DNA from: Bacteroidota bacterium
Lineage (GTDB): Bacteria > Bacteroidota > Ignavibacteria > UBA10030
Direction of reading: 5' to 3'
DNA: 49,730 nt
NCBI GenBank assembly: GCA_035574455.1
Contig: DATLYT010000050.1
Coordinates: forward strand, 1 to 49,730
The notes under the pieces were generated by a model. The model did no database searches, had not been told where the DNA came from, and saw only the letters and a list, made by a program, of their open reading frames with translations. Of this stretch, positions 1-49,730 are shown one piece after another (position 1 is the stretch's first letter; the number at the start of each line of letters is the position of its first letter). Position numbers and translations under genes: made by a program.

Positions 1-1
1 T

Positions 2-1162
2 GCGTTTGCGACAATCCCGACTGCAAAAGGTGGGCTTCTTGCGGTCATTCGAGAAGATGGCCTCCATCTTGTTGACCTCCTCAACGAAATCAAACCCTTC
101 ACGAAGGGTCGCGTTCCCAACCTGAGCGTTATCGATAGCCTTGACCTCGCCCTCATGGGGTTAGTTCGGGGAAATTACCAGATTCAGGATGAAGAAATCA
201 CCGTTATCGTGTACGTGGGCAGTGAGTTTAGCCGATTGATCTTCATGCAGGGGAAACATTATCTCCACTTCGCGCCTGTCATCAGTGAAGGGTATCAATC
301 CCCTAACCTCGAGAACACTATCTACAGTCGTATCCTCCTCGAGCAAGACAATATCGGTCTCACACGTATGGACCGCATTCTCTTGACGGGTGAGTGCCAC
401 AAATTGAACCTGCGGGAATCTCTGGCGCCGCAGTTCCCCAGCGCGCTGGTCGATTACCTCCAGGTACCGTCGCTCGATTTGAGTTTGTACGAGGGAACGG
501 TGGGCGAAGCAATTTCAGAATACGCCGTACCGATTGCGACGGCATGGAAGGCACTGAACCCGAAGCAAGAAGGGTTGTATGACGTCAATCTGCTTCCTGT
601 TGCCATTATCGAAGGACAAAAAGCCTTCAAGCTGGCATGGCACGGGTGGGTTTTTGCCGGTCTCGTTCTTGCTTCGATCGTTTTCTTTTACACATCGATT
701 GTTTCACGGAACGCAGAGATCCGTCGTGCGCGGGATCTCCTTGCTCGCAAACAAACAGAGCTCCAGGACTTTCGTATGTTGCAGGATCGTCGGACGCAGT
801 TGCAGAGTGATATTGCGCGGTACTCGAAAGCCCAACAGCTTTATGATGACATCGTCCCGGGCGCGGATCGATGGAGCCGCATCCTCCACTATCTCGGCAA
901 CAGCATCGAAGATTTAAATTCTCTCTGGATTTATCGCATCCAGCAAGCGGCTAATCCACCGGGCGCCCTTGTGTTGAACGGTCGTGCAGTGTATCGAGCA
1001 CGCATCCCACGCCTCGCCAGTATTTTTGAAAAGGCGACGCTACGGTCCGTGAAAACGGCAACGATTCGCGACAAAGTGGTCTACGAGTTTGAGATGCTGG
1101 TGGAACAAGTCGATAAGTACGATCGACCTCAAGCTGCTCCACAACCGGCGGGGAGGAGGTAA
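2..1162 (+). CDS. Type IV pilus assembly PilM-PilN fusion protein, 5' end cut by the window edge
   Basis: The frame of ORF 155..1162 stays open back to base 2, so the gene starts upstream of the window. The C-terminal half carries the PilN hallmark NLLP (nt 587-598), followed directly by one TM helix (WVFAGLVLASIVFFYTSIV) and a coiled coil. The visible N-terminal part looks like the end of the actin-like PilM fold. It is followed by pilO/P-like and secretin genes. Confidence 0.75.
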   Translation, partial: AFATIPTAKGGLLAVIREDGLHLVDLLNEIKPFTKGRVPNLSVIDSLDLALMGLVRGNYQIQDEEITVIVYVGSEFSRLIFMQGKHYLHFAPVISEGYQSPNLENTIYSRILLEQDNIGLTRMDRILLTGECHKLNLRESLAPQFPSALVDYLQVPSLDLSLYEGTVGEAISEYAVPIATAWKALNPKQEGLYDVNLLPVAIIEGQKAFKLAWHGWVFAGLVLASIVFFYTSIVSRNAEIRRARDLLARKQTELQDFRMLQDRRTQLQSDIARYSKAQQLYDDIVPGADRWSRILHYLGNSIEDLNSLWIYRIQQAANPPGALVLNGRAVYRARIPRLASIFEKATLRSVKTATIRDKVVYEFEMLVEQVDKYDRPQAAPQPAGRR

Positions 1163-1167
1163 GAAGT

Positions 1168-2058
1168 ATGTCCTTTAAACTTCGCAATACCATCGTTCTT
1201 GCTGTCCTCTTCGTGCTCATCGCTGGTGGTGGAGGATTCTATTGGGGATATTTACAGCCCAAAGAATTGGATCAACTCCTGGCTGAGATCGATAAGATAG
1301 AGAAAGAATTGGTCAACCTTCCCACCTTAGTTCAGGAAGTGGAGCGCCTCACTGTTCAGTACCAGGATGTACGACGGAAATATGACTCTCGCAGTAAGGT
1401 TATTCCACAAACCGACCTTTCCTCGCAAACCTATGAGTACATCAGTCAAGGGATTGACGAGGCAGGCTTCCTCAAGTTTAGCTTCGAGTTCGGGGAGAGT
1501 AAAACGATTGGAGACTACGGCTACAACGTTTACAAGTTGGCCGAGGGTGAGGCGGATTTTGAGACTCTCTACAAGTTCGTCTACTACCTAGAGAATGGTA
1601 ACCGACTGTATAAGATTAACTCACTCTCGATGGATGCACGGGAGGTTCTCGACCCGGAAACGCGCGAAACGCAACTCCGCATCTCGTTTGGCATGGAGCT
1701 TCATGCCTATTTCTCGAAGATTCCTGAGTTAGGTCAGTCGCTGGCCGCGGCATCGCTCCCGCTCATTCCGCCGCCGTCTGATCCTTTCAACCCTGTTATT
1801 CTGCAGACGATCGCGACGGAAGCGCCCCCTGGAGAAATCGACCCCGCCAAGGTTGATGTCAAGGCCATCATTCCCGGTAAGGCCTACGTCTTGACGCCGG
1901 ACGGTGTCGTTGTGCTTCACTTGGGTGACAAGGTTTGGCGCGGGTATGTCAGCAGGATTAGCCCGGCCGAAAGTAAAGTAGAGTTTACCGTGGATGAGGG
2001 GGGTATTGTGCGGAAAATCGAAAAGAAAATAGAGTTCGTTCCTATCAGAAAACGTTAG
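1168..2058 (+). CDS. PilO-like pilus assembly protein with a PilP-like C-terminal beta domain
   Basis: N-terminal TM helix (IVLAVLFVLIAGGGGF) followed by a coiled coil, as in PilO. The C-terminal segment AIIPGKAYVLTPDGVVVLHLGDKVWRGYVSRISPAESKVEFTV fits the PilP pattern. It lies between the pilN-like and secretin genes with 5-10 nt gaps. The call rests on position and weak motifs only. Confidence 0.55.
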   Translation: MSFKLRNTIVLAVLFVLIAGGGGFYWGYLQPKELDQLLAEIDKIEKELVNLPTLVQEVERLTVQYQDVRRKYDSRSKVIPQTDLSSQTYEYISQGIDEAGFLKFSFEFGESKTIGDYGYNVYKLAEGEADFETLYKFVYYLENGNRLYKINSLSMDAREVLDPETRETQLRISFGMELHAYFSKIPELGQSLAAASLPLIPPPSDPFNPVILQTIATEAPPGEIDPAKVDVKAIIPGKAYVLTPDGVVVLHLGDKVWRGYVSRISPAESKVEFTVDEGGIVRKIEKKIEFVPIRKR

Positions 2059-2068
2059 AGAGGACTGT

Positions 2069-3274
2069 ATGAAACGACGTCTTTTTTCATCTGTACTTTT
2101 TCTGGTTGTCGCCTGGTCCGTGGTGAACGCGCAACAGCGTGCGGTTCGGCAGGACGAGATCGTGTCGTTCAAATCGGACGTGACGTACAGCCAGGCCATC
2201 ACCGCGCTCAGCGAGATCAGTAAGCGAGTAGCGAATAAGCCGATTGTCGACCCGTCGCCTCTCGATAACACTCCCATTGGTGTCAACGTTGAATCGAAGC
2301 ACTGGCTCGAAGCTCTGCAGATGATTCTGACTCCGGTAGGACGGACATTCCGCGAAGAATCGGATTACTACCTTGTGATCATTCCTCGGACGACCGCTCC
2401 CACGGATGTCGCGAAAGTCGCTGGTGGACAACCCGGGGAGAAAGGAAAAGAACCTGTCGGCATCGACAGCCGAGAAGTGTTGATCACCACAATCTTTTTC
2501 TCACTTGACGTCGAAAAGTCGCAATCCTATGGCCTGGACTGGTCGCTCACGTGGCTCAAAGGACGGGATAGTTTAGCCGTCGACCTCGGAGCTGGCACGC
2601 GCGCCGCATTGGACATTCGCTACGCCCGGCCGTACCGGTATGGTGATATTCTCTCTGCTATCCAGCTCTTCTCACAATCTGGCGTGGGGGAGGTTATTTC
2701 GAGTCCGAGGATTATTGTCCGTTCATCCGAAACAGGACGGGTGCAGGTTGGACAAGATATTTCCGTGACCGAGCGCACCATCGGAGCCGGGGGGCAGGTC
2801 ACTACGTCAGTGCGGCAGATTCCGACCGGTACCATTGTTTCCGTGACGCCGCAAATCATGAAGGAAGGGAATGTCGATTTCGTTTATCTCGAGCTTGAAA
2901 TTGAGCGTAGTAGTGCGATTACGACGGGCGACCTTCCGACGATCGACCGAAACAGCACCAAAACATCACTCACGTTGGTCGATGGGGAAGAGGTTTTTAT
3001 CAGCGGACTCTACTTCAACCAGGAGGCGGTTGTTCGCACGGGCGTCCCATTCCTGAAAGACTTACCGTGGTGGGTGTTTGGTCTCCGTTATCTATTTGGC
3101 TCTGATGAACGGCGCACCTTGCGACGTGAACTAGCTATCCTTATGAAGGTGGAAATTGTGCCGACACTCCGCGAGCGCGCGGCACAGAAAGTCCGCGAAA
3201 GCGCATTAGAGTTGCAGCGTCAGAAGTTTAACCAAGACGTTGAACGGTTACGCTCGAAAAAAGAGAATGAATGA
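2069..3274 (+). CDS. pilQ: Secretin-family outer-membrane channel (short PilQ type)
   Basis: Signal peptide (LFLVVAWSVVNAQQ). C-terminal secretin domain ending in the conserved block GVPFLKDLPWWVFGLRYLFGS. It is syntenic with the pilMN/OP-like genes. Confidence 0.8.
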   Translation: MKRRLFSSVLFLVVAWSVVNAQQRAVRQDEIVSFKSDVTYSQAITALSEISKRVANKPIVDPSPLDNTPIGVNVESKHWLEALQMILTPVGRTFREESDYYLVIIPRTTAPTDVAKVAGGQPGEKGKEPVGIDSREVLITTIFFSLDVEKSQSYGLDWSLTWLKGRDSLAVDLGAGTRAALDIRYARPYRYGDILSAIQLFSQSGVGEVISSPRIIVRSSETGRVQVGQDISVTERTIGAGGQVTTSVRQIPTGTIVSVTPQIMKEGNVDFVYLELEIERSSAITTGDLPTIDRNSTKTSLTLVDGEEVFISGLYFNQEAVVRTGVPFLKDLPWWVFGLRYLFGSDERRTLRRELAILMKVEIVPTLRERAAQKVRESALELQRQKFNQDVERLRSKKENE

Positions 3275-3349
3275 TGGCCACGTTAGCAGAAACAAGAGGA
3301 TGAACCAGCAAGTAGTCTTCGTATCGTTTACGACTTTGGGGAGTACATC

Positions 3350-4786
3350 ATGAAACTTCGCGTTGTATTGTTCTGGGGCATCATTTTGGTGTTGATGGCG
3401 CAGTCGGGTTGTGATGTCGTTGAGACGCCGGAAGAGAAAGTGACGTTGCAGGGGGCGAATATCCGCGGCACGGTCGTTCGGAGAGACAATCAAGCTCCCA
3501 TTTCGGGTGCTCTCGTTTACGATGCGGTCGGGCTGCCGCGCGACACCTCAAAAGCCGACGGGTCTTTTATCCTCCGATATCCCGACATCACCCAGCGATA
3601 TTCCGGCAGATTGTATGCCCGGAAGGATGGATTTGAGAGCGATTCGATTAATTTTACGCTAAATCCAGGATTCGATACCACAGTCACGTTACGATTACGT
3701 GAGGTCCTCTTCCAGGTACCGCCCTCTGCTCGTGAGCCGGCCCAAATTGCGTTTGTTAATGCTTCGACATCTGACATCTTTGTGTCAGGAGTTGGTGCAC
3801 TGGAGAACGCTATTCTAACATATGAAGTGCGAGACTCTCTCGGTACTCCGATTGACTCGCGGAAGCGGGCTTTTGCAACGTATTCTCTCAATTTCTTTCC
3901 GCATACTAGCACACCGGGCGGTACAGCGCCACGGCTTATACCATCCGCGGATAGTACAGACAATGCCGGTCGGTTACGGGTCAACATTACAAGTGGAACG
4001 AAGTCCGGAGTGGCACAGATAGTTGTCCGAATTAACACTCCCGGTGGACCTATCTTTTCCCAGCCCGTTCGCATCGGTGTGAATTCAGGCTTCCCCGATC
4101 AACGGCATTTTTCTCTCTATGCTACGAACTACAATTTCCCGGGTCTTCGAAGGTTTAACCATCGTTTGGACATTACCGTGCAGGTTGCAGATAAGTACAG
4201 CAACCCCGTGCAATCCGGAACGGTTGTATACTTCAGTACCACGCATGGATCGGTTCAAACGCAAGGGTCGGTGACAGGTGCTGATGGGTTTGTCACCAAA
4301 CAATTGATTTCAGGCCGTCCAACCCCTGAAGGTGCCGATGTTCTACCAGGCCTTGGTCCTGGCTACGCGTATGTGAAAGCTCAAACCCTTGGTGAGAACG
4401 GCACCTTTGTTGCAGATTCTATCCTCGTTCTGTGGACAGGAGAGCCAATTATTACGAAGTTGGACACTCTGACTTCTTTCACAGTGCCAAACGGTGGTGG
4501 AGCAGGGCCGTTCCGATTTCGAGTGGCCGATATCTATGGGCACCCTATGTCTGCCGGTACACGCATAAGTGTGACTGCTGACGCTGCTGTGGTTTCTGGT
4601 GACGCTTTGATTGTCATGAGAGATACTTTTGCAAGTGGATCCGGAACTACAGAGTTTACTGTTGTCGTTCGAGATCCTAACCCATCGGATACAGATCCTC
4701 CAACACCATCCATTCTTAAAGTAGAAGTTGCTCATCCCGTCTATGGAACGTATACGCTTGTTCTTGCAACCGGGACGGTAAACTAA
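3350..4786 (+). CDS. Lipoprotein with a carboxypeptidase-regulatory-like domain and bacterial Ig-like (Big_1-type) domains
   Basis: Lipobox LMAQSG-C. The segment IRGTVV...ADGSFIL resembles a CarboxypepD_reg fold. [28 protein letters not shown]...[14 protein letters not shown] resembles invasin/intimin Ig repeats. It is the last gene before an intrinsic terminator. Confidence 0.6.
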
Positions 4787-6141
4787 GATAGCTCTGATGA
4801 GTTGAACGTAAGCCCCGCTCTTTTTACAGCGGGGCTTTTTTCTTTGGTGCGAGTTTGCAACGCGAGGTAATTTGCACGGATGGTTTTTTCGATGTCTTGA
4901 TCCGAGTGTGCCAGAGAGAGGAATGCCGCCTCAAACTGCGATGGCGGGAGGTAGATGCCGTGGTTGAGCATCTCGCGGAAGTAGGCCGCAAAACGTTCGG
5001 TATTGGAGCATTTGGCGGATTGAAAATCGAAGACAGGTTCAGAGGTAAAGAACAATGTGAACATCGACCCGACACGATTGAACGTCAGCTCGAGCCCGAG
5101 TTTGTTAAGATTCGATCGAATCCCCTTCTCCAATTCCTGTCCCCGCTGCTCAAGTTTCTTGTACACCGTCCGGTTCTTGCTCAAGAGTTGTAACATCGTA
5201 TAACCCGCTGCCATGGCCAAGGGATTGCCGGAAAGGGTACCCGCCTGGTAGACGGGGCCAGCCGGCGCCACCAGTTGCATAATCTCTCTCCTTCCACCGT
5301 AGGCCCCGACAGGAAGTCCTCCACCGATGATTTTCCCGAGCGTCGTCAAGTCGGGCGTGATGCCGTACAATTCTTGAGCACCGCCGAGAGCAACGCGAAA
5401 ACCCGTCATCACCTCATCAAAAATCAGCACGATCTTTTCTTTCGTGCAGAGTTCTCGTAAACCCTGGAGAAAACCCGGTCGCGGTGGGACACAGCCCATA
5501 TTACCGACCACTGGTTCGACAATCACCGCCGCAATATCGCCCGACCATTGTTGAACAAGAGCACGGACGGAATCCAGATCGTTATAGGTTGCAGTCAGCG
5601 TTCCGGTGGCAACGGCCTTTGGAACTCCCGGACTATCCGGCACGCCAAGAGTCATCGCCCCAGAACCGGCTTTAATCAGGAACGAATCTCCGTGGCCATG
5701 ATAACAGCCTTCGAATTTGATGATCTTCTCCCGCCCGGTATACGCGCGGGCAAGGCGGATTGCACTCATCGTTGCTTCGGTTCCGGAGTTCACCATGCGC
5801 ACGACTTCGATCGAAGGGACAAGCTTCGAAATCAGTTCCGCCATCCGAACTTCCAACTCCGTTGGGGCGCCGAAGCTCGTTCCACTCTTCATCGCTTTCT
5901 GAATGGCGCGAAGAATCACCGGATGCGCATGGCCGAGAATCATCGGTCCCCACGAGCCGACGTAATCAATAAACCGATTACCGTCCTCGTCCCAAATGTA
6001 CGCACCTTTGGCTTTCTTGATAAACAATGGTGTACGCTGAACCGAGGTAAACGCCCGCACGGGCGAATTGACACCACCGGGGAGTAGCGCTTGAGCTTTT
6101 TTGAAAAGTCTGTCGGATATGGGAGTATGGAGTTTTTTCAT
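4783..6141 (-). CDS. hemL: Glutamate-1-semialdehyde 2,1-aminomutase
   Basis: [12 protein letters not shown] near the N-terminus, and class III aminotransferase features throughout ([16 protein letters not shown]). The ATG at 6141 is preferred over the TTG at 6156. The C-terminus is about 20 aa longer than typical HemL. Confidence 0.95.
4811..4847 (+). terminator. Rho-independent terminator of the pilus/lipoprotein operon
   Basis: Stem agccccgct (4811-4819) pairs with agcggggct (4828-4836), with an 8-nt loop, followed by tttttctttgg. It lies 25 nt after the TAA at 4784-4786. Confidence 0.8.
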
Positions 6142-6207
6142 CGGAATGGATATCAATGGTTAAACAAGATAGGAGGAAGTTGAAGTGTGAACAAGAGGTA
6201 AAACAGT

Positions 6208-7191
6208 CTACAGAAATCCATGTTCGCGATACCATCGGTACGTTTTCTCTACGGCCAAGCGCAACGGCGTCGCCGTGTATCCCAACTCGCGTTCTGCTTT
6301 GCTGGAGCTGAACCAGAGATTCTTCCCGACCGTAGCGACAAGCTCACGAGTGACCCAGGGGCGAACTCCGGTGAGGTCACCGATTGTCTCAAACAGTGTT
6401 CCCAGAAAACGCACAGCGCCCTCCGGCAGCGTGAAGAGCGGTCTGATTCCGCCCACAACTTCCGCTGTGATACCGAAGACCTCTCGCGTCGTGAGGTTCT
6501 CGCCGCCTAAAATGTACCGCTCTCCAATGCGTCCGTACCGTGCAGCTTGCAAGTGTCCACGCACCACATCGTCCACGTCGACAACGTTCATTCCTCCCTT
6601 CGTCGCATAGAAGATACGCTTCCTGGCGATATCGCGGACCATCTGCCCGCCGTGCACATGAATATCCCGAGGTCCGATAATGATGGAAGGGTTGACGATG
6701 ACCGCGGGAAGGCCTTGTTTAACGCCCTTCAACACTTCCTGTTCGGCGAGATGTTTAGAAATCCTGTAACCGGGGGTTCGGGCATCCCAGCGAAATTCCG
6801 TCTCTTCATCTGCCGGCTTACCATCGTCTCGCGTTCCGATCGCAGCAACGGAGCTCGTATGCACAAATTTCGTCACGCCCATTTCTAAGCTGGCTTCAAC
6901 GATATTTCGAGTCCCGCCCACGTTCACTTCCATCATTCGCTCGCGTTCTTTTCGCCAATAGGAAATCACTGCTGCCGTGTGGAACACCGTATCGCACCCT
7001 TGCAGGGCGCGTCGGAGTGTTGCCGGGTCAAAGACGTCACCAAGGCAGTGCTCGACGGGCGCATTGCCGATAGCGCGAAGGTCAGAGGTCGGCCGGCGAA
7101 GAATTCGCACGTTGTATCCTTCGTTCAAAAGCGCGATGGCGAGATTAGAGCCGAGAAAACCGGTGCCGCCGGTGACAAGGACGGTGTTCAT
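6208..7191 (-). CDS. NAD(P)-dependent epimerase/dehydratase family protein (extended SDR, dihydroflavonol-reductase/HpnA-like)
   Basis: N-terminal Rossmann motif VLVTGGTGFLGSNL. YxxxK-type site (YRISKHLAE). Length about 327 aa. Confidence 0.85.
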   Translation of the reverse strand: MNTVLVTGGTGFLGSNLAIALLNEGYNVRILRRPTSDLRAIGNAPVEHCLGDVFDPATLRRALQGCDTVFHTAAVISYWRKERERMMEVNVGGTRNIVEASLEMGVTKFVHTSSVAAIGTRDDGKPADEETEFRWDARTPGYRISKHLAEQEVLKGVKQGLPAVIVNPSIIIGPRDIHVHGGQMVRDIARKRIFYATKGGMNVVDVDDVVRGHLQAARYGRIGERYILGGENLTTREVFGITAEVVGGIRPLFTLPEGAVRFLGTLFETIGDLTGVRPWVTRELVATVGKNLWFSSSKAERELGYTATPLRLAVEKTYRWYREHGFL

Positions 7192-7231
7192 ACAGGAGAA
7201 AAATGACTCGACGGGTAAGTCCGGATGACCG

Positions 7232-8275
<1,044 letters not shown>

Positions 8276-8281
8276 TCACCC

Positions 8282-8310
8282 AAATTATCGAATGAATGCA
8301 TAAAGGTCAA
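8282..8310 (-). promoter_or_regulatory. Sigma70-like promoter candidate for hemB-SDR-hemL
   Basis: On the minus strand, TTGACC (8305-8310), a 17-nt spacer, then TAATTT (8282-8287), about 30 nt upstream of the hemB ATG. Confidence 0.45.
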
Positions 8311-8449
8311 TTGCTTGTGGCGGTAATTTCTTGAAGTTAGCGGTGCCCTGTTGACGCAGTCCGGACTGTGGTTTGCGGCATTTCTACAGCTGTGTCTCCA
8401 ATAACCGCTAACGCCATTTTTCTTCGGAAGAACCCAACATATTGTGTCT

Positions 8450-9151
8450 CTACAACGATGCCAAAATCTGTTTTGCTCTCCGGAATACCGCGTCGAACAT
8501 TGGCTCCGTTAAGCGGCCGGTAAATGTGTTCTGCTGGCTGGGGTGAAAAGAGCCGAGCAGGGTAACGCGATCATTCAGGGCGTATTCCACACCATGCCCG
8601 AACTTCGGTTTGCACTCGAGCGTTGACCAGCCCAGCTCCTGGAACGAGCCTACTGCAGCCTCAAACCCGACTTTCCCCAGCCCAATGATCACTCGAACAT
8701 TCTTTAACAGCTGAAGCTCGCGGAGCAGGTAAGGCCGGCAGTTGCGAATTTCTGATGGCAGCAGTTTGTTGAGCGGTGGTGCGCAGCGGCAGGTGGCGGT
8801 GATGTAACAGTTGCTGAGTTTTAAACCATCATCACGAGAAACGGAGGTGGGCTGATTAGCAAAGCCGGCTTTGTAGAGAGCCCGGTAAAGCCAGTCGCCA
8901 CTACGATCGCCGGTGAACATGCGTCCCGTCCTATTGCCTCCGTGTGCGGCGGGAGCGAGGCCGACAAGCAACAATTGGGCGTTGGGATCGCCGAAGCTCG
9001 GATTCGGCTTCCCCCAGTAGTTCCAATCGGTAAACCGCCGCGTCTTTTCGCGAGCGATCTGTTCGCGCCATCGAACCAAACGTGGACAGAGTCGGCAGCG
9101 GATGATCTTCTCTTGAAGCTGAGCCAATGATTTACGGTCTACGCGTGCCAT
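8450..9151 (-). CDS. Uracil-DNA glycosylase, family 4/5 (GLAPA motif, Fe-S type; UdgB-like)
   Basis: Fe-S cysteines (RCRLCPRL). Motif [26 protein letters not shown]; GLAPA rather than GEAPG points to family 5. C-terminal HPSQQN motif. The start lies 20 nt inside the upstream permease gene. Confidence 0.85.
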
Positions 9152-10421
9152 TCTGCTTCACGAAGAGGTAAAGGATGGTGCCGACCGCAACGCCGCCGAG
9201 GGTGAAGTAGACTTCCTTTGCCGTCGGATAGCTGAGCAGATAAAGGGCGAAGAGAATACCCAATACGGGAATGACCGGCCCGAGCGGCATGGTGAAAGGT
9301 GCCGGACCCTTTTTGCGGAAAACCAGGACGGCCGCGCATGTGGTAATGTAGTAGATCAACCGGGAAACGACGCTCACGGCGGCGAGCGTGATGAAGTCAG
9401 AGAACACAGCGAGAAGAAACACCACGACGGAATAGAACAGGATGGAAGCGTGAGGCGTTCGGAACCGGGTGTGGATACGGGCAAAAAACTGGGGAAGCTG
9501 GGATTTCTCGGCAAGGGCGTACGTCAGGCGCGGCACGGCAAGAATGGAGCCGCTAAAATAGCCAAACGTTGAGACGAGAGCACCGAACGCGATGAGATCG
9601 CCGCCGCGTGTGCCGAGGATGGCAGTTGCCACGGCTGCGGTGGGGCGTTGCTCGGATGCCAGAGTCGGCAACACGGCGACAGAAATCAATTGAATAAGGC
9701 AATACACCGTAGTCACAATGGCCAGAGCGGCAAGCAAAGCACGGGGAACATGGCGCTTCGGGTCGACAGACTCTCCTGAGGGAAGTGTTACCACTTCAAA
9801 CCCACCGTAGGTGAAGGTGAGTAAGAACATTGCACGCATCAGGTCTTCGGTGGGTGGAAGTTGTTGCACGACGAGATGCTCGGATTCGATGTATCCAATG
9901 CCAACGATGATTAAGATCAAAAGAGGGAGAAGCTTGGCGATCGTAATGGTATCGACCGTCCAGGCTCCGTACTTAACGCCGCGGACATTGATAATGGTGA
10001 ACATCGCAAGGAGGGTAAAGACAACCGCAGCACGCAAGATCCCCGAAGCCATCTCGGGAAAAAAGTGTCCGAGGTAGATGATGAAGAGGTTGTAGTTTGC
10101 ACCGGTGGCGGAGAGTCGAGTTAAGTATGCTAACCAGCCGATTTCAAACCCCACAAACTTCCCGAACGCCTCATACGCATATAGGTATGGCCCGCCGGCA
10201 GAATCAAACCGGCTTGAGACTTCGGCAAACGAGAGAACGAACGTAAGCGTTACCAACGCGCAGAGCACGTACGCATACGGGCTGAACGCTCCCGTTAACC
10301 CGGCTATCGTGGAAGGTAAGAAGAAGATCGCACTGCCAATGATCCCATTGACCGTCAGAGCGATGAGATCCCATTGCCCCAAGACGCGGGCGAGTGAGGA
10401 TGAAGGTGATGGTTGGCTCAA
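9132..10421 (-). CDS. Amino acid permease (APC superfamily)
   Basis: About 12 predicted TM helices. The N-terminal segment [19 protein letters not shown] is typical of APC transporters. The start is a TTG, so the exact start is uncertain. Confidence 0.85.
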
Positions 10422-10436
10422 GGTGGTTTCTGACTC

Positions 10437-11246
10437 TTATGGTTGAATTGCTGAAAATCGTTTGAGGAATTTGAGAAGTGCAGAGTTGAAGGCTTCCGGG
10501 TTCTCGATGTTGCTCATATGGGCAGCGTTGGGGATGACGACCAGTTCGGAGCCGGCGATCTTCTCATGCATGGCTTGGGATGCCGCAACGGGCGTCAAGG
10601 TATCGTGTTCGCCGACGAGAATCAGCGTGGGAACGTTGATAGCCGACAATGACGCCGTTGTGTCCGTCCGCGCCGCGAGGGCGAGTAGTGTGCCGCAGAT
10701 GCCGAGCGGTGAATTTGCCTCGATCATCTTCCTCACCGTCTCGATCGCAGCAGGGTTCGACTGAAAGGTTTGCGGAGCAAAGACGGCTTTCAAAAATCCT
10801 TCCGCAAATGCCTTCACACCGTTTGTTTTCACCGCTTGAATCGAGGCAGAGCGCTTGATCTTTCCCTCGTTTGAATCAGCTTCGCTTCGGGTATCGCAGA
10901 GGATCAATCCCTTGAATCGTTCCGGGTGCCGTTCCATCGCCCGGAGCGCAATGTAGCCGCCCATCGAAAGTCCGCAGACAATAACCTGTTTCAAGACAAG
11001 GTGGTCGAGGAGTCCAATGAGGTCATCGACGAAGAATTCGATACTGTAGATGCCATCGGCCACGTCGCTATCACCGTGACCGCGCACATCGAAGGCGATA
11101 ACCCGATATTCATTCGGCAGCGCGAGCATCTGCGGCTCCCACATCGAATGATTGAACGGAAAGCCGTGGATGAACACGACCGGGAGTCCTTGCGGAAGAC
11201 CTCGCTCCACGTAGTTGATCTGGACGTCGTTGAGTTTGATTCTCAT
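10437..11246 (-). CDS. Alpha/beta hydrolase (3-oxoadipate enol-lactonase-like)
   Basis: HGFPFN oxyanion region, nucleophile elbow GLSMGG, C-terminal catalytic His (NAAHMSNIE). AAGGAG RBS before the ATG. Confidence 0.85.
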   Translation of the reverse strand: MRIKLNDVQINYVERGLPQGLPVVFIHGFPFNHSMWEPQMLALPNEYRVIAFDVRGHGDSDVADGIYSIEFFVDDLIGLLDHLVLKQVIVCGLSMGGYIALRAMERHPERFKGLILCDTRSEADSNEGKIKRSASIQAVKTNGVKAFAEGFLKAVFAPQTFQSNPAAIETVRKMIEANSPLGICGTLLALAARTDTTASLSAINVPTLILVGEHDTLTPVAASQAMHEKIAGSELVVIPNAAHMSNIENPEAFNSALLKFLKRFSAIQP

Positions 11247-11270
11247 GATGAACTCCTTCGGGTTTGGGTT

Positions 11271-11735
11271 CTATCCGGGGTAGTACGGTGCCAGCTTCTG
11301 TCTCATGGCCTCAAGAACCTCAGGCGTAGCTTCGTTTTCCAGGAGCGGGAAGAGCACGCGGTCTTCTTTCCGAATATGTTCTTCGAGCAGCGTTGCGGAC
11401 TGTTGAAGAGCATCAGCAGGATAATTTCCTGATGCGGTGCGAAATTGTGCCACCTCTTCTTCGATCGTTCGATGTTCGCGCAGGAGCTCCTGCACAATAG
11501 TGCACGAGGCAGGAACACGTTCCGAGGCGGGAGGGAAGAGTGCTTGCTCTTCAGCCTCGAAATGTTTTTTCAGATGCTCGTCATAAAACCGCGCCACAAA
11601 TCGTGCTTGGTCGGTTGGCGTCTTAGGCCAGCCCGTCATGATCGCACGGTTATGCTCACGAAGCTGTTGGACGAGCAGCAGGCCTTCGTAGTGGTCTTTC
11701 GCAAGGGGAATCAAACTTTCGTGTCTTCGGGCCAT
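11271..11735 (-). CDS. Hemerythrin-like (HHE cation-binding) domain protein
   Basis: Repeated H/E-containing helices (DHYEGLLL, EHLKKHFEAEE, LLREHRTIEEE, LLEEHIRKED). The start lies 25 nt inside the 3' end of the upstream symporter gene. Confidence 0.6.
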   Translation of the reverse strand: MARRHESLIPLAKDHYEGLLLVQQLREHNRAIMTGWPKTPTDQARFVARFYDEHLKKHFEAEEQALFPPASERVPASCTIVQELLREHRTIEEEVAQFRTASGNYPADALQQSATLLEEHIRKEDRVLFPLLENEATPEVLEAMRQKLAPYYPG

Positions 11736-13216
11736 GTTGAGTCCCGCTCCTCTGGTTTCTGTTCAGACCGGGTAAGCTTGCTGATGATGATAATAAGAAA
11801 GAGGGAGAGAAAAAAGGCAGGAATGAGCTCGTAGAGCTGAGCTTTCAAGGCGGGTGTTTGGTTCCACACGATGGTGACGGTCGTGCCGACGAGCAATCCG
11901 GCCAGAACACCCCATCGTGTTGTACCTTTCCAGTAGAGCGAAAGGATAAGCGCCGGGCCGAAGGAGGCGCCCAAGCCACCCCAGGCGAAGAGAACCAGCC
12001 AGAAGACGAGGTCTGACGCAATTTCACGAAGAGCGATTGCCGCAATGATTAGCACCGTGATCATGAAGCGACTCAGCAGAACGAGGCGCTCCTGGCTGAT
12101 TTCTTTCCCTTTCAGCAGGAGCTGTTGGTACAAATCGCGGACGACAGATGATGCCGCCACGAGCAATTGAGAATCGGCCGTCGACATGATCGCTGCAACG
12201 ACGGCGGCAATCACCAGACCGAAGAAGAATGGATGCAGATGAAGTTGAGCCAGATACGGGAAAAGATTCTCGGTATCGCCGTTCGGTAAGCTCGATTGCT
12301 CCGGGAAATACGCTCGTCCCACAAGGCCGATGCAGAGTGCACCCGTGGCCATCAAGACATTCCACACGGTACCCCATACGGCGGAGATGCGGAGCTTCGT
12401 CGGGTCATGAATGGACATGTATCGGACGATAATATGAGGGTTGCCGGTTGAGCCGAGTCCAATACCAAGAAAGCCGATCAGAGCGCCGACCGTAAGTGCA
12501 AACGGGTCGAGCATCGTCGCATCCTGCAATCGTACTGCCTGAGAGACCGCGCTGAATCCGCCAAAGTTGAGTATCGCGATTACCGGAACAACAAGAAGGC
12601 CAACCAGCATGAAGATGGCTTGGAGGACGTCCGTCAACGCTACGGCAAGAAACCCACCCAGCAGCGTATACAGCCAAACGATGAACGCAGTGAACAGGAC
12701 ACCTTGAAAGTGTGTGATACCGAAACTTGCGCTGAAGGTCTTTCCACCGCCGTCCAATTGCGCTGCAACATAGATAACCATGAAGATGAGGATGATCAAC
12801 GCGCTAACGCCACGCAGTAGATGGCTTGAATCGTTGAAGCGCGTCTCAAAATAATCCGGAAGGGTAATCGAGCCCTTCTCCCCTGAATATTGTCGAAGTC
12901 GGACAGCGACGGTCAGGAACAGAATCAATTCTGCAACGGTGTAGCCGACGACCGACCACAGCGTTGAAACCCCGCGGGCATAGGCCATACCCGTGACGCC
13001 AACGAGGAGCCACGCGCTTCGACCGGAGGCAACGGCGCTCAAGGCAACCACAAAGCTTTTCAGCTTGCGCCCGCCGAGGAAAAATTCAGCAAGGCCACGC
13101 GAGGCGAACCGCGAGGCGTACACTCCTACGATGATGACAGAGAGAAGATAGCCGCAGAAGGCGAGTAGCGCCCAGGGATCTGTTGCAGATTGTTGGAGTG
13201 TGGACTGGTCTTGCAC
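11711..13216 (-). CDS. Sodium:solute symporter family transporter (PutP/PanF-like)
   Basis: About 13 TM helices. FFLGGRKL...ALSAVASGRSAWLLVG resembles the PutP/PanF N-terminal signature. GTG start. Confidence 0.85.
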   Translation of the reverse strand: MQDQSTLQQSATDPWALLAFCGYLLSVIIVGVYASRFASRGLAEFFLGGRKLKSFVVALSAVASGRSAWLLVGVTGMAYARGVSTLWSVVGYTVAELILFLTVAVRLRQYSGEKGSITLPDYFETRFNDSSHLLRGVSALIILIFMVIYVAAQLDGGGKTFSASFGITHFQGVLFTAFIVWLYTLLGGFLAVALTDVLQAIFMLVGLLVVPVIAILNFGGFSAVSQAVRLQDATMLDPFALTVGALIGFLGIGLGSTGNPHIIVRYMSIHDPTKLRISAVWGTVWNVLMATGALCIGLVGRAYFPEQSSLPNGDTENLFPYLAQLHLHPFFFGLVIAAVVAAIMSTADSQLLVAASSVVRDLYQQLLLKGKEISQERLVLLSRFMITVLIIAAIALREIASDLVFWLVLFAWGGLGASFGPALILSLYWKGTTRWGVLAGLLVGTTVTIVWNQTPALKAQLYELIPAFFLSLFLIIIISKLTRSEQKPEERDSTWPEDTKV

Positions 13217-13242
13217 GAGGGTCTGTTCTCAAAAAGTCCGTA

Positions 13243-13288
13243 CATCAAAAAGCCGCGCTCCGATTATTGTTTCAACCGTGCGCGGCTT
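13243..13288 (-). terminator. Rho-independent terminator of gltA
   Basis: Minus-strand hairpin aagccgcgc...gcgcggctt (arms at 13280-13288 and 13250-13258), followed by TTTTTGATG, 23 nt after the gltA stop. Confidence 0.65.
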
Positions 13289-13310
13289 GCCGATGCCATC
13301 ATTGTTCTGG

Positions 13311-14600
13311 TTATCGTCGCTTGTCGATGGGTACCCACTGTCGTTCTGCGGGACCCAGATAAATTTGACGCGGTCGGGCAATTTTTTGCTCGGCGTCCAA
13401 GATGTGTTCCTGCCACTGCGCAAGCCACCCGACCGTCCGCGGGATGGCAAACAACACCGGGAAAAAGTCTAACGGAAACCCCATCGCCTGATAAATGAGT
13501 CCGGAATAAAAGTCGACGTTCGGATAGAGTTTCCGTTTGATGAAGTATTCATCTTCCAGCGCGATTCGCTCGAGTTCAAGGGCGATGTCGAGTTTTGGAT
13601 TCTTCCCGGTCACCTCAAACACTTCGTACGCGAGTTTCTTGATGACCTTTGCCCGCGGGTCATAGTTTTTGTACACACGGTGTCCGAATCCCATCAGTCG
13701 CCGTTTGCCTTGTTTGACTTCCTGAACGAAGGTTGGCACGTTGTTTTTCGAGCCGATTTCATCGAGCATCCGCAGCACGGCTTCATTGGCACCGCCGTGG
13801 AGAGGTCCCCATAGGGCAGCCGCGGCTCCGGCGCAGGCAGAGTACGGATCGACGTGTGAGCTACCGATGCTCCGCATAGCGTTCGTACTGCAGTTCTGCT
13901 CATGGTCGGCGTGGAGGATGAACAGGACCGTCAGCGCGTGCTCGAGCACCGGGTTCACGTTGTACCGTGTCTCAGCAATCTTGAACATCATGTTCAAGAA
14001 ATTACCGGCGTACGTCAGGTCGTTGTCGGGATACACGTACGGCATCCCTTTCGAGTGGCGGTAGGCAAACGCGGCAATGGTTGGTACTTTTCCGATTAAC
14101 CGATAAATCTGTTTCTGCCGTATTTCTTCGTCAAAAATATTCTTGGCTTCAGGATAGAACGTCGAGAGGGCAGCGATCGTGCTGATGAACATCCCCATCG
14201 GGTGAGCGTCATACCGGAATCCCTCCATCAACTTCTTGACATTCTCATGGACAAAGGTGTGGTTCTTGATGTTTGTCCGCCATTCTTCGAGTTGTTGCTT
14301 GTTCGGGAGGTCGCCAGCGAGGAGAAGATAAGCTACTTCAAGGAACGAGGTTGAATGTTCAGCAAGCTGTTCGATTGGATAGCCGCGGTACCGGAGGATT
14401 CCCTTGTCTCCGTCGATGTACGTAATCTTGCTCTTGACGGATGCAGTGTTCATAAACGCAGGGTCGTAAACCATCAACCCGAAGTCGTCATCCTTCACTT
14501 TGATTTTGCGAAGGTCTATCGCTTTGATGGTTTCATACTCAATCGGCACTTCGTATTGTTTTCCGGTTCGGTTGTCTATGATCGTCAGCGTATCGGGCAT
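13311..14600 (-). CDS. gltA: Citrate synthase
   Basis: Full-length type II citrate synthase pattern, including GPLHGGANE and GFGHRVYKNYDPR. Confidence 0.95.
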   Translation of the reverse strand: MPDTLTIIDNRTGKQYEVPIEYETIKAIDLRKIKVKDDDFGLMVYDPAFMNTASVKSKITYIDGDKGILRYRGYPIEQLAEHSTSFLEVAYLLLAGDLPNKQQLEEWRTNIKNHTFVHENVKKLMEGFRYDAHPMGMFISTIAALSTFYPEAKNIFDEEIRQKQIYRLIGKVPTIAAFAYRHSKGMPYVYPDNDLTYAGNFLNMMFKIAETRYNVNPVLEHALTVLFILHADHEQNCSTNAMRSIGSSHVDPYSACAGAAAALWGPLHGGANEAVLRMLDEIGSKNNVPTFVQEVKQGKRRLMGFGHRVYKNYDPRAKVIKKLAYEVFEVTGKNPKLDIALELERIALEDEYFIKRKLYPNVDFYSGLIYQAMGFPLDFFPVLFAIPRTVGWLAQWQEHILDAEQKIARPRQIYLGPAERQWVPIDKRR

Positions 14601-14800
14601 ACAAAAGAATCCTTGTAAAAGGAGAACTGGAGTGAGCGTTACGATGTGGAAAGAAAAGAAAAAATTCTCTCATGTGCCATCGAAATCGTTTCATTTTTAT
14701 GGAGTTATCAGAGAGGGAACGCGTAACGGGCTACGGGTGTTATAAAAAGTGGATCCGCTAGTTGAGCTTTCCTTTTTCGCGGATTCCGTATAACCTCCCT

Positions 14801-14841
14801 AACCCCCGGCGTCGACGGTGCGCGTCGGGGGTTTCTATTTT
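14801..14841 (+). terminator. Strong GC hairpin plus U-tract oriented for the plus strand (orphan terminator, abutting the rluE-like stop)
   Basis: aacccccggcg (14801-14811) pairs with cgtcgggggtt (14823-14833) with one G-U pair, followed by tctatttt. There is no plus-strand CDS upstream. On the minus strand no U-tract follows the hairpin. Confidence 0.5.
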
Positions 14842-15458
14842 GCTCGGTTTTCCGTCGAAAGAGGCAACCCGAGGTACGAACGAAGCTTGCTAACTTCCAA
14901 TGGTGTGAGTGCTCTGAATGAACCCGGCTCTAATCCCTCGATACTAAGGTAGGCAATCTGGGTTCGGATGAGACGTAATGTTGGATAGCCCACAGCAGCT
15001 GTCATTTTTCGGACCTGGCGGTTCCTTCCTTCACGTATTGTTATTTCCAACCAGGACGTGGGGACATTTTTCCGAAACCGGATCGGGACGGGGCGGGGTG
15101 GAACGTCCGGCTCGCGTTTTAAGAGGGTCACTTCTGCCGGTTTTGTCTTCTTACCTTCGATGACGACTCCTTTTCGCAATCGATCGAGAGCTTCCTCCGT
15201 AGGAATACGTTCCACCTGCACAAGGTACGTTCGTGGATGGTCGAAGGTTGGTTCCGTAAGCCGATGCTTGACGGAGTTATCATTGGTGAGCAGGAGGAGG
15301 CCTTCGCTATCGGCATCCAGACGGCCTACAGGGTACACATCGCGCGGGAACGGTCCGTAATCTCTCAACGAGGCTCTTCCCGCCTCATGCGTGAACTGAG
15401 AAAGTACGCCAAAAGGCTTATAAAAAAGCAAATAGGTTCGTTGACGAGTATTCCACAT
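14835..15458 (-). CDS. Pseudouridine synthase, RsuA/RluE family
   Basis: Catalytic motif VGRLDADSEGLLLLTND and the conserved block YLVQV...REGRNRQVRKM. The ATG at 15458 is preferred; the TTG at 15494 is possible. Confidence 0.85.
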   Translation of the reverse strand: MWNTRQRTYLLFYKPFGVLSQFTHEAGRASLRDYGPFPRDVYPVGRLDADSEGLLLLTNDNSVKHRLTEPTFDHPRTYLVQVERIPTEEALDRLRKGVVIEGKKTKPAEVTLLKREPDVPPRPVPIRFRKNVPTSWLEITIREGRNRQVRKMTAAVGYPTLRLIRTQIAYLSIEGLEPGSFRALTPLEVSKLRSYLGLPLSTENRAK

Positions 15459-15525
15459 TGTTGGGAATATACTGCTCACAAAGGGATGACTCAAGTCACG
15501 ATAGGGCTTTTCGCGAAAATAACAC

Positions 15526-15764
15526 TTGTGTGATGTTCAGAAAAAGCGTATCTTAATACTGCAATTCACAGTACACCGTGGTTGCCTGAACACTTTGGTC
15601 CGCGCAAGCGGGCTTGTTTGATGGAGCTCCGAGAAGTTTGATGGTCGGACGCTTGCAGTCCCGGAAGGGATCCATTCGGACAAGGGTCGGAGAATTCTCC
15701 GATGTAAAGTTGTAGGGCCCAGCAGGCTGTACGAATCATCAACTTACTCAGTAAGGAGTTCCAG
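15526..15764 (+). promoter_or_regulatory. cspA promoter candidate and long (~200 nt) 5' leader
   Basis: TTGTGT (15526-15531), 17 nt, TATCTT (15549-15554). This is followed by about 200 nt of non-coding leader ending in TAAGGAG (15752-15758) before the ATG. Confidence 0.3.
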
Positions 15765-15965
15765 ATGGAAAAGGGAACTGTGAAGTGGTTTAACACTTCC
15801 AAGGGCTATGGCTTCATCCAGCGTCCCGGTGGCGAAGATGTGTTCGTCCACTACAAGGCGATCTCGGGTGATGGCTTCCGCAACCTGAACGAAGGCGATA
15901 TGGTCGAGTTCGAGGTTGAGCAGGGGCCGAAAGGCTACCAAGCCCGCAATGTCAAGAAGGTCTAA
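15765..15965 (+). CDS. cspA: Cold-shock protein (CspA family)
   Basis: 66 aa with RNP1/RNP2 motifs KGYGFI and VFVHY. Confidence 0.95.
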
Positions 15966-15988
15966 ACTGCTTTCTTACCATGAGAGAA

Positions 15989-16029
15989 AATCCCCCGTTT
16001 GCGCAAGCAGACAGGGGATTTGTGTTTTT
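15989..16029 (+). terminator. Rho-independent terminator of cspA
   Basis: aatcccc (15989-15995) pairs with ggggatt (16014-16020), followed by tgtgttttt. Confidence 0.75.
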
Positions 16030-16048
16030 GAGATGAGGTAGAAGAACC

Positions 16049-16084
16049 AAAATAAAAAACCCTCGACAACCTTGCCGAGGGTTT
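16049..16084 (-). terminator. Rho-independent terminator of clpC
   Basis: Minus-strand aaccctcg...cgagggtt (arms at 16077-16084 and 16059-16066), followed by TTTTTTATTTT, 30 nt after the clpC TGA. Confidence 0.8.
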
Positions 16085-16113
16085 GCAGTTCTTTACACCT
16101 TACCTTAACGTAG

Positions 16114-18621
16114 TCAATTCTTCGGAAGGTCGGCTACTTCTTCACCAAGTTCCTTCATCTCATCGCCGCCCGTGTCTTTGCTGGCATCGACAAACTTCAG
16201 GTCTTCTGTTTTCTTGTCGAACTTGACCTTGATCTTCGCGCCGGCTTGGAATGTCCCTTTGAGGATTTCCTCCGCTAGGGGGTCTTCAATGTACTTTTGG
16301 ACAGCCCGCTTAAGCGGCCGAGCCCCGAACGCCGGGTCAAAGCCTTTATCGGCCAGGAATTCTTTTGCCTCTTTACTCAGTTCAACGGTGATGCCCATGG
16401 ACGTCATGCGTTCGAAGAGGTCTCGCGCTGAAATATCGATAATCTGCAAGATATGCTCGCGCTCCAGGTTGTGGAAGACGATCGTATCATCGACCCGATT
16501 CAGGAACTCTGGGTTGAAGACGCGCTTCAGAGCATCCTCAATGTTCGACTTCATTGACTCGTATTTGTCTTTGTGAGTCTGTGTTCCAAAGCCAAACCCT
16601 CCGCTGACTTTGATGTCGCGCGACCCGATATTCGACGTCATAATGAGAATGGTATTCTTGAAATCTACCCGTCGACCCAAGCTGTCTGTCAGAATACCGT
16701 CATCCAGAACTTGCAGGAGGATGTTGAAAACGTCCGGATGGGCTTTTTCGATCTCGTCCAACAGCACTACGGAGTAAGGCTTACGACGGACTTTTTCGGT
16801 CAACTGGCCACCTTCTTCGTATCCCACATAGCCCGGAGGCGCACCAACAAGTCGAGAGACGGAGAATTTCTCCATATACTCGCTCATGTCGATACGAATC
16901 AAGGCATCTTCTGAGTCGAAAAGGTAGCGGGCAAGCGACTTGGCCAATTCGGTTTTACCGACACCCGTTGGACCTAAGAAGATAAACGAGCCTATCGGCC
17001 GTTTGGGATCTTTTAAGCCGGCACGGGCGCGGCGAATTGCCTTGGTGAGTTTCTCAATGGCTTCGTCCTGACCAACAACACTTTGCTTGAGCGCCTCTTC
17101 CATCTTCAACAGCTTAGCGGTCTCGCTTTCAGCGACTTTTTGTACCGGTATTCCGGTCATCATCGCGACGACCGCTGCGCAATCCTCTTCTGTTACTTCA
17201 TAAACGGTATCATGGGCTTTCAGCTCCCACTCGCGTTTGGCAATTTCAAGGTCGCTTAGGAGTTTCTTCTCCAGATCGCGTAGTCGTGCGGCCTCCTCAA
17301 AGTTCTGGTTCTTGACGACCTGGTTCTTCGCCTGCTTGATCTTCTCAATTTCTTCTTCGAGTTGTAGGATTTCCTTCGGAACCTTGATATTGGCAAGGTG
17401 CACGCGAGACCCGGCCTCATCCATCACGTCGATCGCTTTGTCGGGCAAGTAGCGATCCGTAATGTAGCGGTCGCTCAGACGTACCGCAGCCTCCAGCGCC
17501 TTCTCCGAGTAGATCACACCATGGTGCTCCTCATACTTATGCTTGATGTTCTGGAGGATCTGGATGGTCTGTTCGACCGTTGTCGGATCGACCATAATCT
17601 TCTGGAAACGTCGGTCTAATGCGCCATCCTTTTCGATGTACTGTCGGTATTCGTCCAGCGTGGTCGCACCGATGCATTGGAGATCGCCACGCGCGAGTGC
17701 CGGCTTGAACATGTTGGATGCATCGAGAGATCCACTGGCGCCTCCAGCCCCCACAATCGTATGCAGCTCGTCAATAAATAGGATGACGTCTTTCGCCTTT
17801 TCCAATTCGTTCATGACGGCCTTCATGCGCTCTTCGAACTGGCCTCGGTATTTGGTGCCAGCGACAAGAGCAGCAAGGTCTAGGGTAACGACGCGCTTAT
17901 CGTGTAAGACGCGGGAGACCTTCTTTTGAACGATTCTCAACGCCAATCCCTCTGCGATCGCCGATTTTCCAACGCCCGGTTCGCCGATCAGCACCGGATT
18001 GTTTTTCTTCCGACGGCTCAAGACCTGGGCAACACGCTCAATTTCTTTCTCACGCCCGACGATCGGGTCGAGTTTATCTTCCATCGCAAGCTTTGTCAGA
18101 TCCCTGCCGAAGTTATCGAGAACAGGAGTCTTCGAGCGCTCGGGCTTTTTCTCGGTCGCGTGTGCCGTTGGAGGCGTTGAAGGCTTGCCGGAGATGATGT
18201 TATCCAGCTCATTCCTCACAACGTCATAATGCACATTAAACTGATGGAGGATTTGTGCGGCGATATTGTCGTCATCACGGAGGAGTGAAAGCAGGAGGTG
18301 CTCCGTTCCGATGACATCGGATTTGTACAACTTCGCCTCGAGGTAGGTAATCTTGAGGACTTTCTCGGCCTGCTTTGTCAATGGAATATTGCCGATTGTC
18401 AGCGTGCCGCCGGATGTCCGTACGGTGTCTTCAATGGCTTTCTTCAATCGGTAGAGGTCAACACCAAGATTACGCAAAATCTTTACGGCGATACCTTCAC
18501 CCTCGCGTATAATTCCCAATAGCAGATGCTCAGTACCAATGTAGTCGTGGCCAAGACGGAGAGCCTCTTCTCGGCTCAAGCGAATAACATCTTGCACACG
18601 ATTGGAAAAATTGCCTTCCAT
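16114..18621 (-). CDS. clpC: ATP-dependent Clp protease ATP-binding subunit ClpC (class I AAA+, two NBDs)
   Basis: Duplicated Clp_N repeats at the N-terminus. Walker A GEPGVGKS and [11 protein letters not shown]-like linker ([14 protein letters not shown]). Typical ClpA/B/C signature blocks. Confidence 0.95.
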
Positions 18622-18713
18622 AAAACAAAACTTTCAAAATTAGTTGAACAAAAGGTGAAGGTGTTACCCTTTCGTGGTATAACGACCGTATCCGTTGTGA
18701 AGTTTCTAAGCTC

Positions 18714-18742
18714 AATATAACACTATTTGCAAGTGCAGTCAA
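18714..18742 (-). promoter_or_regulatory. Sigma70-like promoter candidate for clpC
   Basis: On the minus strand, TTGACT (18737-18742), 17 nt, TATATT (18714-18719). The leader would be about 85 nt. Confidence 0.5.
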
Positions 18743-18834
18743 GCAAAGGCTTTCTCGCACCTTTCCACGTTTCATACGTCTAACGACCAACGAAACGGAT
18801 CAGCTAAATCGGAAATTAAGTCAGAGAACGTTCT

Positions 18835-18863
18835 TTGACTTTCGTTTCAAAAAAGGTTAAATT
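18835..18863 (+). promoter_or_regulatory. Sigma70-like promoter candidate for the uppS-bamA-lpx operon
   Basis: TTGACT (18835-18840), 17 nt, TAAATT (18858-18863). It overlaps the TTG that opens the maximal ORF, which argues for the downstream GTG start. Confidence 0.5.
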
Positions 18864-18907
18864 TGCATTCGCCGCGAAATTATTTTTTACTTGAGAGGTG
18901 TGACAGA

Positions 18908-19750
18908 GTGGCATTAGAGCAAGCAACCGGCAGCGATAAGAAACGGCAAGACCTGCTTCGTGAAAGTGGGACAATACCGTTCCATATCGCCATTATCATG
19001 GATGGGAATGGCCGCTGGGCAAAGCGGCGTGGATTGCCACGCATTGCAGGTCATCACGAAGGTGTCAATTCCGTTCGTGATATTGTCGAAGCCTGTGGCC
19101 AGCTCGGTGTGAAGTATCTCACACTGTATGCGTTCTCGACCGAGAACTGGAAACGCCCGGTTGACGAAGTTTCCATGCTGATGCGCCTGCTCCTCAAAGC
19201 ACTCCGGGATGAACGCGATCGCCTCCACCAGAATGAAGTGCAGCTGAAAGCCATTGGCGACATTGCGGCGTTACCCCAGGATGTGCAGGATGAACTGCTC
19301 GACGCCATCGAAATGATGAAACAGAATACTGGACTCACCCTCATTCTGGCACTCAGTTACAGCGGTCGGTGGGACCTTGCCCAGGCGCTGAAACGCATCG
19401 TTGAAGACGTCCGCATCGGTACCATTGCGAAGGATCAAATTAATGAAAACCTCATTTCTCAGTATCTCTCGACGAAGGAGTTCCCCGACCCCGATTTGTT
19501 GATTCGTACCAGCGGCGAAAACAGGATCAGCAACTTCCTGCTCTGGCAGCTTGCCTACAGTGAGATTGTTATCTCCAACGTCTTCTGGCCGGATTTCCGT
19601 CGCCAGCATCTGTATGAGGCGATCAGCGATTTTCAGCGTCGCGAGCGCCGCTTTGGCATGACCAGCGAGCAGGTGAAAGAAACGCAAAACGTCCAGTTGG
19701 GACCCCTCAGTGGGATGGAAAGGTTGTTGAAAAGTGCGGCGAAGTTTTAG
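18908..19750 (+). CDS. uppS: Undecaprenyl (isoprenyl) diphosphate synthase
   Basis: HIAIIMDGNGRWA, FSTENWKRP, and the RTSGE.R.SNFLLWQ signature. The GTG at 18908 with an upstream GAGAGG is preferred; the maximal ORF starts at 18863. Confidence 0.9.
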   Translation: MALEQATGSDKKRQDLLRESGTIPFHIAIIMDGNGRWAKRRGLPRIAGHHEGVNSVRDIVEACGQLGVKYLTLYAFSTENWKRPVDEVSMLMRLLLKALRDERDRLHQNEVQLKAIGDIAALPQDVQDELLDAIEMMKQNTGLTLILALSYSGRWDLAQALKRIVEDVRIGTIAKDQINENLISQYLSTKEFPDPDLLIRTSGENRISNFLLWQLAYSEIVISNVFWPDFRRQHLYEAISDFQRRERRFGMTSEQVKETQNVQLGPLSGMERLLKSAAKF

Positions 19751-22085
19751 CACCATCGTGTTATGGGGCGCGCTCCTCTCTACCAGTCTTTTCGCTCAGA
19801 CCAGGCCGGAAGTGTACCGGATCCTCGGGATTTCTGTTGAGGGCCAATCCTCAGCCGACCCCAACGCTCTTATTGCAAACACCGGGTTGAAGGTGGGTGA
19901 TGAAATCACCGTCCCCGGTCAACAAACGCGTACTGCCATCGAACGCCTGTACGGGTTACGGCTGTTTGAAGATATCCAGATCTTTATCGAAAACCGAACG
20001 CCCGAGGGTGTCTACCTTCTCATTCGTGTAAAAGAGAACCCACGTCTCGAACGGGTTGAGGTCGAAGGCAATGACGAGCTCAGCACGGAAGATATCCTGA
20101 AGAAAGTGAATCTCGTCAAAGGTCAGCTGGTGACGAAGCAAGACGTTTCTGCCCTCGTACGCCAGCTCAAAGCCAAGTACGAAGAGGACGGCTACCTCAA
20201 TGCGGTCATTGTGCCGCAAACCTTGCCCGTTGATGAGAAAACGCCAAACAGGGTTATTCTCAAGCTCTCCATCGATGAGGGCCCGAAAGTGAAAGTGGAC
20301 CGCATCCGCTTCTTCGGTAACACGGCCTTCGATGACGATGATTTGAAGGATGAAATGAAGGAGACGAGCGAGAGCGCATGGTGGAAATTTTGGACCAGTA
20401 ATAAGCTGGACAGGAAAAAATACGAGGAGGACAAAAAGCTCATCCTGAAGTTTTACCGGAAGAACGGCTATCGGGATGCGGAAATTGTGGCGGACTCGAT
20501 TCGGTACAGTGAGGATCGACGGTACCTGACGATCGATATCTACGTCCATGAAGGCCCCCAATATAAAATTCGGAACATTGTCTGGGAAGGAAACACGGTC
20601 TACCCGGATGAGGTGTTAACGGCTCGGCTTGGGTTTCAAAAGGGCGATGTGTACGATGGTGAGAAGTTCGAGCAGAACCTTTATCGAAACGAAAACGAAA
20701 ACGATGTCTCCTCGCTCTACATGAACAATGGGTACCTCTTTTTCCAGGTTGAGCCGGAGGAAGTGCGTGTTGGGGAGGACAGTCTCGATATCACCCTCCA
20801 TGTGCGCGAGCGCAATAAGTTCAAGATTGGTGAGGTGAGGATAACCGGCAACACGAAGACATACGAAAAAGTCATCCGGCGCGAGCTCTACACCCGGCCG
20901 GGGGATGATTTCAGCCGAGAGCTGGTCATTCGAAGCGCACGGCAGTTGGCACAGCTAAACTACTTCAATCCCGAGAAGATCAAACCGGATATTAGACCCG
21001 TCGATGACAAGACCGTCGACCTCGAATACTCGGTGGAGGAAAAATCGAGTGATACCTTTAACCTCTCGGTCGGGTACAGCGGCCTCTTTGGGTTCAACGG
21101 CGCGGTGGGACTCACGTTCAACAACTTCTCTCTTTCCGAGCCACTGCGGGGCGGTGCCGGACAGGTCTTAACCTTCGATTGGCAGTTTGGTGAGGGCAAT
21201 CGTTTCCGCACCTTCTCGATCGGCTTCCAGGAGCCGTGGCTCTACGACACGCCGACGCTCTTCGGTGTCAGCCTATTCGACACGCGGCAAATCTATTTTT
21301 ATGACCTTCGACTCACGGGTGCTTCGGTTCGCTTCGGTCGTCGGTTCCGTTGGCCGGATGATTTCTTCCGCGGTGATTGGACGTTCCGCTTCCAGCGCAA
21401 CGATGTCAACTTTGGCGGCGGTTTCTACCCGGAGGGGATCACCACGCAGTACAGCATCGCCCAGGTGATTTCGCGCAATAGCACCGACAGCCCGATCTTC
21501 CCCACGCAGGGTTCGAACTTCTCGCTCCTGACCGAAATCAACGGCGGCCCGTTCTTACCCGGCAACGCGCGTTACCACAAACATGTTTTTTCGGCAGATT
21601 GGTATGTGCCCGTGTTTGGCATCTCTCGCATCGCCCTGGCAGCGTCGAGTACGGTCGGGTTCATCTTTGAATTTGAAGACAATGCACGGATTCCACCGCA
21701 AGAGTTCTTTTACATGGGCGGCACGGGACTCGGTCAATTTCAGACCATCCCGCTGCGTGGGTATGAAGATCGCAGCATCGGTCCGCAAAACGGCAGACAG
21801 GGCGGTATGGCAATGATCAAACATTCGTTGGAGTTGCGGTTTGCGCTGACGATTAACCCCGTACCCGTCTACACCTTACTCTTTGCAGAAGCGGGGAACG
21901 TTTGGCTCAACCATTCGATTCAGAATCCGCTCGACCTACGCCGATCGGCGGGCATCGGCGTTCGATTGCTGATCAACCCCATCGGACTGGTAGGATTCGA
22001 TTACGGTTATGGCTTCGACCCGCCCTTGCCGGGACGCGCGGCACCGGGGTGGCAGTTCCATTTCCAATTCGGCCGTGGTTTCTAA
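19734..22085 (+). CDS. bamA: Outer membrane protein assembly factor BamA (Omp85)
   Basis: Signal peptide, repeated POTRA-like modules, and a C-terminal beta-barrel ending in an aromatic residue (GWQFHFQFGRGF). GTG start overlapping the uppS end by 17 nt. Confidence 0.9.
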   Translation: MRRSFSTIVLWGALLSTSLFAQTRPEVYRILGISVEGQSSADPNALIANTGLKVGDEITVPGQQTRTAIERLYGLRLFEDIQIFIENRTPEGVYLLIRVKENPRLERVEVEGNDELSTEDILKKVNLVKGQLVTKQDVSALVRQLKAKYEEDGYLNAVIVPQTLPVDEKTPNRVILKLSIDEGPKVKVDRIRFFGNTAFDDDDLKDEMKETSESAWWKFWTSNKLDRKKYEEDKKLILKFYRKNGYRDAEIVADSIRYSEDRRYLTIDIYVHEGPQYKIRNIVWEGNTVYPDEVLTARLGFQKGDVYDGEKFEQNLYRNENENDVSSLYMNNGYLFFQVEPEEVRVGEDSLDITLHVRERNKFKIGEVRITGNTKTYEKVIRRELYTRPGDDFSRELVIRSARQLAQLNYFNPEKIKPDIRPVDDKTVDLEYSVEEKSSDTFNLSVGYSGLFGFNGAVGLTFNNFSLSEPLRGGAGQVLTFDWQFGEGNRFRTFSIGFQEPWLYDTPTLFGVSLFDTRQIYFYDLRLTGASVRFGRRFRWPDDFFRGDWTFRFQRNDVNFGGGFYPEGITTQYSIAQVISRNSTDSPIFPTQGSNFSLLTEINGGPFLPGNARYHKHVFSADWYVPVFGISRIALAASSTVGFIFEFEDNARIPPQEFFYMGGTGLGQFQTIPLRGYEDRSIGPQNGRQGGMAMIKHSLELRFALTINPVPVYTLLFAEAGNVWLNHSIQNPLDLRRSAGIGVRLLINPIGLVGFDYGYGFDPPLPGRAAPGWQFHFQFGRGF

Positions 22086-22146
22086 TTCGCGTGCTTAACC
22101 AGAGTGAACATCGTTCATTTCATTCATCTACTATCAAGAGGGTACC

Positions 22147-22698
22147 GTGAACAACTATCTCAAATTCATTGGTGTGATGCTGTTCGTTGTGTTGGTGAGC
22201 TCAGCGGCACAGGCTCAGGCGAGAATCGGCTACGTTGATTCCGAGGTGATTCTGCGCGAATTGCCGGAAGCGCAAAAGGCACAGAAAGACCTGGAAGCAA
22301 AAGTGAAGAGCTGGCAGGAGGAGTTACAGAAAATGTCCGATGCGTTCCAAAAGGAAGCGGAGGACTACCAGAAAAAACAGGCCATGATGCAACCCGCCGC
22401 GAAAGAAGCGAAGGAAAAAGAGCTTGCCGAGATGCAGCAGAAGGCGCGAGAGTACTACGCACAAAAGTTAGACCCTCGGCAGGGTGAGGCTGTGACAGAA
22501 CGGGAAAGATTGTTAGCGCCTATCCGCGAGAAAATCCTGAAAGCCATTGAAGCCGTGGCAAAGGAGGAGAACGTCAATTTCGTGTTCGACAAGGCGAACG
22601 ATGCGATGCTGCTGTATGCCGATGCCAAGTTCGATCTCACGTATCGCGTGTTAGACCGATTGAAGCGCGGCGCATCGACGCCGGCGAGGAGTCGGTAA
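22147..22698 (+). CDS. OmpH/Skp-family periplasmic chaperone (copy 1)
   Basis: Signal peptide. IGYVDSEVILRELPEAQKAQKDLE followed by long coiled-coil arms. Conserved position after bamA. Confidence 0.8.
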   Translation: MNNYLKFIGVMLFVVLVSSAAQAQARIGYVDSEVILRELPEAQKAQKDLEAKVKSWQEELQKMSDAFQKEAEDYQKKQAMMQPAAKEAKEKELAEMQQKAREYYAQKLDPRQGEAVTERERLLAPIREKILKAIEAVAKEENVNFVFDKANDAMLLYADAKFDLTYRVLDRLKRGASTPARSR

Positions 22699-22753
22699 TG
22701 AATTGGAGCGGTCTAAAGCTCAACACTTGTTCTTGGCCGATACGGGAGGGTGT

Positions 22754-23302
22754 ATGAATCGTGTACTGTGGTTTGGCATTGTATGTCTTCTCTTCGCCGT
22801 TGCACCTATCGCAGCCCAGACGGTGAAAATCGGCCATGTGAGCTCGGAAGCCATTCTGAAAGAGCTGCCGGACGCTCAAGATGCACAACGGCAATTAGAC
22901 GCGCTGGTGGTGGAGTGGCAGAATGAACTCCAGAAGATGCAGCAGGAATGGCAGCGCAAGTACGATGAGTATGATAAGCGCAAGCTCATCATGACCGAGC
23001 AGCGGCGCGCAGATGCAGAGAAAGAGCTGCAGGACCTTGACCGCCGGATCGTAGAATTTCGGAATCAGAAGTTCGGTCAGAATGGGGAGCTCTTCAACAA
23101 ACAGAACGAGTTAATGAAGCCGGTACAGGATCGCGTCTTCAAAGCCATCCAGGACGTGGCGGTGGAAGAAGGCTACGACTACATCTTTGACAAAAGCGGC
23201 GAAATCTTGATGATGTACGCGAATGAGAAGCACGATGTCACCGCCAAGGTGCTCGCCAAGCTCCAGCAGCGCGGCAGTTCAACGACCCCACGAAACGACT
23301 AA
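22754..23302 (+). CDS. OmpH/Skp-family periplasmic chaperone (copy 2)
   Basis: Paralogue of the preceding gene (IGHVSSEAILKELPDAQDAQRQLD). The ATG at 22754 follows GGGAGGG and yields a signal peptide. The maximal ORF at 22703 was rejected. Confidence 0.8.
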   Translation: MNRVLWFGIVCLLFAVAPIAAQTVKIGHVSSEAILKELPDAQDAQRQLDALVVEWQNELQKMQQEWQRKYDEYDKRKLIMTEQRRADAEKELQDLDRRIVEFRNQKFGQNGELFNKQNELMKPVQDRVFKAIQDVAVEEGYDYIFDKSGEILMMYANEKHDVTAKVLAKLQQRGSSTTPRND

Positions 23303-23311
23303 GGCCTGCAC

Positions 23312-24361
23312 ATGACCGTCGGGGAAATCGCGTCATGGCTCAACGGGGAAATTGTCGGGGATGAGAACATCGAAATCACCCGCGTCGCACGGATCGAAGA
23401 TGCCGGCGCGGGCGATTTGACCTTTCTCGCCAATCCCAAGTACGAGCGCCACCTCGCGACCACCCGAGCGGCGGCGGTCCTGGTTTCCAAGAAACAGGAT
23501 CTTCGCGCCTACACCGACCATGGTACGGTGACCTTCATTAAAGTGGATGACCCCTATGTGGGGTTTTTGCGCGTTCTGGATCGCCTGACGCCGAAAGTTG
23601 ATCCATTTCCCGAAGGGATTCATCCCACGGCCGTCGTTGCACAATCTGCTCGCGTGGGAAGGAATGTGGTGATCGGCGCTTATACCGTGATTGATGAGGG
23701 GGCTGCGATCGGAGATAATACGAAGATTTCCCACGGCTGTATCATCGGTCGCAATGCGCGAGTCGGATCGGCGTGTCTTCTGTATCCGAGAGTGACCGTG
23801 TATCATCAATGCCGAATCGGGGATCGCGTCACGATCCATTCGGGCACCGTGGTGGGCAGTGATGGATTCGGTTTTGCCCCAAAGCCGGATGGGACGTATG
23901 AGAAGATTCCGCAGCTCGGTATTGTGGTGATCGAAGACGATGTGGAGATTGGGTCCAACTGCTCAATTGACCGCGCGACGATTGGTGAAACGATCATCCA
24001 GCGTGGCGTGAAGATTGACAATCTCGTGCAGATTGGGCATAACTGCACGGTAGGAGAGAACACGGTGATTGCGGCACAAACCGGTCTCGCGGGGAGCACG
24101 AAAATCGGAAAGCATGTGATGATCGGCGGGCAGGTGGGATTCGCCGGCCACATAGAAATCGCAGACAACAGCATCATCATGGCGCAATCGGGCGTGACGA
24201 AGTCGGTGACAAAACCGGGAGGAACCTATTTCGGCTATCCGGCCAAAGAGGTCAAAAAGGCTCACCGCATCGAAGCGGCCCTGCGAAGCTTACCGGAGTT
24301 GATCCAGGAGGTTCGCGAACTTCAACAACGCGTAGCACAATTGTTCGATAAACTCAAATAA
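23312..24361 (+). CDS. lpxD: UDP-3-O-(3-hydroxyacyl)glucosamine N-acyltransferase
   Basis: N-terminal LpxD domain (ITRVARIEDAGAGDLTFLANPKY) followed by left-handed beta-helix hexapeptide repeats. Confidence 0.9.
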   Translation: MTVGEIASWLNGEIVGDENIEITRVARIEDAGAGDLTFLANPKYERHLATTRAAAVLVSKKQDLRAYTDHGTVTFIKVDDPYVGFLRVLDRLTPKVDPFPEGIHPTAVVAQSARVGRNVVIGAYTVIDEGAAIGDNTKISHGCIIGRNARVGSACLLYPRVTVYHQCRIGDRVTIHSGTVVGSDGFGFAPKPDGTYEKIPQLGIVVIEDDVEIGSNCSIDRATIGETIIQRGVKIDNLVQIGHNCTVGENTVIAAQTGLAGSTKIGKHVMIGGQVGFAGHIEIADNSIIMAQSGVTKSVTKPGGTYFGYPAKEVKKAHRIEAALRSLPELIQEVRELQQRVAQLFDKLK

Positions 24362-24393
24362 CACGGAGGCCGCGTTGTCAGCGGCAACTTTCC

Positions 24394-25863
24394 ATGTTGG
24401 CTCAACAACATACTATCAAACGATCGGTCTCGATGCACGGCGTCGGCTTGCACACGGGTGTCACGACGACGATGACGCTGAAGCCTGCACCGGAGAATTA
24501 TGGCATCCGTTTCCGTCGCGTTGACCTTGGCGGCGCTCCAGAAATCCCCGCCGATGTTGACCACGTGATCGATGTCGCACGAGGAACCACGATTGGGATC
24601 GGTGAAGCGCGCGTGCACACCGTCGAGCATGTCCTCGCGGCCATTGTAGGTCTCCAAGTCGATAACATCATCATCGAGCTGGATAATATCGAGCCGCCCA
24701 TCGGCGACGGCAGCGCCAAACCATTCGTCGATCTCATTCTCAAAGCCGAGCTCAAAGAACAAGATGCTCCGAAAGATTATCTGATTATCGACCAGACGAT
24801 CCGGTACCAGAACGAAGAGAAGGGTGTCGATATTGTAGCGCTCCCGACCGACGATTACCGTGTGACGGTCATGATTGACTATCAGAACCCTGCTCTCGGC
24901 AGTCAGCACACCGGCCTGTTCAACCTTGAAAAAGAATTCATTACAGAGTTCGCGTCTGCCCGAACGTTCTGCTTTTTGCATGAAGTCGAGATGCTTCGCG
25001 ATCAGGGTCTCATCAAGGGCGGTAATCTCGATAACGCCATCGTAATCGTTGATCGGGAGATGTCCGATGAAGAGGTGAGGAAGGTGGCGAAGAAATTGGG
25101 CATCGACCATTCCGTCATTCTCGGTACAACGGGAGTCCTGAACGATAAGAAACTCCATTGGCGGAACGAACCAGCGCGCCACAAGCTTTTGGACCTTATC
25201 GGCGACCTCGCGCTCATCGGCGCGCCATTGAAGGCGCAGATTCTCGCCGCCCGGCCGGGTCATGCGAGCAATATTGAGTTTGCGCGTCGTGTCCGGAAAC
25301 TCTACCAGCAGAAAAAGCTCGTCCGCAAGTATCAGCATGAGAAGAAGGAAGGCGTTGTGTTCGACGTCAACGCCATTCAGCGCATCCTCCCGCACCGCTA
25401 TCCATTCCTTCTCGTGGATAAAATTATCGATTTTCAGATTGATGAGCGTGTGGTCGGGGTGAAGAACGTGACCTACAACGAAACGTTCTTTCAGGGACAT
25501 TTTCCCGGCCAGCCGGTCATGCCGGGTGTGCTCATTATCGAAGCGATGGCGCAAACCGGCGGTATCCTGCTGCTCAACGGATCGGAAAATCCGGGCAACA
25601 AGCTCGTCTACTTCATGGCGATCAACAATGTGAAGTTTCGCAAGCCCGTTATGCCCGGGGACCAGCTCGTGTTGGATATCGAAATGGTGAACCGGCGGAC
25701 GAAAGTCATCCAGATCCGCGGGAAAGCCTACGTCGACGGCAATCTGGTCGCGGAGGGCGACTTTACTGCGGCGGTCGTCGACCGGCAGGATGGCATGGCC
25801 TCAACTTCTAACGCTACCGTTCCTCAACTCCAATCCTCCTCCGAGAAGAGCCCGCACGAATAA
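24394..25863 (+). CDS. Bifunctional UDP-3-O-acyl-GlcNAc deacetylase / 3-hydroxyacyl-ACP dehydratase (LpxC-FabZ fusion)
   Basis: N-terminal LpxC (QHTIKRSVSMHGVGLHTG, HTVEHVLAA, HKLLDLIGDL). C-terminal FabZ hot-dog (ILPHRYPFLLVD, FFQGHFPGQPVMPGVLIIEAMAQ). Confidence 0.95.
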   Translation: MLAQQHTIKRSVSMHGVGLHTGVTTTMTLKPAPENYGIRFRRVDLGGAPEIPADVDHVIDVARGTTIGIGEARVHTVEHVLAAIVGLQVDNIIIELDNIEPPIGDGSAKPFVDLILKAELKEQDAPKDYLIIDQTIRYQNEEKGVDIVALPTDDYRVTVMIDYQNPALGSQHTGLFNLEKEFITEFASARTFCFLHEVEMLRDQGLIKGGNLDNAIVIVDREMSDEEVRKVAKKLGIDHSVILGTTGVLNDKKLHWRNEPARHKLLDLIGDLALIGAPLKAQILAARPGHASNIEFARRVRKLYQQKKLVRKYQHEKKEGVVFDVNAIQRILPHRYPFLLVDKIIDFQIDERVVGVKNVTYNETFFQGHFPGQPVMPGVLIIEAMAQTGGILLLNGSENPGNKLVYFMAINNVKFRKPVMPGDQLVLDIEMVNRRTKVIQIRGKAYVDGNLVAEGDFTAAVVDRQDGMASTSNATVPQLQSSSEKSPHE

Positions 25864-25867
25864 GCCC

Positions 25868-26692
25868 ATGAGCGTCCAAATCGATCCGCGCGCGGTCGTC
25901 AGCCCACGAGCACAATTAGGCGATGGCGTTGTCATCAGCCCGTTTGCCGTCGTCGAAGACGATGTTGTTATCGGTGACCGGACGTGGATCGCACCCCATG
26001 CAGTCATCTTTAACGGCGCCCGTATCGGCAAGGAGTGCAAGATTTATCCCGGTGCATCGTTGAGCGCACCGCCTCAAGACTTGAAATACAAGGGCGAAGC
26101 GACGCTGCTGGAAGTTGGCGACCGAACCGTCGTGCGGGAGTACGTTACTCTCAATCGCGGAACGACGGCGAACGGCAAGACCGTCATCGGGAGCGACTGT
26201 TTGTTCATGGCGTACACTCATGTTGCACACGATTGCGTGGTGGGAGATCATGTGATTCTGGCCAACTGCGTTGCCCTTGCCGGGCATGTCACGTTGGAGG
26301 ATTACGTCATCATCGGGGGGTTAACACCCATCCATCAATTTGTCACGGTTGGAGAACATGCCATGGTGGGGGGCGGATTGAGGGTCTCGAAAGATGTGCC
26401 ACCCTACATTCTCGCCGGCCAGGACCCCCTCTGTTTTGAAAAACTCAACCTCGTTGGGCTCCGGCGTCGCGGGTTTTCGGCGCAGGCCATCCATTTGCTC
26501 GATGAAACATATCGCATTCTGTATCGCTCGAACCTTAATGTGAGTCAAGCAGTCGAGCGAATCAAACAGGAGGTGGAAAGGATTCCGGAGGTTCAGAAGG
26601 TCATCGAGTTCATCGGGAAGAGTAAGCGAGGAATTATTCCCGGTCCTGCCCGTAACAAAATGATGGAAGCGACTGAAGATGTGGATGTTTGA
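25868..26692 (+). CDS. lpxA: Acyl-ACP--UDP-GlcNAc O-acyltransferase
   Basis: Hexapeptide-repeat beta-helix followed by a helical C-domain (NLVGLRRRGFS). The ATG at 25868 lies just after the lpxC/fabZ stop. The maximal ORF at 25790 overlaps fabZ and was rejected. Confidence 0.9.
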   Translation: MSVQIDPRAVVSPRAQLGDGVVISPFAVVEDDVVIGDRTWIAPHAVIFNGARIGKECKIYPGASLSAPPQDLKYKGEATLLEVGDRTVVREYVTLNRGTTANGKTVIGSDCLFMAYTHVAHDCVVGDHVILANCVALAGHVTLEDYVIIGGLTPIHQFVTVGEHAMVGGGLRVSKDVPPYILAGQDPLCFEKLNLVGLRRRGFSAQAIHLLDETYRILYRSNLNVSQAVERIKQEVERIPEVQKVIEFIGKSKRGIIPGPARNKMMEATEDVDV

Positions 26693-27449
26693 ACATGACG
26701 GGTTCCATCCCGGTGCGTATAACATGCGCTATGATGAATGGCTGGCGCGCGAAGTTGCAGAAGAGCATCGGCCGTCGACCGTTCGGGTGTTTGGCTGGAA
26801 TCCGCCTGCCATTTCGCTCGGCTGGAACCAACCGGCGGAAGAGATTGATACTCAAGCCGCCGCCCGCGCCGGAATCGATGTCGTGCGTCGGCCGACCGGA
26901 GGCAGAGCGATTCTGCATTCGGAGGAACTGACCTACAGCGTCGTGATGCCGGCTGATGAAAGGAATGTTGCGACGGTTTATCGCGAGATCAGCCATGCGT
27001 TGGTTTGCGGACTTGAAAAGCTCGGAGTTCACGCTTCGCTCGAGCAATCGCAACCCCATTTCCCGTCTCTCTACGCTTCGCATTCCGGCGCGGTTTGCTT
27101 CTCCAGCTCTGCACGTTCCGAAATCAAGGTCAATGGCCGAAAGCTCGTCGGCAGTGCGCAACGGCGCTTCTTTTTTTCAGGCAAGGAGATCGTGCTCCAA
27201 CACGGCTCTATCTTACTTGGACCCGGCCATCGACGTATTGTCAGATTCCTCCAGCTCGACTCGGAGGAGCAACGTCGCTCATTGGCGAAGGAATTAGAGC
27301 AGAAGACAACCGACCTGTATTCCCTGTTAGGGTATCAGCCGGCCTTCGACGAAGTTCCCGAAGCAATTCGCCGGGGGTTCGAAGATGCATGGGGAATTTC
27401 GTTTGAATCAATCCAGACACCCATTCACCAGCAGGTTATCCCACGATGA
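26679..27449 (+). CDS. Lipoate-protein ligase / octanoyltransferase family protein (BPL_LplA_LipB catalytic domain only, LipM/LplA-like)
   Basis: [27 protein letters not shown], and [14 protein letters not shown] with the conserved catalytic Lys context. About 256 aa with no accessory domain. Confidence 0.8.
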
Positions 27450-28270
27450 AAAATTCCACGGCAGGCTCAGGTCCCAAGCGGGTGACGACACGGGTCATCG
27501 CGTCGATGAAAAAAGAGGGGACGAAGATCGCGTGTCTGACGGCGTACGATTATCTGACCGCCCGCCTGCTTGATCAAGCGGGCGTGGACCTGATTCTCGT
27601 CGGCGACTCGCTCGGCATGGTCTTTCAGGGACACGAAACAACGCTCGCGGTGACGCTCGACCAGATGATCTATCATACCCAGGCGGTGATCCGAGGAGTT
27701 GATCGAGCAATGGTTATTGTCGATATGCCGTTCATGAGCTATCAGGCCAATGCCGAGGAGGGATTTCGGAATGCTGGACGCGTGATGAAAGAGACGGGCG
27801 CTGGCGGAGTGAAATTTGAAGGTGGAGAGCAGATTGCGGAGTTGGTGCGTATGACGACGCAGGCCGGTATTCCCGTCATGGGTCATCTTGGTCTTACGCC
27901 ACAATCGATTCACCAGTTTGGGGGTTATCAACCGCGTGGGGCAACGCCGAAGGAAGCAAAACAATTACTGCGTGATGCCAAAGTTCTGGAAGAGGCCGGA
28001 GCGTTTGCCATCGTTCTGGAAAAAATGCCCGCATCGTTGGCGGCGAAGGTGACCAAATCCGTTGGCATTCCAACGATCGGAATTGGCGCGGGCGTTCACT
28101 GTGACGGACAGGTTCTTGTGGTGTCTGACATGCTGGGGATTTATGAGGATTTCCATCCGCGTTTCGTCCGCCGCTACGCGAAAATTGCAGATACGATTCG
28201 CGAGGCAGTGGGTTCGTATGTCCGAGATGTGAAGGCGAAGAAATTTCCCTCCAGAGCTGAGAGCTATTGA
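27446..28270 (+). CDS. panB: 3-methyl-2-oxobutanoate hydroxymethyltransferase
   Basis: CLTAYDY...[40 protein letters not shown] overlaps the upstream stop (ATGA). Confidence 0.95.
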
Positions 28271-28294
28271 GATAATGTGTTACTTCTGTGCGGT

Positions 28295-28330
28295 AAGAAA
28301 GCCTCGACACCGTCGAGGCTTTCTTGTTTG
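28295..28330 (+). terminator. Rho-independent terminator ending the uppS...panB operon
   Basis: 14-bp stem aagaaagcctcgac (28295-28308) with gtcgaggctttctt (28312-28325), followed by gtttg. Confidence 0.8.
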
Positions 28331-28370
28331 AACGCTGTTTTTTGGGTATCTTTACAATGCATCATGTGAA

Positions 28371-29168
28371 ATGAAAAAGCGCAGGCTCAATATCCTTGTT
28401 TCGAACGATGATGGCATCGACGCGCCGGGAATTTACGCGCTCGTCCAGCAGCTCAAGAAAATTGGCAAAGTGACAGTCGTCGCACCGGATAAACAACAGA
28501 GCGCTGTCGGCCACGCGATCACGATGAACTACCCGCTGCGTGTGAAAGAGTTTTCCAAGAATGGGAGCTTCTTCGGTTACGCGGTGGAAGGGACTCCTGC
28601 AGATGCCGTCAAACTCGCCGTGCGAGCCCTTCTCAAGACGAAACCCGACATTCTCGTTTCTGGGATCAATCACGGCTCGAATACCGCTATTAGCATCATT
28701 TATTCTGGTACAGTTTCTGCTGCTACGGAAGGGACGATTCTCGGCATTCCGTCCATCGCGTTTTCCCTGACGACGTACGGCCCGGCAGATTTTTCCGTCG
28801 CGGCCGTCTTTGCCCGCAAACTGACGAAGTTGGTAGCCCAGCGAGGATTGCCGCCGGGGACACTTCTTAATGTGAACATCCCTCCCCTGAAAGCAAAAGA
28901 GATTCGCGGGGTCGTCGTTACGAGACAAGGAAAAGCCATTTGGGACGATCGGTTTGAAGTGCGCCGCGACCCCGGCAACAAAGAGTATTACTGGCTCACC
29001 GGTTCGCTCGAAGAAGTCGATAAGGAACTCGACGTGGACCAGTGGGCAGTCAAGAACAAATACATTTCGGTCACGCCGATTCAATATGACTTGACCGATT
29101 ATAGCATGCTCGACACGATGAAGCGGTGGAAGTTGGAAACGTTGCATCCGAGGAAAGCTCGTCGTTAA
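28371..29168 (+). CDS. surE: 5'/3'-nucleotidase SurE
   Basis: N-terminal ILVSNDDGIDAPGI, and GINHGSN, YSGTVSAA motifs. Confidence 0.95.
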   Translation: MKKRRLNILVSNDDGIDAPGIYALVQQLKKIGKVTVVAPDKQQSAVGHAITMNYPLRVKEFSKNGSFFGYAVEGTPADAVKLAVRALLKTKPDILVSGINHGSNTAISIIYSGTVSAATEGTILGIPSIAFSLTTYGPADFSVAAVFARKLTKLVAQRGLPPGTLLNVNIPPLKAKEIRGVVVTRQGKAIWDDRFEVRRDPGNKEYYWLTGSLEEVDKELDVDQWAVKNKYISVTPIQYDLTDYSMLDTMKRWKLETLHPRKARR

Positions 29169-29211
29169 AGTACCATCACGTTATCCATGAACAAGGAACT
29201 CGAGACGTACT

Positions 29212-30372
29212 ATGCGTATAGGAATCCTCACCGGCGGGGGCGATGTGCCCGGCCTCAACGCCTGTATCAAAGCCGTCGTCTACCGGGCGACCGAACAAGG
29301 GGCTGAAGTTCTCGGTATCCGGCGGGGCTGGGCGGGTCTGCTCAACTATAACCCCGACGATCCACAAGAACACGACAAGAACGTTATCGCCTTAAACCGA
29401 CTCAACACGCGCACCATTGACCGGTCGGGAGGGACCTTCATCCATACCTCTCGTACAAATCCGGCGAAGGTGCGGAAGAAGGAAATCCCTCCATTCCTCC
29501 GTACTTCGGAACACGAGAAACTTGGAAAGGACGACAAGGTCGACCTCACTCCGCACGTGCTGAGAGTCATTCAGAAGCTCGGCATTGATGTCCTCATCAC
29601 GATTGGAGGGGATGACACCCAGAGTTACGCCGTGCGGATGCACAAAGAAGGCGTACCGGTTATTGCAATCCCCAAAACAATGGACAACGATGTGTACGGT
29701 ACGGATTACTGTATCGGCTTTTCCACAGCGGTGACTCGAAGCGTGGATTTTATCACCGCGCTGCGAACAGTGGCAGGCTCACACGAGCGAATTGCCGTGG
29801 TGGAACTCTTCGGCCGGAACTCCGGCGAAACCTCGCTCATCTCCGCCTATCTTGCCGGGGTCGATCGCGCCATCATCTCCGAAGTTCCCTTCGATGTTGA
29901 GAAACTTGCGCGGTTGTTGTTGGAAGACAAAGCTAACAACCCAAGCAACTATGCCATCATGACGATTTCCGAGGGAGCGCATCTCATCGGAGGTCAAGTC
30001 GTGGAGTATGGAGAAGAAGACGCCTACGGACACAGGAAGTTAGGAGGTATCGGCGAGATCACCCAGCAGGCACTCAAGAAACTCACCGGTGTTGATATGG
30101 TCTATCAACAGGTCGCCTACCTGATGCGCAGCGGCGAACCGGACGCACTCGACAGGATGGTAGCGATTAGTTATGCGAATCTTGCCACCGACCTCGCGCT
30201 CAAGAAGGAATTCGGCAAAATGGTCGCGTTGCGGGAAGGAAAGTACACCACCGTACCCATTGAAACACTCACACAAGGGGTGAAGCGGGTCGACGTCGAA
30301 GAACTCTACGATGTGGAGAACTATCGACCGAAGGTTGCTCATCTCCTCGGCAAGCCGATGTTCTTGTATTGA
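29212..30372 (+). CDS. 6-phosphofructokinase, with signature residues of the PPi-dependent type
   Basis: [20 protein letters not shown] (Asp where ATP-PFKs have Gly) and PKTMDND (Lys where ATP-PFKs have Gly). Confidence 0.85.
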
Positions 30373-30399
30373 TAGCAAACCATAAAACGTTAAATGGAA

Positions 30400-30541
30400 G
30401 CCCCGTCAGGGGCGACATTATGGTAGTAGTAGTCCAAACAAAATTATCATAGCCGCGGTAGCGGCGACATTATGGTAGCCCCCGTCAGGCTGCCCGCCTT
30501 AGGCGGGGGCGACATATCCATCCGTGCGTAACATCAGTTAG
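30400..30541 (+). repeat. Family A modular hairpin repeat cluster, locus 1 (three units of GC hairpin plus GACATTATGGTAG-type tail, then TGCGTAACATCAGTTAG end)
   Basis: gccccgtcaggggc-gacattatggtag; gccgcggtagcggc-gacattatggtag; cccgccttaggcggg-ggcgacatatccatcc. Positions 30431-30541 are nearly identical to 42196-42298. Confidence 0.85.
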
Positions 30542-30572
30542 TTAAACCGCAAAGAACGCGAAGGAGAAGAAT

Positions 30573-31607
30573 ATGAACATTTCCAGATCAATCCTTGCAG
30601 GAGTCATCATGCTCGGCAGTATTGTTGAGAGTAGTTTTAGCCAAGACGGGAAACCGGTTGCCATCGTGATTCATGGTGGCGCGGGAACAATCCGACGAGA
30701 AACCATGACGCCCGAACGAGAGAAGGCCTATCGAGAAGCATTAGAACAAGCATTGAAGACCGGTTACGACATTCTGAAAAAAGGAGGCACGAGTCTCGAT
30801 GCCGTCGAGGCGACGATTCGGGTTATGGAAGACTCTCCCTTGTTCAACGCCGGCAAGGGCGCCGTGTTTACCGCCGAGGGCACTAATGAACTCGACGCCG
30901 CCATCATGGACGGCGCGACACTCAAAGCCGGTTCCGTTGCCGGTTTGAAGCGTATCAAGAATCCGATTACACTCGCACGCAACGTGATGGAACATTCTCC
31001 CCACGTGATGATGGTTGGTAATGGAGCCGAGACGTTTGCCCGCCAGCGGGGTCTGGAGTTTGTCGATCCAAGCTATTTCCGCACCGAACATCGGTGGAAC
31101 CAGCTTCAGGAGGCGAAGAAGCGAGAGCAGCAACCTGCTTCTGAGCCAAGTCAGGACAAGAAGCCCGGCGGTCTGGAGGATGATGAATTCAAATTTGGAA
31201 CGGTTGGCTGTGTGGCGCTCGACCGGTTTGGGAATCTCGCTGCCGGTACCTCAACCGGCGGGACGACAAACAAAAAATACGGCAGGGTTGGCGATGCGCC
31301 CATCATCGGCGCGGGAACGTATGCTAACAATAAGACGTGCGGTGTTTCGTGTACCGGAACGGGCGAATACTTTATCCGTTCGGTCGTCGGTCACGATGTC
31401 TCAGCATTGATGGAGTACAGGGGGATGTCGGTGAAGGAAGCGGCGGAGTTGGTTGTGATGGACAAGCTCGTCAAGATGGGTGGTGACGGCGGGTTGATTG
31501 CGATGGATAACAAGGGGAACATCGCAATGCCCTTCAATACGTCCGGTATGTATCGAGGATACATCGACATCAACGGAACGGTGGTGATTCAGATTTACAG
31601 GGAGTGA
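30573..31607 (+). CDS. Isoaspartyl peptidase / L-asparaginase (Ntn hydrolase), secreted
   Basis: Signal peptide. IVIHGGAGT. Autoprocessing site FGTVGCVALD. GRVGDAPIIGAG. AAGGAG RBS. Confidence 0.9.
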   Translation: MNISRSILAGVIMLGSIVESSFSQDGKPVAIVIHGGAGTIRRETMTPEREKAYREALEQALKTGYDILKKGGTSLDAVEATIRVMEDSPLFNAGKGAVFTAEGTNELDAAIMDGATLKAGSVAGLKRIKNPITLARNVMEHSPHVMMVGNGAETFARQRGLEFVDPSYFRTEHRWNQLQEAKKREQQPASEPSQDKKPGGLEDDEFKFGTVGCVALDRFGNLAAGTSTGGTTNKKYGRVGDAPIIGAGTYANNKTCGVSCTGTGEYFIRSVVGHDVSALMEYRGMSVKEAAELVVMDKLVKMGGDGGLIAMDNKGNIAMPFNTSGMYRGYIDINGTVVIQIYRE

Positions 31608-31624
31608 CGGAGAAAGCCGACAAT

Positions 31625-31664
31625 AAAAAATCCCGACTAACAGTAGTCGGGATTTTTTATTTTA
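31625..31664. terminator. Bidirectional rho-independent terminator between the asparaginase and AGCS transporter genes
   Basis: aaaaaatcccgacta (31625-31639) pairs with tagtcgggatttttt (31644-31658). A-tract on one side and T-tract on the other. Confidence 0.8.
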
Positions 31665-31671
31665 GTTAGTG

Positions 31672-31718
31672 GCGAACGAACCGTTCGCCCTTCTTCTCGT
31701 TTCGACGCTCTGCGTCGG
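31672..31718. repeat. Two short perfect hairpins (REP-like)
   Basis: ggcgaacg-aac-cgttcgcc (31672-31690) and cgacgc-tct-gcgtcg (31704-31718), followed by gaatgcgaatc. Confidence 0.5.
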
Positions 31719-31726
31719 AATGCGAA

Positions 31727-33175
31727 TCAATCCCCAAACGGGCTAGTGATCTCGCCCTTATCCCATCGCTTCAGATAATCATCCGTCACCATTTTTACCA
31801 CTCCCCCTAACAGGATTAGGCCGATCAGGTTGGGGATGGCCATCACCGCGTTGCCGATGTCGCCTAAGTTCCAGACGATCTTCAGATGATCGCCTTGCAG
31901 GACAGCCCCAAAGAAAACAAAGATGCAGAAAATGTAACGATAGGGCATCGCCGCTTTAACGCCCCAGAGATATTTCGCACCCTGCTCGCCGTAGTACGAC
32001 CAACCGATGAGTGTGGTGTAGCCGAAAAGGAAACTGCTGAGACTGACAATCCATCCGCCTAAATCGGTACCCAATCCAACAGCAAAGGCGGATTTCGTTA
32101 GCTCGGTGCTGGTCAATCCGGTTGTGTGCGGATGGAGATTGGAGTTCAGAATCACAAATGTCGTCATGCTGCAGACGATAATCGTATCGATGAATGTGCC
32201 CATCATGGCGACCATCCCCTGCGCGGCAGCCTCATTGCCTTTTGCTGCTGCAGCGGGAATCGAGCAGGAGCCGATGCCGGACTCGTTCGAGAGCGTCCCG
32301 CGAGCAACGCCGTAGCGGATGGCCTCTTTCACCGTGTGTCCGAGAAACCCTCCAACGATTGCTTCATTAGTTAGTGCCGACTCCATGACGATCATGAAGA
32401 TCGCCGGAATATTGGTGAAGTTCGAAAGAATGACGTACAGCCCCGCGCCCATGTAAAGAACAATCATCCCCGGAACCAGTCGCTCCGCCACAGCCGCAAT
32501 CCGTTTGATACCGCCGATAATGACCAGACCGGTCAGAATCGCCAGGCCGATACCCGTAACGAAGAAGGGAATACCAAAGTCACTTTTCAGTGCCAGGGAG
32601 ATGGAGTTCGACTGCGCCATGTTCCCGCTGCCGAACGTCGCCATGAAGATGACGGCAACAGAGAACCAGAGAGCGAGAAATTTTCCTAAACTTTTGTTTT
32701 TCAAACCGTCGCGCAAATAATACATCGCTCCGCCACTGAAAGTACCATCCGCTGTTTTGATTCGGTATTTCAATCCCAACATTCCTTCCGCGTATTTCGT
32801 GGCCATACCGAACACTGCCGTCATCCACATCCAGAATGCTGCGCCAGGTCCTCCGCTTGCAATCGCAGTCGCAACGCCGGCAATATTCCCGTTGCCCACC
32901 GTTGCTGCGAGCGCCGTCATAAGAGCCTGGAATGGCGTCACGTCACCAGTTCGCCCTGCCATATCCTCCTTGTTACGACCGCGCATCATGAATTTCATGG
33001 CAAGTCCTAACCGTCGGATCTGGATAAATCCTGTCTTGTAGGACATGTAGAGACCGGTGAAGAACAGCAGCACGACTACACCCGGCGCTAAGGGAAACCC
33101 GGGGATGTCGTACCACCAGATGTTGTCGGCAATCACCTGCGTAACTTGTAACAGCTTGTCGAGAAAATCATTCAT
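31727..33175 (-). CDS. Alanine/glycine:cation symporter (AGCS) family transporter
   Basis: Family signature ATAIASGGPGAAFWMWMTAVFGMATKYAE. Multi-TM, about 480 aa. Confidence 0.9.
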   Translation of the reverse strand: MNDFLDKLLQVTQVIADNIWWYDIPGFPLAPGVVVLLFFTGLYMSYKTGFIQIRRLGLAMKFMMRGRNKEDMAGRTGDVTPFQALMTALAATVGNGNIAGVATAIASGGPGAAFWMWMTAVFGMATKYAEGMLGLKYRIKTADGTFSGGAMYYLRDGLKNKSLGKFLALWFSVAVIFMATFGSGNMAQSNSISLALKSDFGIPFFVTGIGLAILTGLVIIGGIKRIAAVAERLVPGMIVLYMGAGLYVILSNFTNIPAIFMIVMESALTNEAIVGGFLGHTVKEAIRYGVARGTLSNESGIGSCSIPAAAAKGNEAAAQGMVAMMGTFIDTIIVCSMTTFVILNSNLHPHTTGLTSTELTKSAFAVGLGTDLGGWIVSLSSFLFGYTTLIGWSYYGEQGAKYLWGVKAAMPYRYIFCIFVFFGAVLQGDHLKIVWNLGDIGNAVMAIPNLIGLILLGGVVKMVTDDYLKRWDKGEITSPFGD

Positions 33176-33212
33176 AGCGACTCTCCATGTTGGTCAACAA
33201 AAAGAGCAATGA

Positions 33213-34574
33213 TTAGACGATGCCGAAAAGATTCAGCAACACTAACAGGATAATGACAGGGCTGACGAAACGGATCAGGATCTGCCATAACCCGATATAC
33301 CAATGTGCAGAAGGCGACGCGCCGATTTTAAGCTCTTCGGCTCCTTTCTGGGCGCCCCACACCCATCCCACGAAGATACAGATGAGCAATCCACCAATCG
33401 TTAACGAAAAACTGCCAAAGAGAAAATTCATGATGTCCAGAAATCCTGTCGCAAGCGGGGGCAGACTGGGATTGGGGTGTGGAAGCGTTATGGTACTCAA
33501 GAAATCAACAGTCCCTTGAGAAAGTGCAGAGGGGAGGCCCATCACAAACGTGATCATCGTGATTACCCAGACGGCTTTTTTGCGTGACCACTTTTTCTGG
33601 TCGACAAGAAAAGCAACCGGGACTTCGAGCAAAGACACTGTCGAAGTGAGTGCGGCAATAATGAGCAGAATGAAAAAGAAGACGCCGACAATGGTTCCGC
33701 CGGGCATTTTTTCAAAAATGGTGGGAAGAACATTGAAGACTAATCCCGGCCCAGCGGCAGGGTCCATGCCGGCCGAGAAGAGCGCCGGGAAGATGACAAG
33801 TCCCGCAAGGAAAGCGATCGTTGTGTCGGAGATTGCTACCGCCGTTGCGCTGAAGGGGATGCTTTCGTTCTTCGAGAGGTAACTACCGTAGGTAATCATC
33901 GTTCCCATCCCGAGGCTAAGCGAGAAGAAGGCTTGACCCAAGGCGGCGAGGATCGTTGAGCCGGTGATCTTGCTGAAATCGGGTTTCAGGTAGAACTCCA
34001 CACCTTTCCCTGCCCCTTCGAGCGTCAGTGAAAACACCATGAGCCCGACAAGAATCAGGAGCAACAACGGCATCAGGATTTTTGACCACCGTTCGATTCC
34101 CTTTTCGACACCGCCGAGCACAACAAGGGTTGTGAGGAGGAGAAACACAGTAAAGTAGCCGATTTCTATCGTAGGATTGTGGATGAACTCGGCAAAGGTT
34201 CCACCTGTATGAAATGCTGTTTTGAAAAGATACCCGATGGTCCAACCGGCGACGACGAGATAGAACGAGAGTATGCCAACGCCCGTGATGACGCCGAGGT
34301 AGCCAACACCGGGCCACAACCGGGACGAGGAGATTTTCTTAATCGCTCCAACAGGATTGAGGGTTGTATGGCGACCGAGTGCAAGCTCAGCGATGAGCAC
34401 GGAGACGCCGATGAATAGGACGCATCCGAGATAGACAAGAACGAACGCGGCGCCTCCGTTTTGTCCTGTGACGTATGGATAGCGCCAGATGTTTCCCAAG
34501 CCAATGGCCGATCCGGCGGCGGCTAAGATAAATCCCAGTCGTGAAGTCCAGTTACCTCGAGAAGTCTGTTCCAT
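33213..34574 (-). CDS. Sodium-dependent transporter, SNF (neurotransmitter:sodium symporter) family
   Basis: N-terminal signature AAGSAIGLGNIWRYPYVTGQNGGAAF. 11-12 TM helices. Confidence 0.9.
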   Translation of the reverse strand: MEQTSRGNWTSRLGFILAAAGSAIGLGNIWRYPYVTGQNGGAAFVLVYLGCVLFIGVSVLIAELALGRHTTLNPVGAIKKISSSRLWPGVGYLGVITGVGILSFYLVVAGWTIGYLFKTAFHTGGTFAEFIHNPTIEIGYFTVFLLLTTLVVLGGVEKGIERWSKILMPLLLLILVGLMVFSLTLEGAGKGVEFYLKPDFSKITGSTILAALGQAFFSLSLGMGTMITYGSYLSKNESIPFSATAVAISDTTIAFLAGLVIFPALFSAGMDPAAGPGLVFNVLPTIFEKMPGGTIVGVFFFILLIIAALTSTVSLLEVPVAFLVDQKKWSRKKAVWVITMITFVMGLPSALSQGTVDFLSTITLPHPNPSLPPLATGFLDIMNFLFGSFSLTIGGLLICIFVGWVWGAQKGAEELKIGASPSAHWYIGLWQILIRFVSPVIILLVLLNLFGIV

Positions 34575-34617
34575 GCAAGATCTCCGTCAGATAATGGGTC
34601 GAAAACAGAACGGCGTC

Positions 34618-34646
34618 ATTATAGCGAAATCAGTTTAGAGAAGCAA
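34618..34646 (-). promoter_or_regulatory. Sigma70-like promoter candidate for the SNF/AGCS transporter pair
   Basis: On the minus strand, TTGCTT (34641-34646), 17 nt, TATAAT (34618-34623). GGAG RBS before the ATG at 34574. Confidence 0.5.
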
Positions 34647-34677
34647 TACAAATGCGGGTGTGTAGCGGTGCAGGTAG

Positions 34678-34770
34678 AGATGCCCGCTTGATCCTCACTT
34701 ACCCCTGCGGGGAGCGGGCATGAGAACGAAAAAGACGTGTCAGACCCCGAACGTATTCATCGGGAATCTG
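34678..34770 (+). repeat. Family B composite hairpin element, copy 1
   Basis: agATGCCCGC...GCGGGCATGA hairpin (with an inner cccctgcgggg), a purine-rich spacer, then CCCGAAcgtattcaTCGGGAATCT hairpin. Same order and orientation as 48679-48753. Confidence 0.75.
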
Positions 34771-34878
34771 AACAACTCCTGAATAATCCTGAAAGCGCAT
34801 CACGACCGCGGGGCGAGGGTTGAGAAATGCAGGGAATGTCGGCCATTAGAGATCGGTGAGGATTTAAGTGCTACACCT

Positions 34879-34903
34879 TCTGACCTCTGACCTCTGATGT
34901 CTG
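34879..34903. repeat. 7-nt microsatellite (tctgacc tctgacc tctgatg tctg)
   Basis: Direct reading; 3.5 tandem copies, 13 nt 3' of the stop of the C39-like gene. Confidence 0.7.
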
Positions 34904-34915
34904 TTTTCCGAAAAT

Positions 34916-35797
34916 TCACGTTCGCTTTTTCTTCCCAGCCATCTCTTCATAAACTGGTTCGATGCCATACTTTCCTGCCGCCCACAGTGTCAAGAGAGTC
35001 GTCATGCCGGCGATGGCGCGCTTCTCGTCTTCCTCGTGAATAACGAGTCCATAGGTGTCGGCGACGAAGCGAAACTGCTTGAGCAGTTTCCGTGCCTGGC
35101 GAGGATTCACCCATCCGTGCCAGAAGGAAACTTGCTCGACGATCATCTCTTCGTGGCGGCGGAAAAATTCGCCCAGGGAGATGACCTTTTCACTGAGCGG
35201 TGTGCGGGGTTTGGCAAGGTTCAGCAGGTCAGCAACATACAAATCCCATTGAAGAGACAGCAACCGGTTTTCCGGCCGGCGGAGAAACTTGGCGCGGGCG
35301 AGCGAAAACTTTGCCTTCGTCTTCACGCGAAACTTCGGCACGATCGGATGGTAGTCGTAAATCGTGCGAACGAAGCTTTTATCCAACTCATCCGGCTCGC
35401 GGTATACCCAGATCTTTTTCAGTTGTGGCCACGTGTGGATTGTCAGGACGGCTTTATCGGCACTATCAAGGGAAATAAATTTCCCGTTCTCTTCTTTAAC
35501 GACTGTGATCCAGTGCTCCCACTCACGGATGCACAGGAGGGAGGGGATACCACGTCTGAGATAGGAAACCAACTCGCGGCGCGCTTGTTCGGGGTCGTGC
35601 CGTCGGAACATCTTCAGTTCGCATCGATAATATTTCGCGGCGCGGGCGAGCTGAATTTCGTCCGTCCCATACCACCAGTGCGTGCCGGCGATTTTCGTGA
35701 TGTTTTTCTCGTCGGCAAAAATCCCTAACGTTACCAGCGCATGTTTTAGCGCAAACGGCCCGCATTGCCACTGATTCGGTTGTGGGTAAAGTCCCAT
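34916..35797 (-). CDS. Cytoplasmic C39-like (papain-fold) cysteine peptidase domain protein with an uncharacterised helical C-terminal half
   Basis: N-terminal QPNQWQCGPFALKHALVTLG (Gln/Cys, C12) and EHWITVV (His95) followed by ISLDSAD. This matches the order and spacing of the C39/C39_2 catalytic motifs. No signal peptide. Residues about 140-293 match no motif I recognise. Confidence 0.6.
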   Translation of the reverse strand: MGLYPQPNQWQCGPFALKHALVTLGIFADEKNITKIAGTHWWYGTDEIQLARAAKYYRCELKMFRRHDPEQARRELVSYLRRGIPSLLCIREWEHWITVVKEENGKFISLDSADKAVLTIHTWPQLKKIWVYREPDELDKSFVRTIYDYHPIVPKFRVKTKAKFSLARAKFLRRPENRLLSLQWDLYVADLLNLAKPRTPLSEKVISLGEFFRRHEEMIVEQVSFWHGWVNPRQARKLLKQFRFVADTYGLVIHEEDEKRAIAGMTTLLTLWAAGKYGIEPVYEEMAGKKKRT

Positions 35798-35823
35798 AGG
35801 TAGGTCTGAAGATTGTGCTACAA

Positions 35824-35852
35824 ATACTACCCAATCTTCGCCCGAATATCAA
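35824..35852 (-). promoter_or_regulatory. Sigma70-like promoter candidate for the C39-like gene
   Basis: On the minus strand, TTGATA (35847-35852), 17 nt, TAGTAT (35824-35829). The -35 box lies in the loop of the hairpin at 35841-35870. Confidence 0.4.
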
Positions 35853-35870
35853 TACGGAATTTCGGGAATG
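35841..35870 (+). repeat. Family B hairpin-2 unit, solo copy
   Basis: CCCGAAtatcaatacggaaTTCGGGAATG. Same stem and GAAT tail as the units at 34745-34770 and 48729-48753. Confidence 0.6.
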
Positions 35871-36072
35871 AATACCTGTTTTTTGAAAAGAGCTGGAGCG
35901 AAGTGCACAGCACAACGTATGATAAAGGGAAATCAGAGCCGTGCCCGCCGCAGAGGGTTTCGGACTGTCTTACGAAAAATGTCAATCCAACAATCAATCG
36001 GCGGAATTTCTCCACACTTTTTTCTATATTGCTACTCGAATCGACAAGTATGTCGTGCAACAGGAGAACACC

Positions 36073-38847
36073 ATGACCCGTCAAGATAGTTTTCGGACCC
36101 TCTCAGAACTTACCGTTGGCCAACGAACCTACAAGTATTTTTCTCTCGCGAAACTCGAACGCAGCCTGGGAAAGAAGCTCGATCGACTGCCAATCTCACT
36201 TAAAATTCTTCTCGAAAATCTTCTCCGTCAAGAAGATGGGCGAATCGTGAAGAAGGATGATATTCACGCGCTTGTCCATTGGAATCCCAAAGCCACCCCC
36301 GACAAAGAAATCGCCTTCATGCCGGCGCGGGTGCTCCTGCAGGATTTCACCGGTGTGCCGTGCGTGGTGGATTTAGCCGTCATGAGAGACGCGATGGTGA
36401 AAATGGGCGGCGATGCGACGAAGATCAACCCACTACAGCCGGTGGATCTCGTCATCGACCACTCCGTCCAGGTGGATGAGTACGGGACGGAAGCGTCGTT
36501 CATGATCAATGTGGAGAAAGAATTCGAGCGGAACAAAGAGCGCTACATTTTCCTGCGATGGGGACAACAGGCGTTCCAGAATTTCCGCGTTGTCCCGCCC
36601 GGCACCGGCATCGTTCACCAGATTAATCTTGAATACCTCGCCAAAGCCGTGTTTACCGCGCAGGCTGATGGGGCGACGTTCGCGTACCCCGACACGCTCG
36701 TCGGCACGGACTCGCACACGACGATGATCAACGGCCTTGGTGTGCTGGGTTGGGGGGTTGGAGGAATTGAAGCAGAGGCGGCAATGTTGGGTCAGCCGAT
36801 CTCGATGTTGATTCCACAGGTAGTCGGATTCAAACTGCACGGCAAACTCCGGCCCGGAGCGACGGCGACCGACCTCGTTCTCACCGTGACGCAGATGCTG
36901 CGCAAGAAAGGCGTCGTCGGGAAGTTTGTGGAGTTCTTCGGCTCTGGCCTGTCGTCGTTGAGTCTTGCCGACCGCGCCACCATCGGCAACATGGCGCCGG
37001 AGTACGGTGCGACGATAGGATTCTTCCCCGTCGACCAAGAAACCCTCAGCTATCTCCGTTTTACCGGTCGCAGCGAAGAACTGATCGCACTCGTTGAAGC
37101 TTATTGCAAAGAGCAGGGTTTGTTCCATACGGCAAACAGTCCTGAGCCGGAGTTCAGCGACGTGCTCGAACTTGATCTCGCCACGGTCGAACCGAGTCTG
37201 GCCGGACCCAAACGGCCGCAGGATCGTGTTCCGCTCACAACCGCCAAGCGAGCATTTCGTCATGCATTGGTGGAAATGTTAGAGGCCAAAGGCGCTGCAC
37301 TCAACAAAGAAGCCGTTGCCAAGTGGGTCGATGAGGGTGGAAGCTCGCAGCCTGTAACTGATCCCTCCATCGTTCAGAATTGCCTGAAGACAATTCATGT
37401 CCGAAAGAACGGCACGGAATTCGACCTCACGCACGGCTCGGTGGTCATCGCTGCCATCACGAGTTGCACGAACACGTCCAACCCTTCTGTTATGGTTGCC
37501 GCCGGGCTCCTCGCCAAGAAGGCGGCCGAACGAGGTTTAACCTCAAAACCCTGGGTGAAGACCAGCCTTGCGCCTGGGTCAAAGGTCGTCACGGACTACT
37601 TAGCCGAAGCCGGACTGACTCCCTATCTGAACAAGCTCGGCTTCAACCTTGTCGGCTACGGTTGCACGACCTGTATCGGGAACAGCGGGCCGTTGCCCGA
37701 GCCGATTGCCAAGGCGGTGCAGGAGAATGACCTCGTTGCTGTTTCCGTGCTTTCCGGCAATCGGAATTTTGAGGGACGTATCAATCCACACGTCCGCGCA
37801 AATTATCTTGCTTCTCCTCCGCTTGTCGTTGCCTATGCGATCGCCGGGACAATGGATGTCGACATTCAAAACGACCCGCTCGGCACAGACAACGATGGTC
37901 AGCCGGTCTACCTCAAAGATATTTGGCCTTCGCCCGAAGAAGTGGAAGCAACAATTCGGGCGTGCGTGAAGTCGGAGATGTTCCACAAGGAATACGCGAA
38001 CGTGTTTGATGGAGGACAGGAATGGAACACGCTGCCGGTTCCCGAGGGCGACCGATTTGCGTGGGATGAGTCTTCCACGTACATCAAGGCGGCACCGTAT
38101 TTTGAAAACCTGCCGCGTGATCCCAAACCACTGGAGGATATTCGCGGAGCGAGAGCGCTGGCAGTGCTTGGTGATTCGGTGACGACGGACCACATCTCAC
38201 CCGCAGGCTCGATTTCGCCGAAAAGCCCCGCAGGGAAGTATCTCATGGAGCGTGGCGTCCAGCCGAAAGATTTCAACTCGTACGGTTCCCGCCGTGGGAA
38301 TCACGAGGTGATGATGCGGGGAACGTTTGCCAATATCCGTCTCCGCAATCTGATGGCTCCCGGTACCGAAGGGGGTTGGACGATCCATCCTTCATCGAAA
38401 GAGCCGATCACAATTTACGATGCAGCGATGAAGTACAAAGAAGAAGGAGTGCCCCTGGTGATCCTCGCAGGGAAGGAGTATGGCTCCGGATCGTCCCGCG
38501 ACTGGGCGGCGAAGGGTCCACGACTTCTCGGCGTGAGGGCGGTGATTGCTGAGAGCTTCGAGCGTATCCATCGCAGCAATCTTGTTGGAATGGGTGTCTT
38601 GCCGTTGCAGTTTGAGGAAGGGCAAAATGCTAAGAGTTTGGGCTTAACGGGCTTCGAGACCTATGACATCGAAGGCATTGCCGAAGGCCTGCAGCCGATG
38701 AAAAAGATGCGCGTGAAAGCAACAAAGCCTGATGGCTCGGTCGTCACCTTTAATGTTATCGCCCGCATCGATACGCCGAACGAAGTTGATTACTACAAGA
38801 ACGATGGTATTTTGCAGTATGTATTGAGACAGCTGTTAAAGAACTAA
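36073..38847 (+). CDS. acnA: Aconitate hydratase A
   Basis: Full-length AcnA/IRP-type pattern ([17 protein letters not shown], Fe-S ligand region CTNTSNP and [18 protein letters not shown]). The ATG at 36073 follows CAGGAG. The upstream extension to 35941 was rejected. Confidence 0.95.
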
Positions 38848-38865
38848 GAGAGGAGCAGAAACACC

Positions 38866-39264
38866 ATGGTAAAACTTTTTTACTTGATCGCTGTCGGTGT
38901 CGCTGGATTTGGCTTAATCATGATGATTCAAGAGAGCGGCCGAAAGGTCATCAGTACCAAGGAAGTCTATGAGTTGATGCAGAAGGACACGAACGTCGTG
39001 GTTCTCGACGTCCGGACTCCGGCGGAGTACCGCGGCGAGCTGGGCCATGTCAAAGGCTCGATTCTGATCCCCGTGCAGGAGTTGGAGGGGAGATTGCACG
39101 AGCTTGAGCCGTTTCGGAACAAGACCATTCTCGCCATCTGTCGATCGGGGAATCGAAGCAGTAGAGCGGCGACGCTTCTGAATGAAAAGGGATTTAAAGC
39201 CCTGAACGTTGAAGGCGGGATGTTGAAGTGGAATAAAGAGAAACTGCCAGTGGAAAAAGAATAA
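38866..39264 (+). CDS. Membrane-anchored single-domain rhodanese (sulfurtransferase)
   Basis: N-terminal TM helix. Rhodanese fold with active-site loop CRSGNRS. GAGAGGAG RBS. Confidence 0.85.
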   Translation: MVKLFYLIAVGVAGFGLIMMIQESGRKVISTKEVYELMQKDTNVVVLDVRTPAEYRGELGHVKGSILIPVQELEGRLHELEPFRNKTILAICRSGNRSSRAATLLNEKGFKALNVEGGMLKWNKEKLPVEKE

Positions 39265-39284
39265 GAGGATTTCTTGGGATAGAG

Positions 39285-39327
39285 CAAAGCCCGGCCGGAG
39301 ATGATTCGGTCGGGCTTTGTGTTGTTG
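39285..39327 (+). terminator. Rho-independent terminator after the rhodanese gene (convergent with the CHRD gene)
   Basis: caaagcccggccg (39285-39297) pairs with cggtcgggctttg (39307-39319) with one G-U pair, followed by tgttgttg. Confidence 0.65.
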
Positions 39328-39346
39328 ACCGGATTCGATGTTCGAG

Positions 39347-41209
39347 CTACTTGATCAACATCATGTTTTTCACCGCCGAGTAGCCGCTATTCGTGCTGAG
39401 TCGGTAGAAATACATTCCAGAACTTAACCCTCTTGCATCGAACTGGACCGCGTAAGTTCCTCCCTCTTGCAAGCCATTCACAAGCGTTGCCACCTCCTGT
39501 CCGAGTACATTGTACACGCGGAGGGACACATCATGACGTGCCCCGACACCGGGTAATGAATAACGGATAACGGTCGTCGGGTTGAACGGATTCGGATAGT
39601 TTTGTTCGAGAATAAAGGTCTGCGGAATACTCGGTGTCTCTACCCGATCAACGCTTGTGGCAACTCCGGTGGAGCTGAGGACTTGACCGCGAATTTCTCC
39701 GCCGGGATTTGCTGCCGTATGGACGTTCATATAGAGTCGTCCTTTTACTAATTCACGCAGCAGCATATCGGTTAACGGTTGTGTCCCATCCGTTGCTGTC
39801 CACGTACCCGTCGAGGTATTATTGGTGAAAGTCATACTTTTTACAACGCCGCCAGCTGTGCCTGTCGCTGCATTGTGGAAGTGCGAACCCGTTATAGCCC
39901 CACTCAAGCCTGTCACCGTTGCATCCCAGCTCACTGTGCCATCGGTGTTTACTCGGACAGACCCTGTTCCCGCAGCAGTGGTGGTCACGGGTGGAACCTC
40001 TTGAGCACCCTCCAGCTTCGCTGCAAACCCAACGACGGAAGTTAACAACACCTGTCCCCGAATTTCTCCTCCTTGGTTTTGTCCGGTGTGGATGTTGACA
40101 TACAGTCTTCCTCTTAGCAATTCACTCAAGAGCGAATCGGTCAGGGGCTGATTCGCATCAGAACTACTCCAAACCCCCGATGTCGTGTTATTTGTAAATG
40201 TGAGGCTTTTCACCACACCCCCAGCCACCCCAGCTGCAGCATTGTGGAAGTGAGAACCCGTTATTGGCCCGCTCAAACCGTTGACGGTGATGTTGTACGA
40301 GAGTTGTGAAGCATTGGCGCTCAGGACGAATGTCCCTGTTCCACTTGCCGCGGTGGAGACGGCAGGTACTTCTTGGGTGCCATCGAGCTTTGCAGTAAAT
40401 ACAGCACCGGGACTGAGAAGAACCTGGCCGCGAATTTCTCCACCCGGATTGGCAGCAGTATGGACGTTCATATACAGCCGTCCTCTTACCAATTCTCGCA
40501 ATAAAAGATCAGTTAACGGCTGTGATTGATCGCTAGCACTCCAGGTACCGGCAGATGTATTGTTGGTGAAGGTCATGCTCTTAACAACGCCCCCAGTCGC
40601 ACCGACTGCCCCATTGTGGAAATGCGAGCCCGTAATGGCTCCGCTCAGTCCGGTAACGGTAGCATCCCAGGTCACCGTGCCGTTGGGGTTGAGCGTCACC
40701 GACCCGGTCCCGGCAGCGGTGGTGCTCACCGGTGGAACCTCTTGAGCGCCCTCAAGCCGCGCTGTAAATGTTACGGGTCCGGAAAGCAAGACTTGTCCCC
40801 GAATTTCTCCTCCCGGATATTGACCGGTGTGAATGTTAACGTACAGCCTACCACGTAACAACTCACTCAGCAATGAATCGGTCAAAGGCTGGGTAGCATC
40901 GCCCACACTCCAAACACCGGATGAGGTGTTGTTTGTGAACGTCAAACTCTTCACGACACCTGCGGCCACGCCGGCTGGGGCATTGTGGAAATGGGAACCC
41001 GTTATCGGGCCGCTGAGGCCGTTGACGGTGATGTTGTAGGTAAGTTGTGTTGCGTCTCTGCTGAGAATAAAGGTCCCCGTGCCCGAGGCTGTTGTCGTGA
41101 CGGGCGGAACTTCTTGACTGCCGTCTAACTTTGCCGTAAAGAAGATCTGCCCGTAGGATGTTGACACGACAACGAGCAGTCCAATGCAAATCCTTAGAAA
41201 TGATCTCAT
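39347..41209 (-). CDS. Secreted protein with four tandem CHRD domains and a T9SS C-terminal sorting domain
   Basis: Signal peptide. Four repeats of about 124 aa, each with GSHFHN...GGVVKS...LL.GRLY.N.HT....GGEIRGQV (CHRD pattern). The C-terminal FILEQNYPNPFNPTTVIRYSLP...YFYRL...K (nt 39350-39616) fits the type A Por/T9SS sorting domain. AAGGAGGAG RBS. Confidence 0.85.
   Translation of the reverse strand: MRSFLRICIGLLVVVSTSYGQIFFTAKLDGSQEVPPVTTTASGTGTFILSRDATQLTYNITVNGLSGPITGSHFHNAPAGVAAGVVKSLTFTNNTSSGVWSVGDATQPLTDSLLSELLRGRLYVNIHTGQYPGGEIRGQVLLSGPVTFTARLEGAQEVPPVSTTAAGTGSVTLNPNGTVTWDATVTGLSGAITGSHFHNGAVGATGGVVKSMTFTNNTSAGTWSASDQSQPLTDLLLRELVRGRLYMNVHTAANPGGEIRGQVLLSPGAVFTAKLDGTQEVPAVSTAASGTGTFVLSANASQLSYNITVNGLSGPITGSHFHNAAAGVAGGVVKSLTFTNNTTSGVWSSSDANQPLTDSLLSELLRGRLYVNIHTGQNQGGEIRGQVLLTSVVGFAAKLEGAQEVPPVTTTAAGTGSVRVNTDGTVSWDATVTGLSGAITGSHFHNAATGTAGGVVKSMTFTNNTSTGTWTATDGTQPLTDMLLRELVKGRLYMNVHTAANPGGEIRGQVLSSTGVATSVDRVETPSIPQTFILEQNYPNPFNPTTVIRYSLPGVGARHDVSLRVYNVLGQEVATLVNGLQEGGTYAVQFDARGLSSGMYFYRLSTNSGYSAVKNMMLIK
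39665..41149 (-). repeat. Coding tandem repeat, (A-B)x2 arrangement of about 372-nt CHRD units
   Basis: Protein repeats 1 and 3 (res 21-144, 269-392) are much closer to each other than to repeats 2 and 4 (res 145-268, 393-515). This indicates duplication of a two-domain block of about 744 nt. Confidence 0.85.
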
Positions 41210-41304
41210 AACTCCTCCTTAAAGAGTTGTGGATGATTGAAATTGAGCACGATCTGGTGCTCGGGGTGTTCCTAATAGATTACGAAGACTCTATGGAAAC
41301 GGAT

Positions 41305-41976
41305 TTACGTTGAAGCAGCCGCAGCATCTTCATTCTTTTGTGGCCGTAGCTTTGCCAACCGAGGCGCGAGGAAGACCCAGAGTCGATATCCTAACAACAC
41401 GGCAACGATGGCACCGTAGGTTAAGGGCCGTTGGGTGTCCGCCTTCACGAGCCAGAGGTAGTGAATGACTCCGCCAATCGCTGTAAGGTAGATGAGCCGA
41501 TGCAGTAGATTCCATCGCTTCCCGCCCATCCACTTGGTGATACGGTCTGTCGATGTCGCAGCAAGCGGAATCATTAACACGAAACTGGTAAAGCCGACAA
41601 GAATGAACGGCCGCTTGGCAATGTCGGCCGCAATCTCTTCCCAGGCAAAGAATTGGTCGAGGTAGATGTACGTGGTGAAGTGGAGAAGCCCATAAAAGAA
41701 CGCAAAGAGGCCGAACATCCGTCGCAGTTGCTGCAAGGGAGTCCAACCCGTGATGCGACGAAGCGGGGTAACGCAGAGCGTAATGACGATGAAGCGAAGA
41801 GTCCACGTGCCCGTCTCGTCGGTAATATCGTCAATCGGGTTCGCGCTGAGTTGGTCGTGGAGAGCGTTCCAGACGAGTAAGCCGAGCGGGAGGAGGCAGA
41901 GAAGAAAGACAATCGGTTTGATGACTCGACGGACGAGTTGAGCTTGGTTCATGGGAAAGGGGGTGTATTGCCTCAT
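41305..41976 (-). CDS. msrQ: Protein-methionine-sulfoxide reductase heme-binding subunit MsrQ (YedZ)
   Basis: Six-TM ferric-reductase-like protein. LSANPIDDITDETGTWTLRFIVITLCVTPLRR and RRMFGLFAFFYGLLHFTTY closely parallel E. coli MsrQ. The start is the ATG at 41976 or at 41952. Confidence 0.85.
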   Translation of the reverse strand: MRQYTPFPMNQAQLVRRVIKPIVFLLCLLPLGLLVWNALHDQLSANPIDDITDETGTWTLRFIVITLCVTPLRRITGWTPLQQLRRMFGLFAFFYGLLHFTTYIYLDQFFAWEEIAADIAKRPFILVGFTSFVLMIPLAATSTDRITKWMGGKRWNLLHRLIYLTAIGGVIHYLWLVKADTQRPLTYGAIVAVLLGYRLWVFLAPRLAKLRPQKNEDAAAAST

Positions 41977-42040
41977 TGGTTCAATGGATCAGTGAGGCAA
42001 TGAATAAATTAGAAACTGATCTTACGCAAATTGGGATGTA

Positions 42041-42298
42041 GAAGCATATTTCACCTCTACGGGGTTCGATGACGTTCTTATTTCAAAAGCTACCAAAATT
42101 GCACTCCCCGCCAGACGGAAGGCGGGCTGGCTACGGAGTGTACGGGATTCGACACGTTTTTTATCGTCCCGTAGGGACGAAATGTTGGTAGAGCAAGTCC
42201 AAACAAAATTATCATAGCCGCGGTAGCGGCGACATTATGGTAGCCCCCGTCAGGCCTGCCCGCCTCAGGCGGGGGCGACTGTGCGTAACATCAGTTAG
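42041..42298 (+). repeat. Family A modular hairpin repeat cluster, locus 2 (about 6 units in both orientations) filling the msrP-msrQ gap
   Basis: Units: gaagcatatttcacc-tctacgggg (inverted), ctaccaaaattgcac-tccccgccagacggaaggcggg (inverted), cgtcccgtagggacg-aaatgttggtag, gccgcggtagcggc-gacattatggtag, cccgcctcaggcggg-ggcgac, and the end tgcgtaacatcagttag. Confidence 0.85.
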
Positions 42299-43248
42299 AA
42301 ATATTTCCTCAAATCCATCCCGGCATACAGATGCGCCACATGTTCGCCGTAGCCGTTGAACATGAGGGTCTTCCGCTTGAAGAACTCGCCAATCCGCCGT
42401 TCGTTCTTCTGACTCCATCGTGGGTGGTCGACATCCGGGTTGACGTTGGAGTAGAAGCCGTACTCATCGGGATTGGCAATCATCCATGTCGTCGTTGGCT
42501 GATTCTCCACGAACCGTATCCGGACAATCGATTTAATTCCCTTAAAGCCGTATTTCCACGGCACAACCAGGCGGATCGGCGCGCCGTTTTGATTCGGCAA
42601 TGTTTTACCGTACAGCCCGACGGCAAGAATCGTTAACGGATGAATGGCTTCATCCATCCGTAAGCCTTCAACGTAGGGCCAGTTCAGGTACGGCCTTCGT
42701 TGACCGGGCATCTGTTCGGGATCGTGAAGCGTGGTGAACTCGACAAATTTCGCCTTCGAGGTCGGTTCGAACTTTTTGATGAGATTGGCAAGGGGAAACC
42801 CGAGCCAGGGGATGACCATCGACCACGCCTCAACGCAACGCAATCGGTAGATGCGGTCTTCGAGCGTCTGGCCTTTGAGAATGTCTTCAAGGTTGTATGT
42901 TGCCGGCTTTTTGACGTGACCCTCGACGCGAATCGTCCAGGGCGTTGTGCGGAAGTTTTGAGCGTTCTTATGAGGGTCGTCTTTATCGACGCCGAACTCG
43001 TAGAAGTTATTGTAGGTGGTGATGTCTTTGTAGGGGGTCAGCTTTTCGTCGGAGTCGTAAGGGCCTTTCTTTGAGGGTTTCCAATTGTCCTGTTCACGAG
43101 CAAGAAGCTCTTGAAATGGAGCGATGGATTGTAACGCAAGGCCGGCCGTTGCCACAGAGGCGGTACGAAGAAACGACCGGCGGTTGTGATACAGTGATTC
43201 AGGTGTGATTTCGGACGGACGGACGTCGTCCGCGCGTTTGATAAGCAT
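42295..43248 (-). CDS. msrP: Protein-methionine-sulfoxide reductase catalytic subunit MsrP (YedY, Mo-molybdopterin, Tat-exported)
   Basis: Twin-arginine leader [67 protein letters not shown] and HPRWSQ nearly mirror E. coli MsrP through the C-terminus. The ATG at 43248 follows GGAGGAG. The TTG at 43272 was rejected. Confidence 0.9.
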
Positions 43249-43456
43249 AGTTCTCTCTCCTCCAGATGGCAAACGGCGTTTAGCCTTCTAACCGCAATGG
43301 GGAGGTTTTCGTTCCCAGCAAAAAGAACTTCTGGGGCGGGGACATTTTTACGCCAACAAGAGGAAGGACTAGAGGACACGGCAAGAAATCGAGGCGTTGG
43401 TAGAGACTTCAGCCGTGTTTGATGGAGGGCTCGCTTAGCATGACGAGTGACTTGTT

Positions 43457-45067
43457 TTACGTCCGCTCCTGTTTCCACCAGCGCTCGACGACCTGCGGAA
43501 TATTCGTCTGGACGCCGCTCTGTTTCCATTTATCGAAGAAGCGAATGTCCGCGCTTTCAGGTTCCGGATTGGGGTAGTCGATCTGCACGCGCAGAGGCAT
43601 AGGAATCGCATCGCCTACGACCAGTGCTTCACCCTGTCGAAGCGCGGGGAGGACGTCCACCAGCCCCGCAAAGCTATCGGGGACGAGTCGGCGGACGTAG
43701 TTCTGGTCGATCGGATTGGTGAGACGAAGGATCACGAAATTGCTGCACTGCGAAAGGATGGTTTCGGAGACTTCGGTCGGGCGCTGGCTAACGATCATAC
43801 AACTGACGCCGTACTTACGACCTTCCTTGGCGATACGCTCGACCACGCGGCGCGCGGCTTTCGTTGTGGATCCGCCGCTGGGAAGATAGTTGTGCGCTTC
43901 CTCGAAGACGAGCAAGATAGGGAAGTCGCGCCGGTGCATATTCCAGAAGTTGAAGTCGAACGACATCCGTGCCAGCATCGCGACGATGGTGTTCACGATG
44001 TCGAACGGAACGCCGCTCATGTCCATGAGCGTCACCTTGGCCGCGCCGCCTTTGCCGAAGATTCTCTCCATCAGGTCTTTCATCGACTCGGAGGTAAGGT
44101 ACTGCTTCGGTTTGAACATGAACGCGTAGCGCGGGTCGTTCAGCTTGCTGTCGAGTCGGACGAGGAAGCGCGTGAACTTTCCATAGAAAGGACCTTCTTT
44201 GGGTCCGGCCGTCGAACCTCCTGAGATTTTCTCGGTATCAAGGTACTGCATCTTCGCACGCACTTCGGAAATGTCATAGTACACCGGTGTGTCGATCGTA
44301 AGTACATCGGCGAGCTGTGGATTCTTTCCCTTCTTCGAGGCAATGATGAGATCCTTCAGCACGGTAATCTGGCTCGATGCGTTCTCATCCTTTTCATCGA
44401 TGAACATCTCCTGCATCTCTTCGAAATTCATCAACCAGTAGGGGAATTCGAGTTCAGCAATGTTGAGGTAGTTGGAGGAATCCTTAAACGCTGCCGCGTA
44501 CTCGTTGTGGATATCGAGAATGATGATGTTCGTATCGGGAAAGGACGTGACCTTTTGCAGGAGGGAGGAGACCGTGCAGGATTTTCCGGAGCCGCTGGAG
44601 CCCAGAACCGCGATATGCTTTCCGAAAAACCGATTCGGATCCAGGTAGCTACGCTCGTTTTCAAACATCGACAGGTTGCCGATGGAAAAACCGAACTTGC
44701 GGAAGACGGAGAACACGGCGGTGAGGTCGGCGTCCTCAGCGAGATAAACAGGTGAATCGACAGAGGGGATAATCGAAACGCCGCGCTCGTACCGCCCGCC
44801 CTTCACGGTGCCGACAAGGTTGATCGTCATAACGTAGCGCTGAGTGCTCACGCCGTTGATGGTCACGTCGCGTTTTTTGAAGTCCGACACCATCGCAACG
44901 ACGATCAGCTTCCCGAACGGAATCAGCACGTAACTGCCGACCTGCCCGATGTAGTACGTTTTCCCGTTCAGTTCGCGAGTGAGGGAATCGATCTCCTCAT
45001 CAACAAGCACGGTCAATCCCGCCGTGCTGACTTCTGAGACGACGCCAATCTTTTTTTGTGCTTGCAT
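43457..45067 (-). CDS. HerA/FtsK-clade P-loop ATPase (DUF87/HerA-like) without an adjacent NurA
   Basis: N-terminal beta-barrel-like segment (IGVVSEVSTAGLTVLV...GSYVLIPFGKLIVVAMV). Walker A GSSGSGKS (nt 44579-44602). Walker B ILLVFEEAHNYLP. VSQRPTEVS arginine-finger region. Confidence 0.8.
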   Translation of the reverse strand: MQAQKKIGVVSEVSTAGLTVLVDEEIDSLTRELNGKTYYIGQVGSYVLIPFGKLIVVAMVSDFKKRDVTINGVSTQRYVMTINLVGTVKGGRYERGVSIIPSVDSPVYLAEDADLTAVFSVFRKFGFSIGNLSMFENERSYLDPNRFFGKHIAVLGSSGSGKSCTVSSLLQKVTSFPDTNIIILDIHNEYAAAFKDSSNYLNIAELEFPYWLMNFEEMQEMFIDEKDENASSQITVLKDLIIASKKGKNPQLADVLTIDTPVYYDISEVRAKMQYLDTEKISGGSTAGPKEGPFYGKFTRFLVRLDSKLNDPRYAFMFKPKQYLTSESMKDLMERIFGKGGAAKVTLMDMSGVPFDIVNTIVAMLARMSFDFNFWNMHRRDFPILLVFEEAHNYLPSGGSTTKAARRVVERIAKEGRKYGVSCMIVSQRPTEVSETILSQCSNFVILRLTNPIDQNYVRRLVPDSFAGLVDVLPALRQGEALVVGDAIPMPLRVQIDYPNPEPESADIRFFDKWKQSGVQTNIPQVVERWWKQERT

Positions 45068-45119
45068 AGTGTTCTCGACGCTCCGTAGGTGACCAATTGA
45101 GACTGTGTGTTAGCCAATG

Positions 45120-46352
45120 TTAGTGAACTCTCTTGACAACTACAACGGTCATATCATCACTGTTTTCCGAGCCTTGAGAAAATTTCTGTACATCGTGGAT
45201 AAGAGCACGGCAGATTGTTTCGGCGCTTTCCTCGGCAAGCTCTTCAACCTTCTCTGCGACGCGCCGCTCGCCATAGAACTGACCCTGGCTATCCGTGGCC
45301 TCACTGATGCCGTCGGAAAACAGCACGAGGATGTCGCCGAATTCCAGATGCGTATGCTCGACCCGGTAGCGCTCATGAGGAAACGGTCCGAGAATTTGTC
45401 CCGTCGCTTCCAACAGTTCCACTCTTCGTTCGGCGGTGTGATAGAGCACCGGACTGTTGTGTCCCGCATTCGCATAGAGCAGGAGGCCCTTCTGGTCGTC
45501 CGCAAGCTCGATGTAGATCATGGAAACGAACTGTTCTTCCGAGAAGGTCGAATGTACCAACCGATTGATGCGAGACATGAGCGAGCTGATTTTCGTGTGG
45601 TACAAAATGCCCATCCGGAGGGCGCCCACCACGTACAGCGCCTGAGCCGCCGCCCGAAATCCCTTGCTTGCCGCGTCGCCGAGCACCACACTCAGTCGAT
45701 CGCGTTCGGCATCTGCAAAGAGATAGTCAAAGAAATCGCCGCCGACAATTCTATCCGGAATCGACATGCCGTATAGCTCATAGTTATGGAACTGCAGCGC
45801 CGATTCCGGTAAAATGCTTTGTTGAATCTCGCGGGCCTTATCGAGGTCACGCTCTAACAGCTTCGCTTTCTGCTCAATCTTCTTTCCTTTGAGCCGCGCC
45901 GTCACGGCGAGGCTGATAATGTTCAGCTCGCCCAGCAAGCTCTGGTCAAGCTCATCCGAGTTGAACGCCAGCACGTACTGATACACCAGTCCGCGCTTGG
46001 AGGAAAGACGCTCACCCACTCCCGTTGCCGAATACTTGAGAATGCCTTTCTTGCGCAGATATCGGTCTGTTTCCCGGGCAAGAATCGACCGATGCGTTCC
46101 GATTTGGACAAAGATGGGGTAGTCCGAAACGGAAAGCACATAGCCGGGTTCAATCCGCTCAATGTTGCCGATCTGATGAATCAGCTTGTAGGATTCCGTC
46201 CGGGGGTCGTACTGCCATATGCGACCGCCCTGGATGTTGATGTTTTCGTTTTTAACGATTTCGTTGACAACATGTTTGAGCAGTTGTGCATCGGATTTGA
46301 AGTCGTGAGAAACAAAGCTTTCGATCGTTTTGTACAGACGTCGCTGATTCAT
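45120..46352 (-). CDS. GAF domain-containing PP2C/SpoIIE-family serine phosphatase (RsbU-like)
   Basis: Residues about 15-165 have a GAF-like pattern. Next comes a coiled linker ending in AREIQQSILP. The PP2C core follows (VGGDFFDY, VVLGDAASKGFRAAAQ, LFSDGISE, DDMTVVVVK). Confidence 0.85.
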   Translation of the reverse strand: MNQRRLYKTIESFVSHDFKSDAQLLKHVVNEIVKNENINIQGGRIWQYDPRTESYKLIHQIGNIERIEPGYVLSVSDYPIFVQIGTHRSILARETDRYLRKKGILKYSATGVGERLSSKRGLVYQYVLAFNSDELDQSLLGELNIISLAVTARLKGKKIEQKAKLLERDLDKAREIQQSILPESALQFHNYELYGMSIPDRIVGGDFFDYLFADAERDRLSVVLGDAASKGFRAAAQALYVVGALRMGILYHTKISSLMSRINRLVHSTFSEEQFVSMIYIELADDQKGLLLYANAGHNSPVLYHTAERRVELLEATGQILGPFPHERYRVEHTHLEFGDILVLFSDGISEATDSQGQFYGERRVAEKVEELAEESAETICRALIHDVQKFSQGSENSDDMTVVVVKRVH

Positions 46353-46372
46353 GGAGTCCTTTACGTATTTTC

Positions 46373-48556
46373 TTATGCCGTTTTGCGTTTCTGGAGTTCG
46401 TACACTTTAATCGGTTTTTCTTTCCCCTTGACCTTGATCGGGTCGAGAGCGATGAGTTTGAATTTCTGCGGTTCGGTAAGATACTTCAGCGCGTTCTCGG
46501 AAAGTAGGATCTGTCCGCCTTTGGCTGCGCTACAGAGACGCGCACCTAAGTTCACGTTATCGCCGATGACGGTATAGTCCATCCGTTCCTCACTCCCCAT
46601 CGCGCCCATCACCATCTCACCGCTGTTAATGCCGATGCCGATCCGAATCCGGTCGTTTCCTTCAAACACCTCGTCGCGCGTAAATTGTTCCTGAATCTCT
46701 AACGCGGCGGCAAGGGCGTTGTCGACCATGTTCTTACCTTCGAACACAGCGACCAACTCATCGCCCACGTACTTGTCAATGTCGCCCCCAAATTGTTTGA
46801 CGATCGCCGATTGTCGGGCAAGGCAGCGGTTGAGCATGGCGACAACCTTTTCCGGTTCAACGTTTTCCGAAAACTTCGTGAAGCCACGAATATCCGAGAA
46901 AAAGACGGTGGCGATTTTCCGCTCTCCACCTAACTGCACTCCCGAAAAGTCTGCCTTCCGCACGGCATCGACGGTTTGCCGGGAGACGAATTTCTGCAGA
47001 TGCAATCTCTCGCGAAGTCCCTGCACCATTTCGTTGATCCGCCGTGCTAAGTTGCCGATCTCATCCTTCGAGACGACAGACGCCTGCACGGTAAAATCTC
47101 CTGCACCCACGCGCTGCGCGACGCGTTCAATCATCTTCACCGGTTTTACGACGACAGCGTTCATATAGAGACGGAGAATGACCCACACCAGAGCAATCGT
47201 CACGATTCCGACACCTGCTGAGCGCACTTTGTTTGCGGCGACGGCATCGTTGATGGCCTTCATCGAAGCTGAAATTTCAACCACAGCACGGATTTTTTGG
47301 TTCTTGCCGTGACAGGAGTAACACCGCGGCTCATTGGGGAGGGGAGTGAGTCGCACAAGTTTCTCATCGCCACTTTCAACACTCACGAATTCCAGCGGCT
47401 TCAGGCTCTCCACGACGGTTTGATTCTCTTTCCGCACTCGAGGAAGAGGGTTGAGGAAGCGCTCGTTACCCTCTTTATCGAACACGCTGAGGCTGTGGAT
47501 AACCGGCAACGCTCTGATGTCGTCGAGGTAGTAGCGGACGGAATTCGCTCTGCCGACGAGCATGATCCCCCGGAATCCTTCAAACAGTGCTGTCTGAAAT
47601 ACGGGGGTTAGCTTCCGATAAATGTCCGAGCTAAACTGTTGCAACGAGTCGGGGTAGAAGTCGACCACGATGGCGCCGCGCATCGGAAACTTCGAGCCGT
47701 GGCATACCTGACAACGCTCTTCGTTGGCGAGCGGTACGAAGAGCCGCAATCTTTTCTGATGATTCTGGAAGTACTTATCCGTGTTCTTCTTTTCGAGGAG
47801 CTCGTAAACCTGGTCCGCGTCGATATCATCACCCTCTTCCTCGCCGAAGGCAAGGTCGCCAAGGCGGCTGTAGACACGCACCTGCTGTATGCCCGGGATG
47901 TTGTTCGATGCCAGCATCAGCGTATCCATAAATTCACCACCCCCGCCGATCATGATGTTGCGGAAGGCGTTCGCAATGAAATCGCCCAGCACGCCAGCAA
48001 CCTGTTGATTCACCTCGGTCGGAGTACCCGGACGGATGGCGCTTGGCTTGAGTGCGAGTTGTAACACCCCGCGCACGGGGTCGCGCGGGTCATGACACCG
48101 CCAGCATTCGCGGCTGTTCCTGAGAGGTTCATAGCGCGTGAGGATGTCCTGTGCGCTGTCTTTCATCATCGTCCACTGTGTAGAGTGCGTGGAGAGGGTT
48201 CGGTGAAGAAGCGTGTCGGTTGCAGAGACGTTGTAGACAACACCTTCGCCCTCACGGAGGAAGACTTCACGGCCGAGGCGGTCGTAAATCGTGAGGTCGC
48301 CAAATGCTTTCAAATTTTGACGGACATCGTTCACCAGCTCTGCGGCGAACGGCGCCTTGCCGGTCAACATCACGTTGCGGATGCCCGCCATGAGCGTCTC
48401 GGAGTAAATCCAGAGCTTCTCGTGGTGATCGTTCACCATCTGCTCGGATTCTCGCTGGATGTTGAGAATCACGTATCCGCCGAAGCCGATGATGAGAACG
48501 GCAGTGATCAGAAGAAGGATTTTGTATTCGAGGCGTTCCTGGATGATGCGGACCAC
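46373..48556 (-). CDS. Membrane class III adenylate/guanylate cyclase with triplicated extracytoplasmic CXXCH (heme-c) sensor modules and a HAMP domain
   Basis: TM1 at res 12-32. Three modules of about 130 aa ending in CWRCH (48092-48106), CQVCH (47699-47713) and CYSCH (47309-47323). TM2 at res 447-469. HAMP (DEIGNLARRINEM). Cyclase core (VFFSDIRGFT, KYVGDELVAVF, TVIGDNVNLGARL; nt 46412-46924). GTG start. Confidence 0.85.
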   Translation of the reverse strand: MVRIIQERLEYKILLLITAVLIIGFGGYVILNIQRESEQMVNDHHEKLWIYSETLMAGIRNVMLTGKAPFAAELVNDVRQNLKAFGDLTIYDRLGREVFLREGEGVVYNVSATDTLLHRTLSTHSTQWTMMKDSAQDILTRYEPLRNSRECWRCHDPRDPVRGVLQLALKPSAIRPGTPTEVNQQVAGVLGDFIANAFRNIMIGGGGEFMDTLMLASNNIPGIQQVRVYSRLGDLAFGEEEGDDIDADQVYELLEKKNTDKYFQNHQKRLRLFVPLANEERCQVCHGSKFPMRGAIVVDFYPDSLQQFSSDIYRKLTPVFQTALFEGFRGIMLVGRANSVRYYLDDIRALPVIHSLSVFDKEGNERFLNPLPRVRKENQTVVESLKPLEFVSVESGDEKLVRLTPLPNEPRCYSCHGKNQKIRAVVEISASMKAINDAVAANKVRSAGVGIVTIALVWVILRLYMNAVVVKPVKMIERVAQRVGAGDFTVQASVVSKDEIGNLARRINEMVQGLRERLHLQKFVSRQTVDAVRKADFSGVQLGGERKIATVFFSDIRGFTKFSENVEPEKVVAMLNRCLARQSAIVKQFGGDIDKYVGDELVAVFEGKNMVDNALAAALEIQEQFTRDEVFEGNDRIRIGIGINSGEMVMGAMGSEERMDYTVIGDNVNLGARLCSAAKGGQILLSENALKYLTEPQKFKLIALDPIKVKGKEKPIKVYELQKRKTA

Positions 48557-48618
48557 GCTGGATTTCCCTTGGTGACCAATGGCGCTTGTGGCAGGAGGTA
48601 CTGCTTTTGAGTGGTGAA

Positions 48619-48647
48619 AGTATCGCGGAAAATTGCTACAAAATCAA
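48619..48647 (-). promoter_or_regulatory. Sigma70-like promoter candidate for the cyclase-phosphatase-HerA operon
   Basis: On the minus strand, TTGATT (48642-48647), 17 nt, GATACT (48619-48624), about 60 nt upstream of the GTG start. Confidence 0.35.
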
Positions 48648-48678
48648 CGAGAGCTACTCTGGGGTAGAGGTACGTTTT

Positions 48679-48753
48679 AGATGCCCACTGAAAATCCGTG
48701 GGCATGACAAACAGAGAAAGAAGTCATTCCCGAATGTTTCTATCGGGAATCTC
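48679..48753 (+). repeat. Family B composite hairpin element, copy 2
   Basis: agATGCCCACtgaaaatccGTGGGCATGA hairpin, a purine-rich spacer, then (gtcat)TCCCGAatgtttctaTCGGGAATCT(catgac) hairpin. Collinear with 34678-34770. Confidence 0.75.
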
Positions 48754-48792
48754 ATGACAGCAGACGCACAACAGGGCAAAACGTACCACTAC

Positions 48793-49002
48793 CTACTTCG
48801 GAAGGAACCAGTGGATGTATCCGCATTTCTCGCAGACGAGACAACGAGCGCTCTTGTTCAGCCAGTCGAGATCGAAGAACGACATCACCGCCGTATTGAG
48901 TTGTGCCTGGCGTTCATAGAAGCGTGTGTGGTGACAGATCTCGCATCGGATCGTGATGCCGGCGACGGTTTTTTCAGCAGCCTCTTGATCGAAGAGTCCC
49001 AT
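48793..49002 (-). CDS. Small zinc-ribbon protein (two CxxC pairs)
   Basis: 69 aa with CEIC and CEKC about 40 residues apart. Compact gene 9 nt downstream of the DinB-like gene. Confidence 0.6.
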   Translation of the reverse strand: MGLFDQEAAEKTVAGITIRCEICHHTRFYERQAQLNTAVMSFFDLDWLNKSARCLVCEKCGYIHWFLPK

Positions 49003-49011
49003 GGTCAGTTC

Positions 49012-49509
49012 CTACTTTGTGAGAGTTCGGTAGTACGCAATCAGATCGGTGGCGACAGGCTTCACACCAAGCTGTCGGAGAAGAGTCACCACTTGACCGC
49101 GATGATACGTGGAGTGGTTGATCAGGTGCTGCATTTGTTGCCAGAGCGGCTGCGTGTACTGATTGCCTTTGAGGTCGTTGTAGGTGAGCGGCGATTGGAG
49201 TTGTTCCTCGGTGAGGGTGTTGACGAACTGGTTGAGTTCCTGTCGGAGGGCAGTCCATTTCTCCCTGAGCCGGGGAAACGTGGGAATATCTTCTTCTTTG
49301 ATGAGAGCAGTTGGACTTGTTCCTTTCCATCGCTCCAGCCAGATCCATTCCGCGCCGTAGTAATGGACGAGCGTGCCGCGAACTCCGCCGTGGCTGGAGT
49401 TCATGTTCTTGACGTACTGCTCTTCAGAAAGTGTAGCGACGATGTCGAGAATTCTGTCTGTTGCCCATTGGTCGAAGGCGAAAAGAGTTCGGATGTCGTG
49501 GAGATTCAC
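49012..49509 (-). CDS. DinB-family (DinB_2-like four-helix bundle) protein
   Basis: FAFDQWATDRIL..., HGGVRGTLVHYYGAEWIWLERW and INHSTYHRGQV match the conserved His-triad pattern of DinB/YfiT-like proteins. GTG start preceded by GGAGGA. Confidence 0.8.
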   Translation of the reverse strand: MNLHDIRTLFAFDQWATDRILDIVATLSEEQYVKNMNSSHGGVRGTLVHYYGAEWIWLERWKGTSPTALIKEEDIPTFPRLREKWTALRQELNQFVNTLTEEQLQSPLTYNDLKGNQYTQPLWQQMQHLINHSTYHRGQVVTLLRQLGVKPVATDLIAYYRTLTK

Positions 49510-49552
49510 TGTGTCCTCCGTTGAGAGAGTCTGAAAGATTATTTCTCACAAA

Positions 49553-49615
49553 CCTGCCCGCCTCAGGCGGCGGTGAAATATGCTTCTTAACCTTGTCCTG
49601 CGTAGCATCAGATTA
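49553..49615 (+). repeat. Family A hairpin repeat, locus 3 (partial copy)
   Basis: cctgcccgcctcaggcgg (18 nt identical to 42254-42271), a ggtgaaatatgcttc tail (reverse complement of 42041-42055), then tgcgtagcatcagatta (compare tgcgtaacatcagttag). Confidence 0.75.
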
Positions 49616-49730
49616 TTATTGAAAAAAACTTTGCGGACTTTGCTATCTTTGCGAGAGGCCTACTGTTGAATTTTACAGAAGTGTTATTTGGTAACTTCAG
49701 CAGGGCGTGAATTTTTTCAATGCGTTATGT

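Follow-up and report, generated by a model that had tools for sequence, protein, structure and literature searches.

The HerA ring ATPase usually works with a nuclease partner, in DNA repair or in phage defence, and PP2C phosphatases of the RsbU/SpoIIE type usually act on STAS proteins. In the DUF4297-HerA and SIR2-HerA systems, the HAS domain of HerA docks onto its partner and activates it (bioRxiv 10.1101/2024.10.24.620088). We compared these systems (PDB 9c1m, 8ziq, 8xau, 8wiv; 8j4u/8su9) with a locus in which the partner gene encodes a GAF-PP2C phosphatase instead of a Cap4-like nuclease or a SIR2 NADase. The locus lies in contig DATLYT010000050.1 (GCA_035574455.1; Bacteroidota; Ignavibacteria; UBA10030), whose 49,730 nt we analysed whole and call the window. 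The PP2C-HerA pairing is apparently undescribed so far: the initial annotation knew of no precedent, and our literature search likewise found no description of one.

Three adjacent genes and their domains

Three ORFs on the minus strand encode a cyclase, the GAF-PP2C protein and HerA, and are followed by msrP and msrQ:

46373-48556, minus strand: membrane class III (IIIb-like) nucleotidyl cyclase, 727 aa (Pfam, hydrophobic windows and orthologues)
48092-48106, minus strand: first CXXCH haem-c motif, CWRCH, residues 151-155 (Cys..CysHis in 9/9 aligned orthologues)
47699-47713, minus strand: second CXXCH haem-c motif, CQVCH, residues 282-286 (kept in 9/9)
47309-47323, minus strand: third CXXCH haem-c motif, CYSCH, residues 412-416 (kept in 9/9)
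47009-47152, minus strand: HAMP domain of the cyclase, residues 469-516 (Pfam HAMP, 45.7 bits)
46394-46912, minus strand: cyclase catalytic domain, residues 549-721 (Pfam Guanylate_cyc, 89.7 bits)
45120-46352, minus strand: GAF-PP2C phosphatase, 410 aa (orthologues 58-90% identical)
45948-46352, minus strand: N-terminal domain with predicted GAF fold, residues ~1-135 (AlphaFold2 and Foldseek)
45129-45704, minus strand: PP2C/SpoIIE phosphatase domain, residues 217-408 (Pfam SpoIIE, 150 bits)
43457-45067, minus strand: HerA-family ATPase, 536 aa (Pfam DUF87/HerA, 119.8 bits; PADLOC HerA PDLC04105, 542 bits, full length)
44579-44602, minus strand: Walker A, GSSGSGKS, residues 156-163 (read from the sequence)
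43892-43918, minus strand: Walker B, ILLVFEEAH, residues 384-392 (L386 to H392 invariant in 12 homologues)
43778-43789, minus strand: SQRP motif, residues 427-430 (invariant in 12 homologues)
42295-43272, minus strand: msrP, molybdopterin oxidoreductase with TAT signal (Pfam Oxidored_molyb; likely ATG at 43248)
41305-41976, minus strand: msrQ, ferric-reductase-like membrane subunit (Pfam Ferric_reduct; syntenic with msrP)

The ORF coordinates agree with the co-directional arrangement first annotated, with 20 nt between the cyclase and PP2C genes, 52 nt between PP2C and HerA, and 208 nt after HerA when counted to the msrP ATG at 43248. The trio had also been read as a self-contained operon behind a sigma70-like promoter at 48619-48647. 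Neither part of that reading was confirmed. A consensus scan reported no promoter there, promoter-like and terminator-like counts around the trio showed no excess over shuffles, and no Bacteroidota-type TAnnTTTG motif was found upstream of it. The co-directional run is longer than the trio: it starts with dinB (49509), takes in a Zn-ribbon ORF, the three genes, msrP and msrQ, and ends at a CHRD gene (39347). Every large ORF of the window was scanned with Pfam, which detected no NurA, SIR2, Cap4_nuclease/DUF4297, Mre11/Rad50, STAS protein or anti-sigma kinase, in accord with the annotated lack of the classical HerA partners NurA, SIR2 and DUF4297.

The domain assignments of all three genes were upheld, that of GAF at the fold level only. 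Walker A of HerA lies where it had been annotated, and the Walker A, Walker B and SQRP motifs are conserved, with G156, S157, G159, G161, K162 and S163 of Walker A invariant in 12 homologues. The nearest solved relatives are the HerA subunits of DUF4297-HerA (9c1m, 8ziq; 378-275 bits over full length), followed by SIR2-HerA (126 bits) and archaeal HerA (4d2i, 115 bits). The gene shares the HerA/FtsK-clade fold, Walker A, Walker B and sensor motif with the archaeal and bacterial HerA-NurA end-resection machinery, but it scores 139 bits in NCBIfam helicase_HerA, whose cut-off is 970, and neither the window nor the surroundings of the homologues examined contained NurA, Mre11 or Rad50.

Such closeness to defence proteins raises the idea of an anti-phage system of the HerA class, with GAF-PP2C in place of the nuclease or NADase effector. 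In PADLOC the ATPase matches a defence HerA model best (542 bits), and among solved structures antiphage HerA subunits come closest; the cyclase matches PADLOC PycC models, and the two-gene layout, with a ~400-aa partner gene directly upstream of HerA, equals that of DUF4297-HerA and SIR2-HerA. We nevertheless consider a defence function highly improbable. First, the NCBIfam antiphage HerA equivalog is matched at 436 bits, well short of its cut-off of 850, and the PP2C has no PADLOC match. Second, plasmid relatives are only ~35-38% identical, 38% at most, and the viral contigs scanned contained no relatives of this HerA family. In the plasmid relatives a ~400-aa gene overlaps the HerA start, and one such gene is a weak Cap4_nuclease match. 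Third, the family here is chromosomal and slowly evolving, lineage-wide and 57-98% identical across many MAGs, in synteny with housekeeping genes and without compositional anomaly. Finally, a phosphatase is no obvious abortive-infection effector.

The gene 2 product had been annotated as GAF plus PP2C/SpoIIE. The PP2C part stands on its Pfam match (150 bits) and on the invariant metal-binding residues D206, D209, D226, D347, D399 and D400; the GAF part found no support in Pfam, whose GAF models did not match the N-terminus, and draws on the predicted fold. The AlphaFold2 model of residues 1-165 (pLDDT 86, pTM 0.84) matched almost exclusively GAF domains when searched against the PDB with Foldseek (E from 7e-6, TM 0.55-0.70), the top matches being the GAFs 3e0y, 3ci6 and 3k2n, the cAMP-bound Lcd1 GAF (5w10), phytochromes and PDE2A (3ibj), which indirectly points to a GAF domain. 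The fold by itself identifies no ligand. It is shared with the cNMP-binding GAFs (PDE2/5, CyaB1/2, Lcd1), but identity to these is only ~8-17%, gene 2 lacks an NKFDE-like motif, and bilin-binding, PtsP or ligand-unassigned GAFs match equally well. A long helix (138-180) leads from the GAF into the PP2C domain, as between sensor and catalytic domains in PP2Cs of the RsbU/RsbP/SpoIIE/SiaA/RssB type, among which the best structural matches fall (RssB, Rv1364c RsbU, SiaA, SpoIIE) and with which all metal-binding Asp residues are shared. Unlike in partner-switching systems, neither a STAS antagonist nor an RsbW/SpoIIAB-type kinase nor a sigma factor lies in the window; the constant neighbour is the HerA ATPase.

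Conservation of the phosphatase-HerA pair

We took a neighbourhood census of 110 related loci, restricting counts to the evaluable ones. Wherever HerA was at least 67.5% identical to that of the window, the GAF-PP2C gene lay directly upstream on the same strand (48/48 evaluable loci), at a distance of 12-116 nt (median 35.5 nt). The genes around the pair change: the second gene upstream of HerA may be the cyclase, ABC-2 permeases, DUF3109 or MutS, and the gene after HerA may be MsrP, a 261-aa gene or others. No other feature of the neighbourhood is as well conserved as this pairing, and PP2C-HerA coupling is well supported. In a sister clade (L109 and L112, with differing flanks) a full-length GAF-PP2C orthologue (54% identity) is found within 1.3 kb downstream of HerA. 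Local rearrangement alone can hold genes close without selection. Since every locus belongs to a single lineage (Ignavibacteria/Bacteroidota MAGs), the 48 loci amount to few independent events.

This single origin of the data leaves room for an explanation by history or shared regulation only, in which GAF-PP2C would be a common phosphatase of partner switching or stress whose STAS-type substrate is unlinked, and HerA an independent DNA translocase or helicase that shares its transcript. Of the 42 evaluable loci in the PP2C-linked clade, 23 have msrPQ after HerA, and dinB and mutS appear repeatedly upstream of the pair; on this view the whole block would be an ancient synteny that leans towards redox and repair. 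The PP2C may sit in an envelope redox regulon with the cyclase, msrPQ and dinB. The mirror-tree signal for PP2C-HerA was no higher than that for PP2C-MsrP, the distances correlating equally well, and very few HerA residues (six) are specific to the PP2C-linked clade among the paralogues, which leaves no obvious signature of a docking surface. Yet the PP2C-HerA pair alone was kept in 48/48 loci while every other neighbour was lost or replaced, and the linkage survives rearrangement in L109 and L112. Several HerA paralogues, moreover, independently adjoin different signalling proteins (hybrid histidine kinases, REC-HK and REC proteins, CheA/CheB/MCP, an HD-GYP-type regulator). We regard adjacency through history or regulation alone as possible though unlikely. 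One large HerA subclade is flanked by sucD and ndk and has no signalling gene close by, and one MAG carries both a PP2C-linked (g5) and a sucD-linked (g1) paralogue with matching composition.

The cyclase as an accessory member

Pfam matches, CXXCH positions and hydrophobic segments (residues ~9-34 and ~446-470) all agree with the annotated membrane class III cyclase with an extracytoplasmic tri-CXXCH sensor and HAMP. The layout is TM1, three periplasmic haem-c PAS-like sensor units, TM2, HAMP and catalytic domain; besides HAMP and Guanylate_cyc, Pfam matched Mcp40H-20_sensor in three stretches (94.5 bits) and a Tll0287-like family. The three CXXCH units match PF21563 and PF11845 and resemble the haem-c PAS sensors known from Geobacter chemoreceptors (Mcp40H-20_sensor), but here the sensor is tripled and sits on a cyclase instead of an MCP. 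The catalytic domain carries the motifs FSDIRGFT, DKYVGD and MDYTVIGDNVNLGAR; its metal Asp residues, Lys, Thr (at the Asp-1018-equivalent position), Asn and Arg are present and conserved in 9 orthologues. This residue set would fit an enzyme of the adenylate-cyclase type, and the Lys/Thr specificity pair and HAMP are shared with class IIIb HAMP adenylate cyclases that have periplasmic sensors. What sets this cyclase apart from these and from the Geobacter sensors is its genomic tie to HerA, which its orthologues (47-78% identical) adjoin in two different layouts. One is the order cyclase, PP2C, HerA, which at least 11 loci share, as does L113 (MutS, DinB, DUF3109, x, cyclase, PP2C, HerA, MsrP, MsrQ). 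In the other (L015, L106, L108; the latter two with HerA 68-88% identical to that of L015) the cyclase orthologue lies directly downstream of HerA, and no PP2C was found within 6 kb.

The trio had been expected to be syntenic in relatives. The census bears this out for PP2C and HerA; among PP2C-HerA loci, however, only 9 of the 34 evaluable have an intact cyclase, and one (L018) has a pseudogene-like fragment of it. The cyclase belongs to the module as an accessory member, not an obligate one.

These counts bear on the chain first proposed, in which the haem-sensor cyclase makes cAMP or cGMP, the GAF domain binds it, the activated PP2C dephosphorylates HerA and a DNA-translocating machine is gated. 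The gene identities, the adjacency of the pair and the cyclase linkage in two layouts stand, as do the close co-directional spacing, the intact adenylate-type catalytic residues, the recurrence of the gene order, and the modelled GAF fold with cAMP-bound Lcd1 among its top matches. The obligate trio does not: ~70% of evaluable PP2C-HerA loci lack the cyclase, and the HerA-cyclase clade without PP2C means that a strictly linear chain through the PP2C is not general. GAF conservation is equal in cyclase-containing and cyclase-lacking loci, with the same invariant positions, and the NKFDE-like motif is missing. Nor is any kinase that could phosphorylate HerA linked to the module; our literature search found no PP2C phospho-regulation of HerA, and we know of no report of it. 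The linear chain finds only partial support, and we consider it unlikely.

A proposed two-gene signalling unit

We propose instead a vertically inherited two-gene module, GAF-PP2C plus HerA, acting as one signalling unit, and hold this proposal to be evenly balanced between right and wrong. Its core would be an RsbU/SpoIIE-type GAF-PP2C gene directly upstream of a catalytically intact HerA gene, an order that parallels partner before HerA in DUF4297-HerA and SIR2-HerA. We infer that the pair is co-transcribed and that phosphatase and HerA hexamer form one working unit, most probably a physical complex; ligand, substrate and direction of control are likewise part of the proposal. Ligand input through the GAF domain and the ATPase state of HerA would together set phosphatase output, and the module would act by phospho-signalling instead of killing with a nuclease or NADase. 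An optional, ancestral input would come from the haem-c/HAMP adenylate-type cyclase, linking the redox state of the periplasm to the module, possibly via cAMP on the GAF domain; this cyclase would have been lost repeatedly while the pair was retained. Counting against the one-unit proposal are the lack of an identified promoter and of a STAS gene or kinase linked to the module, the mirror-tree without a PP2C-HerA signal above that of MsrP, the mere six clade-specific HerA residues, the origin of all loci in a single lineage, and the HerA subclade flanked by sucD and ndk.

The constant PP2C beside this HerA clade, sometimes joined by a redox-sensing cyclase, suggests that HerA has a signalling role, hitherto undescribed, in Ignavibacteria-type bacteria.

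The three proteins and their setting

The three genes occur as open reading frames at the positions and with the 20-nt and 52-nt gaps of the initial annotation:

46373-48556, minus strand: gene 1, class III nucleotidyl cyclase with a haem sensor, 727 aa (ORF and Pfam)
45120-46352, minus strand: gene 2, GAF-PP2C phosphatase, 410 aa (ORF, Pfam and structure)
43457-45067, minus strand: gene 3, HerA-family ATPase, 536 aa (ORF and Pfam DUF87/HerA)

Pfam PF01935 (DUF87/HerA) scores 119.8 bits on gene 3 against a gathering cut-off of 23.2, and Walker A (GSSGSGKS, 44579-44602), Walker B (ILLVFEEAH) and SQRP are present and invariant across 12 homologues. By its sequence motifs gene 3 is thus a predicted HerA/FtsK-clade ATPase with intact sensor and Walker motifs, as had been proposed.

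The SpoIIE/PP2C domain of gene 2 (residues 217-408) scores 150.3 bits with PF07228 (cut-off 25); the metal-binding residues D206, D209, D226, D347, D399 and D400 show no variation among 23 sequences, and the structural matches of the domain are RssB, the RsbU domain of Rv1364c, SiaA and SpoIIE. The score and the aspartates together mark gene 2 as a predicted PP2C/SpoIIE (PPM) phosphatase. For its N-terminus Pfam gave no GAF match, either for the protein itself or for 16 orthologues at E up to 10, and Foldseek with the full-length model was uninformative there, PP2C matches dominating. When an AlphaFold2 model of residues 1-165 (pLDDT 86, pTM 0.84) was searched against the PDB with Foldseek, the top 50 hits were essentially all GAF domains (E from 7e-6, TM 0.5-0.7). 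Since Pfam detection gave nothing, it is structure prediction with Foldseek that settles the question, and the modelled N-terminus is confirmed as a GAF domain at the level of fold. The original GAF plus PP2C assignment therefore stands outright for PP2C and by fold for GAF, but not by Pfam sequence match. An NKFDE-like motif, the signature of cNMP-binding GAF domains, was not found in the gene 2 GAF.

Gene 1 matches Mcp40H-20_sensor (PF21563, 94.5 bits across three stretches), Tll0287-like, HAMP and Guanylate_cyc (PF00211, 89.7 bits against a cut-off of 21.9). A periplasmic region flanked by two hydrophobic segments carries CXXCH motifs at residues 151, 282 and 412, all three of which are kept in nine orthologues; with a Pfam match and a CXXCH in each unit it is a predicted haem-c PAS-like sensor, haem attachment being itself a prediction. 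Its catalytic domain retains intact FSDIRGFT, DKYVGD and MDYTVIGDNVNLGAR motifs, and the Asp/Asp, Lys, Asn and Arg needed for catalysis are conserved in the 9 orthologues. Pfam and residues alike thus classify gene 1 as a putative class III nucleotidyl cyclase, in agreement with the membrane cyclase with tri-CXXCH sensor and HAMP first described. We take its Lys/Thr pair to be that of class IIIb adenylate cyclases, and the specificity is presumed from it. A Pycsar (PycC plus effector) reading of gene 1 was rejected: the PycC HMM matches (85 bits) are confined to the catalytic domain, the architecture is that of a membrane sensor, and no cNMP-activated TM or TIR effector gene, as Pycsar would require, adjoins the cyclase.

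The window is a housekeeping stretch of even base composition, with no Rfam families or tRNAs detected. Its Pfam-identified genes comprise a secretin-containing cluster, class-III aminotransferase, ALAD, UDG, hemerythrin, transporters, citrate synthase, Clp ATPase, UppS, an Omp85/BamA-like protein, two OmpH, LpxD, LpxC-FabZ, LpxA, PanB, SurE, PFK, asparaginase, aconitase, a CHRD/T9SS protein and MsrPQ. Pfam searches of all large window ORFs found no NurA, SIR2, Cap4_nuclease/DUF4297, Mre11/Rad50, STAS or anti-sigma kinase, bearing out the earlier observation that a NurA, Sir2 or nuclease partner is missing from the window. Three further genes deserve description:

48796-48999, minus strand: 68-aa ORF with four Cys and a weak Zn_ribbon_13 match, between dinB and the cyclase
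39347-41209, minus strand: 620-aa secreted CHRD protein that ends in a T9SS C-terminal sorting domain
34916-35797, minus strand: 293-aa ORF with no Pfam match

The 68-aa ORF is probably a real gene, since it is 78-91% identical in the related loci L001-L003. The CHRD protein lies just downstream of msrQ, and within it four CHRD domains repeat almost identically. Near its N-terminus the 293-aa ORF has the motif QCGPFALKHAL, and further on a conserved His, features that recall a papain/C39-like peptidase; its identity to a 286-aa gene directly upstream of HerA in two loci (L109, L112) is 58-61%, and it recurs within about 7-9 kb of HerA in several PP2C-linked loci.

The proposal that the three genes form a self-contained operon is not established, because the co-directional run exceeds them, reaching from dinB through the Zn-ribbon ORF, the trio, msrP and msrQ to the CHRD gene. 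The 208-nt gap reported after HerA is found provided that msrP starts at ATG 43248. The sigma70-like promoter placed at 48619-48647 was not recovered: a sigma70 consensus and terminator scan yielded neither a promoter ahead of the trio nor a terminator between genes, with counts at chance, and TAnnTTTG, the Bacteroidota -7 type motif, was not found upstream of the trio either. TAnnTTTG does occur on the minus strand at 18635-18642, shortly before the Clp ATPase gene begins, and at 42204-42211, between msrP and msrQ; the organism may therefore use that promoter type, with counts of the motif in the window overall at chance level.

Neighbours of HerA in homologous loci

We took a census of 110 homologous loci whose HerA is at least 50% identical to the window protein, drawn from GTDB species genomes, metagenome contigs and exact-protein look-ups; every named locus is an Ignavibacteria/Bacteroidota MAG. 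The loci were split at 67.5% HerA identity into 52 at or above this value, the PP2C-linked clade, and 58 below it.

Neighbours of HerA by identity to the window HerA
GAF-PP2C, HerA at least 67.5%: 48/48 evaluable; directly upstream, same strand, gap 12-116 nt (median 35.5)
GAF-PP2C, HerA below 67.5%: 2 loci (L109, L112); 1.26-1.31 kb downstream of HerA
Cyclase, HerA at least 67.5%: intact in 9/34 evaluable, fragmented in 1 (L018)
Cyclase, HerA below 67.5%: 3 loci (L015, L106, L108); 108-142 nt downstream of HerA
MsrP directly downstream, HerA at least 67.5%: 23/42 evaluable
MsrP directly downstream, HerA below 67.5%: not seen

The claim that the trio is a unit thus survives for its phosphatase-HerA part and is weakened for the cyclase, which is intact in only about a quarter of the evaluable loci. 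Around the constant pair the flanks change: the -2 neighbour may be the cyclase, two ABC-2 permeases, DUF3109, MutS or others, and the +1 neighbour MsrP, an uncharacterised 261-aa gene or others. One locus (L113) carries the block MutS, DinB, DUF3109, x, cyclase, PP2C, HerA, MsrP, MsrQ. This is probably the ancestral arrangement, and the cyclase therefore looks ancestral but repeatedly lost. At L018:7331-8669 the cyclase upstream of PP2C-HerA is found as three tblastn fragments covering residues 1-300 and 571-724, which suggests gene decay or else a frameshift in the assembly.

A possible objection is that the phosphatase-HerA adjacency is purely historical, since all the data come from one lineage and a mirror-tree test with partial correlations, run on HerA, PP2C and MsrP, did not discriminate. 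We consider this less likely, because the pairing is kept in every evaluable locus of the clade while its flanks change.

Rearranged loci below the identity split also bear on the question. In L109 and L112, whose HerA is about 60% identical to that of L015 and 59-61% to that of the window, a full-length GAF-PP2C orthologue (54% identity) lies on the same strand as HerA, beyond an opposite-strand asparaginase gene; the upstream contexts of the two loci differ. In L015, L106 and L108, haem-sensor cyclase orthologues (46-51% identity) follow HerA, PP2C is missing from the vicinity and the genes upstream vary (HerA of L106 and L108 being 88% and 68% identical to that of L015); in L107 the cyclase is lost. 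Both partners are thus linked with HerA in two layouts each, which argues for functional linkage to HerA itself and against a strictly linear path through PP2C.

Such a path, cyclase to cNMP to GAF-PP2C to HerA, had been the original proposal, with PP2C dephosphorylating HerA. That version may hold, but it would call for both an unlinked kinase and a GAF that binds cNMP, for which the analysis gave no evidence; the invariant GAF positions are common to loci with and without the cyclase. A partner-switching module of the RsbU-RsbV-RsbW type, where a STAS protein and a kinase are linked, was not seen either: neither a STAS antagonist nor a GHKL anti-sigma kinase was found in the window or in the conserved neighbour clusters of the homologous loci.

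Known HerA systems and HerA paralogues

The closest solved structures to the window HerA are the HerA subunits of DUF4297-HerA antiphage systems (9c1m at 378 bits, then 8ziq, 8xau and 8wiv), with SIR2-HerA (8j4u, 126 bits) and archaeal HerA (4d2i, 115 bits) well behind. The PADLOC defence HerA model PDLC04105 matches gene 3 over its full length at 542 bits; the gene 2 PP2C has no PADLOC match. Scores fell short of the NCBIfam antiphage HerA equivalogs (NF042944 or NF042943; 436 versus 850 and 182 versus 800 bits) and of helicase_HerA (NF040819; 139 bits versus a cut-off of 970).

Two known arrangements differ from the one found here. In HerA-NurA end resection NurA is adjacent, whereas the window HerA lies below the equivalog cut-off and Pfam detected no NurA or Mre11/Rad50 in the large window ORFs or among the neighbours of homologues. 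In DUF4297-HerA and SIR2-HerA systems a Cap4_nuclease or SIR2 effector accompanies HerA, where the window has GAF-PP2C upstream. Plasmid relatives of the window HerA are at most 38% identical; in these a gene of about 400 aa overlaps the HerA start, and one such gene is a weak Cap4_nuclease match.

That PP2C-HerA is itself an antiphage defence system is unlikely, for all the structural kinship of its HerA. The window family, with 57-98% identity across hundreds of clusters, is by sequence comparison slowly evolving, its synteny is housekeeping, and no relatives were found in the viral contigs scanned; these features set it apart from antiphage HerA systems.

Clustering sets the PP2C-linked HerA clade apart from other HerA clades, several of which have their own neighbours. 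A chemotaxis-type clade has the order CheB, GAF-HK or REC-HK, hybrid histidine kinase, HerA, C-terminal-REC protein, MCP. It is seen at L061:5122-10902 and 17 similar loci (e.g. L083, L095; HerA 60-65% identical to the window), L061 reading CheA, CheB, GAF-HK, hybrid histidine kinase (GAF-PAS-HisKA-HATPase-REC), HerA and C-terminal-REC protein. The last is 410-485 aa in these loci, gaps around HerA are 25-100 nt, REC-HK replaces GAF-HK in some, and MCP and periplasmic binding proteins come next in most.

Another clade has REC-HK, then HerA, and a further one lies within a large two-component cluster that includes HDOD and HD_5 regulators. In the latter (L110:1-10031 and the P0301 locus) the HerA paralogue is downstream of PBP-PAS-HK, REC-HDOD, PAS-HK, REC-HD_5 and two single REC genes; beyond it come, in turn, a BrkB/YihY-like membrane protein and a REC protein, whose C-terminal 220 aa are 35-39% identical to the X-REC proteins (uncharacterised N-terminal region plus C-terminal REC) of the chemotaxis-linked clade. 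Yet another clade pairs HerA with DUF6901: at L088:6762-7994 a protein of this family (410 aa; Pfam, 256 bits) stops 7 nt short of a HerA paralogue, an approximately 410-aa partner in the slot held by PP2C in the window; a matching DUF6901 C-terminal fragment precedes HerA at the contig edge of L077. HMMs of the gene 2 GAF and of the whole PP2C protein match -1 genes only, and the GAFs of kinases beside other HerA paralogues are therefore a different module.

A large clade lies between sucD and ndk/Nudix; with L013, L021-L023 and about 20 metagenome loci it is the largest HerA subclade with no signalling neighbour. Both sucD and ndk encode enzymes that work via a phosphohistidine intermediate, which may echo the phosphotransfer theme of the other neighbourhoods or may be coincidence. 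One MAG holds PP2C-linked and sucD-linked HerA copies on large contigs (tetranucleotide composition r = 0.95), so at least some clades are paralogues, as judged from this single MAG; the idea that PP2C-less HerA loci are mere orthologues in other taxa is countered by the same MAG. HerA proteins are very similar across clades, and a docking-surface signature sought among clade-specific residues gave an uninformative result, with only 6 scattered positions specific to PP2C-linked HerA.

A proposed phosphatase in the effector slot of HerA

What the data support best is a conserved functional pairing of GAF-PP2C with HerA. The nearest HerA relatives offer an analogy, on which phosphatase and HerA would form a physical complex, with the phosphatase in the "effector slot"; in the DUF4297-HerA structure the HerA HAS domain docks the effector C-terminal domain and remodels it into the active form (bioRxiv 10.1101/2024.10.24.620088). 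GAF ligand and HerA ATPase state together would then set phosphatase output, and the cyclase would add an optional input linked to redox, possibly via cAMP.

More broadly, and as a tentative idea that we ourselves think somewhat doubtful, the HerA paralogues of Ignavibacteria/Bacteroidota might be a signal-transduction class: a slowly evolving chromosomal family, each member hard-wired to its own signalling partner, the ring serving as an ATP-driven scaffold or sensor that switches the partner on. The partners would be GAF-PP2C, the haem-sensor adenylate cyclase, the hybrid and REC-histidine kinases with the TerB-like REC protein in the chemotaxis cluster, and the DUF6901 protein, and the class would be the housekeeping counterpart, possibly ancestor or descendant, of effector-activating antiphage HerA. 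In the literature searched, itself incomplete, no HerA paired with PP2C, SpoIIE, RsbU, GAF, adenylate cyclase or response regulator is described, in line with the initial annotation, which knew of no described PP2C-HerA pairing.

Two roles of HerA are known: it drives NurA-dependent DNA end resection as the motor, and in phage defence it is the scaffold that activates nuclease or NADase effectors. If true, a strict, lineage-wide pairing of HerA with a sensor phosphatase would add a third, to which the links of the paralogues with cyclases, histidine kinases and receiver proteins also point, and which would connect ring translocases with phospho- and second-messenger signalling. The pair offers a concrete test of whether the assembly-driven activation of antiphage HerA can serve ordinary cellular regulation; the presence of the haem sensor and msrPQ hints at a possible tie between that regulation and periplasmic redox stress.
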